Source: Polyangiales bacterium
GTDB taxonomy: Bacteria; Myxococcota_A; Polyangia; Polyangiales; Polyangiaceae
NCBI GenBank assembly: GCA_038231275.1
Contig: JBBRLQ010000034.1
Coordinates: 11,924 to 75,923 of the forward strand
DNA: 64,000 nt
Direction: 5' to 3'
Shown: piece by piece, positions 1-64,000 of the stretch
Layout of the letters: each line of letters begins with the position of its first letter
Position numbering within the stretch: the first letter of the stretch is position 1
The notes under the pieces: model-generated
Told to the model about the DNA's origin: nothing
What the model saw: the letters and a program-made list of their open reading frames with translations, nothing else
Database searches by the model: none
Made by a program: the position numbers and the translations under genes

Positions 1-276
1 GATCTGCCGCGCCCCCAACGGCATCGACGCGAGCAGCGGGGCTGCGAGCGACCAATCGTGCAACGCGAGACGCGCGGCGACGTACGCCGCGACCGCCGCC
101 AGCGGGAGGAGCGACAAGAAGAGCCAAAACGCCAGCTCGGCGGCGAGCCCGAGCGCGCGCACGCGAGTGAGCTGCTCCCAGAGCCTCACCGCGGCCCGCC
201 AGGGGCTCATTTTGCTCGGCGACGGCGCGTGGAGGTCGAGAGCCGGAGCCTGTGGACGCGTGCGACTTTCTCCCAT
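1..276 (-). CDS. YihY/BrkB-family membrane protein, N-terminal part (runs off the window)
   Basis: Manual translation from ATG at 276: MGESRTRP...VRALGLAAELAFWLFLSLLPLAAV..., which matches the YihY 'AA.LAF..FLSL.P' motif. Frame is open to base 1. Confidence 0.75.
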   Translation of the reverse strand, partial: MGESRTRPQAPALDLHAPSPSKMSPWRAAVRLWEQLTRVRALGLAAELAFWLFLSLLPLAAVAAYVAARLALHDWSLAAPLLASMPLGARQI

Positions 277-298
277 GGCAAGACCTTCACCGTGGGTG

Positions 299-314
299 TG
301 CCAGACCCGTGCCG
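299..314 (-). promoter_or_regulatory. Candidate sigma-54 promoter for the YihY gene
   Basis: Minus strand reads CGGCACGGGTCTGGCA, with GG and GC at -24/-12 spacing. Confidence 0.4.
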
Positions 315-354
315 CCGCCCGGCGGAGCCCCGCGTCCGCTACCCGTAAGCAGGG

Positions 355-370
355 CGGCACGGGAGGTGCT
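355..370 (+). promoter_or_regulatory. Candidate sigma-54 promoter
   Basis: CGGCACGGGAGGTGCT (GG 356-357, GC 368-369), just upstream of ATG 383. Confidence 0.6.
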
Positions 371-382
371 TTGAGAGCACGC

Positions 383-610
383 ATGAGCACATCCACCGTC
401 TCGCTCGATGAGCACGAGCCCAACATTCCCCTCTTCTCGCGCGTGGCGACGGCGGTGCGTCGCGCGCAGGAATACGTCGTCGCGAACCCAAATACAGCTG
501 TCGCCGCGGCGTTCGCGATCGGTATCGCGGTAGGCGGCGGACTGTCCACGCGCACAGGTCGCCTCTTGTTTTGGGCGGCGGCGCGTCAGGGGTTGCGGAT
601 GCTCGCGTGA
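383..610 (+). CDS. Small membrane-anchored protein, ElaB/YqjD (DUF883)-like
   Basis: 75 aa; 'EYVVANPNTAVAAAFAIGIAVGG' resembles the DUF883 C-terminal motif. Lies among stress-type genes. Confidence 0.55.
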   Translation: MSTSTVSLDEHEPNIPLFSRVATAVRRAQEYVVANPNTAVAAAFAIGIAVGGGLSTRTGRLLFWAAARQGLRMLA

Positions 611-829
611 GTCGTCCCGCGGCTAGCGCAGCTCGGCATTGAATCGCAAGACCTCGGCCACGCTCCACGGCCCGCGACACATCCGCGCGTCGCATGGGGC
701 GGTTCTGCGACGAAGACCCAATGGATGAGCCACCTCGCCGTCGGCGCTTGCGATGCCATCGGCGAGGAGCCGAAGCGCGTTGTAGCGCGTCGAGGACGGT
801 GCAGTAAGCGGCGAGCACGGGATCGAAAA

Positions 830-845
830 GGGCACGTCGATTGCT
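830..845 (+). promoter_or_regulatory. Sigma-54 promoter
   Basis: GGGCACGTCGATTGCT is near-consensus (TGGCACG-N4-TTGCW) and ends 12 nt before ATG 858. Confidence 0.75.
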
Positions 846-857
846 TCGTCTGCGCGC

Positions 858-1376
858 ATGAAAGCCACCGACCTCCTCAAGAAGCAGCACCGAACCGTCG
901 AAGCCATTTTCAAGAAGCTCCTCTCGGGGCGCGCCGCCGCCGCGCCGCTCCTCGATGAGCTCGCGAACGATCTCGCCGCGCACATGGCGATCGAGCAAAA
1001 TACGCTCTACCCCGCCGCGCGGAAGGTCGACCCATCTCTCGTCCTCGAGAGCTACGAAGAGCACGCGCTCGCCGAGATCGCGCTGAAGCGCCTGCTCGCG
1101 ACGTCCCCGTCGGACGAGACGTTCAAGGCGAAGGTCACCGCGTTGAAGGAGCTCATCGAGCACCACGTGGAGGAGGAAGAGGACGACCTCTTTCCGAAGC
1201 TCGAGAAGAAGTTGGGCGCCGAGCGACTGAAGGCGATGGGCGAGGAGATGAAGGAGGACTTCGACGCGATGAAAGCGCGCGGCGCGGCCTCGGAGCTCCC
1301 CAAGGGCAACAAGACGACCGCGGACGCCGCGAAGCGCCAGCCCAAGAGCGCCAACGGAATGAGCGCAAGCCGCTGA
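858..1376 (+). CDS. Hemerythrin/HHE cation-binding domain protein
   Basis: Motifs LLKKQH, AHMAIEQ..LYP, EEH and HHVEEEE..LFP. Confidence 0.9.
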   Translation: MKATDLLKKQHRTVEAIFKKLLSGRAAAAPLLDELANDLAAHMAIEQNTLYPAARKVDPSLVLESYEEHALAEIALKRLLATSPSDETFKAKVTALKELIEHHVEEEEDDLFPKLEKKLGAERLKAMGEEMKEDFDAMKARGAASELPKGNKTTADAAKRQPKSANGMSASR

Positions 1377-1454
1377 AGCTCGGCGGACGGGGACCCGTGT
1401 GGCGTGGCGTTCTTGCCCGCGGGTCCCTACGCTGTCTCTGGAAACCAGTGGGCG

Positions 1455-2549
1455 TTACGCCGCCGCCCGCGCCGTTTTCCCGCGGGCGAGGAGCGCGACG
1501 ACCGCGCGTTCCTGCGGAGAGAGCGCGTGAAGATCGCGCGTGGCGGCTCGCGGCCGGTTCATGGCGCGCGCGAGCGACCCGTCGGTGAACGCCGCCAGCA
1601 CGACCGGGTGCACGTAGCACCTTCGGCAGACCGCAGGAGTGTTGCCGAGGGAGGCCGCAACCGTCTTGATGGCGTCCGTCAAGCTCCGCTTGGTCGCCGC
1701 CGCCGACGTCGGGCTCGGCATCGCGGCGAGCGTTTCTGCGGCGAGGACCGTTCCCGTCCACGTGCGGAAGTCTTTCGCGGTGATGGGCACTGCCGACACA
1801 CTTCGCAGGAACGCGTTCACGTCCGACGAGCCGATGCGATGCCGGCGTCCGTCGTCACCGATGTACTGGAAGAGCTCCTCCCCAGGGAGCTCTTTGCATC
1901 GCCTCACGAGGCGCGCGAGATGAGCGTCGTCGAGCTCGACGAATCTCTTTACGCCGCTCTTGCCGCGGAAGCGGAACTCGATCTTCGCGCCGCGCACGCG
2001 CACGTGGCTGTCCTTGAGCGTCGTGAGGCCGAACGAGCCATTTCGTCGCGTGTATTCGCTGTTCCCGACGCGAATGTGCGTCAGCTCGAGGAGGCGCACC
2101 ACGGTGGCGAGCACGCGCCGCCGCGTGACGCGAGGCTCGTCGAGCCAGTCGGCGACGGTGGCGCGAAGCTTCGGGAGCGCGTTCGCGAGCACGACGAGCT
2201 TGTCGTATTTGGCGGCGTCACGGACGTCGCGCCACTGCGTGTGGTAGCGGTACTGCTTGCGGCCGCGCGCGTCGCGTCCCGTGGCTTGGATGTGTCCGCG
2301 CGCGTGGGGGCAGATCCAGACGTCGGTCCATGCCGGAGGGATGACGAGGCTCCGAATGCGCGACACGGCATCCGGCGGGCACGCCCGCCCCGCGGCGTCG
2401 ACGTACCGAAGCGCGCGCCCCGTGCGGACGCGGCGCAGTCCCGCCCCCCGATCGTCGACGTAGCGAAGACCGGCGGCGCGCGCCGCACGCGCTGCTTCGA
2501 GGGGGATCGTCTCAGACGCTTCGCATGCCGCCGCGCTCGCGCTCCGCAT
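1455..2549 (-). CDS. Bacterial (poxvirus-like) DNA topoisomerase IB
   Basis: IPPAWTDVWIC, GRDARGRKQYRYH, IRVGNSEY, FRGKSG, KDFRTW and LGNTPAVCRRCYVHP (catalytic Tyr). Confidence 0.95.
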   Translation of the reverse strand: MRSASAAACEASETIPLEAARAARAAGLRYVDDRGAGLRRVRTGRALRYVDAAGRACPPDAVSRIRSLVIPPAWTDVWICPHARGHIQATGRDARGRKQYRYHTQWRDVRDAAKYDKLVVLANALPKLRATVADWLDEPRVTRRRVLATVVRLLELTHIRVGNSEYTRRNGSFGLTTLKDSHVRVRGAKIEFRFRGKSGVKRFVELDDAHLARLVRRCKELPGEELFQYIGDDGRRHRIGSSDVNAFLRSVSAVPITAKDFRTWTGTVLAAETLAAMPSPTSAAATKRSLTDAIKTVAASLGNTPAVCRRCYVHPVVLAAFTDGSLARAMNRPRAATRDLHALSPQERAVVALLARGKTARAAA

Positions 2550-2552
2550 GTG

Positions 2553-2915
2553 TCACGAGCCTCCGCGCTCTGAGCTCGTAGGTCCGACGCTGCTCGTGGT
2601 GTCGGTCGGTAAACCTTGGGCACCGCCGCCGGGTCTCACGCTCCCGGTCTTGTGCGTAGGTGGACGCGTGCCCCCGTCCGGCGCGAGGCCGCCCGACGTG
2701 TCGTTGCCCTTTGCGCCGCTGCTTCCCCCGTTGCGGTACGTGCTGGGGGTGTCGACGGGCGTGAGGGGGAAGTCACCAGGCCCCGACGTGTGGGACGCGG
2801 CGTCGGCCGTCGAGTACTCGCTGCCGGTGGTCGTCGTCATCGACGAGGCGTCCTTCGGGGTGTCGCACGCGCAAGAGAGCGCGAGCGCGATGAAGAGAGG
2901 CTGGATGGCGTTCAT
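2553..2915 (-). CDS. Low-complexity lipoprotein, hypothetical
   Basis: MNAIQPLFIALALSCAC signal peptide/lipobox followed by a Thr/Gly/Pro-rich body; directly upstream of topoisomerase IB. Confidence 0.55.
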   Translation of the reverse strand: MNAIQPLFIALALSCACDTPKDASSMTTTTGSEYSTADAASHTSGPGDFPLTPVDTPSTYRNGGSSGAKGNDTSGGLAPDGGTRPPTHKTGSVRPGGGAQGLPTDTTSSVGPTSSERGGS

Positions 2916-2946
2916 CGGCGTGGCTCCTTTCTTGGACACGGTGCCG

Positions 2947-2962
2947 TGCAGCGCGCGTGCCG
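2947..2962 (-). promoter_or_regulatory. Candidate sigma-54 promoter for the lipoprotein-topoIB unit
   Basis: Minus strand reads CGGCACGCGCGCTGCA. Confidence 0.55.
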
Positions 2963-3120
2963 ACCCGCTCCGCGCGAAGTCGTCGTGGCGCGTTTGTGAA
3001 GCGTGGCAAAATGGATCGGGTCGAGGCTCGGCGCACAGCGCGCCATTCTCGCCTCGCCCAAAGCGCGGGCGTCGGAACCCGTTCGACATTTCTCCGGTCA
3101 CGACGGTGACCACAGCCGTA

Positions 3121-3136
3121 CGGCACGCCGGCTGCA
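3121..3136 (+). promoter_or_regulatory. Candidate sigma-54 promoter
   Basis: CGGCACGCCGGCTGCA upstream of ATG 3153. Confidence 0.55.
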
Positions 3137-3152
3137 GCTCCTTTCCTTCACG

Positions 3153-3617
3153 ATGAAGACGAGAGTTCTGCTGAGTCTTCAGGTCTGGAAGATCGACGAA
3201 ATCCTTGCGTCCATTCAGAACGAACCCGATGCCGCGCAGAGGGTCGTCTTGATCGTGCAGCTGGTCGAGGAGCTCACCGCACACCTCGCCGTGAAGAAGA
3301 ACGTCGTCTACCCGAAGGTGTGCGACGCGCAGGCGAGCGCGCTCGTCGGGAGCTGGCTCGGGAACGCCGCCGTCCGCCGAGACCTCGTCCTCCTCGTACG
3401 CGCGAGCTACCACGACGAGGCGTGTGCGCACCGCACGAGGGAGCTTCGCGTGCGCCTCGCGGCACATGCGCGCCACGACGAGGAGCTCCTGGAGAGCCTT
3501 GAACAGACGCTTACCCCGCCCGCGTCGCAGCTCCTGGTCGAGGAGGCCGAGCGCTTCCACACCGCCTGCATGCGGGCGCGCCGCGACTCGACCATTCCCC
3601 GCGCCGCCGCCAGCTGA
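3153..3617 (+). CDS. Degenerate hemerythrin-like protein
   Basis: 'ELTAHLAVKKNVVYP' and 'AAHARHDEE' align by eye with the HHE motifs of 858..1376, but several ligands are lost. Confidence 0.6.
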   Translation: MKTRVLLSLQVWKIDEILASIQNEPDAAQRVVLIVQLVEELTAHLAVKKNVVYPKVCDAQASALVGSWLGNAAVRRDLVLLVRASYHDEACAHRTRELRVRLAAHARHDEELLESLEQTLTPPASQLLVEEAERFHTACMRARRDSTIPRAAAS

Positions 3618-3731
3618 CGCGCCCCGTTCACCGCGGCACCGCGCGCGCTGAATCGCGCGGCCGGCACGAACGGTGCTTCGACAACCGCGCGCGTAACGCC
3701 TTCTCGGGAAAGAACTAGCGGCGCGCGGCGC

Positions 3732-4328
3732 TCACGGACGCTCCGACTCGAGCGGTAGCCGCCAGTTGAGGTCGAGCACCGTTCGCGCCGCGCCCTCCCA
3801 CGTCTTCTCGACGAGGCGGGCCTGCACATCGGCGGCGCCCGCGAGCTCGAGCAGCCGCTCCATGAACCCCATGGTCTGGTAGGAGGCGGCCTCCTCGGCG
3901 ACGTTTCCCATGAAATAGTGCAGGATCACGCGCGCGTGGTCCTCCGCAAGGGTCGGGATCTCGAGGGCTTCGAAATCGAAGTACGTGCTCCGGAGCACGC
4001 GGAACCGCATCAGCGTCTCGACGGGATTGCCCGGCGCGACGAGCTGCGGGTTCTCTGCGCGCAGAGGCTCGACGGAGAAGCGGCCCCACATCCGGACCGC
4101 ATTCAGATCCGCGTTCGCGACAACCCGCAAGATGGCGTTGCCGAGCCTCTCGAAGGTGGCCATCGGGTACCACTCCTCGGGCTCGATGTGCTCGGAGATG
4201 AGTGACAGATCCTCTGGCGTAAGATCGGCAGACCACTGCGCGCCTTTGACCGCGCGGATCATGCGGACATAGTCCGCGAACAGCACACCTCGGACGTTGC
4301 GACCCAAACCGCCTCCAGCCGCGCTCAC
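3732..4328 (-). CDS. DUF2378/TIGR02265-like myxobacterial protein
   Basis: VRGVLF...EEWYPMATF...GFMERLLELAGA...LNW pattern. Confidence 0.6.
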   Translation of the reverse strand: MSAAGGGLGRNVRGVLFADYVRMIRAVKGAQWSADLTPEDLSLISEHIEPEEWYPMATFERLGNAILRVVANADLNAVRMWGRFSVEPLRAENPQLVAPGNPVETLMRFRVLRSTYFDFEALEIPTLAEDHARVILHYFMGNVAEEAASYQTMGFMERLLELAGAADVQARLVEKTWEGAARTVLDLNWRLPLESERP

Positions 4329-4514
4329 GCGCGCAGTCTTTCAGCACGAAACCATATCCAGAAGCCCGCTGCTTGCAATGGCCAGAGGGCGCGTTGAGAT
4401 CGGCCGCGCCGAGGCGAATCCCCCTCGCGGTCCGGCGCAACTGCGATATCAAGGAGGAGTGGAGGGCGCTGGGCTCCCGTGCGCTGAGCGCGCGAGGGAT
4501 GCCCGCTCGCAAGT

Positions 4515-5690
4515 GTGCCGACGACGAGCCCGAGGTTGAGGATTGCCCTGGTCGACGACGACTGCGACTCGCGCGAGGTGCTCGCCGTGATGCTTTGCAA
4601 CGTCGGGTACGAGGTCGTCGAGTTTGCCGACGGAGCCGACGCGCTCGATGGGCTGCGTCGCGGGCCGGCCCCACACCTCATCGTCCTCGATTTGCGAATG
4701 CCGACCATGGATGGCTGGCAATTTCGGGTCTCCCAAAAGCGTGAGCCGCAACTGGCCAACACGCCGGTGATCGCGCTGTCCGCGGACCGGAGCTCGCAGG
4801 CGCGCGCGATCGACGCCGACGCATTCCTCGAAAAGCCGACTCACTACGACAAGGTCATCGAGACGGTCGCCGCCGTTCTCGAGCGCAGCGCCGCGCGCCA
4901 GCGGCGTGAGAACCAGCTCGCGCTCGAGGGGATGGCGGTCGTGGCGCAGTTCTCGGCGGGGGTCGCGCACGAGATCAACAATCCGCTGTCTGCGGTGGGC
5001 ACCAACCTCCACCTGATGGGGGAGGACCTCGCGCGGCTCATGGAGATCGCCGCGAAGCCCGCGGGGGAAGACCTGTCGGCCAGCGCCGCGCGGCTCCGCG
5101 AGGGCCTCGGCGAGCTCGCCGCGATGGTCGGAGAGTCGCTCGAGGCGGTCCACCGCATTCGCGCGATCGTGAAAGACCTGCAGCTGCTCGCCCGCGCCGA
5201 CGAACAAGGAGCGCACGCCCTCGCGATCGAGCCGGCCATCGACGCCGCCATCAACGTCGCGCATCACCTGGCGTTGGGTCATCCCACCGTCGTGAGGAAG
5301 TACGAGGCAGGCTCGTCGGTGATGAGCAGCGAGAAGCAGCTGATGCACCTCTTCATCAACTTCCTCGCCAACGCCTTCCAAGCGATGGTGCCGGGCCGCG
5401 CCGGCGTCGTCACCGTCGAAACGGGCGTGCGCGAGGACAAGGTCATCGTGAAAATCTCGGACAACGGCGTTGGAATTGCGCCCGAGGCGCGCGCCCGCAT
5501 CTTCGAGCCGTTCTTCACCACGCGCCCGGTCGGTCAGGGAAAGGGTCTCGGTCTGTCGGTGTGCCACGGCCTCGTCGCGTCGCTCGGCGGTTCGATTGAC
5601 GTGATCAGCGAGGTCGGCGCCGGCTCGACGTTCGTGATCTCGTTGCCTGCAGCCGAGGCGACGCGTGGCGGCGTCGAGGGGCTGACGTGA
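4515..5690 (+). CDS. Hybrid response regulator / histidine kinase (REC-HisKA-HATPase)
   Basis: LVDDD, LDLRMP and FLEKP; H-box AHEINNPL; N box, DNGVG, FEPFFTT and GLGL. Confidence 0.92.
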   Translation: MPTTSPRLRIALVDDDCDSREVLAVMLCNVGYEVVEFADGADALDGLRRGPAPHLIVLDLRMPTMDGWQFRVSQKREPQLANTPVIALSADRSSQARAIDADAFLEKPTHYDKVIETVAAVLERSAARQRRENQLALEGMAVVAQFSAGVAHEINNPLSAVGTNLHLMGEDLARLMEIAAKPAGEDLSASAARLREGLGELAAMVGESLEAVHRIRAIVKDLQLLARADEQGAHALAIEPAIDAAINVAHHLALGHPTVVRKYEAGSSVMSSEKQLMHLFINFLANAFQAMVPGRAGVVTVETGVREDKVIVKISDNGVGIAPEARARIFEPFFTTRPVGQGKGLGLSVCHGLVASLGGSIDVISEVGAGSTFVISLPAAEATRGGVEGLT

Positions 5691-7843
5691 CCGAACGACG
5701 TCGCGTCGAAGAGTCCCTCCGGGAGAGCGAAGAGCGCTTCCGCCTGCTCGTCGAGAGCGTGCGGGACTACGCGATCTTCATGCTCGATCCGACGGGACGC
5801 ATCGCGACGTGGAACATCGGCGCAGAGCGAATCAAGGGGTACCGCGCGGACGAGATCATCGGCGAGCATCTCTCACGCTTCTACCCGACCGTCGACATCG
5901 AAGCCGGGAAGTGCGAGATGGAGCTCGAGGTCGCCGCGCGCGAAGGACGATTCGAGGACGAGGGATGGCGGCTCCGAAAAGACGGGAGTCACTTCTGGGC
6001 GAACGTGATCCTCACCGCGCTGCGCGACGCGGACGGCAGGCTCGTCGGTTACGCGAAGGTCACCCGAGACCTCACGGAGCGAAAGCGGGCGGAAGAGGAG
6101 CGGCTTCGCCTGGGCATCCTCGCGCGCGAGCGCATCGCCACGCTCACGCACCTCTCCGAAGCGCTCGCCGGCGCGCTCTCGACGGACGAGGTCAGCGCGG
6201 TGGTCGTGGAGGCCGGGACGACCCTCGCGCGCGCGGATGCTTGCCTGCTGTACATGCTCGACCCGCGGTCGCTCGTCCTCGAGCTGTTGGCGGAGCGCGG
6301 GTGCAATCCAAACCTGGTCGACCGCATCCGGCACATCACGCCAGAGTCGGATAATCCCGTCTATTCCATCGGCGTGGGGCGCGTCGACTCCGTCTGGATC
6401 GAGAGCGCCGCGGAGTACGATGCTTTCTTTCCGGCGATGGCGCGGGTCGAGGCCGACGGACCGCGGACGAACGCGTTCTGGTGCGCGTCGCTCAGGGCCG
6501 AGGGGCGCACGATCGGGATGCTCGCGGTCGCCTTCCACGCGCCTCGCGCCTTCGCGTCGGAGGAGCGCGAGTTCGTCGGCACGTTCGCGCGGCAGTGCGC
6601 GCAGGCGCTCGCCCGCGCAGGGCGCCTCGCTGCCGAGCGCGCGGCGGCGAGCATGGCGGAAGAGGCGCGCCGCAGCGCCGACCGCGCGAACCACGCGAAG
6701 GACGAGTTCCTTGCGGTCGTGAGCCACGAGCTGCGGACCCCGCTGAACGCGATCATGGGCTGGGCCAAGATCATGATGTCGCGCGACTTCGACGATCGCC
6801 GTCGTCGCGTCGCCGTCGAGACGATCGAGCGCAACGCCGGGGCCATGGCGCAGCTCATCGAGGATCTCCTCGACATGTCGCGCGTCATCAGCGGAAAGAT
6901 GCGCCTCGAGCTCCAGGTCGTCGACGTCGCGTCGGTCGTGGAGGCGGCGGTCCACTCCATCAAGCCGGCCGCCGATGCGAAGGAGGTCACCGTCGCGTGT
7001 GCGCTCGAAGTGTCGCCGAGGGTCACTGCGGATCCGACCCGCCTCCAGCAGATTGTCTGGAACCTCGTGAGCAACGCGATCAAGTTCACGCCGCGCGCCG
7101 GACGTGTCCACGTGCGCCTCCGCCGCGACAGCGACGAGATCGCGCTCACCGTCGAAGACACGGGAAAGGGAATTTCGCCCGCGTTCTTGCCCAGCGTCTT
7201 CGACGCCTTTCGCCAAGAGGACGCGAGCCCCTCGCGGGCGCGCGGCGGCCTCGGGCTCGGGTTGGCGATCACGCGGCAGCTCGTCGAGCTCCACGGCGGG
7301 CGAATTGAGGCCTTCAGCGAAGGGGAGGGGCAAGGATCCAAGTTCGTCGTCACGTTGCCGCTACCGAGCGGCGCGCAGGCAGCGGAGGCGGCGCCGACCG
7401 CTTTGGCGAAGGATCTGCGCGAGAACCCGTTCGAGCGCCCCGCGCAGCTGCGCGGGCTCCGCGTCATCGTCGTCGAGGACGACGACGATGGGCGCGAGCT
7501 CGTCGCGATGGTCCTCGAGGATTGCGGGTGCCGGGTGACCACCGCCCGGAGCGTCGCAGAGGCGATGACCGCGATCGGCAAAGAGGTTCCCGACGTCCTC
7601 CTCTCCGACATCGCCATGCCTGGCGAGGACGGCTACGATCTCATTCGCCGCGTCCGCGCCTTACCGGCCGACGCCGGTGGATCGATCCCCGCCGGCGCGC
7701 TCACGGCCTTCGCGCGCCCCGAAGACCGGCGAAAGATCCTGAACGCTGGATACTCGATTCACCTCCCGAAGCCCATCGAGCCGGCGGAGTTGGTCGCCGT
7801 CGTCGCCACGTTGAGCCGCTCCGCGTCGCCACGGCAGATTTGA
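5687..7843 (+). CDS. Hybrid sensor kinase (PAS-GAF-HisKA-HATPase-REC)
   Basis: PAS (DYAIFMLD...WNIGAERIKGY), GAF, SHELRTPL, G boxes and a C-terminal receiver (SDIAMP, PKP). GTGA overlap with the upstream gene. Confidence 0.93.
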   Translation: MTERRRVEESLRESEERFRLLVESVRDYAIFMLDPTGRIATWNIGAERIKGYRADEIIGEHLSRFYPTVDIEAGKCEMELEVAAREGRFEDEGWRLRKDGSHFWANVILTALRDADGRLVGYAKVTRDLTERKRAEEERLRLGILARERIATLTHLSEALAGALSTDEVSAVVVEAGTTLARADACLLYMLDPRSLVLELLAERGCNPNLVDRIRHITPESDNPVYSIGVGRVDSVWIESAAEYDAFFPAMARVEADGPRTNAFWCASLRAEGRTIGMLAVAFHAPRAFASEEREFVGTFARQCAQALARAGRLAAERAAASMAEEARRSADRANHAKDEFLAVVSHELRTPLNAIMGWAKIMMSRDFDDRRRRVAVETIERNAGAMAQLIEDLLDMSRVISGKMRLELQVVDVASVVEAAVHSIKPAADAKEVTVACALEVSPRVTADPTRLQQIVWNLVSNAIKFTPRAGRVHVRLRRDSDEIALTVEDTGKGISPAFLPSVFDAFRQEDASPSRARGGLGLGLAITRQLVELHGGRIEAFSEGEGQGSKFVVTLPLPSGAQAAEAAPTALAKDLRENPFERPAQLRGLRVIVVEDDDDGRELVAMVLEDCGCRVTTARSVAEAMTAIGKEVPDVLLSDIAMPGEDGYDLIRRVRALPADAGGSIPAGALTAFARPEDRRKILNAGYSIHLPKPIEPAELVAVVATLSRSASPRQI

Positions 7844-7889
7844 GCGGACGCCCGAGGACACGCGCCCGAGGACGCGCTAGATCTCGGTC

Positions 7890-8600
7890 ATGCGTCGACT
7901 CTTCGCGGCCTCGTTAACGGTGCTCACCCTCGTCGCGTGCGGGGGCTCCCACTTCGTCGGCACCCGCGCGGCGGATCCGGTGCTCCTCGCGGACGCGCAG
8001 TCGCCCGCCGAAGTGCGCGCCGCGGTGGTTCGTGCGCTGGCGGCGCGTCGCTTTTCGACCGAGTCGGAGACGGCGGGCCGCGTCGTCGCGCGCCTCGAGA
8101 AGGGAGGCGAGCGCATCCGCGTAGCGGTCGAGTACTCCGATCACCAGTACGCGATCCGGTACCTCGACAGCGCCGGGATGCAGACGCGGACCGAGAACGG
8201 TGAGCTCCTCGTCGGCGGCGACTACAGGTCGTGGACCGACAAGTTGAAGCACGCGATCGGCGAGGAGCTGCGACGACCCGCCAAGGAGCGCGCGGAGACC
8301 GAGCGTCGCGAGCGCGACTACCAGCTCCTCCTGCAAGCGCAGCGCACGACCGAAGCGCTCGCGACCGAGCGGGCCGCCGAAGCCCAGGCCGCCGCCGCGA
8401 ACGGTCCGCCGCCCGCCGATCCCGCTCCCGCGCCGGCGCCTCCGCCCGTCGTCATCCAAGGCGGGACGACCATCCGCGAGAGCCAACAGAGCTTCACCTG
8501 CTGCATCAACGGCGCGCGCTACGCGTGCCCGGGCGAGGAGGCCTTCCGCCATTGCGTGTCGCGTGGCCCCACGAAGTGCACGCCCGCCGGTCGCTGCTGA
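7890..8600 (+). CDS. Lipoprotein, hypothetical
   Basis: LVAC lipobox; alpha/beta domain, coiled region, Pro linker and a C-terminal CCINGxxYxC module. Confidence 0.7.
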   Translation: MRRLFAASLTVLTLVACGGSHFVGTRAADPVLLADAQSPAEVRAAVVRALAARRFSTESETAGRVVARLEKGGERIRVAVEYSDHQYAIRYLDSAGMQTRTENGELLVGGDYRSWTDKLKHAIGEELRRPAKERAETERRERDYQLLLQAQRTTEALATERAAEAQAAAANGPPPADPAPAPAPPPVVIQGGTTIRESQQSFTCCINGARYACPGEEAFRHCVSRGPTKCTPAGRC

Positions 8601-8608
8601 CACCCTTC

Positions 8609-8986
8609 ATGAAACTGCGCATCCGCGGCAACTCCCTTCGGCTGAGGCTCACGCGCGCCGAGGTCGACACGCTCGCCGCGCACGGAAGGGTGGAGGACGC
8701 GGTCGCCTTCGGTCCTGGTGAGACGGCGCGGCTCGTCTACGCCATCGTCGCGCGGCAGGACGCGCGCTCCTCGGCCGACATGCAGGGCCGCGCGATCACC
8801 GTGACGCTCCCCGCCGCGCTCGTGCGCGACTGGGCGGTGTCCGAGCAAGTAGGGATCGCGCACGAGCAACCGATCGGAGAGGGCGGTCCACTGAAGGTCC
8901 TCGTCGAGAAGGACTTCGCGTGTCTCGCGCCGCGTGAAGGCGAAGGCGACGAGAGCGCGTTCCCGAATCCGAACGCGACGAAGTGA
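8609..8986 (+). CDS. Conserved hypothetical protein (MKLRIRGNSLRLRL...EKDFAC...FPNP family)
   Basis: Recognisable conserved N- and C-terminal motifs. Confidence 0.75.
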   Translation: MKLRIRGNSLRLRLTRAEVDTLAAHGRVEDAVAFGPGETARLVYAIVARQDARSSADMQGRAITVTLPAALVRDWAVSEQVGIAHEQPIGEGGPLKVLVEKDFACLAPREGEGDESAFPNPNATK

Positions 8987-8989
8987 CGG

Positions 8990-9562
8990 TCAGGGGACGA
9001 ACCAGGTCGTCCCCGCCGTGACGGCGCCCCCCGAGAACGGGGGAATCTTCGCGGTTGCGAGCTCGTCGCGCACGCACGCCGCCGCGCGCTCGGAGACGCC
9101 CTGCGGCGCATCGAGCGCGACGCTGGAGACTGTCCCGTCGGGGGCGAAGGTGACGGTGGCGTGGCCATAGCCGCGCGGCAAACCCCACGGCGCGCAATCG
9201 ACGACCTTGCGTTCGGCGAGGGCCGCGTGCGGCGCCGCGGGGTCGAGCGGGCGATAGGTCGAAGGCGGCGGCGGCGGGCGTGGCGGGAGCGGCGCGTAGT
9301 GAGGAGCAGGCTCGCGCGGTGGCTCGATCTCGCCGGCCGGAACCGCCTCGACGACGAAACGTTCACGCTCCTCGCTCGCGGCGGCGACCTGGGCGATCGC
9401 GCCGAACAGCTCGATGACGGCGATGGCGACGTCGACTCCGCCGCTCCCGCCATGGGTGTGACGGTGGTGGTAGCCCGTGGTGGCGCACGAGGGCAGAAGA
9501 AGGAGCAGCGAAGGGAGCAGAAGCAGGCGGCGCATCGATGACCTCCGCTCAGCCCTCATCAA
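8990..9562 (-). CDS. Putative lipoprotein with a TonB/AgmX-like C-terminal domain
   Basis: Hydrophobic signal with LPSC, Pro-rich linker, C-terminal 'VTFAPDGTVSSV...ACV...IPPFSG'. Start uncertain. Confidence 0.55.
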   Translation of the reverse strand: MMRAERRSSMRRLLLLPSLLLLLPSCATTGYHHRHTHGGSGGVDVAIAVIELFGAIAQVAAASEERERFVVEAVPAGEIEPPREPAPHYAPLPPRPPPPPSTYRPLDPAAPHAALAERKVVDCAPWGLPRGYGHATVTFAPDGTVSSVALDAPQGVSERAAACVRDELATAKIPPFSGGAVTAGTTWFVP

Positions 9563-9685
9563 GACGCGTGCCCGACCTCCGCCACACCTGACGACGCGCA
9601 GTTACGTTCGTCCGCGTCGCGGAGTGCGACGGCGCGCCTCGGGCCGGGCGGAGACCGGTGGGCGCCGCGCCACGGACGTCGCCGC

Positions 9686-10134
9686 TCACGCGGGCTTGGC
9701 GGGTTTGGCCTGACGCGCGGCGTCGCCGGCGAGCTCGCGGAGCCACTGCCTGTCCTCCGGATCCTTCGTAAGGGACGCCGCCTTCTCGAACGCCGCCGCC
9801 GCCGCGCGGTAAAGGGTCCGGGCTCGGCCCTCCTTCCGCGCGTCGTTCGTCCGCGTCGCGACCAGCTCGCACGTCTTCGCGAGCGTCGTCCACGACGATC
9901 GCTGCGCGGGCGCGAGCTTCGCCGCGACATGTGCATAGTGCAACGAACGGGCGGCCGATTTACAGCGCGCCCAGCCTCGCGCGAGCTCCTCTGCCACGAC
10001 CGCCACGTCGTCGGTGATGCCGCCCGCGCGCGCGAGGGCGTACGCGGATTCGAGCTTCGCCACGGCGCCCTTGACGTCGTGCTTCATCGCGGCCGCCGCT
10101 TCCTTCAACAGGCGCGGCAAATCTGCAGGTGCGC

Positions 10135-10138
<4 letters not shown>
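9686..10138 (-). CDS. Hypothetical helical (TPR-like) protein
   Basis: Ala-rich helical repeats; overlaps the transglutaminase gene by 4 nt. Confidence 0.6.
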
Positions 10139-11867
<1,729 letters not shown>

Positions 11868-11871
<4 letters not shown>

Positions 11872-13112
11872 AGCGCGAGCGCCTCTCCCGCGATCACCGC
11901 GCGCTGCCGGGCCTCGTCGACGAGCACGTACGCGCAGCCGACTCCGGTTCCGCCGATCCGTTCGACCAGCGCGCGTCGCGTCGCGTCGTCGGCGACCGAC
12001 ACGACGACGACTGTGGACAGACGCGAGAGCCGCGGTCCGAGCCGACGAAGGAGCGCGTCGACGTTCGGCGGAGGTCCGCGCCTCACGCAGGCGAGAAGAT
12101 CGAGCGCCTGCTCCAAGAACCCGAGGCTCCGTCCCAGCGTCAGCTCGTGCACAGCGTCGCCCACCACGAGGAGATCGATGAGCGCCTCGCCGCGCGACAG
12201 GTGCGCGACGATGCCCGCTGCGAGCGAGATCGCGGCCTCGAGCCGCTCCGGATCGGTCGTCCCGGTGTCGAGCACCACACCGACGCGGCTGAAATACTCT
12301 TGCTGGTACTCACGCACCACGGGCGCTCCGGTGCGCGCCCAGCTCTTCGCGTGCAGATCGCGCACGGGATCGCCGGGGCGGTACGGACGCACCCCGAGCA
12401 GATCCATCGACTCGCCGCTCTTCGACGCCAGCGCGACGCCGCCCGGCTGGTGTCGTCGCCCGAGCGGCATCGTGAGGCGGGTGACGTTGGCCGGCTTCGG
12501 CACGACGACGATGCGCGTGCCCCCGGTCTCGACGGGGGGCCCCAGCGAGAGCCCGAACGGCACGCGCGCCGCCACGCGAAAGGTGTCGAGGTGGTGCTCG
12601 CCGCGCAGGACGAAGCGCGCACACATCGCCGCGCGCCCGGTCTCCCCGGGCTCGAGGCCGGCGATGAAGCGCGACGCCGGCTCGGCGGGCTGCCATTGCC
12701 CATGCCACGGCAAGAACGGCCCTCCCACGAGCATTCCCCCCTGTGGGTCCGCGCCGGTGTTGCGGCAGACGATCTCGAACCGCGCGACGTCGCCCACCGT
12801 CACCCGCCGCGGCGCGACGACCTCGGGCACGACGCCGCGCAGCACGAACGCGCGGCTGATCGCGAGAGAGGCGACGCCGACGCCCGCCAGCACACAAAAG
12901 AGGAGGTAGACGTCCGTTCGGACGACGTCGAGGCCGAGGCCGGCGGCGATCAGCGTGACGGTCGCGAAGAGCTGCCCCTCGCGTGTGAACGAGCCGACGA
13001 TGCCGAAAATCGGACGGAGAAGCCGAAAAATCAGGCCGCGCCGAAAGCGGTCGCGCCCCTCCTTGGACTGAGGAATGAGAACGTGGTTGAGGCGCGCGAG
13101 ATCGATGCGCAT
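11868..13112 (-). CDS. DUF58 domain protein
   Basis: VRPYRPGDPVRDLHAKSWARTG..VVREY; sits in the MoxR operon. Confidence 0.9.
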
Positions 13113-14053
13113 CAGAGCGGCACGCCGACGTCGCGGACGATCTCGCTGACGATGGCCTCCGCCGTGGTGCCGCCGTACCGCGCCTCGCTCGCGAGCAGCA
13201 CGCGGTGCGCGAGCACCGGTACCGCGAGCGCGTGCACGTCCGCCGGGCTCGCGTACGTGCGCCCATTCATGAGCGCGCGCGCCTGCGAGGCCCGAAAGAA
13301 CGCGAGCGCCCCGCGCGGGCTGACGCCGAGCGCGAGGTCCTTGTGATCGCGCGTCTTCGCAACGAGCGAGAGGAGGTAGTCGGCGACCGGCTCCTTGACC
13401 TCCACGTCGCGCACCTCTTGCTGCATCCGCGTGAGCTCGTCGGCGTCGCACACCGCCGCGACCTTCGCGAGCGGATCGACGCGTTGCCGCGCGAAGAGCA
13501 TCGCGCGCTCGGCGTCGCGCGCGGGATAGCCGACCCCGATGCGAAGGAGGAAGCGATCGAGCTGCGCTTCGGGCAAGGGGTAGGTGCCCTGGTAGTCGAC
13601 GGGGTTCTGCGTCGCGATCACGAAGAACGGCTGCGGCAGCGCGTGGGTCACGCCGTCCACGGTGGCCTGCGCCTCGTTCATCGCCTCGAGCAGCGCCGAC
13701 TGCGTCCGGGGCGACGCGCGGTTGATCTCGTCGGCGAGCAGGACGTTCGTGAAAATCGGCCCTTTGTGGAACGCGAAGGTCCCGTCGCGCGGGCTCAGAA
13801 CTTGCGAGCCGAGGATGTCGGTCGGCAGCAAATCCGGCGTGAACTGCACGCGCGTGAACGTGATGCGAAACGCGCGCGCGAGCGCTTTGGCCAGCGTCGT
13901 CTTTCCTACGCCCGGAACGTCTTCTACCAGGACGTGGCCGGCGCCGAGCACACCCACGAGGAGCAGCTCGATGACGTCGTCCTTGCCGTGCATGACCGCG
14001 CGAAGGGCGCCGCGAATTCGTTCGAGCGCTTCGGACGTCTGCGTGGTGGGCAT
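13112..14053 (-). CDS. MoxR-family AAA+ ATPase
   Basis: EDVPGVGKT, RVQFTPDLLP, LADEINRA, ATQNP and LPEAQLDRF. Confidence 0.96.
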   Translation of the reverse strand: MPTTQTSEALERIRGALRAVMHGKDDVIELLLVGVLGAGHVLVEDVPGVGKTTLAKALARAFRITFTRVQFTPDLLPTDILGSQVLSPRDGTFAFHKGPIFTNVLLADEINRASPRTQSALLEAMNEAQATVDGVTHALPQPFFVIATQNPVDYQGTYPLPEAQLDRFLLRIGVGYPARDAERAMLFARQRVDPLAKVAAVCDADELTRMQQEVRDVEVKEPVADYLLSLVAKTRDHKDLALGVSPRGALAFFRASQARALMNGRTYASPADVHALAVPVLAHRVLLASEARYGGTTAEAIVSEIVRDVGVPL

Positions 14054-14077
14054 CGCGCCCGATGATATCCTCCGCGC

Positions 14078-14647
14078 ATGGCGCTTCGTGACGCGATCGA
14101 CGAGGAGATCTCGAAGGAGGCGCTGCCCACCATCGTGCAGGTCGGCGTCGACGTCTTGCGCGAACGCGCCGCCGACGTTGCTGCTTCAGAGATCGAGACC
14201 GAAGAGATGCGCCGCCTCGTCCAGACGATGGTGGCGGTGATGCGCAGCGCGCCAGGCGTGGGCCTCGCGGCGCCGCAGATCGGCGTGGGCCTACGCCTCT
14301 TCGTGATCGAAGATCGCGCCGAGTACATGGCGCGGGCCAACCCCGTCGACCTCGAGGAGCGCGGCCGGGTGCCCGTACCGCTCAAGGTCTTCTTCAACCC
14401 GGTGCTGCGCCTCCTCGGCGACCGCAAGGCGAGCTACTACGAGGGCTGCCTAAGCGTGGAGGGCTTCGTCGCGCTGGTCGAGCGGAGCCACGAGGTCGAG
14501 ATCGAGGGCCTCGACGAGCACGGCGTGCCCCACGCGTGGCGCGTCACCGGCTGGCCCGCGCGAATTCTCCAGCACGAGACCGACCACCTCGACGGCACGC
14601 TCTACATCGACCGCATGCAAACGCGCACCTTCACCAAGGTCACCTGA
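14078..14647 (+). CDS. def: Peptide deformylase
   Basis: GVGLAAPQIG, EGCLS and QHETDHLDG. Confidence 0.96.
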   Translation: MALRDAIDEEISKEALPTIVQVGVDVLRERAADVAASEIETEEMRRLVQTMVAVMRSAPGVGLAAPQIGVGLRLFVIEDRAEYMARANPVDLEERGRVPVPLKVFFNPVLRLLGDRKASYYEGCLSVEGFVALVERSHEVEIEGLDEHGVPHAWRVTGWPARILQHETDHLDGTLYIDRMQTRTFTKVT

Positions 14648-14689
14648 CGAGGCGCGCAACGGGGTAGCTGCGCCGAAAAAGCTGGTACC

Positions 14690-14724
14690 ATATCTTGACA
14701 TCAAGTCACTTGATGCCAAGATAT
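14690..14724. promoter_or_regulatory. Palindromic MarR operator overlapping a TTGACA -35 box
   Basis: ATATCTTGACATCAAGT-C-ACTTGATGCCAAGATAT: 17-bp inverted repeat with 1 mismatch, AT-rich, immediately before marR. Confidence 0.8.
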
Positions 14725-14729
14725 ATAGC

Positions 14730-15224
14730 GTGATCGTCACCAGGACCGCCACCCGCACCGCGTCCGCTCGGACGGACGCGTCGGGCACCCACGTTTGGCT
14801 CATCCTCATGAAGGCCCACCGCGCCCTCGCGCGCCACGCCCAGCGCAGCGTGGAGGAAGCCCGAATGGGCCTCTCTGATTTCGCGACGCTCGAGATGCTC
14901 CTCCACAAGGGACCGCAGCTGGTGAACGACATCGGCCGGCGCATCGGTCTCACCAGCGGATCGATCACGACGGCGGTGGATCGTCTGGAGAAGCGCGGCC
15001 TCGTCGCGCGCGCCGCCGATCCACGCGACCGTCGCGCGTGCGTCGTCCGACTCACCCCGACCGGCGACGCGCTGATCCGCGAGGTGTTCGCAGCTCACAA
15101 GGCCGCGATCGACCTCGCGGCGAGCGATCTCTCGAAGACCGAGCGCGCCGCGCTCATCGGCCTCCTGAAGAAGCTCGGCACCTCCGCCGAGCGTCGGTTC
15201 GAAGAAGAAAGAGACGCACCATGA
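14730..15224 (+). CDS. MarR-family transcriptional regulator (MhqR-like)
   Basis: Winged HTH: LTSGSITTAVDRLEKRGLV.R...DRR...V.LT..G. Confidence 0.92.
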   Translation: MIVTRTATRTASARTDASGTHVWLILMKAHRALARHAQRSVEEARMGLSDFATLEMLLHKGPQLVNDIGRRIGLTSGSITTAVDRLEKRGLVARAADPRDRRACVVRLTPTGDALIREVFAAHKAAIDLAASDLSKTERAALIGLLKKLGTSAERRFEEERDAP

Positions 15225-16060
15225 CCCTCGCATCCCTCGACGTCACCTCGGCCCCGATCCGCACGATCGTCTTTCGCACGCGCGGCCACGAGCACGGGGC
15301 GATCACGCGGCTCGTTTCCCCTGGCGACGTGGGAGAGCTGATCAAGCCCTTCGTCTTCCTGGACTTCTTCTCGTCGGAGCCGACGGGGCGCGGTGGCTTC
15401 GGCTGGCATCCTCACTCGGGCATCGCGACGTTGACCGTAATCCTCGAAGGTCGAACGAGCTACGAGGAGACCACCGGCGCCAAGGGCTCGCTCTCACGCG
15501 GGGGCGTCGAGTGGATGCGCGCGGGCAACGGCGTTTGGCATACGGGAAAGCCGAGCGCCACCGAACGTACCGTCGGCTACCAGCTCTGGGTCGCGCTCCC
15601 GCCCGAGCTCGAGAACGGTCCGTCGGCGAGCCACTACGTGCAGCCGTCCGACGTCCCCGTCGACGGTCCGGCGCGCGTCATTCTCGGCCGACACGGCGCA
15701 GCACAGAGCCCGATCGCGGCGCCGTCGCCGATCAATTACTTGGTCGTCGACCTGAAGTCCGGAGATCGCTGGACGTATCGCCCGCCGCCCGGCCACCTCG
15801 TCGCCTGGGTCGCCGTGCACGCGGGGACGCTCCGCACGCCCGCGCCCGTACCCTCCGGCGAGCTCGCGGTCTTCGATCGCTCGAACGCGCCGATCGAGCT
15901 GATCGCCGACGGCGATACCTCGTTCGTCATCGGCTCGGCGGTGCCCCACGACCACCCGCTGGTGCTCGGGTACTACTCGGTGCACACGAGCGCCGAGGCG
16001 CTCCGGCGCGGCGAAGCGGAGATCGACCGCATCGGCATGGAACGCAGGCGCGCGCGGTAG
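15221..16060 (+). CDS. Pirin-family protein
   Basis: PFVFLD, WHPHSG and WMRAGNGVWH; ATGA overlap with marR. Confidence 0.92.
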   Translation: MTLASLDVTSAPIRTIVFRTRGHEHGAITRLVSPGDVGELIKPFVFLDFFSSEPTGRGGFGWHPHSGIATLTVILEGRTSYEETTGAKGSLSRGGVEWMRAGNGVWHTGKPSATERTVGYQLWVALPPELENGPSASHYVQPSDVPVDGPARVILGRHGAAQSPIAAPSPINYLVVDLKSGDRWTYRPPPGHLVAWVAVHAGTLRTPAPVPSGELAVFDRSNAPIELIADGDTSFVIGSAVPHDHPLVLGYYSVHTSAEALRRGEAEIDRIGMERRRAR

Positions 16061-16091
16061 GGCATCGCGCTCGGAGACGCCCTACCGCGCG
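16051..16091. repeat. GTAG-type inverted repeat hairpin (REP-like or terminator)
   Basis: CGCGCGGTAGGGCATC...GACGCCCTACCGCGCG: 16-bp arms with 1 mismatch, spanning the pirin stop codon. Confidence 0.55.
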
Positions 16092-16140
16092 GCGAGGGCG
16101 CGCGCCTGTAATGCTTCCCGGAGCTCTGCGTCAGCAGGGT

Positions 16141-16347
16141 ATGAGCACCGATCGAGCGCTGTCTTTCGCCCGCAACCTGTTCGGCGTACCCCTTTCGGCG
16201 TGGGGCCCTCCGCCCGACCCTCGGCCTCGCCCTGAGCTCGACGCTCGCCGCTGCTGCGACTCGCCGCAGCGGGTCGTCGGTCATCGCGAGCGCGATGCGG
16301 AAGATGCCTGGACGCGGTGCGGGTCGTCGGTCATTCTTTCGCGATGA
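16141..16347 (+). CDS. Small hypothetical protein (68 aa)
   Basis: MSTDRALSFARNLFG...RRCCDSP...TRCGSS; its TGA overlaps the ATG at 16344 (ATGA). Confidence 0.4.
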   Translation: MSTDRALSFARNLFGVPLSAWGPPPDPRPRPELDARRCCDSPQRVVGHRERDAEDAWTRCGSSVILSR

Positions 16348-17639
16348 TTCGTGGCGAAGAGAAGCGACTGAGGCGTGCCTTCCGCTCCATCCTCCTGCTC
16401 TCCGTGAGCGCACCCGCCGCCGCGCTTTACGCGTGCAGCTCCTCGTCCGGCGGCGACGCGCCCGGCAGCGACGCGAGCGCGCAGGGGGACACCACGACGA
16501 GCAGCTCGGGTTCGTCGGGTTCGTCCGGTTCGTCGGGCTCTTCCGGGACGTCGGGGACGTCGGGCTCTTCCGGGACGTCGGGCTCTTCCGGGACGTCGGG
16601 CTCTTCCGGGACGTCGGGCAGCTCGGGTTCGTCGGGTTCGTCGGGCAGCTCGGGTTCGTCGGGCTCCTCCGGAAACACCGACTCCGGCGTGCCGATCTGC
16701 GCAGAGGGCGCGGACGCCGCGCACCCGCAGATCGACGGTTCCTCGTACCTCGACGCGAGCGATGACGGAGCATGCGACTACTTCTTCCGCTACACCGGGT
16801 GCGCGCCGTTCAACGTCGTGCCGACGGGCAACGGGTGCTACTTCGGCCTCTCGCAGTGCGCGGCCATCTGTGGCTTCCCGACGAACGCCGGCTGCTTCGT
16901 CACGAACGACAACTGCACGCAGATCGACGGCGGGCCGAACCACATCATCAACCCGGCCACCGTAACGATCGACTGCACGAAGTGCCTGGGCGGCCGTCGC
17001 CCGGAACAGATGGACGCCTTCGCGCGGGCCGGACGAGGCGGCGACGAGATCGGCGCATGGTTCGCGGAGCTCGCGCACCTCGAAGGCGCGTCGATCGCGG
17101 CGTTCCGTACGCTCCGCGCCGAGCTCCTTGCCCACGGCGCCCCGCGCGAGCTCGTCCAGATGGCCGAGCGCTCGGCGAAGGACGAGGTCCGACACACGCG
17201 CGTGACCGCTCGCATCGCCCGCAAATTCGGGGCGACACCGCAGCTGGCCAAGGTGCGAAGGGGCGCGGTTCGATCGCTCGAAGCGCTCGCGATCGAGAAC
17301 GCGGCGGAGGGCTGCGTGCGCGAGACGTTCGGCGCGCTCCTGGCGGCGCACCAAGCCGAGCACGCGGCCGATCCCGAGATTCGGGCCGAAATGGCGACGA
17401 TCGCGGACGACGAGACGCGTCACGCCGCGCTGGCGTGGGCCGTGGCAGAGTGGGCGTCCGCTCGCCTCGACGCCGCTGGACGCGCGCGAGTCGCGGAGGC
17501 GAAGGCGAAGGCGGTCGACGCGCTGCGCGCCGAGATCGAGGCCGAGACGCCGGCGTCGCTCGTCGCCACCGCGGGGCTCCCCACGGCCGCTTCTGCGCGG
17601 GCGCTCCTCGACGGCGCGGCGCGGCGTCTCTGGAGCTGA
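16344..17639 (+). CDS. Lipoprotein with Ser/Gly linker, Cys-rich module and ferritin-like di-iron domain
   Basis: LYAC lipobox; LEGASIAAF, DEVRH, ENAAEGCVRET and DETRHA (E/ExxH pattern). Confidence 0.8.
   Translation: MIRGEEKRLRRAFRSILLLSVSAPAAALYACSSSSGGDAPGSDASAQGDTTTSSSGSSGSSGSSGSSGTSGTSGSSGTSGSSGTSGSSGTSGSSGSSGSSGSSGSSGSSGNTDSGVPICAEGADAAHPQIDGSSYLDASDDGACDYFFRYTGCAPFNVVPTGNGCYFGLSQCAAICGFPTNAGCFVTNDNCTQIDGGPNHIINPATVTIDCTKCLGGRRPEQMDAFARAGRGGDEIGAWFAELAHLEGASIAAFRTLRAELLAHGAPRELVQMAERSAKDEVRHTRVTARIARKFGATPQLAKVRRGAVRSLEALAIENAAEGCVRETFGALLAAHQAEHAADPEIRAEMATIADDETRHAALAWAVAEWASARLDAAGRARVAEAKAKAVDALRAEIEAETPASLVATAGLPTAASARALLDGAARRLWS
16500..16673 (+). repeat. Coding tandem repeat (9/18-bp units, SGS/SGT)
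   Basis: TCGGGCTCTTCCGGGACG occurs at 16533, 16560, 16578 and 16596, flanked by 9-bp variants. Confidence 0.85.
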
Positions 17640-17640
17640 A

Positions 17641-18879
17641 ACGCCCGCCCTCCGTCTCGGTCTGCGCGCGAACCTCGCGCAGTTTTCCCTGCTCGTCGTC
17701 GTCAACGCGTTCGTCGGCGCGATGGTCGGGATGGAGCGGAGCATCCTCCCGGCCCTCGCCGAGCACGACTTCCATCTCGCCGCGCGCGCCGCGGTGCTCT
17801 CGTTCATCGTCGTCTTCGGCGTCACGAAGGCGCTGACCAACTACCTCGCGGGCCGACTCTCCGACCGCTTCGGTCGCAAGCATGTGCTCGTCGGCGGGTG
17901 GCTCGTGGCCGCGCCGGTTCCGTTCCTCTTGATGTGGGCGCCGAGCTGGTCGTGGGTGCTCTTCGCGAACGTGCTGCTCGGCGTCAGCCAGGGGCTCACG
18001 TGGTCCACGACCGTGATCATGAAGATCGATCTCGCCGGCGCGAAGAATCGCGGGCTCGCGATGGGATTGAACGAGTTCGCCGGCTACCTCGCCGTCGCGG
18101 CCTCGGCGCTCGCGACCGGCGTAGTCGCGGCGCGCTACGGTCTGCGGCCCTATCCGTTCGCGCTCGGCGTCGCGTTCGTCGCGATCGGGCTCGCGCTCTC
18201 GGCACTCGCCGTTCGTGAGACGAAGCACCACGTCGCGCAGGAAACCAAGGAGCACGGTGAGCTCCCGCCGCAGGGAAGCCCCACGCAGCGCGAGATCTTC
18301 TGGCGGACGACGCTCTTCGATCGGAACCTGTCGAGCGTCAGCCAGGCCGGCCTCGTCAACAACCTGAACGACGGAATGGCGTGGGGGCTCTTCCCGCTCG
18401 TCTTCGCCGCCGCGCGCGTGCCACTCGCCGATATCGGAGTGCTCGCCGCCATCTACCCGGCCACGTGGGGCATCGGTCAGCTCGTCACGGGCGCTTTGTC
18501 CGATCGCCTCGGGCGCAAGTGGCTCATCGCCTCCGGGATGTGGGTCCAGGCGGCGGGCATCGTGGTGGTGATCCACTCGGCCGGCTTCGCAGGCTTCGCG
18601 ACGGGCGGCGCGCTGCTCGGGGTCGGCACCGCGATGGTGTACCCGACCTTGCTCGCCGCGATCGGCGACGTCGCCCATCCTTCGTGGCGCGCGTCGTCGG
18701 TCGGCGTATATCGCCTGTGGCGGGACCTCGGCTACGCCTTCGGTGCGGTAATCGCCGGCGTGACTGCGGACGCGATGGGGTTGCCGTCGGCGATGTGGCT
18801 GGTCGCGGCGATCACGTTCGGCTCGGGGATAGTCGTCGCGGCGCGAATGACCGAAACGCTCGTGCGACGCGCGGAGTAA
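17641..18879 (+). CDS. MFS transporter
   Basis: GRLSDRFGRK and GALSDRLGRK (motif A), many TM segments. The family-like N-terminus (LRLGLRANLAQFSLLVVVNAFVG) lies upstream of the first ATG at 17722. Confidence 0.88.
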   Translation, partial: TPALRLGLRANLAQFSLLVVVNAFVGAMVGMERSILPALAEHDFHLAARAAVLSFIVVFGVTKALTNYLAGRLSDRFGRKHVLVGGWLVAAPVPFLLMWAPSWSWVLFANVLLGVSQGLTWSTTVIMKIDLAGAKNRGLAMGLNEFAGYLAVAASALATGVVAARYGLRPYPFALGVAFVAIGLALSALAVRETKHHVAQETKEHGELPPQGSPTQREIFWRTTLFDRNLSSVSQAGLVNNLNDGMAWGLFPLVFAAARVPLADIGVLAAIYPATWGIGQLVTGALSDRLGRKWLIASGMWVQAAGIVVVIHSAGFAGFATGGALLGVGTAMVYPTLLAAIGDVAHPSWRASSVGVYRLWRDLGYAFGAVIAGVTADAMGLPSAMWLVAAITFGSGIVVAARMTETLVRRAE

Positions 18880-18910
18880 CCGTCCGGCACGTGGCCTCCG
18901 ACGAGGCGCT

Positions 18911-19252
18911 TCATTGGGGGCAGCTCCACGCGGCGTGACCGGCGTCCGCGTCGAGCAAGCAGACGCACCTTCCCAAATTCGAGCAGTCCGCCGCGGCGAA
19001 GTAGGCGGCGCAGCCGAGGGGGTAACCGGCGTCCGCGGGGATGTGCCCGGCCCAACCGCTCGCGTTCGGATCGGCCAGACACGACGTAGGCGACGCTACC
19101 GGCGCGCCTGCGTCGCAGGCGAGCTGCGGTTCGGAGGTGCACGCCGGCGGCCCCGAGTCGACCTGCGCCGCCGGAGTGAGCGTTGCGGTCGAACAGCCGA
19201 TCGCAGATGCGAGAGAAGTGATGGTCAACACCACGAGAAATGAGCGAGTCAT
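18911..19252 (-). CDS. Small Cys-rich lipoprotein
   Basis: AIGC lipobox, ~9 Cys; 4-nt overlap with the USP gene. Confidence 0.65.
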   Translation of the reverse strand: MTRSFLVVLTITSLASAIGCSTATLTPAAQVDSGPPACTSEPQLACDAGAPVASPTSCLADPNASGWAGHIPADAGYPLGCAAYFAAADCSNLGRCVCLLDADAGHAAWSCPQ

Positions 19253-19725
19253 GTTCCCCCCTTCGGCCGAAACGCCACGACGTTCCCCGGCGCTTGCTCA
19301 CGGTTGTGGACCACGAACACGTGGCACTGGGCCAGGTTCGCGACCTTCGCCGCGGTCGTGCCGAGCACCCGATCGAGCCCGTGGTAGCCGTGACTGCCGA
19401 GCACGATCAGGTCCGCGTCCAGCTCGGCGGCCACCGCGATGATCGCGCGCCACGGCTGGCCGACTCGCACGAGCGGTGGGGCCACGTCGACCTCCATCAG
19501 CCCGTCGATGAAGGTCTGCAGGTCCTGGATCGCGAGCCGTTCGAGGTGCGCCGGCAGCGGATCGCTCGCCTCGACGTGCGCGGCGGCGGGGAACTCTTGG
19601 GCGAACGGGATGACCCTCACCACCCAGATCCGCGCGGCGAAGCGGCGCGCGACCTCGGACGCCGCGTCGAACACTCCGCGCGCGCGCTCCGACGCGTCGA
19701 GCGCCACGACGATCCTGCGTATCAT
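19249..19725 (-). CDS. Universal stress protein (UspA family)
   Basis: IRRIVVALDAS...ADLIVLGSHGYHGLDRVLGTTAAKVAN.A.C.VFVV. Confidence 0.93.
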   Translation of the reverse strand: MIRRIVVALDASERARGVFDAASEVARRFAARIWVVRVIPFAQEFPAAAHVEASDPLPAHLERLAIQDLQTFIDGLMEVDVAPPLVRVGQPWRAIIAVAAELDADLIVLGSHGYHGLDRVLGTTAAKVANLAQCHVFVVHNREQAPGNVVAFRPKGGT

Positions 19726-22700
19726 TGGAGGACCTCCTCGAGCGGCCCGCGCAAGCTCGGGCTCGCTTCGGCGTCCTCCTGAGGGCCGACCTTGGCGAAG
19801 AAGAGGAACATCACCGGCACGAGGAAGAGCGAGAGCACGGTGGACGACGTGAGGCCGCCGACCACCGCGAGCGCGAGGGGCTGGTTCGCCTCGGACCCAT
19901 GCTCGAGCCCCATCGCCGTCGGAATGAGGCCGATGATGGTCGCGAGGCTCGTCATCGCGATCGGCACGAAGCGAGAGCGCGCCGCTGCGACGATCGCCTC
20001 CGCCTTGCTCGCCCCCGCGATGAGCCGCCGGTTCGCGTCGTCGACCAGCAGGATGCCGTTGGAGACCGCGATCCCAATCACCATCAGGATGCCCATCAGC
20101 GCCGTGATCGAGAACCCCTGACCCGCCGCCATCAGCGCGAGGACGATGCCGACGAGCGACACCGGGATCGTGAAGAGCATGACGAACGGCAGGCGCACCG
20201 ACTTGAACTGCGACGCCATGATCATGAAGACGACCATCACCGCGAGGCCGAGCGCGACGCCGAGGCCGGAGAACGTCGACCGCATCAGCTGCACTTGGCC
20301 GACGAAGTTGAAGTGGATGCTCCGCGTGCGCGGATCGGCCTCGAGCGCCTTCTCCAGGTCGGCGGCGACGGAGCCGATGTCGCGCCCCTCGGTCTGCATG
20401 AACACGTGCGCCGCGCGCTGGAGCTGGTTTCGCTCGACGCCGATGGGCCCGACGGACCGCCGCACGTCGCCATAGGCGCCGAGGCGAATCGCCTTGCCGT
20501 TGTCGCCGATCCGCACCGGCAGCTGCGCCAGCGCGTTGAGGTCGGGCACCTGCGCGCCATCGTACTGAGTGACCACGTAATAGGACTGCCCGTTGTTCGG
20601 GTCGATCCACACGCTCGGCGTGTTGATGTTGCCGAGCGTGGCCTCCAGCGTCGTTTGCGCCGCGTCCCTCGCGGAGACGCCCACCAGCCCCGCCTTCTGA
20701 CGGTCGGTCTCGACGCGGATCTCCGGGTAGCTCATCTGGAGCGAGGGCCGAACGTCCCGCACGCCAGGCACCGTTCGCGCGACCTCGGCGACGGCCTTGG
20801 CCTGCGCGTCGAGCTCGTCCAAGTTGTCGCCGCGCACCTCCACGACGACCGGCGCGATGTAGCCGTTCGCGAACACGCTGGCGACGAGTCCGCCTGGCCA
20901 CTGCAAGAACTCGACGCCGGGGTAGTGCCGATTCAAGATCCCGCGGATTTGGTCGGCGAGCTGCCGCTGCGAGAGCTTGCGCTTGTCCGGGTCCACGAGC
21001 GCGAGGCGAATGAACCCCATGTGGGGCCCCCAGTTGGGGCTCGTCATGGCGCTACGGGCGTTGTTGGGGGAGCCCACGTTCGTGAGGACGAGCGTGACGG
21101 TGTCTTTGGGCAGCTCCATCTCGAGCGTGTGGCCCATTTCGTTGATGCGACGCGACGACTCCTCGAGCGATGTGCCGGGGGCGACGCGTACGTAGATGCG
21201 CTCCATCGACTCGTCGATTTCGGGAAAGAACGTGCTCGGCAGCCGTGCTGCCGTCCACCCGCTCGCTGCGACCAGCACGACCGACGCGGCGAGGACAGCG
21301 AAGCGAAACGGAAGGACGAGCCGGAGCGTGCTCGCGTAGCGCTCCGCGAGCCAGTCGATCGCTTGCTCGACGCGCTTGCCGATGGGGCCGTGCTCCGAGT
21401 GGACCAAGAAGTAACGGCACGCGACCGGCGTGACACAAATGCTGACGAAATACGACGCGATCATCGCCACCGCGACCGTCAGCGCAAGCGGGGCGAAGAG
21501 CTTCTTCGCGAGGCCGGTGAGGAGCAGCACCGGGAGGAGCACGGCGATCGTCGTGAGCGTCGACGCCAAGACAGGGAGAGCGACCGCGTTGGTACCCTCC
21601 AGCGCCGCCTTGAAGCGGCCGTGCCCCATGCGCTGGTGTCGGTGGATCGACTCGAGCACGACGACCGCGTCGTCGACCAAGCGCCCCATCGCGAGCGTGA
21701 GGCCGCCGAGCGTGAACGCGTTCAGCGTCTGCCCCGACGCGTAGAGCACGATCAGCGTGATCGCGAACGACAGGGGGATGGCGACCGCGACGATGACGGT
21801 CCCGCGAAGGCTCTGCAGGAAGATCAGGATGACGATCGCGATGAGCCCCAGCGCTTGGACCAGCTCTCGCCGCAGCCCTTCGTAGCTTGTGCGAACGAAC
21901 GTGGATTGATCGAAGACGGGTACGACGCGGAGTCCCGGCGGCAGGTCCTTCAAGTTGCCGACCGCCTTCTTTACGGAGTCGACGATTTCGAGCGTGTTGC
22001 CGCCGGGAACGCGCAGCACATTGAGGTACACGGCGTTCTGCCCGCCGACCGCCACGGCCTGCGTCTCGGGGACCCCGCCGTCGTCGACGCGCGCGACGTC
22101 GCGTATGAGGACCGCCGCCCCGCCGTGTGTCTTGATGACCGCGTCTCCGATGGACTTGACGCGCTGTGGCACGGCGTTCGTGTAGACGTTGGCGTCGAAG
22201 CGCGGCGAAATGAACTCGCCCGATGGAAGCAGCGCGTTGCTCTGATGCACGGCGTTGGCGACGTCGGTCGAGGTGATGCCGCGTGCCTGCGCCTTCACCG
22301 GGTCGACGACGACGTTGATCTGCCGCTGCCGCCCTCCATTGATCGACGCGCTCGCGACCCCGGGGATTCCCTCGAGGACGGGCTCGATGGTGTTGAGCGC
22401 GTAGTCGTAGAGCTGCGGACCCGACAAGCCGCCGCCGGTCACGGCGACCTGCACGACCGGCGCGTTCGACGGATCGTACTGGAGCACGAAGGGTGGCAGG
22501 ACGCCGAGCGACTTGGGCACCGCGCTCATCGCGAACGCCACCTGCTGCTGGACGAGCGTCTGCGCGGCGTTGAGATCGGTGCCCCATTTGAGCCACACGT
22601 AGACGATGGACAGGTTGTTTCGCGACGTGCTCTCGACGTGCTCGACGCCCGGCGTCGCGCTCACGTACTTCTCGATGCGCCACGTGAGCGTCTTCTCGAC

Positions 22701-22868
22701 GTCCTTGGGGCCGAGCCCCGGTGCCATCGTGCCGACGACGAGCACCGGCGGCGTGAGCTCGGGGAACGTGTCGACGCTCATGCGCGGTGTCACGACGCCG
22801 GCGAACACCATCATCGCGATGCAGAGCATCAGCACCGCGATGGGGTTGCGGAGTGAGAGGCCGGTCAT
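19722..22868 (-). CDS. RND efflux permease (AcrB/AcrD/AcrF family)
   Basis: 1048 aa; LVDDAVVVLESI, SNGILLVD and RFVPIAMT. Confidence 0.96.
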   Translation of the reverse strand: MTGLSLRNPIAVLMLCIAMMVFAGVVTPRMSVDTFPELTPPVLVVGTMAPGLGPKDVEKTLTWRIEKYVSATPGVEHVESTSRNNLSIVYVWLKWGTDLNAAQTLVQQQVAFAMSAVPKSLGVLPPFVLQYDPSNAPVVQVAVTGGGLSGPQLYDYALNTIEPVLEGIPGVASASINGGRQRQINVVVDPVKAQARGITSTDVANAVHQSNALLPSGEFISPRFDANVYTNAVPQRVKSIGDAVIKTHGGAAVLIRDVARVDDGGVPETQAVAVGGQNAVYLNVLRVPGGNTLEIVDSVKKAVGNLKDLPPGLRVVPVFDQSTFVRTSYEGLRRELVQALGLIAIVILIFLQSLRGTVIVAVAIPLSFAITLIVLYASGQTLNAFTLGGLTLAMGRLVDDAVVVLESIHRHQRMGHGRFKAALEGTNAVALPVLASTLTTIAVLLPVLLLTGLAKKLFAPLALTVAVAMIASYFVSICVTPVACRYFLVHSEHGPIGKRVEQAIDWLAERYASTLRLVLPFRFAVLAASVVLVAASGWTAARLPSTFFPEIDESMERIYVRVAPGTSLEESSRRINEMGHTLEMELPKDTVTLVLTNVGSPNNARSAMTSPNWGPHMGFIRLALVDPDKRKLSQRQLADQIRGILNRHYPGVEFLQWPGGLVASVFANGYIAPVVVEVRGDNLDELDAQAKAVAEVARTVPGVRDVRPSLQMSYPEIRVETDRQKAGLVGVSARDAAQTTLEATLGNINTPSVWIDPNNGQSYYVVTQYDGAQVPDLNALAQLPVRIGDNGKAIRLGAYGDVRRSVGPIGVERNQLQRAAHVFMQTEGRDIGSVAADLEKALEADPRTRSIHFNFVGQVQLMRSTFSGLGVALGLAVMVVFMIMASQFKSVRLPFVMLFTIPVSLVGIVLALMAAGQGFSITALMGILMVIGIAVSNGILLVDDANRRLIAGASKAEAIVAAARSRFVPIAMTSLATIIGLIPTAMGLEHGSEANQPLALAVVGGLTSSTVLSLFLVPVMFLFFAKVGPQEDAEASPSLRGPLEEVLQ

Positions 22869-24094
22869 TGTGGCCCCGCCTTGGGCTGCTCGGAGGGGTC
22901 AGGTGGCGCGGCCGAGGAGACCGACGGGATCGGCGCTTCGGCTTCCTTCGCGCTCACGCGGTCGCCGTCGGAGAGGAGCGCGCGCCCTTCCGTAACGACG
23001 CGGGCGCCTACCGCGAGCGCGGGATCGAGGAAGAGGCTCCCTCCCGACTCACCCTTCACCGCAAGCGTCCTGGAGTGGGCGATGTCGCCCTCGACGACGA
23101 AGACCGTAGCCTTCGCGCCGCGCAGCGTCGCCGCGTACAGGGGAATCTCGGCCGCTGCGACGGGCTCGCCGACGGAGATGCGAACCTCGCCGGTCGTGCC
23201 GACGGGGATTTCGCGCTTCGGATCGAGGATGTCGATCTCGAAGTGTACGGTGCGAGTCGTCAGATCGGCGGCGGGCGTGCGGCGCGTGATCACGCCGGCG
23301 AGCTCCTTGTTCGTGGCGAAGACACGGAGGGTGACCTTGGTGGTCGGCGAGACGACGTCGAAGTCGGTCTCGGGAGCGTCGGCGGTGAGTCGAATCGTGC
23401 TCCTGTCGATGACGCTGACGATGGACGCGCCTGGTCGCACGAAGGCGCCAGGGTCGATCGCGCGCCGCGAGACCTCGCCGTCGAACGGAGAGCGCAAGAT
23501 GCAGTCGTTCACCTCGAGGACGGTCGACGAGAGCTTGGCCTTCGTCGCCTCGAGCTCGGCCAGCCCCGCCGCGCTCTGCGCGCTTTTCTGCTCGGCCTCG
23601 TTGGGCGATACGAATCCGCCGTCGAGCAGGCCCTGCGTACGCGCGGACTCGTTCGCGAGCGCTTTCTGGCGAGCGTCGATCGCGCGCGCCTGGCTGGCGA
23701 CGGCTTGCTGCGCGGCGCCGGCGTTGCGGCAGTCGAGCGTCGCGAGGACCTCGCCGCGCTTGACCACGGCGCCAGGGCGGACCAGCACGGTGTCCACGTA
23801 CGCGGACACGAGCTGCGGCCCGATGCTCGCCTGCACCCAAGGCTCGAGCGTCCCGACGTACGTGCGCGAGGGGCGAAAGGTCGACGCTTTGGCGAGTACG
23901 ACCGTGACCGGCTTGGCGCTCGACGAGAGCGCGACCTTGTTCGTCTTCGAGTCCGCACGGAACATCATGAACGCGCCGAGGGCGAGCACCGCGGCGACGG
24001 CGCCGCCGATGACGATGGGAACGATGGCGCGCCTCGGCGGCGGGATCGTAGGGTCGGTGTGCGCGGCCATTTCGTTCTCGGGGGCGACGGTCAC
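22865..24094 (-). CDS. RND periplasmic adaptor (membrane fusion protein)
   Basis: Single TM, lipoyl motifs VRPGAVVKRGEVLATLD and LRSPFDGEV. Start is GTG 24094 or ATG 24070. Confidence 0.93.
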   Translation of the reverse strand: MTVAPENEMAAHTDPTIPPPRRAIVPIVIGGAVAAVLALGAFMMFRADSKTNKVALSSSAKPVTVVLAKASTFRPSRTYVGTLEPWVQASIGPQLVSAYVDTVLVRPGAVVKRGEVLATLDCRNAGAAQQAVASQARAIDARQKALANESARTQGLLDGGFVSPNEAEQKSAQSAAGLAELEATKAKLSSTVLEVNDCILRSPFDGEVSRRAIDPGAFVRPGASIVSVIDRSTIRLTADAPETDFDVVSPTTKVTLRVFATNKELAGVITRRTPAADLTTRTVHFEIDILDPKREIPVGTTGEVRISVGEPVAAAEIPLYAATLRGAKATVFVVEGDIAHSRTLAVKGESGGSLFLDPALAVGARVVTEGRALLSDGDRVSAKEAEAPIPSVSSAAPPDPSEQPKAGPQ

Positions 24095-25533
24095 TTGGTC
24101 AGTCCTTCCACGATCGCGCGCCCGAACGCCGCGCGCGCCCTGGCGAGCTCGAAGACTCCCAGGGCAAGTTGAATGTCGGCGGACGTACGCAGCGCCTCGG
24201 CGTCCGCCAGCTCGACGCTGGTGCCGAGGCCCGCCTTGAAGCGCGCGTCGGCTTGGCTGTAGTTCGCGATCGCCGCCTCGACGGATCGCTGGAGGCCCGG
24301 CAGCGCGTCGCGCGCGACGTTGACGGTCACGTACGCGCGCCCGATCGTCGCGCTCAGCTGCTGCCGCGCGACCTCGATCTCTTCCTTGCGGACCTCCTCG
24401 CCGGCCCGCGCGGCGTCGCGGCGCGCGGCGATGACGCCGTCGAAGAACGGCCAGCTCAGGATCAGCCCCACACCCCAGTTGGGCACGCTCGGGAGGAGAC
24501 CTGCGGCGTCCGCCCTGTCGCCGTTTCCCGACGGCGGCGCGCCGCCCGCCCGTCCGGTGAGGGTTCCACTGAGGAGAAGATCCGGGCGCATCTCCGCGCC
24601 GATCGCGCGCGTGCGCTCCTCCTGCGCCTTGAGCATTGCGATCGCCTCGAGCAGCTGCGGGTCGCGCGCCTTTGCCTGCGCCACCGCGTTCGCGAGCGCC
24701 GGCATTTCGGCGGGCGCGGGAGCGGGACCCGCGACGTCGAGGGACGGCTCCGTCGCCCCCACGGACGCTGCGAGGACAGCACGCGCGATGGTGAGCCCGC
24801 CACTGGCGCGGATGCGGCCAATGTCGAACCGCTGCAGGTCGGCCTCGGCGCGCGTCAGCTCGATCGGGGAACGAAGTCCAGCCTGCACGCCTGCGCGCGC
24901 CAGGTCGCGGTGCACGGTCGCGCGCGTGAACGCGTCCTCCGACGACTTCAGGATCTCCTTGGCGGCGTGAACGGCGAAGAACGCCTCCTCGACGCCGAGC
25001 TCCACGTCGAGACGCTCGGCCTCGGCGTCGCGCTGCCGCACCTCGACGAGCGCGTCCGCGGCGGCCGTCTGCGCGGCGATGCGCCCGAAGTCGAAGAGCT
25101 GCTGGGTGAGCCCGACACCGACGAGCGTGGAAGCATAAGGTGAGAACGTGGCGTTGGCCGCCGACACCGATCGCGTGCCGCCGATGCGACTGATGTCCAT
25201 CGACCCGGGGTTTACGTAGGTGCCGGTCGTGTTGTTCGCCGTCGCCGCGAAGATCTGCGCCGTCGCCCCCACCGTCGGCAGCCACTGCCCTCGCGGCACG
25301 TCGGCCTCCGCGCGTTCCCGTGTGACGCGTGCGAGCGCCGCGCGGATGAGCGGCTGGTGACCCCTCGCGTACGCGAGCGCCTCGGGCAACGTGACGGCGC
25401 GCGGTCCGGGTGCGGCCACCTCGGCCGTCTGTGCGAGAGCCCTCGGCTCCGCGCCAAAGAAGAAGGAGAAGAAGAAGAAGAGCAGGCCCACGGTTGTCAG
25501 CAGCGGACGGGGCAGCGCGTGGTGGAGCACCAT
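24091..25533 (-). CDS. TolC-family outer membrane factor
   Basis: Signal peptide, OEP repeats (QQLFDFG, SWPFFDG, RFKAGLGTSVEL.DA). Confidence 0.92.
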   Translation of the reverse strand: MVLHHALPRPLLTTVGLLFFFFSFFFGAEPRALAQTAEVAAPGPRAVTLPEALAYARGHQPLIRAALARVTRERAEADVPRGQWLPTVGATAQIFAATANNTTGTYVNPGSMDISRIGGTRSVSAANATFSPYASTLVGVGLTQQLFDFGRIAAQTAAADALVEVRQRDAEAERLDVELGVEEAFFAVHAAKEILKSSEDAFTRATVHRDLARAGVQAGLRSPIELTRAEADLQRFDIGRIRASGGLTIARAVLAASVGATEPSLDVAGPAPAPAEMPALANAVAQAKARDPQLLEAIAMLKAQEERTRAIGAEMRPDLLLSGTLTGRAGGAPPSGNGDRADAAGLLPSVPNWGVGLILSWPFFDGVIAARRDAARAGEEVRKEEIEVARQQLSATIGRAYVTVNVARDALPGLQRSVEAAIANYSQADARFKAGLGTSVELADAEALRTSADIQLALGVFELARARAAFGRAIVEGLTK

Positions 25534-25548
25534 CGGTCTTCGCGCTTA

Positions 25549-25564
25549 CGCAGAAACCGTACCA
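25549..25564 (-). promoter_or_regulatory. Sigma-54 promoter of the efflux operon
   Basis: Minus strand reads TGGTACGGTTTCTGCG, 15 nt from the tolC ATG; a sigma-54 activator is encoded divergently. Confidence 0.7.
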
Positions 25565-25606
25565 GCCAAATTCTCCCAAAAAACAGCGAATGCGGCGCCG
25601 CGAGGA

Positions 25607-25646
25607 CGGGGAGAATTTCCCGGCGATCGGGAAAATTTCCCGATCG
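25607..25646. promoter_or_regulatory. Tandem palindromic enhancer-like (UAS) sites
   Basis: CGGGGAGAATTTCCCG and the perfect palindrome CGATCGGGAAA-A-TTTCCCGATCG, offset by 20 bp. Confidence 0.65.
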
Positions 25647-25792
25647 GTGCGGGAGGGTTCGAGCTCCGAAACTTCGGAAACTCCCGCGTTCTTGCCGCGG
25701 TCCAAATGTTGCTGTTCGTTGCGCGCATGGACCTGACTCTGCACCATCCCCATGGACAGCAGGTCGCGACCAAGGCCACCTTTCGCGTCAGC

Positions 25793-27286
25793 ATGACGGC
25801 AAAGGGCTCCTCGATCTTGCTTTGGATGGTGCTGGCGATCGTCGCGCTCGGTGCCGTCGCACTTTGGGACGAGCAGCGCGAGTCGGCCCTCGCGCTCGAG
25901 GACTTCGCGCAGGAGCAAGCGAGCACGGCGCGCAGCGTGGCGTCGGTACTCGCGGCTCGCCTCGGCGAGGCGGAGGGGATGGCGCGCGCCGTCGCGAGCA
26001 AGCCCGAGACGGTTCTTCCCGCCGGCATGACCGCGCGCGTACGTCGCACGTCGGAGCCCTCCACGCCGCAGGAGCCGCAGCAGTTCCAGCGCGCGATCCC
26101 ACTCGACGGCGACCGCGTGCTCGAGATCACGCTTCCGATGGTCTACTTGAGCGCGATGGCCACCGCGCTCGGTGAGCCCGGCGCGATCGTGGTGTTCATC
26201 AAGAGGCCGGATCGCGACGGGTTCGTGGCCGTCGCGCCCGGCGCGGCGCCTGCCCCGGTGCTCGATGGTGCTCTCGCGCGAAATGCGACGTGGGTTCGCC
26301 TTGGACGTCCGGAAGCCGCCGCGCTCGGTCTCCCCGCGCGTACCGCGATGGCGGGCGTCGCGACGGTCGACGCCGGGGCGATGGGCACTTGGGGCGTCAC
26401 GGTCGTCGCGACGGCGCTGCGTGAGCGCGACCGCGAGGTCCGGGCGCAGTGGCGGCTCGTCCTCGGCTTCTCGCTCGCGTCGGGCCTCGTCCTGGCGTTC
26501 GGCACCGTCGCGCGGCGTATGCAGCGCAAGGAGCTCGAGCTGACGCGCGACCTCGCCACGGCCGACGCGATGAAGCTGCGCGACGAGCGGTTGGTCCGCG
26601 CCGACAAGCTCGCCACCTTGGGCGCGCTCGCCACAGGCATCGCGCACGAGGTCTCGACGCCGCTCGGCGTCATCGTCGGCCGCGCGGAGCAGCTCTTGCC
26701 AAAGGTCCAGGGCGACGAACGCGCCAAGCGCGCCGTCGAGGTCATCACCGAGCAAGCCGAGCGCATCACCCTGATCATCCGCGCATTCCTAGGCCTCGCG
26801 CGAGGCGGTACTCCGACGCTCGAGCACGTGCAGCCGAAGAGGCTCGTGGAAACGGCGCTGGAGCTCGTCGCGCATCGGTTCACCAAGGCGGAGGTCCACC
26901 TCGCCGCGCACCTCGACGGAGGTCTGCCGAGCATCGCGTGCGACCCGCGTCTGTTCGAGCAAGTCCTCGTGAACCTGCTCCTCAACGCCTGCGACGCGTG
27001 CAAGGCGGGAGGCCACGTCGACCTCGCGGTCACCAGCGACGGCGAGCGCGTGGCCTTCGTGGTCAACGACGACGGCGCGGGCATCACAGCCGAGAGCGCG
27101 CGCCAGGCCGTCGAGCCGTTCTTCACGACCAAAGCAGAAGGGGAGGGGACGGGCCTCGGCCTCGCGATCGCGAACGAGATCGTGAAGCACCACCACGGCG
27201 AGCTGACGCTCAGCCCGCGTGGCCGCGCCGGTGGCACGCGCGCCACCGTCGAGATGGACGCCGTCCGAGAGGCCTCGCATGCTTGA
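25793..27286 (+). CDS. Membrane sensor histidine kinase (NtrB-like)
   Basis: Two TM helices, AHEVSTPL, NLLLNA, DDGAG, PFFTTK and GLGL. Start approximate. Confidence 0.92.
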   Translation: MTAKGSSILLWMVLAIVALGAVALWDEQRESALALEDFAQEQASTARSVASVLAARLGEAEGMARAVASKPETVLPAGMTARVRRTSEPSTPQEPQQFQRAIPLDGDRVLEITLPMVYLSAMATALGEPGAIVVFIKRPDRDGFVAVAPGAAPAPVLDGALARNATWVRLGRPEAAALGLPARTAMAGVATVDAGAMGTWGVTVVATALRERDREVRAQWRLVLGFSLASGLVLAFGTVARRMQRKELELTRDLATADAMKLRDERLVRADKLATLGALATGIAHEVSTPLGVIVGRAEQLLPKVQGDERAKRAVEVITEQAERITLIIRAFLGLARGGTPTLEHVQPKRLVETALELVAHRFTKAEVHLAAHLDGGLPSIACDPRLFEQVLVNLLLNACDACKAGGHVDLAVTSDGERVAFVVNDDGAGITAESARQAVEPFFTTKAEGEGTGLGLAIANEIVKHHHGELTLSPRGRAGGTRATVEMDAVREASHA

Positions 27287-28655
27287 GCCGAAAAGAAAGC
27301 CGCGCGTCATGGTCGTCGACGACGATCTCGCGCTCGCAGAGACTCTGCGCGACGGCCTCGTCGATCGGGACTTCGACGCGTTCGCGATCGGCTCGGGAAA
27401 AGAGGCGGCGAAGCGCATCCCGAACGAGGATTTCGACGCCCTCGTCACCGACCTTCGCATGCCTGGCACCGACGGGCTCGATCTCCTGGCGGTGTCGCGG
27501 CAGGTCGCGCCGGACAGGCCGGTCATCGTCATGACCGCGTACAGCGCGGTCGAGACCGCCGTCGAGTCGATCCGGCGCGGCGCGTACCACTACCTCACGA
27601 AGCCGTTCAAGGCCGACGAGCTCGCGCTCTTCCTCGACAAGGCGCTCGGCGAAGCTCGCTTGCGCCGCGAGGCCGCCGTCCTCCGCCGCGCGCTCCGCGA
27701 ACAGTTCGCCACGTCATCCATCATCGGTCGCAGCGACGCCATGCGTGAGGTGTGCGATCTCGCCGAGCGTGTCGCCGACGCCATCGCGCCCGTTCTCCTG
27801 CTCGGCGAGACCGGGACCGGAAAAGGCCTCGTCGCGCGCGCGATCCACGCGTCGGGGACGCGCGCGAGCCACGCGTTCGTCATGGTGAACTGCGCGTCGG
27901 TTCCCGAGAACCTGCTCGAGAGCGAGCTCTTCGGCCACGTGAAGGGCGCGTTCACCGGCGCGACGTCAAGCCGTCGCGGCCTGTTCGAGGAGGCGTCGGG
28001 CGGGACGCTGTTCCTCGACGAGATCGGTGAGATGCCGCCCGCCGTCCAGGCGAAGTTGCTTCACGTCCTCGAGCGCGGCGTCGTCCGGGCCGTGGGCTCC
28101 GACAAGGAGCGGGCCGTCGACGCGCGCATCGTCGCCGCCACCCACCGCGACTTGCGCGCCCGCGTCCGCGAGGGGGCCTTTCGCGAGGATCTCCTCTTCC
28201 GGCTCGAGGTCGTAACGATCGAGCTGCCGCCGCTGCGGCAGCGGCGCGACGACCTGCCGCCGCTCATCGGCCACATGCTCGCGCAGGCGAAGGCGCGGCA
28301 CCCCGAGAGCCCGGTGACGCGCTTCGGGGCGGAGGCGCTCGAGCGCATGCTCGCCCACACCTGGCCCGGCAACGTTCGCGAGCTCGAGAACACGATCGAG
28401 CGCGCCGTGCTCCTCGCACGCGGACCCGAGGTGGCGGCGTCCGAGCTGCCATCGACGGTCGGGGCGAAGGGCGGCGGCGCCGATCGCACGGTCTTCGACG
28501 GCGCCGTGATGCCGCTCTACGAAATGGAGCGGCGCTACGCGCGCTGGGCCATCGATCAGCTCGGTGGCCGGCGAATGCTCACCGCGGAGCGACTCGGCGT
28601 CGACCGCAAGACGCTCGCCCGCCTCCTCGGCGGCGTGTCCGACGAAGAAGACTGA
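27279..28655 (+). CDS. Sigma-54-dependent response regulator (NtrC/AtoC family)
   Basis: REC domain, GETGTGK, ESELFGH.KGAFTGA, FLDEIG, WPGNVREL and a Fis-type HTH. Confidence 0.96.
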   Translation: MLEPKRKPRVMVVDDDLALAETLRDGLVDRDFDAFAIGSGKEAAKRIPNEDFDALVTDLRMPGTDGLDLLAVSRQVAPDRPVIVMTAYSAVETAVESIRRGAYHYLTKPFKADELALFLDKALGEARLRREAAVLRRALREQFATSSIIGRSDAMREVCDLAERVADAIAPVLLLGETGTGKGLVARAIHASGTRASHAFVMVNCASVPENLLESELFGHVKGAFTGATSSRRGLFEEASGGTLFLDEIGEMPPAVQAKLLHVLERGVVRAVGSDKERAVDARIVAATHRDLRARVREGAFREDLLFRLEVVTIELPPLRQRRDDLPPLIGHMLAQAKARHPESPVTRFGAEALERMLAHTWPGNVRELENTIERAVLLARGPEVAASELPSTVGAKGGGADRTVFDGAVMPLYEMERRYARWAIDQLGGRRMLTAERLGVDRKTLARLLGGVSDEED

Positions 28656-28791
28656 TCGCATCGATCGAAGGCGGAACGGGGATCGCCCACGTCGACGCCT
28701 GCCGCGCAGCGTCGCTCTGCCCGGAGCCCTCTGGGTGACGTGCGCTCTGACGCCGCGGACGGAGCTCCCCGCGTGACGCCGTGCACGGAGC

Positions 28792-29397
28792 TCACCAGGT
28801 CAGCTTCATCGCGAATCCGTCCGCCGTTACCGAGCCGGGGACGTCGGAGAGGATCGGCCGCGCGCAGAAGGCCTCCATGCCCGCGCCGATCGCGCCGCGC
28901 ATGCTCGTCACGAAGAACGGCGAGCCCGCGAGAGGGCATTTCCACACGTCGAGACGGGCTGCACGCTCACCCAGCTTGTAGACGGCGACGGCGCCGCCGC
29001 GATTGGAGCGGCGCCACATGCGATCGACGTGACGAAGCGCGGTCCAGGGCGTCGCGCCGAGCTTTCCGACCAGGCGCACCATCGTGGAGACGAGGACGCC
29101 GTTGTTCGCCTGCGAGACGAAGCGGCCGAGATCGATCTGCTCGGCGGCCGAGAGGTTCAGCGCGTCGCACGCGGCGTAGGCGCGGAGCGCCAGATCGAGC
29201 GGGATCCACTCGTCGGTCGTCATGCCGCCCCACGCGAGCTCCAGATCGGGAGGCAGGAGCGCCCGGAATCGCTCTGTCAGCCCCTGCTGCTCCATCCACC
29301 GACGTCCGCTCGAGAACACGAAGCCGCGAACCGCGTCGACCAGCGGCGTGTCCGCCTTCGACAGCGGCGGTGGCACCACGAACTCGGGGGCAGACAT
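28792..29397 (-). CDS. DUF2378-like myxobacterial protein
   Basis: VRGFVF...EWIPLD...W.R.NRGG...LTW; architecture similar to 3732..4328. Confidence 0.55.
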   Translation of the reverse strand: MSAPEFVVPPPLSKADTPLVDAVRGFVFSSGRRWMEQQGLTERFRALLPPDLELAWGGMTTDEWIPLDLALRAYAACDALNLSAAEQIDLGRFVSQANNGVLVSTMVRLVGKLGATPWTALRHVDRMWRRSNRGGAVAVYKLGERAARLDVWKCPLAGSPFFVTSMRGAIGAGMEAFCARPILSDVPGSVTADGFAMKLTW

Positions 29398-29566
29398 CCT
29401 CGTAAGGGTGTCATTTCTCCCCCGTTCGCGCCGCGTCGAGGTTCGATCGGGTTGTTCGCTAGCCACGGGTCGCACCTACAGGAACGGCCGCGCCCTGCAG
29501 AACTTTAGCGTTCCGGCGCGATTCCGCCGTCCGCGACCGTCTTCCTGGACGAGGCGGAGCACACCC

Positions 29567-30406
29567 TCACCCCGCCACCTCCGTGACGTAGCGTGCGAGC
29601 ATCGTCTTCGCGCCCTCCGCGAACGCGATGGTCAGCTTCGCGTCGGGACCTTCACCCGCCTGTGACACGATCACGCCTTCCCCGAATTTGGGATGAACGA
29701 CTCTCTTCGCGGGCGCCGCGGGCTCGGGCTTCGGCGGCGGCCTGAACACGGGCTTCGGCATGCGCGATGGAGTCGAGCTCTTGGCGGTCGGCGCGGGGGC
29801 GGCGGCCGGAGCTGCGGATGGCGCGGTGGCTGCTGCGATGGCGGCTGCGGTGGCTGGGGCGGCGGCGGGAGCTGCGGCAGGCGCGCCGACTGGGGCGGCG
29901 GCCGGAGCCACGGCGGTCCTGCGCTTCGGCTCGCTTTTCGCGGCGGGTGAGACCGGCACAGCGAGCCCGGCGGCCTCTCGCAGCGCTCGCGCTTTCTTCG
30001 GCCGAACCTCGTCGACGACCTCTCGCAGCGCGGGTACGTCGATTCGACGGAGCTCGTGCTGAACGATCTCCCTTCCCACGAGGTTCATCAGCGTGGGGCG
30101 CGCGGCCGCGTCGTCCACCGCCCAGGAGCGCGCCAGCGCCCATAGATCTTCGGCCGTCGAAGGGGGAACGTAGGCGAGCGCGAACGCGACGATCTCCGCC
30201 GCCTCGGGGAAAAAATTCCACTGCCCGAAGCCCGCCCCAAGGTTCTCGGCGACGAGCTTCGGCAGCTTCGATTGCGCGGCCAGCGTTTGGCCCGCGATCT
30301 GCGCCTCCCCGTACACCGAGCCCTTGTGCGCGTTTGCGACCATCGCCACGAGCTCGTCGCGCGTCATCGCCGAGCCTTCGGCGGGTTCCGACTCCGTGTT
30401 CGCCAT
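29567..30406 (-). CDS. Hypothetical protein with a C-terminal PcrA/UvrD-type Tudor-like domain
   Basis: Helical N-terminal domain, Ala/Pro linker, then RVVHPKFGEGVIV...GEGPDAKLTIAF..G.KT. Confidence 0.7.
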   Translation of the reverse strand: MANTESEPAEGSAMTRDELVAMVANAHKGSVYGEAQIAGQTLAAQSKLPKLVAENLGAGFGQWNFFPEAAEIVAFALAYVPPSTAEDLWALARSWAVDDAAARPTLMNLVGREIVQHELRRIDVPALREVVDEVRPKKARALREAAGLAVPVSPAAKSEPKRRTAVAPAAAPVGAPAAAPAAAPATAAAIAAATAPSAAPAAAPAPTAKSSTPSRMPKPVFRPPPKPEPAAPAKRVVHPKFGEGVIVSQAGEGPDAKLTIAFAEGAKTMLARYVTEVAG

Positions 30407-30494
30407 CGTGTCCAGAGTTCGCTGCGTGCGCAGCGGCGTCAAGAGACACTCCGCCGCGTCGACACCATCGGCGCGACGACATAAGAGAAGCGCC

Positions 30495-31135
30495 ATGGGA
30501 AAATCGGCGCGGTACGACGCGATCATCCTCGGCGCCGGACAGGCAGGGCCCCCTCTCGCCGAGCGCCTCACCGCGAAAGGCCTGACCGTGGCCCTCGTCG
30601 AGCGGAAACGGTTCGGCGGCACCTGCGTCAACACAGGATGCATGCCGACCAAGACGCTCGTCGCGAGCGCCTACGCCGCGCACCTCGCCCGACGCGCCGC
30701 GGAACCCATACCGCCTACAACGACTTCGAGATCGTCGCCGCCAATCTCCTCGACGGCGAATCGCGCCGCGTGAGCGACCGGCTTCTTGGATATGCACTCT
30801 ACATCGATCCGCCCCTCGGCCGCGTCGGCCTCACCGAGCGCGACGCCCTCGCGGCCGGTCACACGATCCGCGTCGGAAAGCGTCCGATGACGCGCGTGGG
30901 TCGCGCGATCGAGAAGGGCGAGACGCAGGGCTTCATGAAGGTGGTCGTGGACGCGGAGAGCCAGCGCATCCTCGGCGCCGCGATCCTCGGCGTCGGCGGA
31001 GACGAGGCCATCCACGGAATCCTCGACGTCATGAACGCGAAGCTGCCGTACACGACGCTGCAGCGCGCGGTGCCGATTCATCCGACGGTCTCGGAGCTGA
31101 TCCCCACGCTGCTGGGAGAGTTGGCCGCCCCCTGA
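30495..31135 (+). pseudogene. Internally deleted and frameshifted pyridine nucleotide-disulfide oxidoreductase (MerA/RclA-like)
   Basis: The N-terminus (GAGQAG, GGTCVNTGCMPTK) joins at ~30704, out of frame, to the C-terminal part (THTAYND...IHPTVSE). The central NAD(P)H-binding region is absent. Confidence 0.88.
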
Positions 31136-31176
31136 GGTTTGCCCTTCGATCCGAGGTGAAGGCGCCGAGTCCGCGC

Positions 31177-31204
31177 TTGACAGAGCACGGCGAGCTTCTA
31201 GGCT
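31177..31204 (+). promoter_or_regulatory. Sigma-70-type promoter
   Basis: TTGACA-N16-TAGGCT. Confidence 0.6.
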
Positions 31205-31209
31205 AGACA

Positions 31210-31355
31210 AACCGCCGACCGTTTCGGTGGACGCTTCGTCCGGCCTCACCCACACAGGGGCCACACTCGAAGCCAAGCGGGGCGCAGTCTCGCCAGACGG
31301 TATCGGATTCTCGGTTCTCGGCGCGTGTGTGGGACGACGCCAGATCCAGGAGAAG
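31210..31355 (+). ncRNA. Candidate structured 5' leader RNA
   Basis: Hairpin CCGCCGA/TCGGTGG, long-range pair CCCACACA/TGTGTGGG, hairpin GTCT/AGAC, then AGGAG SD. Confidence 0.4.
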
Positions 31356-31359
31356 CCCG

Positions 31360-32121
31360 ATGACGAACAAGCGCAAGGCGCGCATCCGCGAGCTGGCGAA
31401 CGATCTCGGTATCAACCGGCGCGCCGCAGCGAGTCGCCTCGACGCAGGCCGATCGCGCACACCAACGCCGGCAGTGCAGGCCCTGACGACCGTCGCGATC
31501 GGGGCGTATTCGGGCCCTCGGGGCGATGCCGCGCCGCGCGTGACGCTCCAAGATCTCTGGGCGTGCGCGTCGGCGGGCGTCTTGACGTGCGACGGCGACT
31601 CTTGTGGCTGGGCGTTGGTGGAGCCGCCTCCCCGCGGCGCCCCCGCCGAGCTCGTCGAGCGGTGCCGCAGCGCGCCGTACCTCGAGGCGATGGACAAGAA
31701 CAACTGGGCGACCGAGGCGCGGTATGCGCTCAGGCAGATCGGACGCGACGTCGCGACCGCGTACGCCGAGAGCGTCCGCAAGGGCACGCCGACTCTGTGC
31801 TCGAGCGCGGCACCGACGCCCCCGACGGTTCCGGCCCCCGGCGAGCGCCTCCAAGCCGTCGAGCAGTTCCGATCCGATCCGGGCTGGCGCAGCATCCTCT
31901 TCACGATGGACCACCCCATCTTCTTCCAGTACCGCATCGATGCGGGCGACCGAGCGTTCACTGCGTCGGCCAGGGGCAGTCGGCGCGAGAAGGACGGCGG
32001 CACCACGGACCTCACGCTGATCCTCCGCGGGCGTCTCGACGACACGGGCGAGCTCTGGACCTCGGCGATCGAAGAGACGTGGACCGCGCGGCCTGTCGCC
32101 TCGCGCGGAGCGTGGTCGTGA
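31360..32121 (+). CDS. Hypothetical protein with a basic HTH-like N-terminus
   Basis: AGGAG SD; MTNKRKARIRELANDLGINRRAAASRL; stop overlaps the next start (TGATG). Confidence 0.65.
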   Translation: MTNKRKARIRELANDLGINRRAAASRLDAGRSRTPTPAVQALTTVAIGAYSGPRGDAAPRVTLQDLWACASAGVLTCDGDSCGWALVEPPPRGAPAELVERCRSAPYLEAMDKNNWATEARYALRQIGRDVATAYAESVRKGTPTLCSSAAPTPPTVPAPGERLQAVEQFRSDPGWRSILFTMDHPIFFQYRIDAGDRAFTASARGSRREKDGGTTDLTLILRGRLDDTGELWTSAIEETWTARPVASRGAWS

Positions 32122-33773
32122 TGCGGCCGCACCATCTGCTCGCGCTCGCCGCGCTCACGATGTCATGCGCCGCCAGCCCGGCGCCATTGGCGACGCGACC
32201 GCAGCGCTTCGTCGACCCACCGATCCCCGAGCTCGAGTTCACGGACTCCGCCCGCCGCGCCAAGATCGAGGCGACCTTCCCCGAGCTCGACGCCTACTTC
32301 GCGCGCGAGCAGACCAAGGCGAAGGTTCCGGGCTTGGCGGTCGGCGTCGTCGTCGACGGCGACCTCGCGTGGTCGAGAGGCTACGGCTTGCGCGACGTGG
32401 AGGCGCGCGCGCCCATCGACGCCGACAGCGTTCTCCGCATCGGCTCCATGGGCAAGACGCTCGCCGCCACCGCGATCATGCAGCTTCGCGACGCCGGCAA
32501 GCTCGCGCTCGGGGATCCCGCGGAGCGCTACCTCCCGGAGCTGTCCGACGCCGTGTACATGCGCCGCGACGCCCCGCGCATGACGATCTGGAATCTCCTC
32601 ACCCACTCGTCGGGGCTCCCCGAGTGGGGGCCGTACAGCTTCACTGACGAGGGGCACGAGATCACCGAGGCCGAGGTGCGGCGTACCTACCCGAACCAGG
32701 CGCTCGTACTGACCACCGGCGCCGGCAACAACTACTCGAACGCGGGGATCATCGCCGCGGGGCTCATCGCCGCCAGCGTCTCGGGGATGCCGTATCGGAA
32801 GTACGTGACGGAACGGATCTTCCGTCCGCTGGGGATGACGGCGTCGGTGTGGAACGAGGAGGACGTCCCGCGCGAGCACTTCGCGAAGGGGTATGCCGGA
32901 CCCGAGGGCGCGCGCACGAGCCCGAAGAACTGGCGCATCGGCGCGGCGGTCCCGGCCGGTGGCGCCTACTCGTCGGTGCGCGATCTCGCGCGGTTCGTGG
33001 CGATGCAGCTGTCCGCATGGGAAAGGCGCGATCGACCGGATGACGGCCCGGTTCGTCGCGCGTCGCTGCGCGAGATGCACCTTCCGAGCTTCACCGGCCC
33101 GGGCCGCGTTCGGACACCGGATCCGGATTCGCCGTGGCTCGCAGAGCTGCGCGTGCATTCGCAGGGCCTGGGGTGGGAGATTTTCAGCAACTGCGACTTC
33201 GAAAAGGTCGTCATGAAGGGCGGCGGCGAAGAGGACGGCTACGCCGGCTTCATGGTGTTCGTGCCCGGAACGCAAGTGGGGCTCGTGGCGCTATGGAACG
33301 TGGGCGACCTCGGCCTGTTCGACACGCTCGAGCCGGCCCTCCGCATCCTCGGGCACAAAGGCGGGCTCGAGGGGCGAAAGGTGAAGCCGGCGCCGGCGCT
33401 CCGGGAGGCGAAGGCGCGGCTCGATCGCTTGCTGGCGAAGTGGGACGCGGCCGACGCGGAGCGCCTCTTCGCGCCGCTCGTGTTCGACGCGATTTCGAAC
33501 ACGCCGTCGCGGGCGGACTGGGCGAAGATGATTACGAGCCACGGCGCGTGCCACGCGCGCGACGACTTGGAAGTAGGCAACGGCTTCGCGAATGGGCACT
33601 GGACGGCGGACTGCGAGCGCGGGCGAATCGAGCTCGAGGTCGACGTCGCGCAGTGGTCGCCGCTCGTCGTGCGGGAGTATCGATTCAACGAGCTTCGCGA
33701 AACGCCGAGCGACTCTGGCCCGCGGGAGCGGTGTCCACGAAGACCGGCGACGGCGAACGACGAGCGAAGATGA
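32121..33773 (+). CDS. Serine hydrolase, beta-lactamase class C/AmpH-like family, lipoprotein
   Basis: Lipobox TMSC; IGSMGK (SxxK), LLTHSSGL and YSN. Confidence 0.9.
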   Translation: MRPHHLLALAALTMSCAASPAPLATRPQRFVDPPIPELEFTDSARRAKIEATFPELDAYFAREQTKAKVPGLAVGVVVDGDLAWSRGYGLRDVEARAPIDADSVLRIGSMGKTLAATAIMQLRDAGKLALGDPAERYLPELSDAVYMRRDAPRMTIWNLLTHSSGLPEWGPYSFTDEGHEITEAEVRRTYPNQALVLTTGAGNNYSNAGIIAAGLIAASVSGMPYRKYVTERIFRPLGMTASVWNEEDVPREHFAKGYAGPEGARTSPKNWRIGAAVPAGGAYSSVRDLARFVAMQLSAWERRDRPDDGPVRRASLREMHLPSFTGPGRVRTPDPDSPWLAELRVHSQGLGWEIFSNCDFEKVVMKGGGEEDGYAGFMVFVPGTQVGLVALWNVGDLGLFDTLEPALRILGHKGGLEGRKVKPAPALREAKARLDRLLAKWDAADAERLFAPLVFDAISNTPSRADWAKMITSHGACHARDDLEVGNGFANGHWTADCERGRIELEVDVAQWSPLVVREYRFNELRETPSDSGPRERCPRRPATANDERR

Positions 33774-33871
33774 ACCCGACGTGCGGATGACACCGGCTCA
33801 GGGCAGCGAGACCTTCTCGCCCTCGAGCGACTGGCCGGCCTCTTCCCAGTCGGGGATGCGTCGCCGTGCGC

Positions 33872-35236
33872 TCAACGTAACGCGCTGCCGGCGCGCTCGA
33901 GATCGACGCGCAGCCGCGTGCGGCCGACGAGTAGCTCGTCGTCGTGGACGAGGGCTTGGCGGCCCTTGATGCGAACGAAGACGCCGCTCCGTGCGCCGAG
34001 ATCCGTGAGCACGTACGACTCCGCCTGCTCCTCGATGACGCAATGGTACTTGGCGACGACGGGGTCACCGCGCAGCACCAGATCGTTCGCGAACTCGATG
34101 CCCGCGCCGATCTGGAGCAAGCTCCCGCGCGCGAGCGCGCATCCTCCGACGCCGCCGCCCTCGAAAATCTGCAAGACGCGAAACGCCGACGGGCCGCGCG
34201 GCGACGCCAAGTAGTAGGTCGGCCCCGCGCCGGGTCCATCGTCGACGTCGCTGTTGGCCTCGATGCGCAAGAGCTGATCGCCGCATACGAACTCGTCGCC
34301 GATTGCGATCGCCACGCGCGTCCGGATCCGGATGAAGACGCCGTTGCCGCCCTCGAGATCATCGAGAAAGAGCTTCCCGCCCTCCCACGTGAGCGCCGCC
34401 TCTTGCGGGTGGCAGAAGCGCTCTCCTGCGAGCGACACCGCGCCCATCGAGCCGATGACGATCGACTCGCCCGGGGGATCGTAGCGCTCGGGGCCTCCCG
34501 AGAGACTTCGCAGGACGTGCAGCGTCACGTGGACCTTCGTGGCTGCCGCGGGGGTCTTCGCGGGAGGAGGCGCAGCGGCAGGCGCGGGCTTCGCGCCGCC
34601 GACCTGACCGACGTCGACGACCGGCGCGCGCTCCAGCACCTCCATGCCGCCCGCGCGCTTGCCTTCGAGGATGGGATCGAACTGCCCGTCGCGGAGCATC
34701 CCGACCATCTCCATGTGCTGGCCCTTCATCAAGGCCTTCACGTGCATTACGACGTCGGGCGAGCTCACGGCATCGGTGTAGCTGCGCTTGTGGCTCTTGA
34801 TGACGCGCCCGCCGTCGGCGAACACGTGCGTGATGACGTGCGGGTTTCCCAAGCCCGAGTCCTCGGTCTGCACGTGGTACTGCTTGCCCTTGTAGCGGAC
34901 GTTGTTGTTGAACCCGACCTGCGCGCGCTGAAAGACGGGCCGCCCTTGCTTCTCGAGCTTCGCGAGCTCCGTCGCGGTGAAGCGGCCGATGGCCCGCTCG
35001 AGCTCGCCATGATCGCCGGTGAGGCCCTCCATCCGCTCGAACGCTGCCTTGGCGACGGCGCTCTTCGCGTCGATGCGAAGCGCCTCTGCAAGCAGCGCTT
35101 GGCCGTCCGCGTCGTTGGGCCCCGACGCCGCCCACGCGGCGAGGATGAGCACGGCGTCGCCGTCGTTCCCCTTCTCGCGCAGCACCTTGGCGACGCGTTT
35201 GGCGAGCGCGCGTGGATCGGAGGCGGCAGACGTCAT
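33872..35236 (-). CDS. Protein with a myxobacterial 'HVQTEDSG' domain and two FHA-like domains
   Basis: GFNNNVRYKGKQYHVQTEDSG; DLEGGNGVFIRI and TDLGARSGVFVRI. Start approximate. Confidence 0.75.
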   Translation of the reverse strand: MTSAASDPRALAKRVAKVLREKGNDGDAVLILAAWAASGPNDADGQALLAEALRIDAKSAVAKAAFERMEGLTGDHGELERAIGRFTATELAKLEKQGRPVFQRAQVGFNNNVRYKGKQYHVQTEDSGLGNPHVITHVFADGGRVIKSHKRSYTDAVSSPDVVMHVKALMKGQHMEMVGMLRDGQFDPILEGKRAGGMEVLERAPVVDVGQVGGAKPAPAAAPPPAKTPAAATKVHVTLHVLRSLSGGPERYDPPGESIVIGSMGAVSLAGERFCHPQEAALTWEGGKLFLDDLEGGNGVFIRIRTRVAIAIGDEFVCGDQLLRIEANSDVDDGPGAGPTYYLASPRGPSAFRVLQIFEGGGVGGCALARGSLLQIGAGIEFANDLVLRGDPVVAKYHCVIEEQAESYVLTDLGARSGVFVRIKGRQALVHDDELLVGRTRLRVDLERAGSALR

Positions 35237-35380
35237 ACCTCCGATCATCGATGCGCCCGCGTCAGGAGGCAATCGGCAACTGCGACGAGGCCTCCCGGAT
35301 CACCACCTCCCGCTCGACGCGGTGAAGATGTCGACGACGCCGGAGCGCGTTCTCCGCCTCGTGCTCCGGCAACGGTCCCG

Positions 35381-35947
35381 TCAGGGGCAAGCGATCCAGA
35401 GCTTGCTTCCGACGACCGGATTCCCGGTCGGCGTGAATTCGATTTGCTGCGGGTAGTTCGCGCCCGCGCCGCCTTCGACGTAGCACCAGCCGGCGCGGTC
35501 ATCGCCCACGCACGCCCCGTCGCCCACCTCGGGGATCTGCGCCACCTCGCAGATCGGCACGCCATCGATCGCGGGCCCCTCGGTGCGTCGGATCGCATCG
35601 ACGAACGGCGCCGCCGCCGGAGAGAGGCCGAGGTACTCGGCGCACGTCGTGGAGTCGCCGCGCTCCGGGAGGGCTGCGATCACCGAGCAAGAGGTGATGC
35701 CGTCTGCGCCGCGCGGGAGCTGTTGCGGAAGGCAGCCGCGATTCTGCACGAGGACGGAGACGAAGCGAACCTGCGCCGGGTCACCGCTCGAGGAGCCGCC
35801 GCTGGAGCTCGTCGATCCTTGGCCGCCGCTGCTGCCGCTCGCGCCGCTCGACCCTGTCCCTTCGGCGAGCGCCTTGCCGCCGCACCCGGCCAACCCTAGC
35901 GCTCCGAGCACGCCCGCGACCGCAAACCACCGGCGCACTCCTTCCAT
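35381..35947 (-). CDS. Cys-rich lipoprotein
   Basis: LAGC lipobox, Ser/Gly linker, CLP..L...C.V and GWCYV motifs. Confidence 0.7.
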   Translation of the reverse strand: MEGVRRWFAVAGVLGALGLAGCGGKALAEGTGSSGASGSSGGQGSTSSSGGSSSGDPAQVRFVSVLVQNRGCLPQQLPRGADGITSCSVIAALPERGDSTTCAEYLGLSPAAAPFVDAIRRTEGPAIDGVPICEVAQIPEVGDGACVGDDRAGWCYVEGGAGANYPQQIEFTPTGNPVVGSKLWIACP

Positions 35948-36002
35948 GCAGCACCTCCGCCGACTGGATGGCCGAAGCGCCTTGCTTCCGTCGCGGCCGA
36001 CG

Positions 36003-37073
36003 TTACTTCGGGGCCGCTGCCTCGGGTAACCAGGGGGATGGCCGCGGCATCGCGTCGATCCACGCGCGCAGCGTCGCGAGGCCCGCGTCGTCCGTCACGC
36101 GCGAGCCCACCGGGGGCATCTGCGCGCCCGGGTCTCCGCGCGTCGATGCCAGCCGAACGAGGAGACTCGCATCGGCGCGGCCTGGCGCGATGCGCGTCTC
36201 GCCCGCGTAGGCCGGCATCTTCGCGCCGACTCCGACGGTCGTGCGGACCACGTCGCGCGACGATACGTTCCACGCGCCGTCGACGACGAGCGCGAGGCGC
36301 AGGCCGGTCGCGTTCCCGGTCGCGTCGTCGTTCGCGTTGTGGCACGAGGCGCCGCAGTTGATGTGCAGCCACGCGAGCGCCGGCGCGCTCTTCTCGTCCG
36401 CGTCGCTCATGGGGAGCGTCCCCGACGGCGGCGGCGACGTGAGCCGGCCCTCCGCCGCGAGCGTCGACAAGGTGACGCCAGTCGCGCCGGCGCCGCCGAG
36501 CCCGAGCGCGTCGAAACCGAGGAGCCGCTCCCTGCGCCCTTCGTGGCACTTGTCGCACGCGTGCGTGTCCGGGACGTCGAAGCCGGTCCCGCGTGCGTCG
36601 GGCACGCCGTTGTCCACGCGCGTGGCGTGCGTCTCGTCGTCCGACCACACGTACGTGGCGCGCACCCACTTCGTGTCCGACACCTTCCAGAAGAAACGCG
36701 TCTCGATCCGCTTGCCCTTCGCCGTGAAGTCTTTCCACGCCTTGGTCCCCACCGGCATCACCCACGCGCCGGGGTCCGACGTGTCGATCGGGGCTGCCGG
36801 CAGCCGGATCCAGCGCTTCTTTTCGGCGCCGTCGCTGAAGAGCGGCGTCGAGGGCGCGTACTCGCGCACGCCGATCCCGAGCGTCATGCGTGCGGCGTCC
36901 GCGTAGAGGCCGGTGCACGCGAGATCGAGCGGCGCTCCGTCGGTGGCGCCGTCGCAGCCCTCCACGGCGGCCGCGCTCTGTCCGGGCGCGTCTTCGTGCG
37001 CCCCGCACCCGAGCACGCAGCACGAACCGGCCGCGACGATCGCGACGACCGCCAGCAGCGTCGCGCCCTTCAC
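36003..37073 (-). CDS. Putative diheme c-type cytochrome lipoprotein (SO2930-like)
   Basis: LFSDGAEKKRWI.LP, PVGT..WKDF, IETR; CDKCH and CGASCH; QMPP. Confidence 0.75.
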   Translation of the reverse strand: MKGATLLAVVAIVAAGSCCVLGCGAHEDAPGQSAAAVEGCDGATDGAPLDLACTGLYADAARMTLGIGVREYAPSTPLFSDGAEKKRWIRLPAAPIDTSDPGAWVMPVGTKAWKDFTAKGKRIETRFFWKVSDTKWVRATYVWSDDETHATRVDNGVPDARGTGFDVPDTHACDKCHEGRRERLLGFDALGLGGAGATGVTLSTLAAEGRLTSPPPSGTLPMSDADEKSAPALAWLHINCGASCHNANDDATGNATGLRLALVVDGAWNVSSRDVVRTTVGVGAKMPAYAGETRIAPGRADASLLVRLASTRGDPGAQMPPVGSRVTDDAGLATLRAWIDAMPRPSPWLPEAAAPK

Positions 37074-37843
37074 GGCCCCGCGTCTCCTCGATCCTGGTGC
37101 GGCGCGCCCCCGTCGTCGTGGTGCCCGTGCCCGCCGAAGTCGATCGGCCCCTGCGACTGCGGCTCGAGCGAGCGGAGGTAGGTGACGAGGCCGTGCTTCT
37201 CGTCCTCCGTCATCGACCACTTGTGAAGCTGGTGCCACCTGGCAAAGGGCATGATGCGCTGGGGAACTCCGGCGGGCTTGGTGCCCGTCGTCATGATGTT
37301 CACGATGTCGTCGTCGGAGTAGCCACCGGTTTGCATCGGCGTGTGCTCGACGTCCATCCCGCCGGCGGCGTGGCAGTTGGTGCACTGGAGGGACGGGTCG
37401 GGGTGATGAAAGCCGCCCGGCAGGATCGTCACGCCGTTCGTGTAGCGGGCCTTGCCGTTGTCGTACTCGGCAGCATCGGCCTTGCGCACGTTGATCTGCG
37501 CCGTCCCCTTGAGCGATCCCGCCTTGGCGGTGAGCGTCACCACGCCTACGCCCTTCGTCGTCATCATCACCTGGCTGCCGTCGGCGCTCGGCTCGAGGTC
37601 GACGAGGCTCGGGTCGGACACGCTCCACTTGATGCCGCTGACGCCGGTGACCATCGCCGGCAGCTTGAAGTCGTGCTTCCCGTCGAAGGCCGAGTAGCCG
37701 GACGGAAAGTAAATCTGGAGCGCGGCAGAGGTCTCTCCGCTGGAGAGGGTGTTGCTCGGCGCGGGGCTGCTGCAGCCGCCGACCGAGATCGTCGCGCACG
37801 TCGACGCCACCACCAAAGAGAGAACGCGGATCACGCTTGCCAT
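37070..37843 (-). CDS. Lipoprotein with an Ig-like domain and a monoheme cytochrome c motif
   Basis: VGGC lipobox, WSVSDPS Ig-like segment, CTNCH and LVTYLRSL. Start approximate. Confidence 0.7.
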   Translation of the reverse strand: MASVIRVLSLVVASTCATISVGGCSSPAPSNTLSSGETSAALQIYFPSGYSAFDGKHDFKLPAMVTGVSGIKWSVSDPSLVDLEPSADGSQVMMTTKGVGVVTLTAKAGSLKGTAQINVRKADAAEYDNGKARYTNGVTILPGGFHHPDPSLQCTNCHAAGGMDVEHTPMQTGGYSDDDIVNIMTTGTKPAGVPQRIMPFARWHQLHKWSMTEDEKHGLVTYLRSLEPQSQGPIDFGGHGHHDDGGAPHQDRGDAGP

Positions 37844-37904
37844 CACGGGCCTCCTCATCGTCACGAGCACGCGACACACCACGCGACGCGTGCACCATGA
37901 CGAG

Positions 37905-37920
37905 AGCAACGCTCGTGCCT
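37905..37920 (-). promoter_or_regulatory. Sigma-54 promoter for the cytochrome pair
   Basis: Minus strand reads AGGCACGAGCGTTGCT (near consensus). Confidence 0.7.
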
Positions 37921-38185
37921 TGCGCCACGGAGCCGCGCGTCTCGCGTGCTGCGAGAGTTCTCCGTTCGGGGTGCGCGCGCCCGAGGCTTGACGCCGCTCG
38001 GCGTCGCCGCTCGGCTCCAAACCGCCACGTCGCGCGGCGGCCCCATGGATCCGCGCGGTGGATCGAGGACAGCGCGCGCGCGCCGCGCCGAACGCAGCCG
38101 CGGCGGCGTTCTCCAGCGGCAGTGTCCGGATCTGCGCGCGCGGCTACATCTTTCCATGGCCGACAAGTTGCAAAGTGCACGGGTC

Positions 38186-39379
38186 ATGAGAACGCAGCTG
38201 GGCCTCGCGTTGGCGTTCGTGGCGGCGATCGGGTGCTCGTCCGAGCCGGGCGCGCGGGGAGGCGCTCCTCCTCAGGTGAAAGAAGGAGCGCTCGCGCCGC
38301 GCATGGTGGGCGGCACTCCGTCGCCGAGCACGCACGACGCGGTGGTCGTCATCGCGATGGCCGACGGCTTCTGCAGCGGCACGCTCATCGCGCCGAACCT
38401 CGTCCTCACGGCACGTCACTGCGTGGCGCCGGTCGACGAGAGCACCGAGTGCGGGACGTTCGGCGCGGACAACGCGCCGGCGACCTTCACGATCGCGGTC
38501 GGCGCGTCGCAAGACCCGCAGAGCCCGCAGGCGTCGGCCAAGGGAATGCGCGTGATCGACGACGGTCAATCGGACGGCTGCTCGCACGACATCGCCCTGA
38601 TTCAGCTCGATCACGACATCGCGGGCGCGCAGATCATCGCGGTCCGTCCGTCGCCCGTGACCAAGGCGGACGTCTTGACCGCCATCGGCTACGGCGACGA
38701 CGGCTATGGCCAGGTCACGCGCGGGCGCTACGAGCGCGGCGCCCTCGCGGTGCTCGCCGTTGGCCCGTCATCGTTCACGTTCACGCAGCAAGCCGGGCAG
38801 ACCATCCCGGTGACCGTTCCCGTCGGCGAGATCGCGACCGGCGAATCGACGTGCTTCGGGGACAGCGGCGGCCCGATCCTCGACGCGCACGGCGCGATCG
38901 TCGGCGTCACCTCGCGCGGCGTCTCCGACAGCTGCCTCGACTCGCCGTCGATCTACAGCGACGTGGCCACGCACTACGCGTTGATCGCGCAAGCGGCCGC
39001 GGCGGCTGGGCATCCGTTCCAAGCGCCGCCCGCGGTGGACGGCGGCGTCGGCGGGGGAGGTGGCGACGGCGGCGTGCCGCACAAGGACGGCGGCGGCGGC
39101 TCGGGCGGCGGCGGCGACGACGGCCTCGGCGACGGCAGCGGAGATCTTTCCCCCGGCGTGCCCGCGGTCGACGCCGGCGGCGCGAACGCCACGTCCGGCG
39201 GCCGCTTCGACGCCACGCCCAACCCGGGCTGCTCCGCGTCGCCCGCGCGCACGCGTGCGGGCGACGAAAGCGCCGCTCTGCTCCTCGGGCTCGCGGTCTT
39301 CGCTGCCGCGCTGAGCCGCCGCGCCCGTTCAGTGACTCTGCGGCAAGCTGTCCTTGAACTGGAGCACCCGCCCGCCTAG
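38186..39379 (+). CDS. Trypsin-like (S1) serine protease with a MYXO-CTERM-like tail
   Basis: CSGTLI, LTARHC, HDIALI and CFGDSGGP; C-terminal GCS...hydrophobic...RR. Confidence 0.9.
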   Translation: MRTQLGLALAFVAAIGCSSEPGARGGAPPQVKEGALAPRMVGGTPSPSTHDAVVVIAMADGFCSGTLIAPNLVLTARHCVAPVDESTECGTFGADNAPATFTIAVGASQDPQSPQASAKGMRVIDDGQSDGCSHDIALIQLDHDIAGAQIIAVRPSPVTKADVLTAIGYGDDGYGQVTRGRYERGALAVLAVGPSSFTFTQQAGQTIPVTVPVGEIATGESTCFGDSGGPILDAHGAIVGVTSRGVSDSCLDSPSIYSDVATHYALIAQAAAAAGHPFQAPPAVDGGVGGGGGDGGVPHKDGGGGSGGGGDDGLGDGSGDLSPGVPAVDAGGANATSGGRFDATPNPGCSASPARTRAGDESAALLLGLAVFAAALSRRARSVTLRQAVLELEHPPA

Positions 39380-40468
39380 CTGGTCGCCGACGTACGCGTT
39401 GCCGCGCGTGTCTGCGGCCACCGAGTGCGAGCCGTGGGGGATGTCGATCCGGCCGAGGATTCCCAGGCGCCCCTCGTCGGACACGCTGAGGACCGACAGG
39501 TGGTCCGAGTGGACGACGTACATGTGCGAGAGCTTCGCGCTGAACGCGACGATGTCGAGGATCGCGAATCCGACCGGAGCGATCTTGAGTGCCTTCGTGG
39601 AGATCAGGTTGCCGTCGGCGACGTTGATCGACGTTGCAACGCCCTCCGCGCACCCGACGAAGAGAAATCCGCGGGCCTCGTCGAGCGCGAGACCCTTGGC
39701 GCCCCTGCCGAGCTTCTCGTTGGGTGCCGCGCAGCCGTTCTTCCATTGCCCGACGATCTCGCGCGAACGTAGATCGATCGCGATGGTGCCGCCGCTGCCG
39801 TGCGCGTAGGCGCGCTGGCGCGTCGAGTCGATGACGAGCGACTCGGGCCCGTCCGTGACCTTGATCGTCGCCGCGTGGACCGGCGTGGGTGTGTCGCCCT
39901 CCGGGACGGTGAAGATCTCGACTTGCGAGCCATCCGGCTCGGCGACCCACAGCTCGTCGTTGTCGCTCCCGCCGGGGCGCGCCGGAACGAAGCGTACGTA
40001 GTCCGGCGATGCGGCAAGCTTGACGGGCGTGCCCGCGACGCCGGCGCTGACGACGGCGATCGTTTCGGTCGTGCGATCGGTCGCGAAGAGGAGCCCGCGC
40101 CCTTCGACCGCCGACGTGACACCGAAGTCGTGCCCGCCGCCGAGGTCGGCGGCGGCGGTGCTCAGCTTGTCGGGGCGCGCGCTGAAGCCGCCGATGGAGG
40201 TGACGCTGCGATCTGCCGGATTGATCAGGTCGAGGCTTCCGCTTCGTCCGGCGGGGACCAGGATGCGGTCGAGGCTCGCGCTGTATTGGAAATCGTCGAA
40301 TCCGATTCCCGCGGCGCCTGCCGGCAGCTCGATCGCGGTTGGTTTGATCCCCAGTGTGGTGACCGCCTCGTCCCCCGCAGAGGAGGAGGAGTCATCGGCG
40401 CTGCCGCACGCGACGGCGAACGCGACCATGCACGAGGCGCCCAGCACAGAGACGTTCCTGTTTTTCAC
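39329..40468 (-). CDS. YncE-like beta-propeller lipoprotein
   Basis: AVAC lipobox, GFDD, repeated blades (GLALDEARGFLFVGC). Start uncertain (40468 or 40489). Confidence 0.72.
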   Translation of the reverse strand: MKNRNVSVLGASCMVAFAVACGSADDSSSSAGDEAVTTLGIKPTAIELPAGAAGIGFDDFQYSASLDRILVPAGRSGSLDLINPADRSVTSIGGFSARPDKLSTAAADLGGGHDFGVTSAVEGRGLLFATDRTTETIAVVSAGVAGTPVKLAASPDYVRFVPARPGGSDNDELWVAEPDGSQVEIFTVPEGDTPTPVHAATIKVTDGPESLVIDSTRQRAYAHGSGGTIAIDLRSREIVGQWKNGCAAPNEKLGRGAKGLALDEARGFLFVGCAEGVATSINVADGNLISTKALKIAPVGFAILDIVAFSAKLSHMYVVHSDHLSVLSVSDEGRLGILGRIDIPHGSHSVAADTRGNAYVGDQLGGRVLQFKDSLPQSH

Positions 40469-40732
40469 GACGAAGGAGAATGCACACATTGAACCACATG
40501 GCACCACCCACTTCAATTGCCTCATTTCAAGGAGATAGCGCGCCAGTCGCTCCAATAAGGATCCAGGGTGCGACAAACACGCACCATCACCTACCCGGAG
40601 TCGCCGGGCCTTGTTCGTCACCTCCGATGGAGTCCTCCGGCGCGGGGAGCGACGAGTTGCCGGGGTGTACCATCGAGCGGCGCTGGATGCGGTCGAGGAA
40701 CGACCTGTCCAACCCTCCCCCAGTCACCGCCC

Positions 40733-42634
<1,902 letters not shown>

Positions 42635-42665
42635 ACGTGAGGGCCTACCGCGTCAGGGCGGCGGG

Positions 42666-42851
42666 ATGAAGCGCGCGACGAAGAACGTGCTTCGCTCGCA
42701 ACCCTCTCATCTGCAGCGTCGGCGCCGGCTCGCGTCTCCCGCGGCCGAAGCCGAGAAGCGCGCTGCGCAGGTGGAGATCCTGAAACGACTGAGCGTTCTC
42801 GATCAGGACGAGTACGACTGCCTGCGCAAGGCGTATCTCAGTCGTCTGTAA
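42666..42851 (+). CDS. Small hypothetical protein
   Basis: 61-aa ORF that fills the gap; no recognisable motif. Confidence 0.3.
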   Translation: MKRATKNVLRSQPSHLQRRRRLASPAAEAEKRAAQVEILKRLSVLDQDEYDCLRKAYLSRL

Positions 42852-42857
42852 GAAGCG

Positions 42858-43529
42858 TCACCCGCCGTCCCGGCAATCTGCAGGACCGGCCGCACCGCCG
42901 CAGAGCGCGCACTTGCCGAGGATGCATCGGGGAGCGCCGAAGTACGGGCACGTGCATCCGCCGGGGCCCGGCGCGAGGCGCGTCTGGATGTCCTTCAGCG
43001 CCGCGTCGTACCGGCTTTTGCCGTCCACGTTGATGGTGGCGGCGGGGCACATGCACCACGGCGCGTTCGAGCAGAACGTGCCACCGGTGACGGCGAAGCA
43101 ATCGGGGTCGGTCTTGCAGCTCTGATCGTACGTCGACAGATCGAGATCGATGCACACGCTCGCGTCCGAAGGCGCGCGCGCGTCGACGCTCCCTCCGGCG
43201 TCAGGCGGCTCGGTGCAGATGGCCGTGTTCACCGCCGGCTTCCACGTGCCCTGCGTGCAGCTCACCGCCGGGCAGCTCTTGGTGCAAGCGTCGCAGGTCG
43301 GGTCGAAGCATCTGGTCCCCTCGGGCGCCGCGCACGCGCGCCCCAGCGCCGCGTTGGAGTCGACGTCGGCGGTGCTCGGGCATTGGCTCGCCGGGCTTGA
43401 CCCGTCGGCGCCGCCGTCTGCCGGCACGCTCAGGTTGCCGCCGCACCCTGCGAGGGGCGCCGCGATCGCCATGACGCGAATCACGCGCCCCAGGCACAGT
43501 ACGGCACGCGAAAGGACCAATCTCGTCAT
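42858..43529 (-). CDS. Cys-rich lipoprotein
   Basis: LAGC lipobox; YDQSC..D.DC...C.CP.A.IN module. Confidence 0.72.
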   Translation of the reverse strand: MTRLVLSRAVLCLGRVIRVMAIAAPLAGCGGNLSVPADGGADGSSPASQCPSTADVDSNAALGRACAAPEGTRCFDPTCDACTKSCPAVSCTQGTWKPAVNTAICTEPPDAGGSVDARAPSDASVCIDLDLSTYDQSCKTDPDCFAVTGGTFCSNAPWCMCPAATINVDGKSRYDAALKDIQTRLAPGPGGCTCPYFGAPRCILGKCALCGGAAGPADCRDGG

Positions 43530-43543
43530 TGCGCGACCGCGAA

Positions 43544-43559
43544 CGCAAACCGCGCGCCA
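43544..43559 (-). promoter_or_regulatory. Sigma-54 promoter
   Basis: Minus strand reads TGGCGCGCGGTTTGCG, 14 nt from ATG 43529. Confidence 0.65.
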
Positions 43560-43604
43560 GCGCGTTGAAGTCTCCCGCGCAGCCCTTCTGGTAGAACGAC
43601 GGAG

Positions 43605-44543
43605 ATGCCGACTCGCAGCGCGCGCCCGAGGGTTCTCGTCACGGTCGTGGTGACGATGCTCGCCGCGAGCTGCTCCCCCACGAGCCCCGACAAGGCGCCC
43701 GTTCGTCTTTCCCCCATTCCGCTTGCCGCGCCGTCGCCCGTCGACGCGTCGGCGACTCCGTCCGCAGCAGCGGACGCCGGGCGCATCCTCGCATGGACCG
43801 ACGAGGCGGCGGTCCTCGGGCTCACGCGCTCGTGCGCCTTTACCCCTCTCACGCGCGACCCTTCGCGCGAGGACCGGTCCAGCCTCAGCCCGCTCGCGTG
43901 CGACCTACGCTTCGAGCAAGCCTGCGTCGCCGACCCGTGCTTTCACGAAGACGAAGAGCACTGCAAGCAGGCGTGCGTGTCGACCTGCGGCGACTGCGGA
44001 GCGTCGTGCGTGTCGTCGTGCGACGCGTGCAAGAAGGGCTGCAACGACGACGCGTGCCGGCGAACGTGCGCGCAGTCGTGCGGCCAGTGTCGTCAATCGT
44101 GCCTGACGACGCGCGACAAATGCTCCACGTCGCATTGCATGGACGTCTACACGCAGTGCCGGCAGAAGCTCGTGGCGAGCTGGCTCACGAACAAATGCGA
44201 CGCCGTCTGCGCGACGTGCACGAAGAAATGCGGCCCCAACGAGATGTGCGATTGCTGGGAGAAAGGGCCGGGGGCCGCCGCGTGCCACGCCAACCCGATG
44301 CTCTGCCCGGAGATGTTCATGGCCCCCGAGCGCCGCGAGCTCGACCCCAAATGGAAGGCGAACCGTTGCGAGGACGTGTGCGTCAAGATCTGGGCGTGCG
44401 CGAAGACGGCGTGCGAGAAGGCGAACTGCGTCGAGCCCGTGAAGATGTTCGACGGATGCTCGAGCCGCACCGCGGGCGCGGCGGTGTGCGGGGTCATTGG
44501 GCTCGCCGGCCTCACGCGCTGCCCGGAGCCCGCAGCGGAGTAG
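43605..44543 (+). CDS. Very Cys-rich lipoprotein
   Basis: AASC lipobox; about 37 Cys, many with Cx3Cx2C spacing. Confidence 0.75.
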   Translation: MPTRSARPRVLVTVVVTMLAASCSPTSPDKAPVRLSPIPLAAPSPVDASATPSAAADAGRILAWTDEAAVLGLTRSCAFTPLTRDPSREDRSSLSPLACDLRFEQACVADPCFHEDEEHCKQACVSTCGDCGASCVSSCDACKKGCNDDACRRTCAQSCGQCRQSCLTTRDKCSTSHCMDVYTQCRQKLVASWLTNKCDAVCATCTKKCGPNEMCDCWEKGPGAAACHANPMLCPEMFMAPERRELDPKWKANRCEDVCVKIWACAKTACEKANCVEPVKMFDGCSSRTAGAAVCGVIGLAGLTRCPEPAAE

Positions 44544-44577
44544 AGATCAGGGCGCTCGAGAAGCGCGCCCGGCACGG

Positions 44578-45129
44578 TCAAAGCTCGGTTGTGAACGAGT
44601 CGCGGCGGCGGTTCGGCGGCCACGTCGTGACGCGCACGTTGCGATCTACGCAGGTAGAGATCTTGGCGATCGCCTTCTGCTCCGCCTTCACGGCCGCGGG
44701 CTTCGGGCGCTTGGTGGGCTTCGGCTTCTCGAGGCGGACGTCCACGGTGACGCCGATCGCGCGACCGTTTTGCACGGCCGTTTTGATCGTCACCTTCGCG
44801 CTCCTCGGCACATGGCAGCCCTGGAGCGCGCCGCCCATCGGTGACCAGAGCTGGACGTCGGTGAGGTGCGGGTGTCCGTCCTCGATGTCCACGGGCTCCG
44901 GGGTCGACAGCGCTTGGTCGTACGATGCCGTCGACGGCGAGCGCGATCGCTCCTCGGCGTCCGTCACGGCGATCGGCGGAGGGGACGGCGCGTCGTTCGA
45001 AGCGACGGCAACGTCCGGGCGCGCGGGCTCGGGAAAAGCCGCGGACGGCGGCGCGGGCGGAGGCGGCGGCGCGGCCGCACAGCCCACCAGCATCGTCACG
45101 AACGCCAGCGCCGCCCACCGAATGCGCAC
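44578..45129 (-). CDS. Pro-rich lipoprotein, hypothetical
   Basis: LVGC lipobox; C-terminal IKTAVQNGRAIGVTV...CV...WP domain. Confidence 0.68.
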   Translation of the reverse strand: MRIRWAALAFVTMLVGCAAAPPPPPAPPSAAFPEPARPDVAVASNDAPSPPPIAVTDAEERSRSPSTASYDQALSTPEPVDIEDGHPHLTDVQLWSPMGGALQGCHVPRSAKVTIKTAVQNGRAIGVTVDVRLEKPKPTKRPKPAAVKAEQKAIAKISTCVDRNVRVTTWPPNRRRDSFTTEL

Positions 45130-45342
45130 GCCTCAGCGTAGCCGACGAACGCGGGCTGCGCCGCGCGGGCGTGCGTTTCTGGCCGGCGCGTAACATTGCA
45201 GCGTGAGCGAACACCGGTCGTCCGACCAACACGCCGCGTAGCTCGAAGCCTTTCGCGATCCCGCGCCGCTGCTGCATGGCCACCGAGTCGTCGCCGGGGG
45301 GCGTGTTGCGGCGGCGCCTGAGCGGTGCCACGTACGTAGACC

Positions 45343-45978
45343 ATGAAGCGATCTCCGTGTGTTCTTTGCGGCGCGCTGGCCTTGGTGGCGCTCGGCGCCG
45401 CGTGGGGTTGCTCTTCGAGCGACACCGCCGCGACCGCCGGCGACGCGGGGGCCGTCGATGCCGGCCGCGACGGCTCGGCCGACGGCGGGAGCGACGCTGC
45501 GGTCGCGGCCGACTCAGCCGGCGATGGTGCGATCGCGCAAGGCGATGCCGCGCATGGCGTCGTGTGTGGTGCGGCGGCCTGCACGGGCAGCGACGTGTGC
45601 TGCGCGATCGTGAGTGACGGCGGCGCTACGCCGTCGTGCCTGGCGAGCTGTCCGGCAGGCACCGCCATCGCGTGCGACGGTCCGGAGGACTGCACGAACG
45701 GCGCGGCGAAGTACTGCTGCGGCACGCTGCAAACCAGCGCGGGCACGCCGCCGAGCTGCCCCATCATCGGCGTATCGACCGAATGCCGGGCGACGTGCAC
45801 GACCAACATCGCGCTCCAGTGCCCCGGCACGACCACGCTGCGTCAGTGCCACAAGACCGCCGATTGCGCGGACGATCCGCAGAACGACAAGTGCTGCACG
45901 TTCACGAGCGGCGGCCAGAGCTCGACGTTCTGCACCAGCGCCCTCGCGGCATCCACCGGCGGCGGCCAGTGCCTCTGA
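45343..45978 (+). CDS. Cys-rich lipoprotein
   Basis: AWGC lipobox, DAG linker, CG..C....CC and CDGPEDC....CC. Confidence 0.75.
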   Translation: MKRSPCVLCGALALVALGAAWGCSSSDTAATAGDAGAVDAGRDGSADGGSDAAVAADSAGDGAIAQGDAAHGVVCGAAACTGSDVCCAIVSDGGATPSCLASCPAGTAIACDGPEDCTNGAAKYCCGTLQTSAGTPPSCPIIGVSTECRATCTTNIALQCPGTTTLRQCHKTADCADDPQNDKCCTFTSGGQSSTFCTSALAASTGGGQCL

Positions 45979-46033
45979 GGCCGAAAGAGACGAGCGGCCT
46001 TGGGCGTCAAGGGGTCGCCAAGCTTCAGGATGC

Positions 46034-46711
46034 TCACTGCTTCGTGTACAGCTCGCGTGTCAGCGTCGACGCCGACGGCGAGAGGAGCCATAGCTCCGCG
46101 CCCTTCACGGTGAAGGGCACGTTGGCTACTTGCTTGGCGTAGGGGCACGTCTCGGTGGTCGACAGAATCGTCGTGTAAGGCGCCCATGTCGCGCTGCTGG
46201 AGGTGAGGACCGGCGGTCCGCCGCTCGTCGTCGTCGAATCGGTCATGTCCACGTTCGTCGTGGTGAAGACGAGCGTGCGCCTAACGGTCAACCCGTCCGC
46301 CGCGCTCGCGTCGGCCTCCCCGCTTCCGCCCGTGTAGAGATCGCGCTCGGTCAGCACGTAGGTACCTGGCGCGATGGTGCCACCGGCGGGGGCAGCGGGG
46401 GCGCCGGCGAGCACCGTCTGGGCGATCCCCGCGCCGCCCGCCACGTTCGTGTTGCAGACCCTCGGCGCCGCGTCGAAGCCGCTGTCGGTGCTCCCGTCGC
46501 CCCCGCTCGTCCCGCTCGAGGCGCCGCTGCTGCCGCTGCTCCCGTCGACCGGCGGGAGGGCGCCCGCCGACGACGAGGTGGGCACCGATCCGTCCCCCGA
46601 CGTCGCCGCCGGGTGACTCGACGACGAGCACGAGAACACGAGCGCGGCCCCGAGGGCACTCACCGCGGCGATGAGGAGCCCGCGCCCGATGTTGTTTTTT
46701 CGAAGGCTCAT
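46034..46711 (-). CDS. Lipoprotein, hypothetical
   Basis: VFSC lipobox, Ser/Gly linker, GGTIAPGTYVLT. Confidence 0.72.
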   Translation of the reverse strand: MSLRKNNIGRGLLIAAVSALGAALVFSCSSSSHPAATSGDGSVPTSSSAGALPPVDGSSGSSGASSGTSGGDGSTDSGFDAAPRVCNTNVAGGAGIAQTVLAGAPAAPAGGTIAPGTYVLTERDLYTGGSGEADASAADGLTVRRTLVFTTTNVDMTDSTTTSGGPPVLTSSSATWAPYTTILSTTETCPYAKQVANVPFTVKGAELWLLSPSASTLTRELYTKQ

Positions 46712-46715
46712 GCTC

Positions 46716-49439
46716 TCACTTGCAGGGGACGCAGTCGTAGATCTGCTGCCAAGCCAGAAGCGCCGGTGACGTCTGCGCCACCGGATCGAACTCCATGATC
46801 ACCTGCAGCCACTCCTGCGACTGCTGCTCGGGCGTTGCGCCGGTACACGTCGGGTCCAGCGGGGTCCCGAAGGTCGCGAGGTTGCGGAGGTGACCGTCGA
46901 CGACGCACGCGTCGGTCGTCCAGCCGCTCGTCGTGCTCGTCGCGTTGCCGATGGGGACGGCGGTGCCCCACGTTCCGGGCGCGCCGCTGCCGTTGTCGGG
47001 CGCCGTCTGCGCGGTGAACTTGATCTGCGTTCCCGCCGGAATGTACGACTGCCACTCGAACGCCTGCCACACCGGGCAGGTGCCCGTCTGGCAGACGCCG
47101 CGGTACTGGCGCGTGAACGTCGTCACCGGCAAGGGCGGCGGCGGCGGCGGCGGCGACGGGATGATCACGCCCGTGGTGCAGGCGGTGAGCTCGAAGAACA
47201 GGTACTCGAACATGAGCTCGTTCGGCGTGAGCGGGGGGCCGAGGTTGCAGGTCGGGACGTAGTTGCCGCCCGCGCCCGACCCGAGCGCCGCGCCGCCCAT
47301 CGGCGCGCTGGTCCGCGTCGTGTCGATGTGCATTCCGTTGAAGATCGCGCGCCCGCACGCCGGCGAGGCGCCGACGGGCATGTTGAAGCCAAACGAGAGC
47401 TCGTAGTCGCCCGCCGCCGGAGCCCAGCCCGTGTCCGAGGCGCGCACCCAGTCGAAGCCGCCGTTCGCGACCACCGGGTTGAGCGCCTGCTTGACCGGAT
47501 CGGGCGTGGGGATGTTCGCCGACCCCGACACGTTCGTCATCCACGTCGCGAATTGGGTGTGGATCGGATCGGCGCCGATGATGTGCCCGACGGTGCCGGA
47601 GAGCTGGTTCTCGCCCTGCCAGCTCGAAGTGGTGGACCAGGGGTTCAGCGACTGAGCTAGGGGCTGCGCCGTCTTGTGGTTCATGAAGACTCGCCCGCCA
47701 CCGTCACCCCACGTCTTGAAGTAGCCCTGCTCGGTGGCGCTCATCCCTTGCTCGAGCCCCGCGCTGCCGCCGCATGGCATCAGGACGGTGGAGTACGTGT
47801 CGAGCGCGGCCTGGCTTCCCCACAGCGTGGTCGCCTCCGGCGCGATCGTGGGCGCGTTGCGCCCGTCGCTGTGGATGATCGCCATGCGCGCCCCCGTCGA
47901 CGGCGCGTCGACGTCGGCCTGATCGACGCCGATCTTGCGGATCAGGCACTCCATGGGTTCGTGCCACCCGGTGACGATGGCCGTGAGGGGGATGTCCCCC
48001 TCGGTGCGGTTCTTGGGCAGACGGGTCTCCGTAGCGCCGGAGTTGGGGATGGGGTTGTCGACACACGGAGTGATCGTGGGGACCGTGATCGTGCGGCGCC
48101 AGCGGCCGGTCTGGAAGACGACGTCGAAGTTGGTGGTGACGCCGTTCGGCACGTCGAGCTGGAACTTCCCGTCGACGGCGCTGAACGTGACCGTGTTGAG
48201 CGGCGAGCCGACGCTGTCGCACGAGTCGCACGCCACGCCGTTGGGAAGGACTGTGAGCGCGCCCTTCGGGTTGAAGACGGTAACGCCCGGCAAAGGCACG
48301 TTCTGTCCCGGATCGAAGACCGTCCCGCTCACGGTGGTGCGGCACAGCGTCTGGCAGGCGGTGCAGCCGGTCTTGGCGAACGCGGCGTTGTTCGAGCACG
48401 CGGTGCCGGCAGCGGTCGTGCACTCGGTGAGGTTGACGCCGCCGGGGTTGATGACCGCGAATTTGTCGCCGGACGGGCCAGGGCAGCCCACCGCGTCCAT
48501 GCAGGTGCCCGGTCCGAGGCCGCCCGCGGGAACCGTGACGCTGCAGTCCGCGGGGCCGCCGATGGCTGTGCAGCCGTCCGGCACGCTGGGCGGGTTCGTG
48601 TAGTAGATGCTGAGGGCCGTGCCGCCCGGCACCGCGCTGAGGCCGCGGTTGCAGATCGGGAAATTCGGGCCCGCCGAGTCGCACGGCGCGCCGAGCGTGA
48701 GGTCGACGCCGCTGCAGCGCAGATCGACCCATCCCTGGCCCGCGCTGTAGATGCAGTTGCCGCTGGCCTGGTCGCAGTGGAAGTCCTGCTGGCATTGCGT
48801 GTACTCGTTGGCCACGGTGCAGGTGTTCCCAGGCCCGACGTTGAGGTTGGGCGAGCACGTGTCAACGCCTCCCGGCGTGTCCGAGAAGCCCCCGGCTGCC
48901 GCGGCGACGGCGTCGACCGGCGTGATCACGAGTCCGCAATCCCCCGCCGCGTCCACCACCGTGAAGCCGCTCGCGTCGAGGCCCCCGCACGGATCGTCGG
49001 CGAAGTTGTTGCAGTAGGGATCGCAGTCGTTGACCCCGGGCGCGCATGTGGTGCCAGTGCCCTGCAGCCCGAGCGGCGTGATGAGGCCGCCGAGCGGCGC
49101 CCCGATCTGTTTGGAGACGATCTTGATCGTCCCGTCGCATGTCCCCCAGCGGTGATCCGCCCCGCACGTGCGCCTACCGATCGAGCACTGCACGTAGTTG
49201 CCGAACTTCTCGTCGACCCGACCGCAGTCGACCACCGTGGCCGGCCCATCGCACGGGCAGCCGTCGTTCGGCGTCGAGCACGCGTTCGGCATTCCAATCC
49301 CGCGCGCGTTCGGATCTCCGCCGGCGTTGGGGTTCGCGTTGCCGCAGGCCTGGGTCGCGCCGATCGCGATCGCTACGGGCAAAAAGAGTGCGGAGCTGAG
49401 GGCCGTAATGGCGAGGGACCGCCAGGTGATTTTGGCCAT
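46716..49439 (-). CDS. Large Cys-rich surface lipoprotein with a carboxypeptidase-regulatory-like domain
   Basis: GGAGG SD; TQAC lipobox; Cys modules; TTVSGTVFDP...GRWRR...RLPKN..EGDIP..A..TG..MECL.RKIG; FEYLFFEL.AC. Confidence 0.8.
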   Translation of the reverse strand: MAKITWRSLAITALSSALFLPVAIAIGATQACGNANPNAGGDPNARGIGMPNACSTPNDGCPCDGPATVVDCGRVDEKFGNYVQCSIGRRTCGADHRWGTCDGTIKIVSKQIGAPLGGLITPLGLQGTGTTCAPGVNDCDPYCNNFADDPCGGLDASGFTVVDAAGDCGLVITPVDAVAAAAGGFSDTPGGVDTCSPNLNVGPGNTCTVANEYTQCQQDFHCDQASGNCIYSAGQGWVDLRCSGVDLTLGAPCDSAGPNFPICNRGLSAVPGGTALSIYYTNPPSVPDGCTAIGGPADCSVTVPAGGLGPGTCMDAVGCPGPSGDKFAVINPGGVNLTECTTAAGTACSNNAAFAKTGCTACQTLCRTTVSGTVFDPGQNVPLPGVTVFNPKGALTVLPNGVACDSCDSVGSPLNTVTFSAVDGKFQLDVPNGVTTNFDVVFQTGRWRRTITVPTITPCVDNPIPNSGATETRLPKNRTEGDIPLTAIVTGWHEPMECLIRKIGVDQADVDAPSTGARMAIIHSDGRNAPTIAPEATTLWGSQAALDTYSTVLMPCGGSAGLEQGMSATEQGYFKTWGDGGGRVFMNHKTAQPLAQSLNPWSTTSSWQGENQLSGTVGHIIGADPIHTQFATWMTNVSGSANIPTPDPVKQALNPVVANGGFDWVRASDTGWAPAAGDYELSFGFNMPVGASPACGRAIFNGMHIDTTRTSAPMGGAALGSGAGGNYVPTCNLGPPLTPNELMFEYLFFELTACTTGVIIPSPPPPPPPLPVTTFTRQYRGVCQTGTCPVWQAFEWQSYIPAGTQIKFTAQTAPDNGSGAPGTWGTAVPIGNATSTTSGWTTDACVVDGHLRNLATFGTPLDPTCTGATPEQQSQEWLQVIMEFDPVAQTSPALLAWQQIYDCVPCK

Positions 49440-49980
49440 TGCGTCAGATACCTCCGAGCGACCGCCCCCAGTCTCGAACGCGGTTGGGCTTAGCAATGAA
49501 AGGATAGATCGACTGCGTCTCCGCGCGGGCCAATTTTCGCCGTGCCGCCCGCGGCGAACTCGTGCCCTTTGGCGTATGCGCGGCCAGGGCTCCTACGATG
49601 TAGGGACACCGCAAGAGGAGCCCCTCAGTGAGTGCAAGCGGCGTGACAGGCGCGCGTGCGCGCGCGCGATCACGATTCGCCGCCGAACGCTCGCGCGACG
49701 ATGAGGCTCGCGTGCCCGCGAGGGCGTACTTATTGCGAGGCTCGCTATTCTCTGCGGGCGCAGGGTGTGACCAAGATCCCGCCCTTCGCGCAGGTGACGC
49801 GCCGACGTGTGCGTTCGCCGCCGTCACGGGGCGATGCACTCGCCTTCCGCCACGTCCCAAGGCGGGACGAGAGAAGCGTCTCGCTCGTCCCGCATCGGGA
49901 AATTTCGGGCCTCGAAATCGGCCATGTCGCTGATTTCTCGCGAGCCCAAGGACGGCCCCATGGTTGCACTAAGGGTCGGC

Positions 49981-50346
49981 ATGCACTCGACGACGCTCTC
50001 CTCGCTCGGTCTGTTCGCCCTCGCGCTCGGCACCTGCCTCGCGATCGGCTGCGGCGGCTCCCCGGACCCGTCCGGCGGCGGCGGCACGAACACGGACTAC
50101 AGCGTCCCCACGCCGCAAGGTGCGCCCGTCGGCGAGTCCTGCAACAGCGGCGGCGAAGGCTGCCCGTGCAACAACCTGGGCGAGCAGGTCGCGTGCAATG
50201 CGGGGAAGATCGAGATCGGCAAGTACGTCATGTGCGGCGGCCACAAGACCTGCGACCGCGACACGGGCACGTGGACCGCGTGCGTTCCGAACGTCACGGT
50301 CGACAACGGCTCGGGCACCCCCACGGGCGCGGCGAAGCCGCACTGA
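49981..50346 (+). CDS. Small Cys-rich lipoprotein
   Basis: AIGC lipobox; C...EGCPC...C...C.G..TC...W.AC. Confidence 0.7.
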   Translation: MHSTTLSSLGLFALALGTCLAIGCGGSPDPSGGGGTNTDYSVPTPQGAPVGESCNSGGEGCPCNNLGEQVACNAGKIEIGKYVMCGGHKTCDRDTGTWTACVPNVTVDNGSGTPTGAAKPH

Positions 50347-50412
50347 AGCATCACGCGGGGCGCCCCGCGCGCGCGAAGCGCTCCCCGCAGCCGAAGGGCC
50401 GTTCTAGATCGT

Positions 50413-51902
50413 TCAGCGGCAGCCCGGCATGCTCGTCGACGGGTCGATGATCGCCGAGTGATCGCCGAAGCCCGAGTCCATGCACGCCTGCCCGCCGGCG
50501 CACTGCGCGCCGAGGGCGATCGTCTGACCGCGGCGCTCGTACGACGAGAACGACTGCAGCTCGCTGCAATACCAGCCGTCGGCCTTCCCCGCGCACGAGT
50601 CCTTCTCGGGCGCGCGCGTGGCAGCGCAGCCCGCGATGGTAGAAGCAGGTGCAGGCACCGGCGCCCGGCGGCTGGACGCTCAGGTTGGGATTCGGAAGCT
50701 TCAGGCTGTTCTTGCAGCACAAATAGTCCGTGAAGCTCTGCGTCTTGCGCAGCGCAGCGAGCACGTCGCCCACGCTGCCCTTCGCGCACGCGAGGAGCGC
50801 GTCATCGGTCGTCGGCGTCCGTGCTGCGGCGCGGAAGGCAGCGGTGTCCTGACCGCGGGACCTCGATGGAAAACTGGCAGGCAGCGGGGTCCGCGCCGGC
50901 GGCCTTCGACGCCGCACATCCGTCGGCTTCGTAGCCGGCTTTCTGCGTCTCGTCGGGCCAGTTGTTGTACGGGTGGAGGTTGTAGAAATCGAGCGCATGC
51001 AGCAGCTGCGGGCCCGCCGGCTCGGCGAGGATCGCGCCGTAGTAGTCAGTTCACCGCCGCGCCCACGCTGAACTTCGCGCCGGGGTCGTAACACTCGCTC
51101 CCTTTGGTGCGCGCCTTCTCGATGACCGCAAGGACCATGGGCACGAGCAGCTGCGCCGGCAGCCCCGCGATCCCGTCGGGCTCATTCCATAGTTCGTACA
51201 CGTGAGGTGTCCCCGATGCGTCGTTTTGCAGACGATCGGCGATGGCCGCGCACGCGAACGTTTGATTGGCGCGCGAGAACGTGGCCCATGGCGTCGCCGC
51301 GCTGGTCGGGTCGTCGCGGTAGGGCTTGTAGCCGTCGAGGTTGCCGATCGTCATGACGACGCCGATCGGCGGCGAGTGCCCCTTATACTGCGCGAGATTG
51401 CGATCGGTGGGCGCGAGGACGCATTGGAGCGCCGCGCGCGCGCTGGCGACGTCGCCCGCAGCGATCGCGGGAATGCTGCGTGACGCGGGATCGGGCTGCT
51501 TGTCGCACGCCCATTTGGGATAGTAGCTCCCGCGAACATGGCCGATGTGGTTTTGGTCGAGCGTCGCGACGGGCTGCAGATCGTTGACGCCGAAGCGGGC
51601 GCCGCGCGCGTGGCTGTCGCGTCGACGGATCCGAGGCTCTTCGCGAACGACGTGAACAGCCTCGTGCGTGTCTGCTCGTCGAGATCGTCTCCACGCGTGC
51701 CGTCCGCTTTCGTGCGCGCGAGATACGAACCGGCGAAGACCGCCGCGACCTCGGAGAAGGGCGCGGGATCGGAGAGGGCCCACGCGCCCAACAAGACCGC
51801 GGCCCCGTGCGCGTCCTTGCCAACGATGTCCACACGCACGCGCCCGTCGTCTGCCGCCGTATCCTCCAGATCGAGCTCGCCGTCGAGAGGTCGCTCTGCC
51901 AT
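50413..51902 (-). pseudogene. Multiply frameshifted glycoside hydrolase (clan GH-A-like) with a Cys-rich C-terminal module
   Basis: Successive frames give YELWNEPD, then LDFYNLHPY, then SCAGKADGWYCSEL. Apparent shifts near 51600, 51047, 50850 and 50640. Confidence 0.6.
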
Positions 51903-52159
51903 CGCACTCGTTTGGCAGAGACATCGCCCCCTCCACGTTCGCGTGACCGGTTCGAAACGCATCCCGTGACGCCTGGAAGCTCGTGCGGAATAACCATCGT
52001 TTCGGCGTGCGGGGCGAAGTTCGCGCGGACAGGATTTTGGCGGCCACGCGCGTGGCGAGGGCCGACGCGGGTGCTTAGAATTCTGAGGTCGCAGAACACC
52101 CGCCACGGCGCGCGCAATCGCGCCACAACCGGTGGTCGCATCCGTGCGCCCGCCAGGGA

Positions 52160-53362
52160 ATGGAGGACCACTTGCTCACCGATGCGCTCCCGCCGCGTCG
52201 CGAAGGCGCCGAGCTTTCGCAGTCCGCCCCGCCTCCGCCGGTGTCCAGGTACGGACCCGCTCGCGCACGCGCGGTCGCGCTCACTCGTGAGGAAGAAACC
52301 GAGCTCGCAGAGCGCATCCGCCACGCGGAGCGCGACCTCGTCGGCGCGCTGCTGACCAGCTTCGGCGGCGCCCGCGAGCTCGGGAAAGTGCGGAGCGAAG
52401 TCGCGGCAGGACAGCTGGCCTTGTCGGACCTGCTTCGCACGATGGACGGCGACGGAGCGGCGGCGACCGGCGAGCTAACGTGCCTTTCGGCCGCGCTGAC
52501 CGCGAGCGGCGCCACGCGCATCAACGCCCTCGCTGAGCTCCGCCTCCACCCGAGGATCTTGGATCGGCTCGAGGGCGCAGCGCGAACCGACGTCGACGCG
52601 ACGACGATCGCGCGCATCCGCGACGCCAAGGCGCGCGCGCGCGCGGCCAAGGAGGAGCTCTTCGCCCGGAGCGCGTCCCTCGTCCAGTCGATTGCGTCGC
52701 GGTATCGGTCGCGTCACCTCGCGGTCGCCGACCTCGTGCAGGAGGGAAACATCGGACTCCTCCACGCCATCGACAAATTCGATCCGGCCAAGGGCTGTCG
52801 CTTGCGCACGTATGCGTCGTTTTGGGTAAAACAAGGAATTTTGCGGGCGATCGCCGAGAAGGCGCCGACGATCCGCGTGCCCATTCACCTCGCCGATAGC
52901 CGCTCGCGCGTTCGCCGCGCGCACGCCGCGATCGCGCGGGAGAGCGCGGCGAATCCGTCGGCGGCCGCGCTGTCCGAGCGGAGCGGCGTGCCGCTGCCCA
53001 AGGTGCAGGCGATCCTGGCGCTCGCGCCGGAGCCCGCCAGCCTCGACACGCCGCTCGACGGGGGAGCCGCGACGTTCGCCGATCGCGTCGTCAACACCAC
53101 GAGCCCTCTGCCCGAGGACGAGGCTGCCGACGCGCAGCTCCGCGCGCGCGCCGTCGAGCTGCTCTCCAGTCTCAGCGAGCGTGAGCGCCGCGTGCTGCAT
53201 TCTCGCTTCGGCCTCGACGGCGCGCCGGAGCGCACGCTCGAGGAGATCGGCCTGACGATGGAGCTCACCCGCGAGCGCGTCAGGCAGATCGAGATGCGCG
53301 CGCTCGCGAAGCTTCGGGCGACGTGCGAGGCACGCGCCTTTCGGCCCGAGTTCCGCGCCTGA
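52160..53362 (+). CDS. Sigma-70-family RNA polymerase sigma factor (RpoD/RpoS-like, no region 1.1)
   Basis: LTREEE, DLVQEGNIGL, TIRVPIH, SLDTP and TLEEIG...TRERVRQIE. Confidence 0.92.
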   Translation: MEDHLLTDALPPRREGAELSQSAPPPPVSRYGPARARAVALTREEETELAERIRHAERDLVGALLTSFGGARELGKVRSEVAAGQLALSDLLRTMDGDGAAATGELTCLSAALTASGATRINALAELRLHPRILDRLEGAARTDVDATTIARIRDAKARARAAKEELFARSASLVQSIASRYRSRHLAVADLVQEGNIGLLHAIDKFDPAKGCRLRTYASFWVKQGILRAIAEKAPTIRVPIHLADSRSRVRRAHAAIARESAANPSAAALSERSGVPLPKVQAILALAPEPASLDTPLDGGAATFADRVVNTTSPLPEDEAADAQLRARAVELLSSLSERERRVLHSRFGLDGAPERTLEEIGLTMELTRERVRQIEMRALAKLRATCEARAFRPEFRA

Positions 53363-53463
53363 CGGGTGATCCTCCTCGCTGCAGCGCGGGGACCGGCTGA
53401 ATCGCGCTTACGGCGTGACGAACGAGGCGTCGCCGCGGCCCGTGCGGTGCAGAGGCCTCGAGC

Positions 53464-53886
53464 GTGCGACGCGTGCTCGTTCTCGTCTTCGCTCTTTTAC
53501 CGGCCTGCGCGTCCGCGCGCGTCACGGTGCGCGTGCGCGATCCGTGGCAGGTCGCCGTGGTTCGCGTGACCGACGTGGGCGATGTGCCACTGCGTACGTC
53601 CGGCAGCGCGTGCGCGTGGCGGGACGCCGACGGCTCGCCGCATTTCTGCCAGCGCGGCGACTTCGCCGTCGCGTTCGACGGCGCCATCACGACGCCATCG
53701 GTCCGGCGTTTCGGTGAGACGGTCCGTCTCGTTGCGCACCTCCAGCGCGAGACGCGCTGCCGCAAGCCGCGTCGTCGCTGCCTCCTCAACGACGGTGAGA
53801 TCGCGTTCGTCACGTCGGCGGCGAACGTGCTGGGCATTTGGCCGGCCGTGCCGCCGGAGCCGCCGCGACCGCCGGTGGGGCACTGA
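53464..53886 (+). CDS. Putative lipoprotein, hypothetical
   Basis: MRRVLVLVFALLPAC signal peptide/lipobox. Confidence 0.5.
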   Translation: MRRVLVLVFALLPACASARVTVRVRDPWQVAVVRVTDVGDVPLRTSGSACAWRDADGSPHFCQRGDFAVAFDGAITTPSVRRFGETVRLVAHLQRETRCRKPRRRCLLNDGEIAFVTSAANVLGIWPAVPPEPPRPPVGH

Positions 53887-54021
53887 CGTCCAGCCGGGGG
53901 GCGGGCCTCGAGCGCGTCCAGTGCCGCTCGCGGAGCACCTCGTCGAAGAGAGTCTCCGGTACTCGCGCACGCAGCGAACCCGCGTTTTGGGTTTCGGCAC
54001 CACGCGAAACCTATCTGGCCC

Positions 54022-54037
54022 GGGAACGCGCTTTGCA
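54022..54037 (+). promoter_or_regulatory. Candidate sigma-54 promoter
   Basis: GGGAACGCGCTTTGCA, 12 nt before ATG 54050. Confidence 0.5.
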
Positions 54038-54049
54038 GCCGTGCCGGGA

Positions 54050-54634
54050 ATGAACAAGTTTCTTCTTGTGGCTTCGCTTTCGGCGATGGGCGCGGCCTGC
54101 GGTGGGCGTGTGGATCTCCCACCCGGCGGCGATCCCTCAGCGGCTCCACCCTCCGGCGTCGCGAGCATACCCGACGGCGGCGATACGGCATCGACGTCGT
54201 CGGACGCGTCCGACGGTGGGTATCGTGGTGGTGGAGGATCGAGCTCCGGCGGCGGAGGCGGTCACGTCGCCTGTACGCTGGGGGCGCCCCGCGCGATCGG
54301 CTCGATCGACGAGCTGAAAGGGTTTCTCAACGGGCGATGGCGCGTATGCCGCGGCCGCTTCCCGACGCCGGACGACCCCGCCGACGCGCTCGGTATCGCG
54401 TTCCAAGGAGACGACGCGACCTTCTTGGTGTCGTCGGGCGCGGGCCTCGTCGCCGGCGGCGGGAGCGACTACCAGCGCTTCCTCGCGTGGGAGAGCTACG
54501 CCAACGTCGCCTTCACCCTGTGCCTCGAATCGCATGGGAAGGGACAATGCCTGCCGCTGTCGTTCAGCGACGCGCCACGCCACCTGCGGATGCAGGCCAG
54601 CGGCACGAACATCGATCTCGAGCCTGCTCCCTGA
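54050..54634 (+). CDS. Lipoprotein, hypothetical
   Basis: GAAC lipobox, Gly/Ser linker, L.GRW..C domain. Confidence 0.68.
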   Translation: MNKFLLVASLSAMGAACGGRVDLPPGGDPSAAPPSGVASIPDGGDTASTSSDASDGGYRGGGGSSSGGGGGHVACTLGAPRAIGSIDELKGFLNGRWRVCRGRFPTPDDPADALGIAFQGDDATFLVSSGAGLVAGGGSDYQRFLAWESYANVAFTLCLESHGKGQCLPLSFSDAPRHLRMQASGTNIDLEPAP

Positions 54635-54870
54635 CAATGCGTTCAAGATGTCGATGGGCGTGCCGCCAGGCGGCGTGACGCGGCTTCGTTTACCGAAGAA
54701 AGATCGTCGGCGAAATTTGGGGCCCGGTCATGCGGTCCGATCTGGCTTGCCGTCTGATCTGGACGCCCACTATCTCCTCACCACGTTGCCCATCACGAAG
54801 CGGGCGAAGCTCCCCACCGCGGAAATCGTCCGCCGTCAGCGTGCACGAAGCGGGTGATGGTTACGATGCG

Positions 54871-56406
54871 TCACCGCGCCGCGCACTTCGGATGGCTTCC
54901 GTCGAACTCGCTCCGAAGCCGCGCCTCCGGCCATTTCGCTCGCTCCGCCATGTTCTCGCGCTGCCGCGGCGGCGTGAACTTGTAGAGCTCGGGGTGCTTC
55001 GCGATCTGCTTGGAGAGCGCCCACGCCGCGGCGCAGTCACCCGCGTTCGCCAGGCAGTCGGTCCCGTGGCGCTCGAGGTTGTTGGGACCGAGGAGCAGCT
55101 CGTGATCGAACTCGTCCTTCGGGGGCGTGGTCGGAAGAAGGTCGCGCAGGGTCTTCACGTGCTCGGCGCAGAAGGCGACCTCCTTCTTCGCGTCATGGGC
55201 GAGCTGAAGCGCCAGGCTCGCGCGAAGGATCTTGTCGCGGGCCGTCAGGTCGTTGCCCTGGCAGTACATCGCCGCCTGTTGATCGACAGTGCGGTCGAGC
55301 GACTCCGGGGACGAGTCGGCCCCGCGGAGCTTTTCGAAGGCCTTGCGAACCAGCAGTCGACCGGCGGTGCACTGTCCCGCGAGCATCTGGCACTCGGCGC
55401 GCAACATGGCCCAATACGACGCGGTGTTGGTCGAAAGCCCGCCGGGGCGCGGGTCGAGCTGGTCGTGCTGGTCGAGCTCCGCGAGGCATCCCCTTCCATC
55501 GCGCGAGGCGAATTTGGTGCGCGCGGCGTCGACGTGCTCTGCGGCGCTCTTCTCGCGGTCGGTCGACTCCTTCAGTCGGCCGGCGAGGTTCGCCGCCGGC
55601 GGATCGTCAGTCGCCCGCGCGTCCTTCGCGTCTGGGCTCTCACCGTCGGTGAGCTCGCGGAGGGCGAGCCGGATCGGGACCTTGCAGGCCTGCGCCTCCT
55701 TTGCGGTCTCGCCGCGGCAGCTCGCGAGGACGCCGCCGCGCTTTTCGGCCGTCGACTCCGTCGACCGGTTGCCCCCAGCGGAGAAACCGAACGCGCTCGC
55801 CCCTGCCGTCCCTTTCAGGTTCGACTGGGCCCCGAGGGCGAAGGCTCCGAGGTTGTACCCGTAGACGAAATGGGTCGCGTCCTTGCAACCTGCAACCTTC
55901 CTGAGCGAGCCGCGATAGATCGCTGGGCGGGTCGCCGTGCGGGTCCCGCTGACGAAGTACTCCATGTGGAATTTCTCGCCCCCTTGGACGCGCCCGCCGA
56001 GGGTCGCGGCGCCGAGCGGGAGCTTCGCGTAGAGCTCGCCTTCGTCGTGGATGTCGAGCGACTCGAGCGATCCGCTCGTCCATTCGATGGGTTTGTACGA
56101 GCCGAAGGAGCCCTTCACCGAGTCGTCGCTGCACGCGTCGAGGACCTTCAGATCGCACCCCTCGTACCTCACGAACACGATGTCGCTCGCCGTGAGCGAC
56201 TCGAAGTTCGACATGTCCGTCGCGTCCCACTCGATGATGAACGGGCGGTCGTGGTTCTTCGGGTGGCACTTGTTCTTGCCGGCGAACGACTGTGACATGC
56301 CCGCGCTCTGAACCTGGTCGACCGACTTCGTGCCCGGCGGAGAGCTTGCGCCGCCGCACGCGGCGAGCAGAACGAGCACCGCAATCACGCCCTTGGCTTG
56401 GCTCAT
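54871..56406 (-). CDS. Myxobacterial lipoprotein (PFIIEWD...VRYEGC domain plus helical Cys-containing C-terminus)
   Basis: LAAC lipobox; long ORF with coding-like codon bias. Confidence 0.75.
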   Translation of the reverse strand: MSQAKGVIAVLVLLAACGGASSPPGTKSVDQVQSAGMSQSFAGKNKCHPKNHDRPFIIEWDATDMSNFESLTASDIVFVRYEGCDLKVLDACSDDSVKGSFGSYKPIEWTSGSLESLDIHDEGELYAKLPLGAATLGGRVQGGEKFHMEYFVSGTRTATRPAIYRGSLRKVAGCKDATHFVYGYNLGAFALGAQSNLKGTAGASAFGFSAGGNRSTESTAEKRGGVLASCRGETAKEAQACKVPIRLALRELTDGESPDAKDARATDDPPAANLAGRLKESTDREKSAAEHVDAARTKFASRDGRGCLAELDQHDQLDPRPGGLSTNTASYWAMLRAECQMLAGQCTAGRLLVRKAFEKLRGADSSPESLDRTVDQQAAMYCQGNDLTARDKILRASLALQLAHDAKKEVAFCAEHVKTLRDLLPTTPPKDEFDHELLLGPNNLERHGTDCLANAGDCAAAWALSKQIAKHPELYKFTPPRQRENMAERAKWPEARLRSEFDGSHPKCAAR

Positions 56407-56562
56407 GTCCTAGTCCCTGCGCGAACCCTGCGCCCGCGCTGCGCTCCGACGAAACTAGCGCACGCTTGGGAAAGCGCGACGCGATAAATGCTCCTTCGCT
56501 CACCCAACTCCGACGGTGGACTACGCTGTCCCTGTGGCACACCGCGTCTGTCCTGGGAACCG

Positions 56563-57882
56563 ATGAGGCCGCGCGTCTTGCTCGTCGGTCCGATCCTCGT
56601 CGCGCTCGCGTGCGGGCGTGAACGCCCGAAGACCCCGGCGCAGGCGCCACCTCCGTCGATCGCCCCGCCGGCGGCGCACGTCGCCGACGCCGCGGGTGTC
56701 GCCAGACCGTCCGACCTGAGCTACGTCACCGCCTACGCGTCGCCGTCCCAGAGCTCTCGCGTCGCTGTGGCACGACGAACGCTCGCGCCGCTCGCCCGAC
56801 GGCTGCGCGGCTGGCCGGAAGGCTATCCGTCGACCAGCGTAGGCGCGTGGGGCAGGACGACGACGCCGAATTTCGTGCTCGTCTCGCCGGATGCCAAGCG
56901 CGTCGCGGTCGACTGGGGGCACACGTTCGATCTGCGCGACGCCGCCGGCAACTTCGTCGACGCGACGACGAGCGACGGGCAACGTGTGGGGGGCGTCTCG
57001 CCCGAGCACCTGCTTCTGACGAACGACGTGCTCTTCGTGGACGGTCACGCCATGCGGCTTTCCGGGGCCCGCGTCGTCGACATCCGCGCGGGGTGCGGCG
57101 GCGCCAACATCCTCGCCCAGATCGTCGACGCCGATCGATGCAGGGCCGTGATGTACACGCCCGGTCACCCGCACGGCGGGGGCTCTGCGGCGTGGGTCGC
57201 CACCGAGCGCTTCTACGACGAGAAGTCTCCGCGCCCTTACGAAGGGGACGACGGCGCGCCGCGCGTGACCCTTCGCGAGCTGTTGCCGAACGCTGCGGTT
57301 TTCGGGGCGGATGGAACCGCAGTGCTCACGTCGACATCGCTGGGGGGCAAGGCGGCGGAGTTCCACCTCACGAGTGTTGCCGCGGACGGTCGAACCGGGA
57401 CGGTCACGTTGCCCTACGCCTTTCCGACCAAGCCCGCGCTGAGCGTGATCCCGCCGAACATCGCGCTCGTGGGCGCGGCGTACGGCGCCTCGGTCGACTT
57501 CGCGCGCGCGGTTCACGTTCTGGACGCAGTCGGCCACGAGGTCTGGAGCGCGGTCGTGCCGTTCGATGTGAAGCAGCCGCCCATCGATTGCGCGGGGCGC
57601 GTCTGCGTCGCGGGAGACGGCCTCGCCGCGCTCGATCACGGGCGCGTGGCGTGGGTGCGTTTCGAAGGCGAGCGCGTGTACGCGACCGCGTTCGAGGACG
57701 GGAGCCTCGCCGTGAGCCGCGGGCGGGCGCTGCACATCCTGTCGCGCGACGGCATCGATCAGCAGGTGCTCTCGGTGGCCGCAGGAGAGGCGATTACGAC
57801 GCCGCCGGCCATCGGGCACGACGGCGCGGTCTGGGTGGCGACGGTGGAGGCCGTCTACGTGGCGCGGCCCACCTTCCGCTGA
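56563..57882 (+). CDS. Lipoprotein with PQQ-like beta-propeller repeats
   Basis: ALAC lipobox; ITTPPAIGHDGAVWVAT C-terminal blade. Confidence 0.65.
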   Translation: MRPRVLLVGPILVALACGRERPKTPAQAPPPSIAPPAAHVADAAGVARPSDLSYVTAYASPSQSSRVAVARRTLAPLARRLRGWPEGYPSTSVGAWGRTTTPNFVLVSPDAKRVAVDWGHTFDLRDAAGNFVDATTSDGQRVGGVSPEHLLLTNDVLFVDGHAMRLSGARVVDIRAGCGGANILAQIVDADRCRAVMYTPGHPHGGGSAAWVATERFYDEKSPRPYEGDDGAPRVTLRELLPNAAVFGADGTAVLTSTSLGGKAAEFHLTSVAADGRTGTVTLPYAFPTKPALSVIPPNIALVGAAYGASVDFARAVHVLDAVGHEVWSAVVPFDVKQPPIDCAGRVCVAGDGLAALDHGRVAWVRFEGERVYATAFEDGSLAVSRGRALHILSRDGIDQQVLSVAAGEAITTPPAIGHDGAVWVATVEAVYVARPTFR

Positions 57883-57954
57883 GCGGAGCCGCTCGGCGCC
57901 AGCGCCAAGGCAAGACATCGCAAGGCAAGTCGGGCTCGACGCGACCTGAGGTGC

Positions 57955-58872
57955 CTATTTCGTCACGTCGACGGTCACGTTATCGAGGAAGAGGACGAGG
58001 TCGGGGGTACCGAGCGCCCTCTGCGTCGCGCCGAGATCGAGGCGGACCCCTGCTACCGGGAGCCAGCCGACGAGCGTGGGCTTCGGCGGGGCGAGCGTGA
58101 TCCCCTGCTTGTCGTAGATCGCGGTGTTCATCGTTCCGTTCACGACGTCGACGGTGAGACTCACGATCACCCAATCCGCGTACGCGAGCGAACCGCCGTC
58201 ATTTGCGGCGGCCCAGATGGGCGGGGACACCACGACGAAGGGGCCGCCGTCCGATTCGTGCACCACCCTCACGCCGCTCGAGCGCCAGTTGAGGTGCGCT
58301 TCTCCGACCGTGACTCCACCGGCGTTGAGGAGAGCCAGCACCGGGAGGTCGAGGGTCGGAACGGCGCCGTCCTCGAGGTTCCAGTCGGAATGCAGCTCGG
58401 ATCGCATCGCGTAGGTCAGCGTGACCGTCTTGATGAGCCCGCCGGCATCCAGCGTCTCGTAGAGGAACGCGTTGTCGCGGGCCGAGACGTCGATGCGCGC
58501 CGCGTTCGGCGATGAGAACGCGTACGAGGTCGACCACGTGAGCGAAGCGTCGGCGACGCGGAGGAGGCCGGTCCAGTTCTTTCCAGGCGAATCGCCGTCG
58601 TGCAGGTCGTCGAAGTCGGCGCAAAAGAGATGTCCGCCGTCGCACCAACGTGCGGCCGGGGCGTCCGCGGCTCCGTCCGCGGTCGCTTCCGTGGTCGCGT
58701 CGGCTCCGATGACATCGGCGAGGTTGGGCGCGTCGGTACCCGAAGTCGCATCGGGGAGGCCATCGGGGGGCGGGACGTACGAAACGTCCTCGATGCCGAG
58801 CAGCGTGGTGCACGCGACCGTCGCCACGCTGGTGCCGAGGATCATCGCGAGGGCCCGCTGCCGTCTGGTCAT
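57955..58872 (-). CDS. Lipoprotein with a beta-sandwich (FCADFD...DNV) domain
   Basis: TVAC lipobox followed by LLGIED, DA-rich linker, HLFCADFD. Confidence 0.7.
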   Translation of the reverse strand: MTRRQRALAMILGTSVATVACTTLLGIEDVSYVPPPDGLPDATSGTDAPNLADVIGADATTEATADGAADAPAARWCDGGHLFCADFDDLHDGDSPGKNWTGLLRVADASLTWSTSYAFSSPNAARIDVSARDNAFLYETLDAGGLIKTVTLTYAMRSELHSDWNLEDGAVPTLDLPVLALLNAGGVTVGEAHLNWRSSGVRVVHESDGGPFVVVSPPIWAAANDGGSLAYADWVIVSLTVDVVNGTMNTAIYDKQGITLAPPKPTLVGWLPVAGVRLDLGATQRALGTPDLVLFLDNVTVDVTK

Positions 58873-58930
58873 CCCAGCTCCAAGGATACAGGCTTGCGCG
58901 CGGGGTGCGACGGCGCGCGTCTTCGGTCCC

Positions 58931-59884
58931 TCACGATTTCCGCGGGAAGATCGTCGCGCGCGCTGCGCCGGCGATGAGCGCGACCGCAGGATGGGCGATG
59001 CGCCGCTCGACCGTGATCGCGTAGTAGCGCGTGCGGAGCTTGTCGAGCCGCCCAACGCGGCGAAGGCCCGCGATGCGTCCGCCGGGGACCGCGATCGCGT
59101 CGGGCGCGGCGAAGAGTCCGAGGCCCGCCTCCGCGAACGTCCCGAGGAGCGCCGTGTCCTGGAACTCGCCGACGACGTTCGGCGTGATGTCCTTCTCCGC
59201 GAACCATAGGTCGAGCTCGCGGCGAAGGGCGGTGTTCTGGGCCGGCAGGAGGAACGGCGCGCCGTCGAGCGATCTTGGGAAGCGCACGCGCAGCTCCGCC
59301 GCCATGCGCGCGGTCGCGAACACGCTCACGCCGCACTCCCCGAGCAGGTGGCTGTACAGGCGCGACGCCGCGCCCCCGCGCGCTGCGGACGGCGCGTCCG
59401 TCGTCGTATCCGCCCATCCCGGGGGCGCCGGCGCATCGGCGATGACGAGATCGAGCGCGTGCGTGGCCAGCGAGGAGAGGAGGCGGCTCGGCGGGCCCTC
59501 GAAGCACTCGACCTTCACCCGCTCCGTCGCACGGAGCGCGGGCTCGAGGATGCGATACGCGACGAGCTTGGGGACCACGTCGGCGATCCCGACGGCGAGG
59601 CGCTGTGGCAAACCGGTAGGTTTTCCCTTCACCGTGTCGAGGAGCTCGCCCCCCAGCGCGAAAATCTCGTCTGCGTACCGCTTCACCGTCAGCCCCACTT
59701 CGGTGAGCGCCAGCCGCCGACCCTCGCGGCGAAGCAGCCGCTCTCCCAGCGCGTCCTCCAGCGCGTGGAGCTGCTCGCTCACGGTGGGCTGCGTCACGCG
59801 GAGGAGCTTCGCGGCGCGGGACACGCTCCCCTCGCGCGCCACGACCGCGAAATACCGCAGGTGGTGGTAGTTCAGCCACTCCAC
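58931..59884 (-). CDS. nhaR: LysR-family regulator, NhaR-like
   Basis: WLNYHHLRYF.VVAREGS, VGIADVVPKLVAY, Y.H.LGEC, FP.SL.GAP.LLP, GEFQD.AL, ERRI.HPAV. Confidence 0.88.
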   Translation of the reverse strand: MEWLNYHHLRYFAVVAREGSVSRAAKLLRVTQPTVSEQLHALEDALGERLLRREGRRLALTEVGLTVKRYADEIFALGGELLDTVKGKPTGLPQRLAVGIADVVPKLVAYRILEPALRATERVKVECFEGPPSRLLSSLATHALDLVIADAPAPPGWADTTTDAPSAARGGAASRLYSHLLGECGVSVFATARMAAELRVRFPRSLDGAPFLLPAQNTALRRELDLWFAEKDITPNVVGEFQDTALLGTFAEAGLGLFAAPDAIAVPGGRIAGLRRVGRLDKLRTRYYAITVERRIAHPAVALIAGAARATIFPRKS

Positions 59885-59968
59885 GGATCCAATCTATAGG
59901 TTTTTCCTTTGTATTGGCAGGGATTACCGATTGGCGCACCTTGGTTCGGCGACGCACTTCTGTACTTC

Positions 59969-60970
59969 ATGATTGCCACGCCGCTCGCCGGCGGCGGGCT
60001 CCGGGCGCTGCTCACGCACTCCGCCCTGTGGGTCCCGTTCGCCCTCGCCACCCTCGTGCTGGTCGCCTTCGACCTCGGTCTCTTCCGCAGACGCACGCGC
60101 GAGCCGACGACGAAGGAGGCCGTCCTCTGGTCGCTCGTCTGGCTCGGCCTCGCGACGGTCTTCGGCCTCGTCGTCTACGCGATGCGCGGGCCGGAGCGGG
60201 GCGTCGAGTTCTTCACGGGCTACTTCGTCGAGCAGGCGCTCTCCGTCGACAACCTCTTCGTCATGATGCTCATCTTCGCCCAGCTGCGCGTCCCCCGCGG
60301 CTCGCAGCGCCGCGTCCTCCTCTGGGGCATCCTCGGCGCGGTCGTCCTGCGCGGCCTCCTGGTCTGCGCCGGGACCGCCGTCGTCGCGCGCTTCCATCCG
60401 CTCACGTACGCCCTCGGCGCGCTCCTCGTGTACGGCGCGGTCAAGCTTCTCCGCGAGATCTCCGCAGGCCCCGAGACCGCCGAGACGCCGACGGCACCGA
60501 AGGCCTCGCGCCTCCGCGGCCTCGTCGCTCGCTTCGTTCCGATCACCAACGACCTTCACGGTGAGCGCTTCACGGTCGTCCTCCGCGGTGTGCGTCACGC
60601 GACGCCGCTGCTCGTCGCGCTCCTCACCATCGAGATCGCTGACGCCGTCTTCGCCCTCGATTCGATCCCGGCCGTCCTCGGCATCACGACCGATCCGCTC
60701 GTCGTCCTCAGCTCGAACCTGTTCGCCGTCCTCGGGCTGCGCTCGCTCTTCGTCGTTCTCGCGCGCCTGCTCGACCGGCTCTTTTTCTTGAAGCACGGCG
60801 TCGCGGTGATCCTGCTGCTCGTGGGCGCCAAGATGCTCTTCGCGTGGGCGTGGGCGCCGCCCGCGTGGGTGACCCTCGCGCTCGTCGTCACCGTGCTCGG
60901 CGTCGCCACCGCGGCGTCCTTGTTCCGAACCGAAAAACCGAAGGAGTCCGAAAATGCTGTCAGGTCGTGA
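59969..60970 (+). CDS. TerC/Alx-family membrane protein
   Basis: EQALSVDNLFV, QRRVLLWGILGA, D.VFALDSIPA and SNLFAVLGLRSL. Confidence 0.93.
   Translation: MIATPLAGGGLRALLTHSALWVPFALATLVLVAFDLGLFRRRTREPTTKEAVLWSLVWLGLATVFGLVVYAMRGPERGVEFFTGYFVEQALSVDNLFVMMLIFAQLRVPRGSQRRVLLWGILGAVVLRGLLVCAGTAVVARFHPLTYALGALLVYGAVKLLREISAGPETAETPTAPKASRLRGLVARFVPITNDLHGERFTVVLRGVRHATPLLVALLTIEIADAVFALDSIPAVLGITTDPLVVLSSNLFAVLGLRSLFVVLARLLDRLFFLKHGVAVILLLVGAKMLFAWAWAPPAWVTLALVVTVLGVATAASLFRTEKPKESENAVRS
60130..60159 (+). repeat. 30-bp direct repeat, copy 1 (inside terC)
   Basis: GTCGCTCGTCTGGCTCGGCCTCGCGACGGT; 29/30 identical to 62585..62614. Confidence 0.8.
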
Positions 60971-61553
60971 CTACACGCTGATCATCGACAAGAGCGGGAG
61001 CATGGCGCAAAAAGATCAGCCGGGCGGGCGCAGCCGCTGGGCAGTCGCCGAGGAGAGCGCGCACGCGTTCGCGGCCAAGTGCGAGACGCTCGATCCCGAC
61101 GGGCTCACGCTCTACTTCTTCGCCGGGCGCTTCAAGAGGTACGACGGCGTGACGTCGTCGCGCGTCGCGCAGGCGTTTCACGAGAACGAACCGTGCGGGA
61201 GCACCGACCTCGCCGGCGTCTTGAAGGACGCGTTCGATGCGTACTTCGCGCGCAAGGCGAAGGGCGCGGCGCGGAGCGAGACGCTCGTGGTCCTCACCGA
61301 CGGCGAGCCCGACGATCCGCGCGGCGTCATGCGCGCCATCGTCGAGGCGACGCGCAAGCTCGAACGCGACGAGGAGCTCGCCGTCTCGTTCGTCCAGATC
61401 GGCAGCGATCCGTCGGCGCGCCGCTTCCTGAAGGTGCTCGACGACGATCTCGAACGCGGCGGCGCCAAGTTCGACATCTGCGACACGGTCACGGTCGACG
61501 AGGCCGAGGCGATGGGCACGACCGACGTCCTCCTCGGCGCGATCCACGATTGA
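60954..61553 (+). CDS. vWA domain protein
   Basis: MIDAS motif DKSGSM, TDL and LTDGEP; DPDG and FL..LDDDL. Confidence 0.9.
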   Translation: MLSGRDYTLIIDKSGSMAQKDQPGGRSRWAVAEESAHAFAAKCETLDPDGLTLYFFAGRFKRYDGVTSSRVAQAFHENEPCGSTDLAGVLKDAFDAYFARKAKGAARSETLVVLTDGEPDDPRGVMRAIVEATRKLERDEELAVSFVQIGSDPSARRFLKVLDDDLERGGAKFDICDTVTVDEAEAMGTTDVLLGAIHD

Positions 61554-61554
61554 C

Positions 61555-61758
61555 GTGGACACCTACGACGACCTGCTGGCCGCGCTGCGCGCCGAGGTGA
61601 CGGAGGTGGAGGAGCGGGACGAGCGCGAGCGGGCGCAGCAGTTTCTGGCGGCGCTCGATCCCGAATCCTCCGAGGGAATGTGGTTCGACGCGGTCGCGGA
61701 GACGTTCCCCTCGCGTCTTGCCGCCGCGATCGCGTACGTCCGGGACGTGAAGCGATGA
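61555..61758 (+). CDS. Small acidic hypothetical protein
   Basis: GTG start 1 nt after the vWA stop; coding-like codons. Confidence 0.55.
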   Translation: MDTYDDLLAALRAEVTEVEERDERERAQQFLAALDPESSEGMWFDAVAETFPSRLAAAIAYVRDVKR

Positions 61759-61825
61759 TGCGCAGGCGCGCGTGGCCTGCGCCAATCGGCGTGCTAGAAC
61801 GCGCGCTTCTCGAACGGCAGGGACG

Positions 61826-62569
61826 ATGAACGCAAATAGAACCGCACTTCTTGCAAGTTTACTGGCCACGCTCGGCGCCGGCGCCGCGTGCGGCGGAACC
61901 GACGGAAGCGAGCTCTTCGGACCGGATGCCGGTGCCGGGACAGACGCGAGCGGGTCGAGCTCGAGCAGTTCGGGCTCCTCGAGCAGCTCGGGCGGCTCGA
62001 GCAGCAGCTCCGGCGGTTCGAGCGGTGTGAGCAGCTCCAGCGGTGCGAGCAGCTCGGGCGGTTCGAGCGGTTCGTCGAGCGGTTCGAGCGGTTCGAGCGG
62101 TTCGAGTGGCTCGTTCGACGCGGGTGCCGACGCGCCACCGGACTGTGGCAAGGCGCCGACGCTGCACCCCGCGGACGGTGGTGCGGGGCCGTACTGCCCG
62201 TTCCGCGACTCCGGCGTCGTCGGGATCCAGACGTGCGCTCTCGGCACGACGTGCTGCCACGCGGACAACATCTCTCCGGAGAGCTGCGCGGAATCGCCCA
62301 GCGCCTGCGGGGTCCCTGACAGCGGCGTCACCTTCGAATGCGACACGCCGCTCGAGTGCGCCGGTGCCGATCGGTGCTGCTTCAGTGGCACCGTCCAGAG
62401 CGATCCGACGTGTGGGACTCTATTCGGCAGCAAGGTGCACGGCACGTACTGCGCGGCGGCGTGCAATGCTGGCCAGCTCGAGATCTGCGCCCAACAGAGC
62501 GACTGCACGTCGGGCACCTGCACTCCCTTCTCCACGAAGGGCCACGTATTGGGGTACTGCAAGCCGTGA
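61826..62569 (+). CDS. Cys-rich lipoprotein with a Ser/Gly repeat linker
   Basis: GAAC lipobox; SSG repeats (~61950-62112); C....CC and ECD...C....CC. Confidence 0.75.
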   Translation: MNANRTALLASLLATLGAGAACGGTDGSELFGPDAGAGTDASGSSSSSSGSSSSSGGSSSSSGGSSGVSSSSGASSSGGSSGSSSGSSGSSGSSGSFDAGADAPPDCGKAPTLHPADGGAGPYCPFRDSGVVGIQTCALGTTCCHADNISPESCAESPSACGVPDSGVTFECDTPLECAGADRCCFSGTVQSDPTCGTLFGSKVHGTYCAAACNAGQLEICAQQSDCTSGTCTPFSTKGHVLGYCKP

Positions 62570-62584
62570 GCGGTCGTTGTCCGC

Positions 62585-62614
62585 GTCACTCGTCTGGCTC
62601 GGCCTCGCGACGGT
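62585..62614 (+). repeat. 30-bp direct repeat, copy 2 (intergenic, downstream of vgrG)
   Basis: GTCACTCGTCTGGCTCGGCCTCGCGACGGT. Confidence 0.8.
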
Positions 62615-62662
62615 GACGACGGCGGGACTCGATGGGCTCGTCGGTCACTGAAGGAGTCGGCG

Positions 62663-64000
62663 TCAGTCGAGGTTCACGTCAGGCACCCCGAGCGGAGGCT
62701 CGATCGGCCCCTTCGTCCCCTCGGGCAGGAACGGCGGCGTCCCCGGTCCACCGGGCGCCGGCGGGCCCGGCGGCTGCGGCGGATTCGCGGGCGAGACGGT
62801 GTCGACGTGCGGCGCCGGCCCGGCGGACTCGGGGTTGATCTTCACCATCGGCCCGCCTTGGATTTGCACGTCGCCCGCCGCGCTCGAGAGGTGCAGCGTC
62901 TTCTGCGCGTGGAGATGAATCTCCCCTTTCGCATTCAGGAAGATGTCAGCTCCGCTCAGCGTGATGCTCGCGTCGCCGGTCGTGATCACGATCTTCTTGG
63001 TCGGCGCGTCCATCGACGTCCCCACCGTCGGTCCGACGGAGACCTTGTGGCTCAAACCCACCTCGGTCGTGTCCGAGACGCCGATCGTCGCCGAACGCGT
63101 CATCCCCACCGAGAGCGAGTCCGCCTCGCCGATCACGGCCGAGCGCGTTTGGCCGACGGCCAACGTGTCGCTCTGCCCGATGGTCACCGCGCGCGAGATG
63201 CCGATGTCGGAGGTCTCGTGCTGCTTGACGATGTACGAGAGATCCTTCTCGGCCTGGACGTGGATCTCCTCTCGGCCAACCATGTCCTCGAAGCTGATCT
63301 CGTTGTAGCCGGTTCCGTGGGGGTAGCTGTTGCTCTTCCAGCCGCTCTTGGTCTTGTTGGCGGGCAACTCGTAGGGGACGCCGGTGATCTGGTTGTGGAC
63401 GCGCCCCACGATGACCGGTTGATCGGGGTTCCCTTCGAAGAACTCGACGAGCACCTCGTGTCCGACGCGCGGAATGTTCGTCATGCCGAACGCGCCGCCT
63501 GACCACGGGTGGCTCACGCGCAGCCAGCACGAGCTCTTGTCGTCGTAATTGCCGTCGCGGTCCCAGTGGAACTGCACGCGCACGCGGCCGAACTCGTCAG
63601 TGAAGATCTCTTCTCCGGGCGGCCCGACCACGAGCGCGCTCTGCACGCCGTGCACCCGTGCCCGCGGCGTGCGGCGTTCCGGACGGTACGGATTTTCGGC
63701 GAAGACGCAGGTCGCGGTGCCGGTCACCGAGCGATCGGTGGCCCCCTCGAGCGTGCTCGCGATGACCATCAGGGGCACGTCCGGTGAGAGATCGACGCGC
63801 GGGTGGTTGGGCGGCGGCGAGCCCTGGTTGATGCCCACGACCGTGCCGGGGACGAGATCGAGAACGTTCGTCGTGAGCTCGACGAGGAGCCGCGCGCGGC
63901 GCGCCCCGTCCATAACGCGGCGCGCCCGCGGCTCCCACGGGGGGGTGTCCACGGTGGGGCCGGGGGCGCGGTAGGCCACCCGGTTTTCGTAGCCCGCCGA
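62663..64000 (-). CDS. vgrG: Type VI secretion spike protein VgrG, 3' part (5' end outside the window)
   Basis: GVQSALVVGPPGEEIFTDEFGRVRVQFHWDR, SCWLRVS, PRVGHEVLVEF.EGNPDQP..VG, NEISFED..G.E.I..QAEKD, gp5-like repeats. Confidence 0.95.
   Translation of the reverse strand, partial: SAGYENRVAYRAPGPTVDTPPWEPRARRVMDGARRARLLVELTTNVLDLVPGTVVGINQGSPPPNHPRVDLSPDVPLMVIASTLEGATDRSVTGTATCVFAENPYRPERRTPRARVHGVQSALVVGPPGEEIFTDEFGRVRVQFHWDRDGNYDDKSSCWLRVSHPWSGGAFGMTNIPRVGHEVLVEFFEGNPDQPVIVGRVHNQITGVPYELPANKTKSGWKSNSYPHGTGYNEISFEDMVGREEIHVQAEKDLSYIVKQHETSDIGISRAVTIGQSDTLAVGQTRSAVIGEADSLSVGMTRSATIGVSDTTEVGLSHKVSVGPTVGTSMDAPTKKIVITTGDASITLSGADIFLNAKGEIHLHAQKTLHLSSAAGDVQIQGGPMVKINPESAGPAPHVDTVSPANPPQPPGPPAPGGPGTPPFLPEGTKGPIEPPLGVPDVNLD

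Follow-up and report, generated by a model that had tools for sequence, protein, structure and literature searches.

The locus considered here raises a simple question: what controls the expression of a gene whose start codon is preceded by a long non-coding stretch and whose product begins with a short basic peptide? In the window (the whole stretch of 64,000 nucleotides that was analysed), this gene (gene A) is followed by a serine hydrolase gene (gene B). The first-pass annotation of the DNA proposed a portable cassette in which the N-terminal peptide binds its own structured leader, a reading that relied on one copy. This limit no longer holds: the leader is found in four loci and the peptide in 35 protein clusters. 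The structure comparison uses four DNA copies (the window, L001, L003 and G480), with two types of cargo. We propose that the sigma-70-type promoter, a leader RNA of about 150 nt that buries the Shine–Dalgarno (SD) sequence and the first 30 or so codons, coding for a two-helix domain, are three joined pieces that probably form a cis-regulatory module (Table 1).

Table 1. Features of the locus, in window coordinates
Feature	Positions	Strand	Description and basis
Promoter	31177–31182 (−35), 31199–31204 (−10)	+	sigma-70-type; TTGACA, 16-nt spacer, TAGGCT
Leader RNA	31210–31359	+	about 150 nt, non-coding; comparison of 4 copies
P1, 5′-terminal hairpin	31212–31230	+	CCGCCGA/UCGGUGG, loop CCGUU; all 7 pairs formed in each of the 4 sequences
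P2	31233–31273	+	outer helix and inner helix, loop ACCCACACA
Kissing-loop element 1	31249–31255	+	CCCACAC, P2 loop; pairs with 31327–31333
P3 hairpin	31277–31293	+	GCGGGGC/GUCUCGC; all 6 pairs formed in each of the 4 sequences
P4, long imperfect hairpin	31302–31361	+	base helix, anti-SD/SD pairing, apical stem 31320–26/31334–41
Kissing-loop element 2	31327–31333	+	GUGUGGG, 7-nt P4 apical loop; pairs with 31249–31255
Shine–Dalgarno AGGAG	31348–31352	+	GGAG 5–8 nt upstream of ATG in 4/4 loci
Basic two-helix peptide	31360–31449	+	MTNKRKARIRELANDLGINRRAAASRLDAG, codons 1–30; profile search, AlphaFold2
Gene A	31360–32121	+	253 aa; GC3 periodicity, homologues
Gene B	32121–33773	+	550 aa, beta-lactamase-family serine hydrolase; PF00144

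The promoter TTGACA-N16-TAGGCT and the AGGAG before the ORF, both proposed in the first-pass annotation, are indeed present. The promoter is kept in the four loci in the form GCTTGAC(A/G)-N16/17-TAG(G/C)(C/G/T)T, its hexamers and their spacing being constant while the sequence of the spacer varies; a stricter consensus promoter scan does not call it. Upstream of the −35 element, the DNA of the different loci does not align (35–52% identity over 200 nt). Transcription would start near 31210. None of the sequencing runs that carry the stretch is an RNA run; among three runs, X1 may be the sample of origin, X2 contains an identical piece of 179 nt and X3 yields nothing, and no new variant was found.

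The core of the leader is 83–88% identical among the window, L001 and L003, compared to 56–63% at four-fold codon sites, and its one-nucleotide indels sit in loops and junctions. A covariance model (R1) built from these three leaders gives them scores of 187–194 bits and, in a search of 151 relatives, retrieves one further full-length copy, G480, which belongs to another genus (57.7 bits, E 1e-10). The leader and the peptide are each present as a single copy in G000, G236 and G480. When the leader was searched by BLAST in 401 genomes of the order, full-length matches were obtained only in G000 and G236; the 23–37-nt matches in 12 further genomes of the order (E 1e-4 to 0.01) were taken as chance. 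The search for related loci in genome and metagenome contigs returned only L001 and L003, plus a weak and unrelated one, L002, and in viral contigs the leader pattern has five matches, none of which was confirmed by R1. The leader matches no described family of Rfam 15, according to cmscan with permissive filters and E up to 10 (window positions 30500–32500; L062; L003).

The evidence that the leader folds comes from the comparison of its copies. In a structure-blind MAFFT alignment of the four leaders, 93.9% of the 180 cells pair, against 37–52% when the partners are slid; six pairs are changed on both sides, and none of 500 shuffles matches the pairing support. These compensatory changes fall in P1, P2, P3 and the kissing pair. 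It is important to note that all six come from G480, the sole diverged sequence, so that they represent a single lineage contrast. The consensus fold has a z score of −2.15 (13 of 300 column shuffles), and the signal is strand-specific (z −2.19 on the mRNA sense strand, +0.42 on the antisense strand). The fold energy of single sequences is not better than that of shuffles for any copy (z −0.3 to −1.6; −1.16 and −1.63 for the window leader alone), which means that the support for the fold is comparative rather than energetic. The G480 leader folded alone has the same order of hairpins, P1 to P4; the minimum-energy fold of L003 deviates, and its consensus fold is 1.0 kcal/mol higher. The compensatory changes and the strand asymmetry indicate that selection acts on pairing. 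The non-coding leader is supported as a conserved structured RNA. Two other readings of this stretch were rejected: a leader-encoded peptide, because the one-nucleotide indels disrupt every frame, and an antisense RNA, given the z scores of the two strands.

The individual helices are kept to different extents. The 5′ hairpin seen at first pass is P1, which is kept in the four sequences, although G480 has both bases replaced in three of its pairs. The outer helix of P2, GCUUCG/CGAAGC (31233–38/31268–73), is 91.7% paired and has one U–A to C–G change; the inner helix, GGCCUC/GGGGCC (31242–47/31257–62), is 87.5% paired in fixed columns, and L003 and G480 maintain it with the register slipped by one base. 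P3 contains two G–U pairs, and there is one swap from G–U to U–G. As for the long-range helix, initially described as the 8-bp pairing CCCACACA/TGTGTGGG (31249–56/31326–33), seven of its pairs are kept in the four sequences (100% paired, with one A–U to C–G change in G480), but the eighth exists in only one of the four. The seven pairs join two loops: GUGUGGG is exactly the hairpin loop of P4 in the minimum-energy fold of the window leader, and so is GUGGGGG in that of G480. The predicted energy of the kissing duplex is −11.1 kcal/mol for the window and −13.4 for G480, and −9.8 and −7.1 with mixed partners. By contrast, two other proposed elements, the small hairpin at 31287–98 and the pair TCGTCC/GGACGA that was to compete with the long-range helix, can be formed in the window but do no better than chance: together with the eighth pair they are 65.9% paired in the four sequences, with no compensatory change, and 91 of 500 shuffles do as well.

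P4 gives the fold a putative function. Its base helix, AUCGG (31302–06)/CCGAU (31357–61, which includes the AU of the start codon), consists of five pairs that are invariant in the four copies. Next to it, the anti-SD segment UUCUC (31308–12) pairs in the window with the GAGAA of the SD region (31350–54); such a pairing is found in the own fold of each of the four sequences, in differing registers, and the middle of P4 is accordingly only 81% paired in fixed columns. In all four copies, the SD sequence and the start codon therefore lie within a conserved helix, and the predicted probability that the SD bases are unpaired is 0.00–0.04 in the window and 0.00–0.17 in G480. In the mechanism that we propose, the invariant AUCGG.UUCUC stretch would pair with the SD sequence and the start codon, so that the folded leader would exclude ribosomes, and the kissing of the P4 loop with the P2 loop should lock this closed form. 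We infer that the control exerted by the leader would act on the initiation of translation.

The second conserved piece, the peptide, has the motif MTNKRKK..LGISYQAA.N.L. An exhaustive protein search with its profile retrieved 37 cluster representatives, and the match is N-terminal in 35 of them; the two others, P0033 and P0037, are internal repeat proteins that were discarded as unrelated. The bodies of 33 of the peptide-bearing proteins form at least 24 unrelated groups, and their Pfam assignments are scattered (HNH_5, DUF6042, YozE_SAM_like, or none). A word-indexed search with the same profile retrieved nothing beyond the gene A family and the protein of G480. The pattern CCGATGACNAAYAARMGNAAR has three matches in 383 genomes of the family, but it is too strict, as it skips the MS.. 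and ..D.. variants. No match was obtained with profile A9 in 270 further genomes of the phylum, with the peptide of G480 when plasmids and phages were searched by tblastn, or with the peptide pattern in viral contigs.

The G480 leader precedes a protein that is unrelated to gene A: BLASTP aligns residues 1–25 only, and within the peptide the residues are preserved despite synonymous codon changes. The leader and the peptide have evidently been transferred jointly to an unrelated protein, judging from these DNA copies. A portable unit with variable cargo, as first envisaged, agrees well with the observation that the leader and the peptide are found at the DNA level before two unrelated proteins, and the peptide alone on at least 24 bodies. 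A tblastn comparison of the leaders with P0063 and P0068, two ORFs that are over-called, yielded matches that are short and too weak to count; that of GLPHTEPPSGGE with GLPHTGPQHEAE, for instance, has E 0.009 in a database of four sequences.

It may be argued that such a segment is nothing but a recombination handle, kept as a shared 5′ end for the exchange of cargo, or that it spread recently, and that its structure is incidental. Two congeneric species indeed have different flanking genes on either side, and the G480 copy, which adjoins a truncated MmeI_N fragment, has a GC content of 62–65% within surroundings of about 70%, with a GC3 of 0.76 in its ORF. However, the compensatory changes and the strand asymmetry point to selection on pairing, the leader keeps its high identity in three orthologous loci whose four-fold sites are near saturation, and the peptide is preserved across synonymous changes. 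We consider this explanation very unlikely.

Another hypothesis is that the leader is a sensor RNA, either a small-ligand riboswitch or an RNA thermometer, which opens P4 independently of the peptide, the latter being a mere neighbour domain. Imperfect helices that mask the SD sequence are typical of RNA thermometers, while kissing loops and conserved unpaired bases, such as the RACGG between P3 and P4, are common in riboswitch aptamers. In guanidine-II riboswitches, for example, kissing hairpins control translation, according to PMC10351892. Metabolite riboswitches are expected before genes of one pathway or transport process; here, the cargos have no common pathway (DNA is available for two cargo types), so that no shared metabolite suggests itself, which makes a small-molecule riboswitch less likely. 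Moreover, no multi-helix junction around a pocket is predicted, and the hypothesis leaves the strict linkage to one peptide unexplained. On the whole, a sensor that ignores the peptide appears improbable.

What the peptide may bind is suggested by its fold. AlphaFold2 predicts, from 31 sequences, a helix at residues 3–16, a turn at 17–19 and a helix at 20–35, with a pLDDT of 92–98 over residues 1–30, that is, two helices with a tight turn at a conserved Gly, as expected of a helix-turn-helix (HTH). HTH_10 matches 14 of the 31 peptides with E values from 0.00017 to 0.1, all below the Pfam gathering cut-off (16.1 bits for the window peptide, against 23.1), over positions 21–45 of the 53 of the profile. 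The mad1 profile of PADLOC matches 6 of the 31 (best E 5.9e-5), over positions 1–30 of 60 only. PADLOC finds no other family in gene A and 34 other peptide-bearing proteins; the 35 proteins have one borderline mad1 match and two matches to PHROGs of unknown function. Profile A9, searched against all PDB sequences with E up to 10, has 15 matches, the best of which is the HTH of TyrR (E 0.12), and Rop is absent from them. Structural comparison of the peptide model yielded no informative match (Z at most 2.6). Gene A has no Pfam or NCBIfam domain. The closest sequence relatives of the peptide are HTH motifs that bind DNA, which suits DNA binding no less than RNA binding.

Control could then be exerted on DNA: the peptide would repress its own promoter, and the leader would consist of operators, namely the palindrome of P1 and the inverted CCCACAC/GTGTGGG, whose half-sites alter together, which would explain the paired changes. 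The sub-threshold matches to HTH_10, mad1 and TyrR are in favour of this view, as is the position of P1 just past the putative start site, where operators are often found, and a passage of the MADS preprint places MAD1 among widespread regulators. On the contrary, the strand specificity of the fold signal is not what operators predict, and the 4–8 G–U pairs per sequence would be mismatches in DNA, like the C–G to U–G change in P1 of L003 and the swapped pair of P3. Besides, five distinct helices are preserved, including the anti-SD/SD pairing, instead of one repeated site. We find it quite improbable that control is exerted on DNA through such operators; it may be that the protein additionally binds DNA, which is compatible with the evidence against operators. 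The peptide resembles HTH_10 and mad1, from the MADS defence operon, in that it aligns to the HTH core, but its scores are below the cut-offs, only two helices are conserved, and it is placed at the extreme N-terminus, before a variable linker and unrelated bodies. Judged from the partial profile match and from PADLOC on the 35 peptide-bearing proteins, the peptide does not qualify as MAD1, and gene B, a PF00144 protein, is not taken as a mad gene.

Returning to control by the leader RNA, the most likely trans factor is the N-terminal domain of the product, which could bind the folded leader; we make this suggestion tentatively. Its target may be the kissing complex, by comparison with the two-helix protein Rop on the ColE1 RNAs, and binding would cap the synthesis of the protein irrespective of the cargo. 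The complete scheme, a self-limiting portable cassette in which the emerging two-helix domain binds the kissing complex of its own mRNA and stops initiation, is rather doubtful as a whole.

The cargo in the window would be a pilin-fold protein translationally coupled to a serine hydrolase. Gene A codes for the N-terminal peptide, a variable linker, a Cys-containing segment and a putative pilin-like domain (residues 105–245 approximately). Its family has 31 members including itself; 26 homologues have the same architecture, with 63–82% identity over 95–100% of the query, and the other four are fragments or frameshifted. In VIA-align, pilins and pseudopilins occupy rows 1–10 and 12 of the 13 chains with Z of at least 5 for the model of residues 105–245 or so (Z about 5.0–6.2; model pLDDT 66.8). 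The ESM Atlas leads reach only 0.83–0.87, Foldseek finds nothing at E 0.001 or better with this model, and the sequence has neither a class III signal peptide nor a hydrophobic N-terminal helix. The model suggests that the body of gene A is pilin-like.

Gene B matches PF00144 (6e-61, 206.9 bits for a cut-off of 27) and has a lipoprotein-like signal peptide. Its scores against the NCBIfam equivalogs are far under the cut-offs for class C beta-lactamase (107.5/415 bits) and AmpH (96.5/266 bits), which makes it a generic serine hydrolase and no named resistance enzyme. The coupling of the ORF to this gene was correctly noted, as the stop codon of gene A overlaps the ATG of gene B (TGATG, 32119–32123) and the junction is identical in L001, but it is specific to one cargo family (window, L001) and is not a property of the module. 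Regarding regulation of the BlaR1/BlaI type, the locus contains no pair of M56 sensor-protease and BlaI-type repressor. At a different locus, L009, an M56 peptidase is fused to a gene-A-like domain.

Autogenous translational repressors, such as T4 RegA and threonyl-tRNA synthetase, are a close precedent for a protein that would control its own leader. The autogenous repression of rpsO by S15, by way of its own mRNA leader, is described in PMC8470358. Like here, their leaders are structured and include the ribosome-binding site, and the gene product is the binder, as is proposed for this peptide. However, their RNA mimics another RNA target of the protein, and binding is the task of the entire protein, whereas the putative binder here is a 30-residue N-terminal domain common to unrelated proteins. 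Regarding Rop (Rom), PMC2602780 reports a TAR–aptamer–ROP complex, studied by NMR and in gel shifts, and cites the RNAI–RNAII–Rop complex. Rop is a two-helix hairpin, and the hairpin predicted here adjoins a 7-bp kissing pair, but Rop has no sequence similarity to the peptide. It is a stand-alone dimer, and its targets are two separate RNAs (RNA I/RNA II), on which it acts in trans to control ColE1 replication.

Two other systems share some traits with the module. In repZ of IncI-alpha and IncB plasmids, a pseudoknot activates translation and an antisense RNA blocks it. In repZ, and putatively in this leader, translation depends on a hairpin loop that pairs over a long range with a remote part of the leader close to the ribosome-binding site; here, the antisense strand shows no fold signal. 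In phage lambda, the arginine-rich single helix of N recognises boxB and acts on transcription termination. A short basic N-terminal peptide and a hairpin of the leader transcript are present in both cases, with a binding that is only proposed here, but no terminator-like site exists on the + strand of this leader.

Leaders that mask the SD sequence and proteins that regulate themselves are each familiar. We found no description, in full-text literature on the peptide motif, DUF6042 and related concepts, of a leader that travels with an N-terminal domain; a leader RNA and a short N-terminal domain that move together across unrelated genes thus appear to be undescribed. The peptide is a handle on 35 clusters of uncharacterised metagenomic proteins. 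Should the peptide and the RNA prove to be partners, they make a compact matched protein–RNA pair, a natural plug-in regulator; for RNA biology this would be a new motif whose kissing loop has phylogenetic support, and for synthetic biology a ready-made autoregulation tag. If the self-limiting scheme is correct, an RNA recognition like that of Rop would have found another use, as a modular protein tag that comes with its matched RNA, and proteins, perhaps risky ones such as nucleases, would gain tight control of their dosage in cis by fusion to a leader and 30 codons.

The leader upstream of gene A is a real and undescribed RNA, associated with a portable HTH-like domain at the N-terminus of the protein. 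No Rfam family matches it. Full-text literature searches with the peptide motif and with DUF6042 found no paper, and concept searches at abstract level turned up nothing describing such a leader/peptide module.

Contig C34, which carries the window, belongs to a 9.28 Mb genome with a G+C content of about 70%; the features of the window are listed in the table. The gene A protein has no match in Pfam or NCBIfam, and the TGA of gene A and the ATG of gene B overlap (TGATG, 32119–32123). Gene B encodes a generic serine hydrolase, since its scores are far below the cut-offs of the class C beta-lactamase equivalog (107.5 bits against 415) and of AmpH (96.5 against 266). Between the broken oxidoreductase gene, whose stop is at 31135, and the ATG of gene A there are 224 nt.

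Features of the window around the leader
Feature	Position	Strand	Description
ORF	29567–30652	−	361 aa; Ala/Pro-rich middle, C-terminal PcrA/UvrD tudor domain (PF21196, 5e-8); overlaps the 5' part of the oxidoreductase remnant, third-codon phase common to both
Oxidoreductase remnant	30324–31135	+	pyridine nucleotide-disulphide oxidoreductase gene split over two frames; Pyr_redox_2 positions 1–57 only, then the whole dimerisation domain; middle ~230 residues absent
Promoter	31177–31204	+	predicted; TTGACA (31177–82), 16-nt spacer, TAGGCT (31199–31204)
Gene A	31360–32121	+	253 aa; frame backed by third-codon-position G+C
Gene B	32121–33773	+	550 aa; PF00144 at 6e-61
FHA gene	33872–35272	−	466 aa, convergent; C-terminal FHA domain (PF00498, 1e-10); counterpart absent beside the L001 copy

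A collection of 5.8 billion proteins holds 31 homologues of gene A, 30 besides itself. The identity is 63–82% over 95–100% of the query in 26 of these 30; the others are two short fragments (P0028 and P0030), P0029, whose C-terminal part is frameshifted, and P0031, which is over-called and frameshifted. All 19 aligned homologues carry MT(N/D)KR(K/R), at residue 1 in 18 of them and behind a 76-residue over-called extension in P0031. Full-length orthologues occur in 2 of the 401 genomes of the order and 2 of the 383 of the family, which are the genome of the window and G236, from a single genus.

The orthologous DNA was compared between the window, L001 (the G236 locus, from a metagenome-assembled genome named 'Myxococcales bacterium') and the metagenome contig L003. 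On both sides of the locus, the window and L001 have different neighbouring genes, and the alignable region of the three loci starts abruptly at GCTTGACAG. Identity reaches 83–88% in the leader core and 100% over the first 18 nt of gene A, against 35–52% for the upstream DNA and only 56–63% at four-fold degenerate sites in genes A and B. Hexamers and spacing of the promoter are conserved across loci, while the spacer sequence varies. The possibility that the leader is coding was rejected: it contains one-base indels, located in loops and junctions, which break every reading frame, and it is therefore non-coding.

Regarding the surroundings of these copies, the signal-peptide ORF of the gene B homologue in L001 (5777–5930) ends after 20 codons and the hydrolase domain goes on in another frame, in a stretch about 115 nt shorter than that of the window; either the gene is broken there or the assembly is in error. 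In L003, an AAA_21/AAA_15 (OLD/AbiEii-like) ATPase gene (664–1707) lies upstream of the metagenomic copy.

A covariance model built from the three leaders (R1), searched over 151 relatives, returned one more full-length match, in G480, a genome of another genus (57.7 bits, E 1e-10, L062:1501–1683). This leader is preceded by the promoter TTGACG-N17-TAGGTT and followed by an ORF that starts MTNKRKKHTRALEAKLNVSYQAAHNL, whose protein is recorded under a Byssovorax sp. assembly. The ORF has coding periodicity (codon-position G+C 0.71/0.43/0.76). Its BLASTP alignment with gene A is limited to residues 1–25, the other 280 residues being unrelated; the protein has no Pfam domain, and a search with it found no similar protein in the 5.8-billion-protein collection. 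In a later comparison of bodies, its body was grouped with P0051. The codons common to G480 and gene A show synonymous differences (ACG/ACC, AAG/AAA, CGC/AGG), and the peptide is therefore conserved as protein, not as RNA. The G480 module looks as if it had been inserted. It begins directly after a truncated MmeI_N fragment (L062 829–1476; PF20464, 1.5e-8), and its stretch (L068 8400–9600) has 62–65% G+C against about 70% in the surroundings. A gene with ABC_tran and AAA_21 matches (L068 13688–15175), the second such case after the ATPase gene of L003, lies 4 kb away.

RNAalifold, applied to the three sequences, gives four hairpins, P1 to P4, of which P2 consists of an inner and an outer helix and P4 is long. 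The G480 leader, folded singly, has the same hairpin order, with a 7-nt P4 loop GUGGGGG for the GUGUGGG of the window. When the helices and the loop–loop pairing are placed on a MAFFT alignment of the four leaders made without structural information, 93.9% of the 180 cells (45 pairs) are standard pairs, against 37–52% when the partners are slid by 1–3 columns. Both sides change in six pairs, three of them in P1 and a single one each in outer P2, P3 (G-U to U-G) and the kissing helix; all stem from G480 and so amount to one lineage contrast. None of 500 shuffles equalled the real alignment in pairing, compensation or covariation score. The predicted kissing loop, in which CCCACAC/GUGUGGG becomes CCCCCAC/GUGGGGG by an A-U to C-G change, is phylogenetically supported; the two duplexes are computed at −11.1 and −13.4 kcal/mol, mixed partners at −9.8 and −7.1. 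In L003 and G480 the inner P2 helix is maintained through a shift of one base, and the pairing register in the middle of P4 varies between copies.

With column shuffles, the consensus-fold z is −2.15 on the MAFFT alignment (13/300) and −3.62 on the model-fitted alignment (0/300), which is biased towards the structure. For L003, the consensus fold is 1.0 kcal/mol less stable than the minimum-energy fold of that sequence. Fold energy by itself says little about the window leader: its single fold (−67.8 kcal/mol, z −1.16) is equalled by 24 of 200 shuffles. That fold lacks both the long-range helix and the competing pair proposed in the first-pass annotation. The inverted repeats which the latter described are present in the window; the competing pair, the small hairpin and the eighth long-range pair lack conservation, with 65.9% pairing, not one compensatory change and 91 of 500 shuffles doing equally well.

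P4 reaches the start of the gene. An invariant AUCGG pairs with CCGAU, whose AU opens the start codon, and UUCUC (UUCUCUC in G480) pairs with GAGA in the Shine–Dalgarno region. The probability that the Shine–Dalgarno bases are unpaired is 0.00–0.04 in the window and 0.00–0.17 in G480; in L001 and L003 two folds alternate, both of which mask them. Selection acts on an RNA fold of the sense strand in which the ribosome-binding site is buried. Since P4 masks the Shine–Dalgarno sequence and the start codon, and no terminator-like site was found in the leader on the + strand, the simplest reading is that the leader controls initiation.

The first 42 residues, used as a profile (A5) against 1.84 billion cluster representatives (E 0.001 or better), gave 37 matches. 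The alignment starts at residue 1 in 33 of them, at residue 3 in one (GTG start) and at residue 28 in one (over-called start); two internal repeat proteins were dropped. The consensus is MTNKRKKRxRxLAAKLGISYQAAxNxL, and AlphaFold2 (31 sequences) predicts a helix (3–16), a turn and a second helix (20–35), with a pLDDT of 92–98 over residues 1–30. Twenty peptide-bearing proteins that were looked up are metagenomic or unnamed, in clusters of one or two sequences. Past residue 36, the bodies of 33 proteins form 24 groups that show no mutual BLASTP similarity at 1e-3. Pfam recognises HNH_5, DUF6042 (two proteins) and YozE_SAM_like; the majority have no domain. The largest cargo group (5/33, P0039, P0040 and P0044 from metagenomes among them) shares a Cys-rich, zinc-ribbon-like body (C..CG.W.WCG ... 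C.CGH.Y.V.F ... RRCMDCG). That the leader is a metabolite riboswitch is unlikely, because these cargos are unrelated.

As for the body of gene A, residues ~105–245 of its model (pLDDT 66.8) resemble pilins and pseudopilins in a fold search, these making up 11 of 13 chains that score at least Z 5, with middling Z of 5.1–6.2; the sequence has neither a pilin signal nor a hydrophobic N-terminal helix, and ESM Atlas gave leads only. Paralogues of the body domain occur in 115 of the 401 genomes of the order (a tally that includes the unpublished G388, G396 and G123, which support nothing else reported here); among the matches listed, the open frames range from about 120 to 990 aa. One, at L009 352–1980, is a BlaR1-type M56 peptidase (PF05569, 6e-28) whose C-terminal domain is 41% identical to gene A residues 92–242.

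The leader RNA and the N-terminal domain are co-transferred. G000 (the genome of the window), G236 and G480 each have one copy of both. Two over-called ORFs among the other peptide clusters, compared with the leaders, gave only weak hints that those clusters carry the leader too. The main rival to an RNA-reading role is that the domain binds DNA. Its sequence is HTH-like, its neighbours being HTH cores, all sub-threshold (HTH_10 14/31, mad1 6/31, TyrR HTH at E 0.12). However, DNA binding does not fit the strand asymmetry of the fold signal (sense −38.0 kcal/mol, z −2.19; antisense −25.4, z +0.42), nor the 4–8 G-U wobble pairs of each leader; the two roles could both hold. A two-helix hairpin, as predicted here, adjoining a kissing complex is reminiscent of Rop, reported to bind loop–loop RNA complexes (PMC2602780), although the peptide has no sequence relationship to Rop. 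Because it is co-transferred with the leader, the N-terminal domain is the leading candidate for a factor that would read this RNA.
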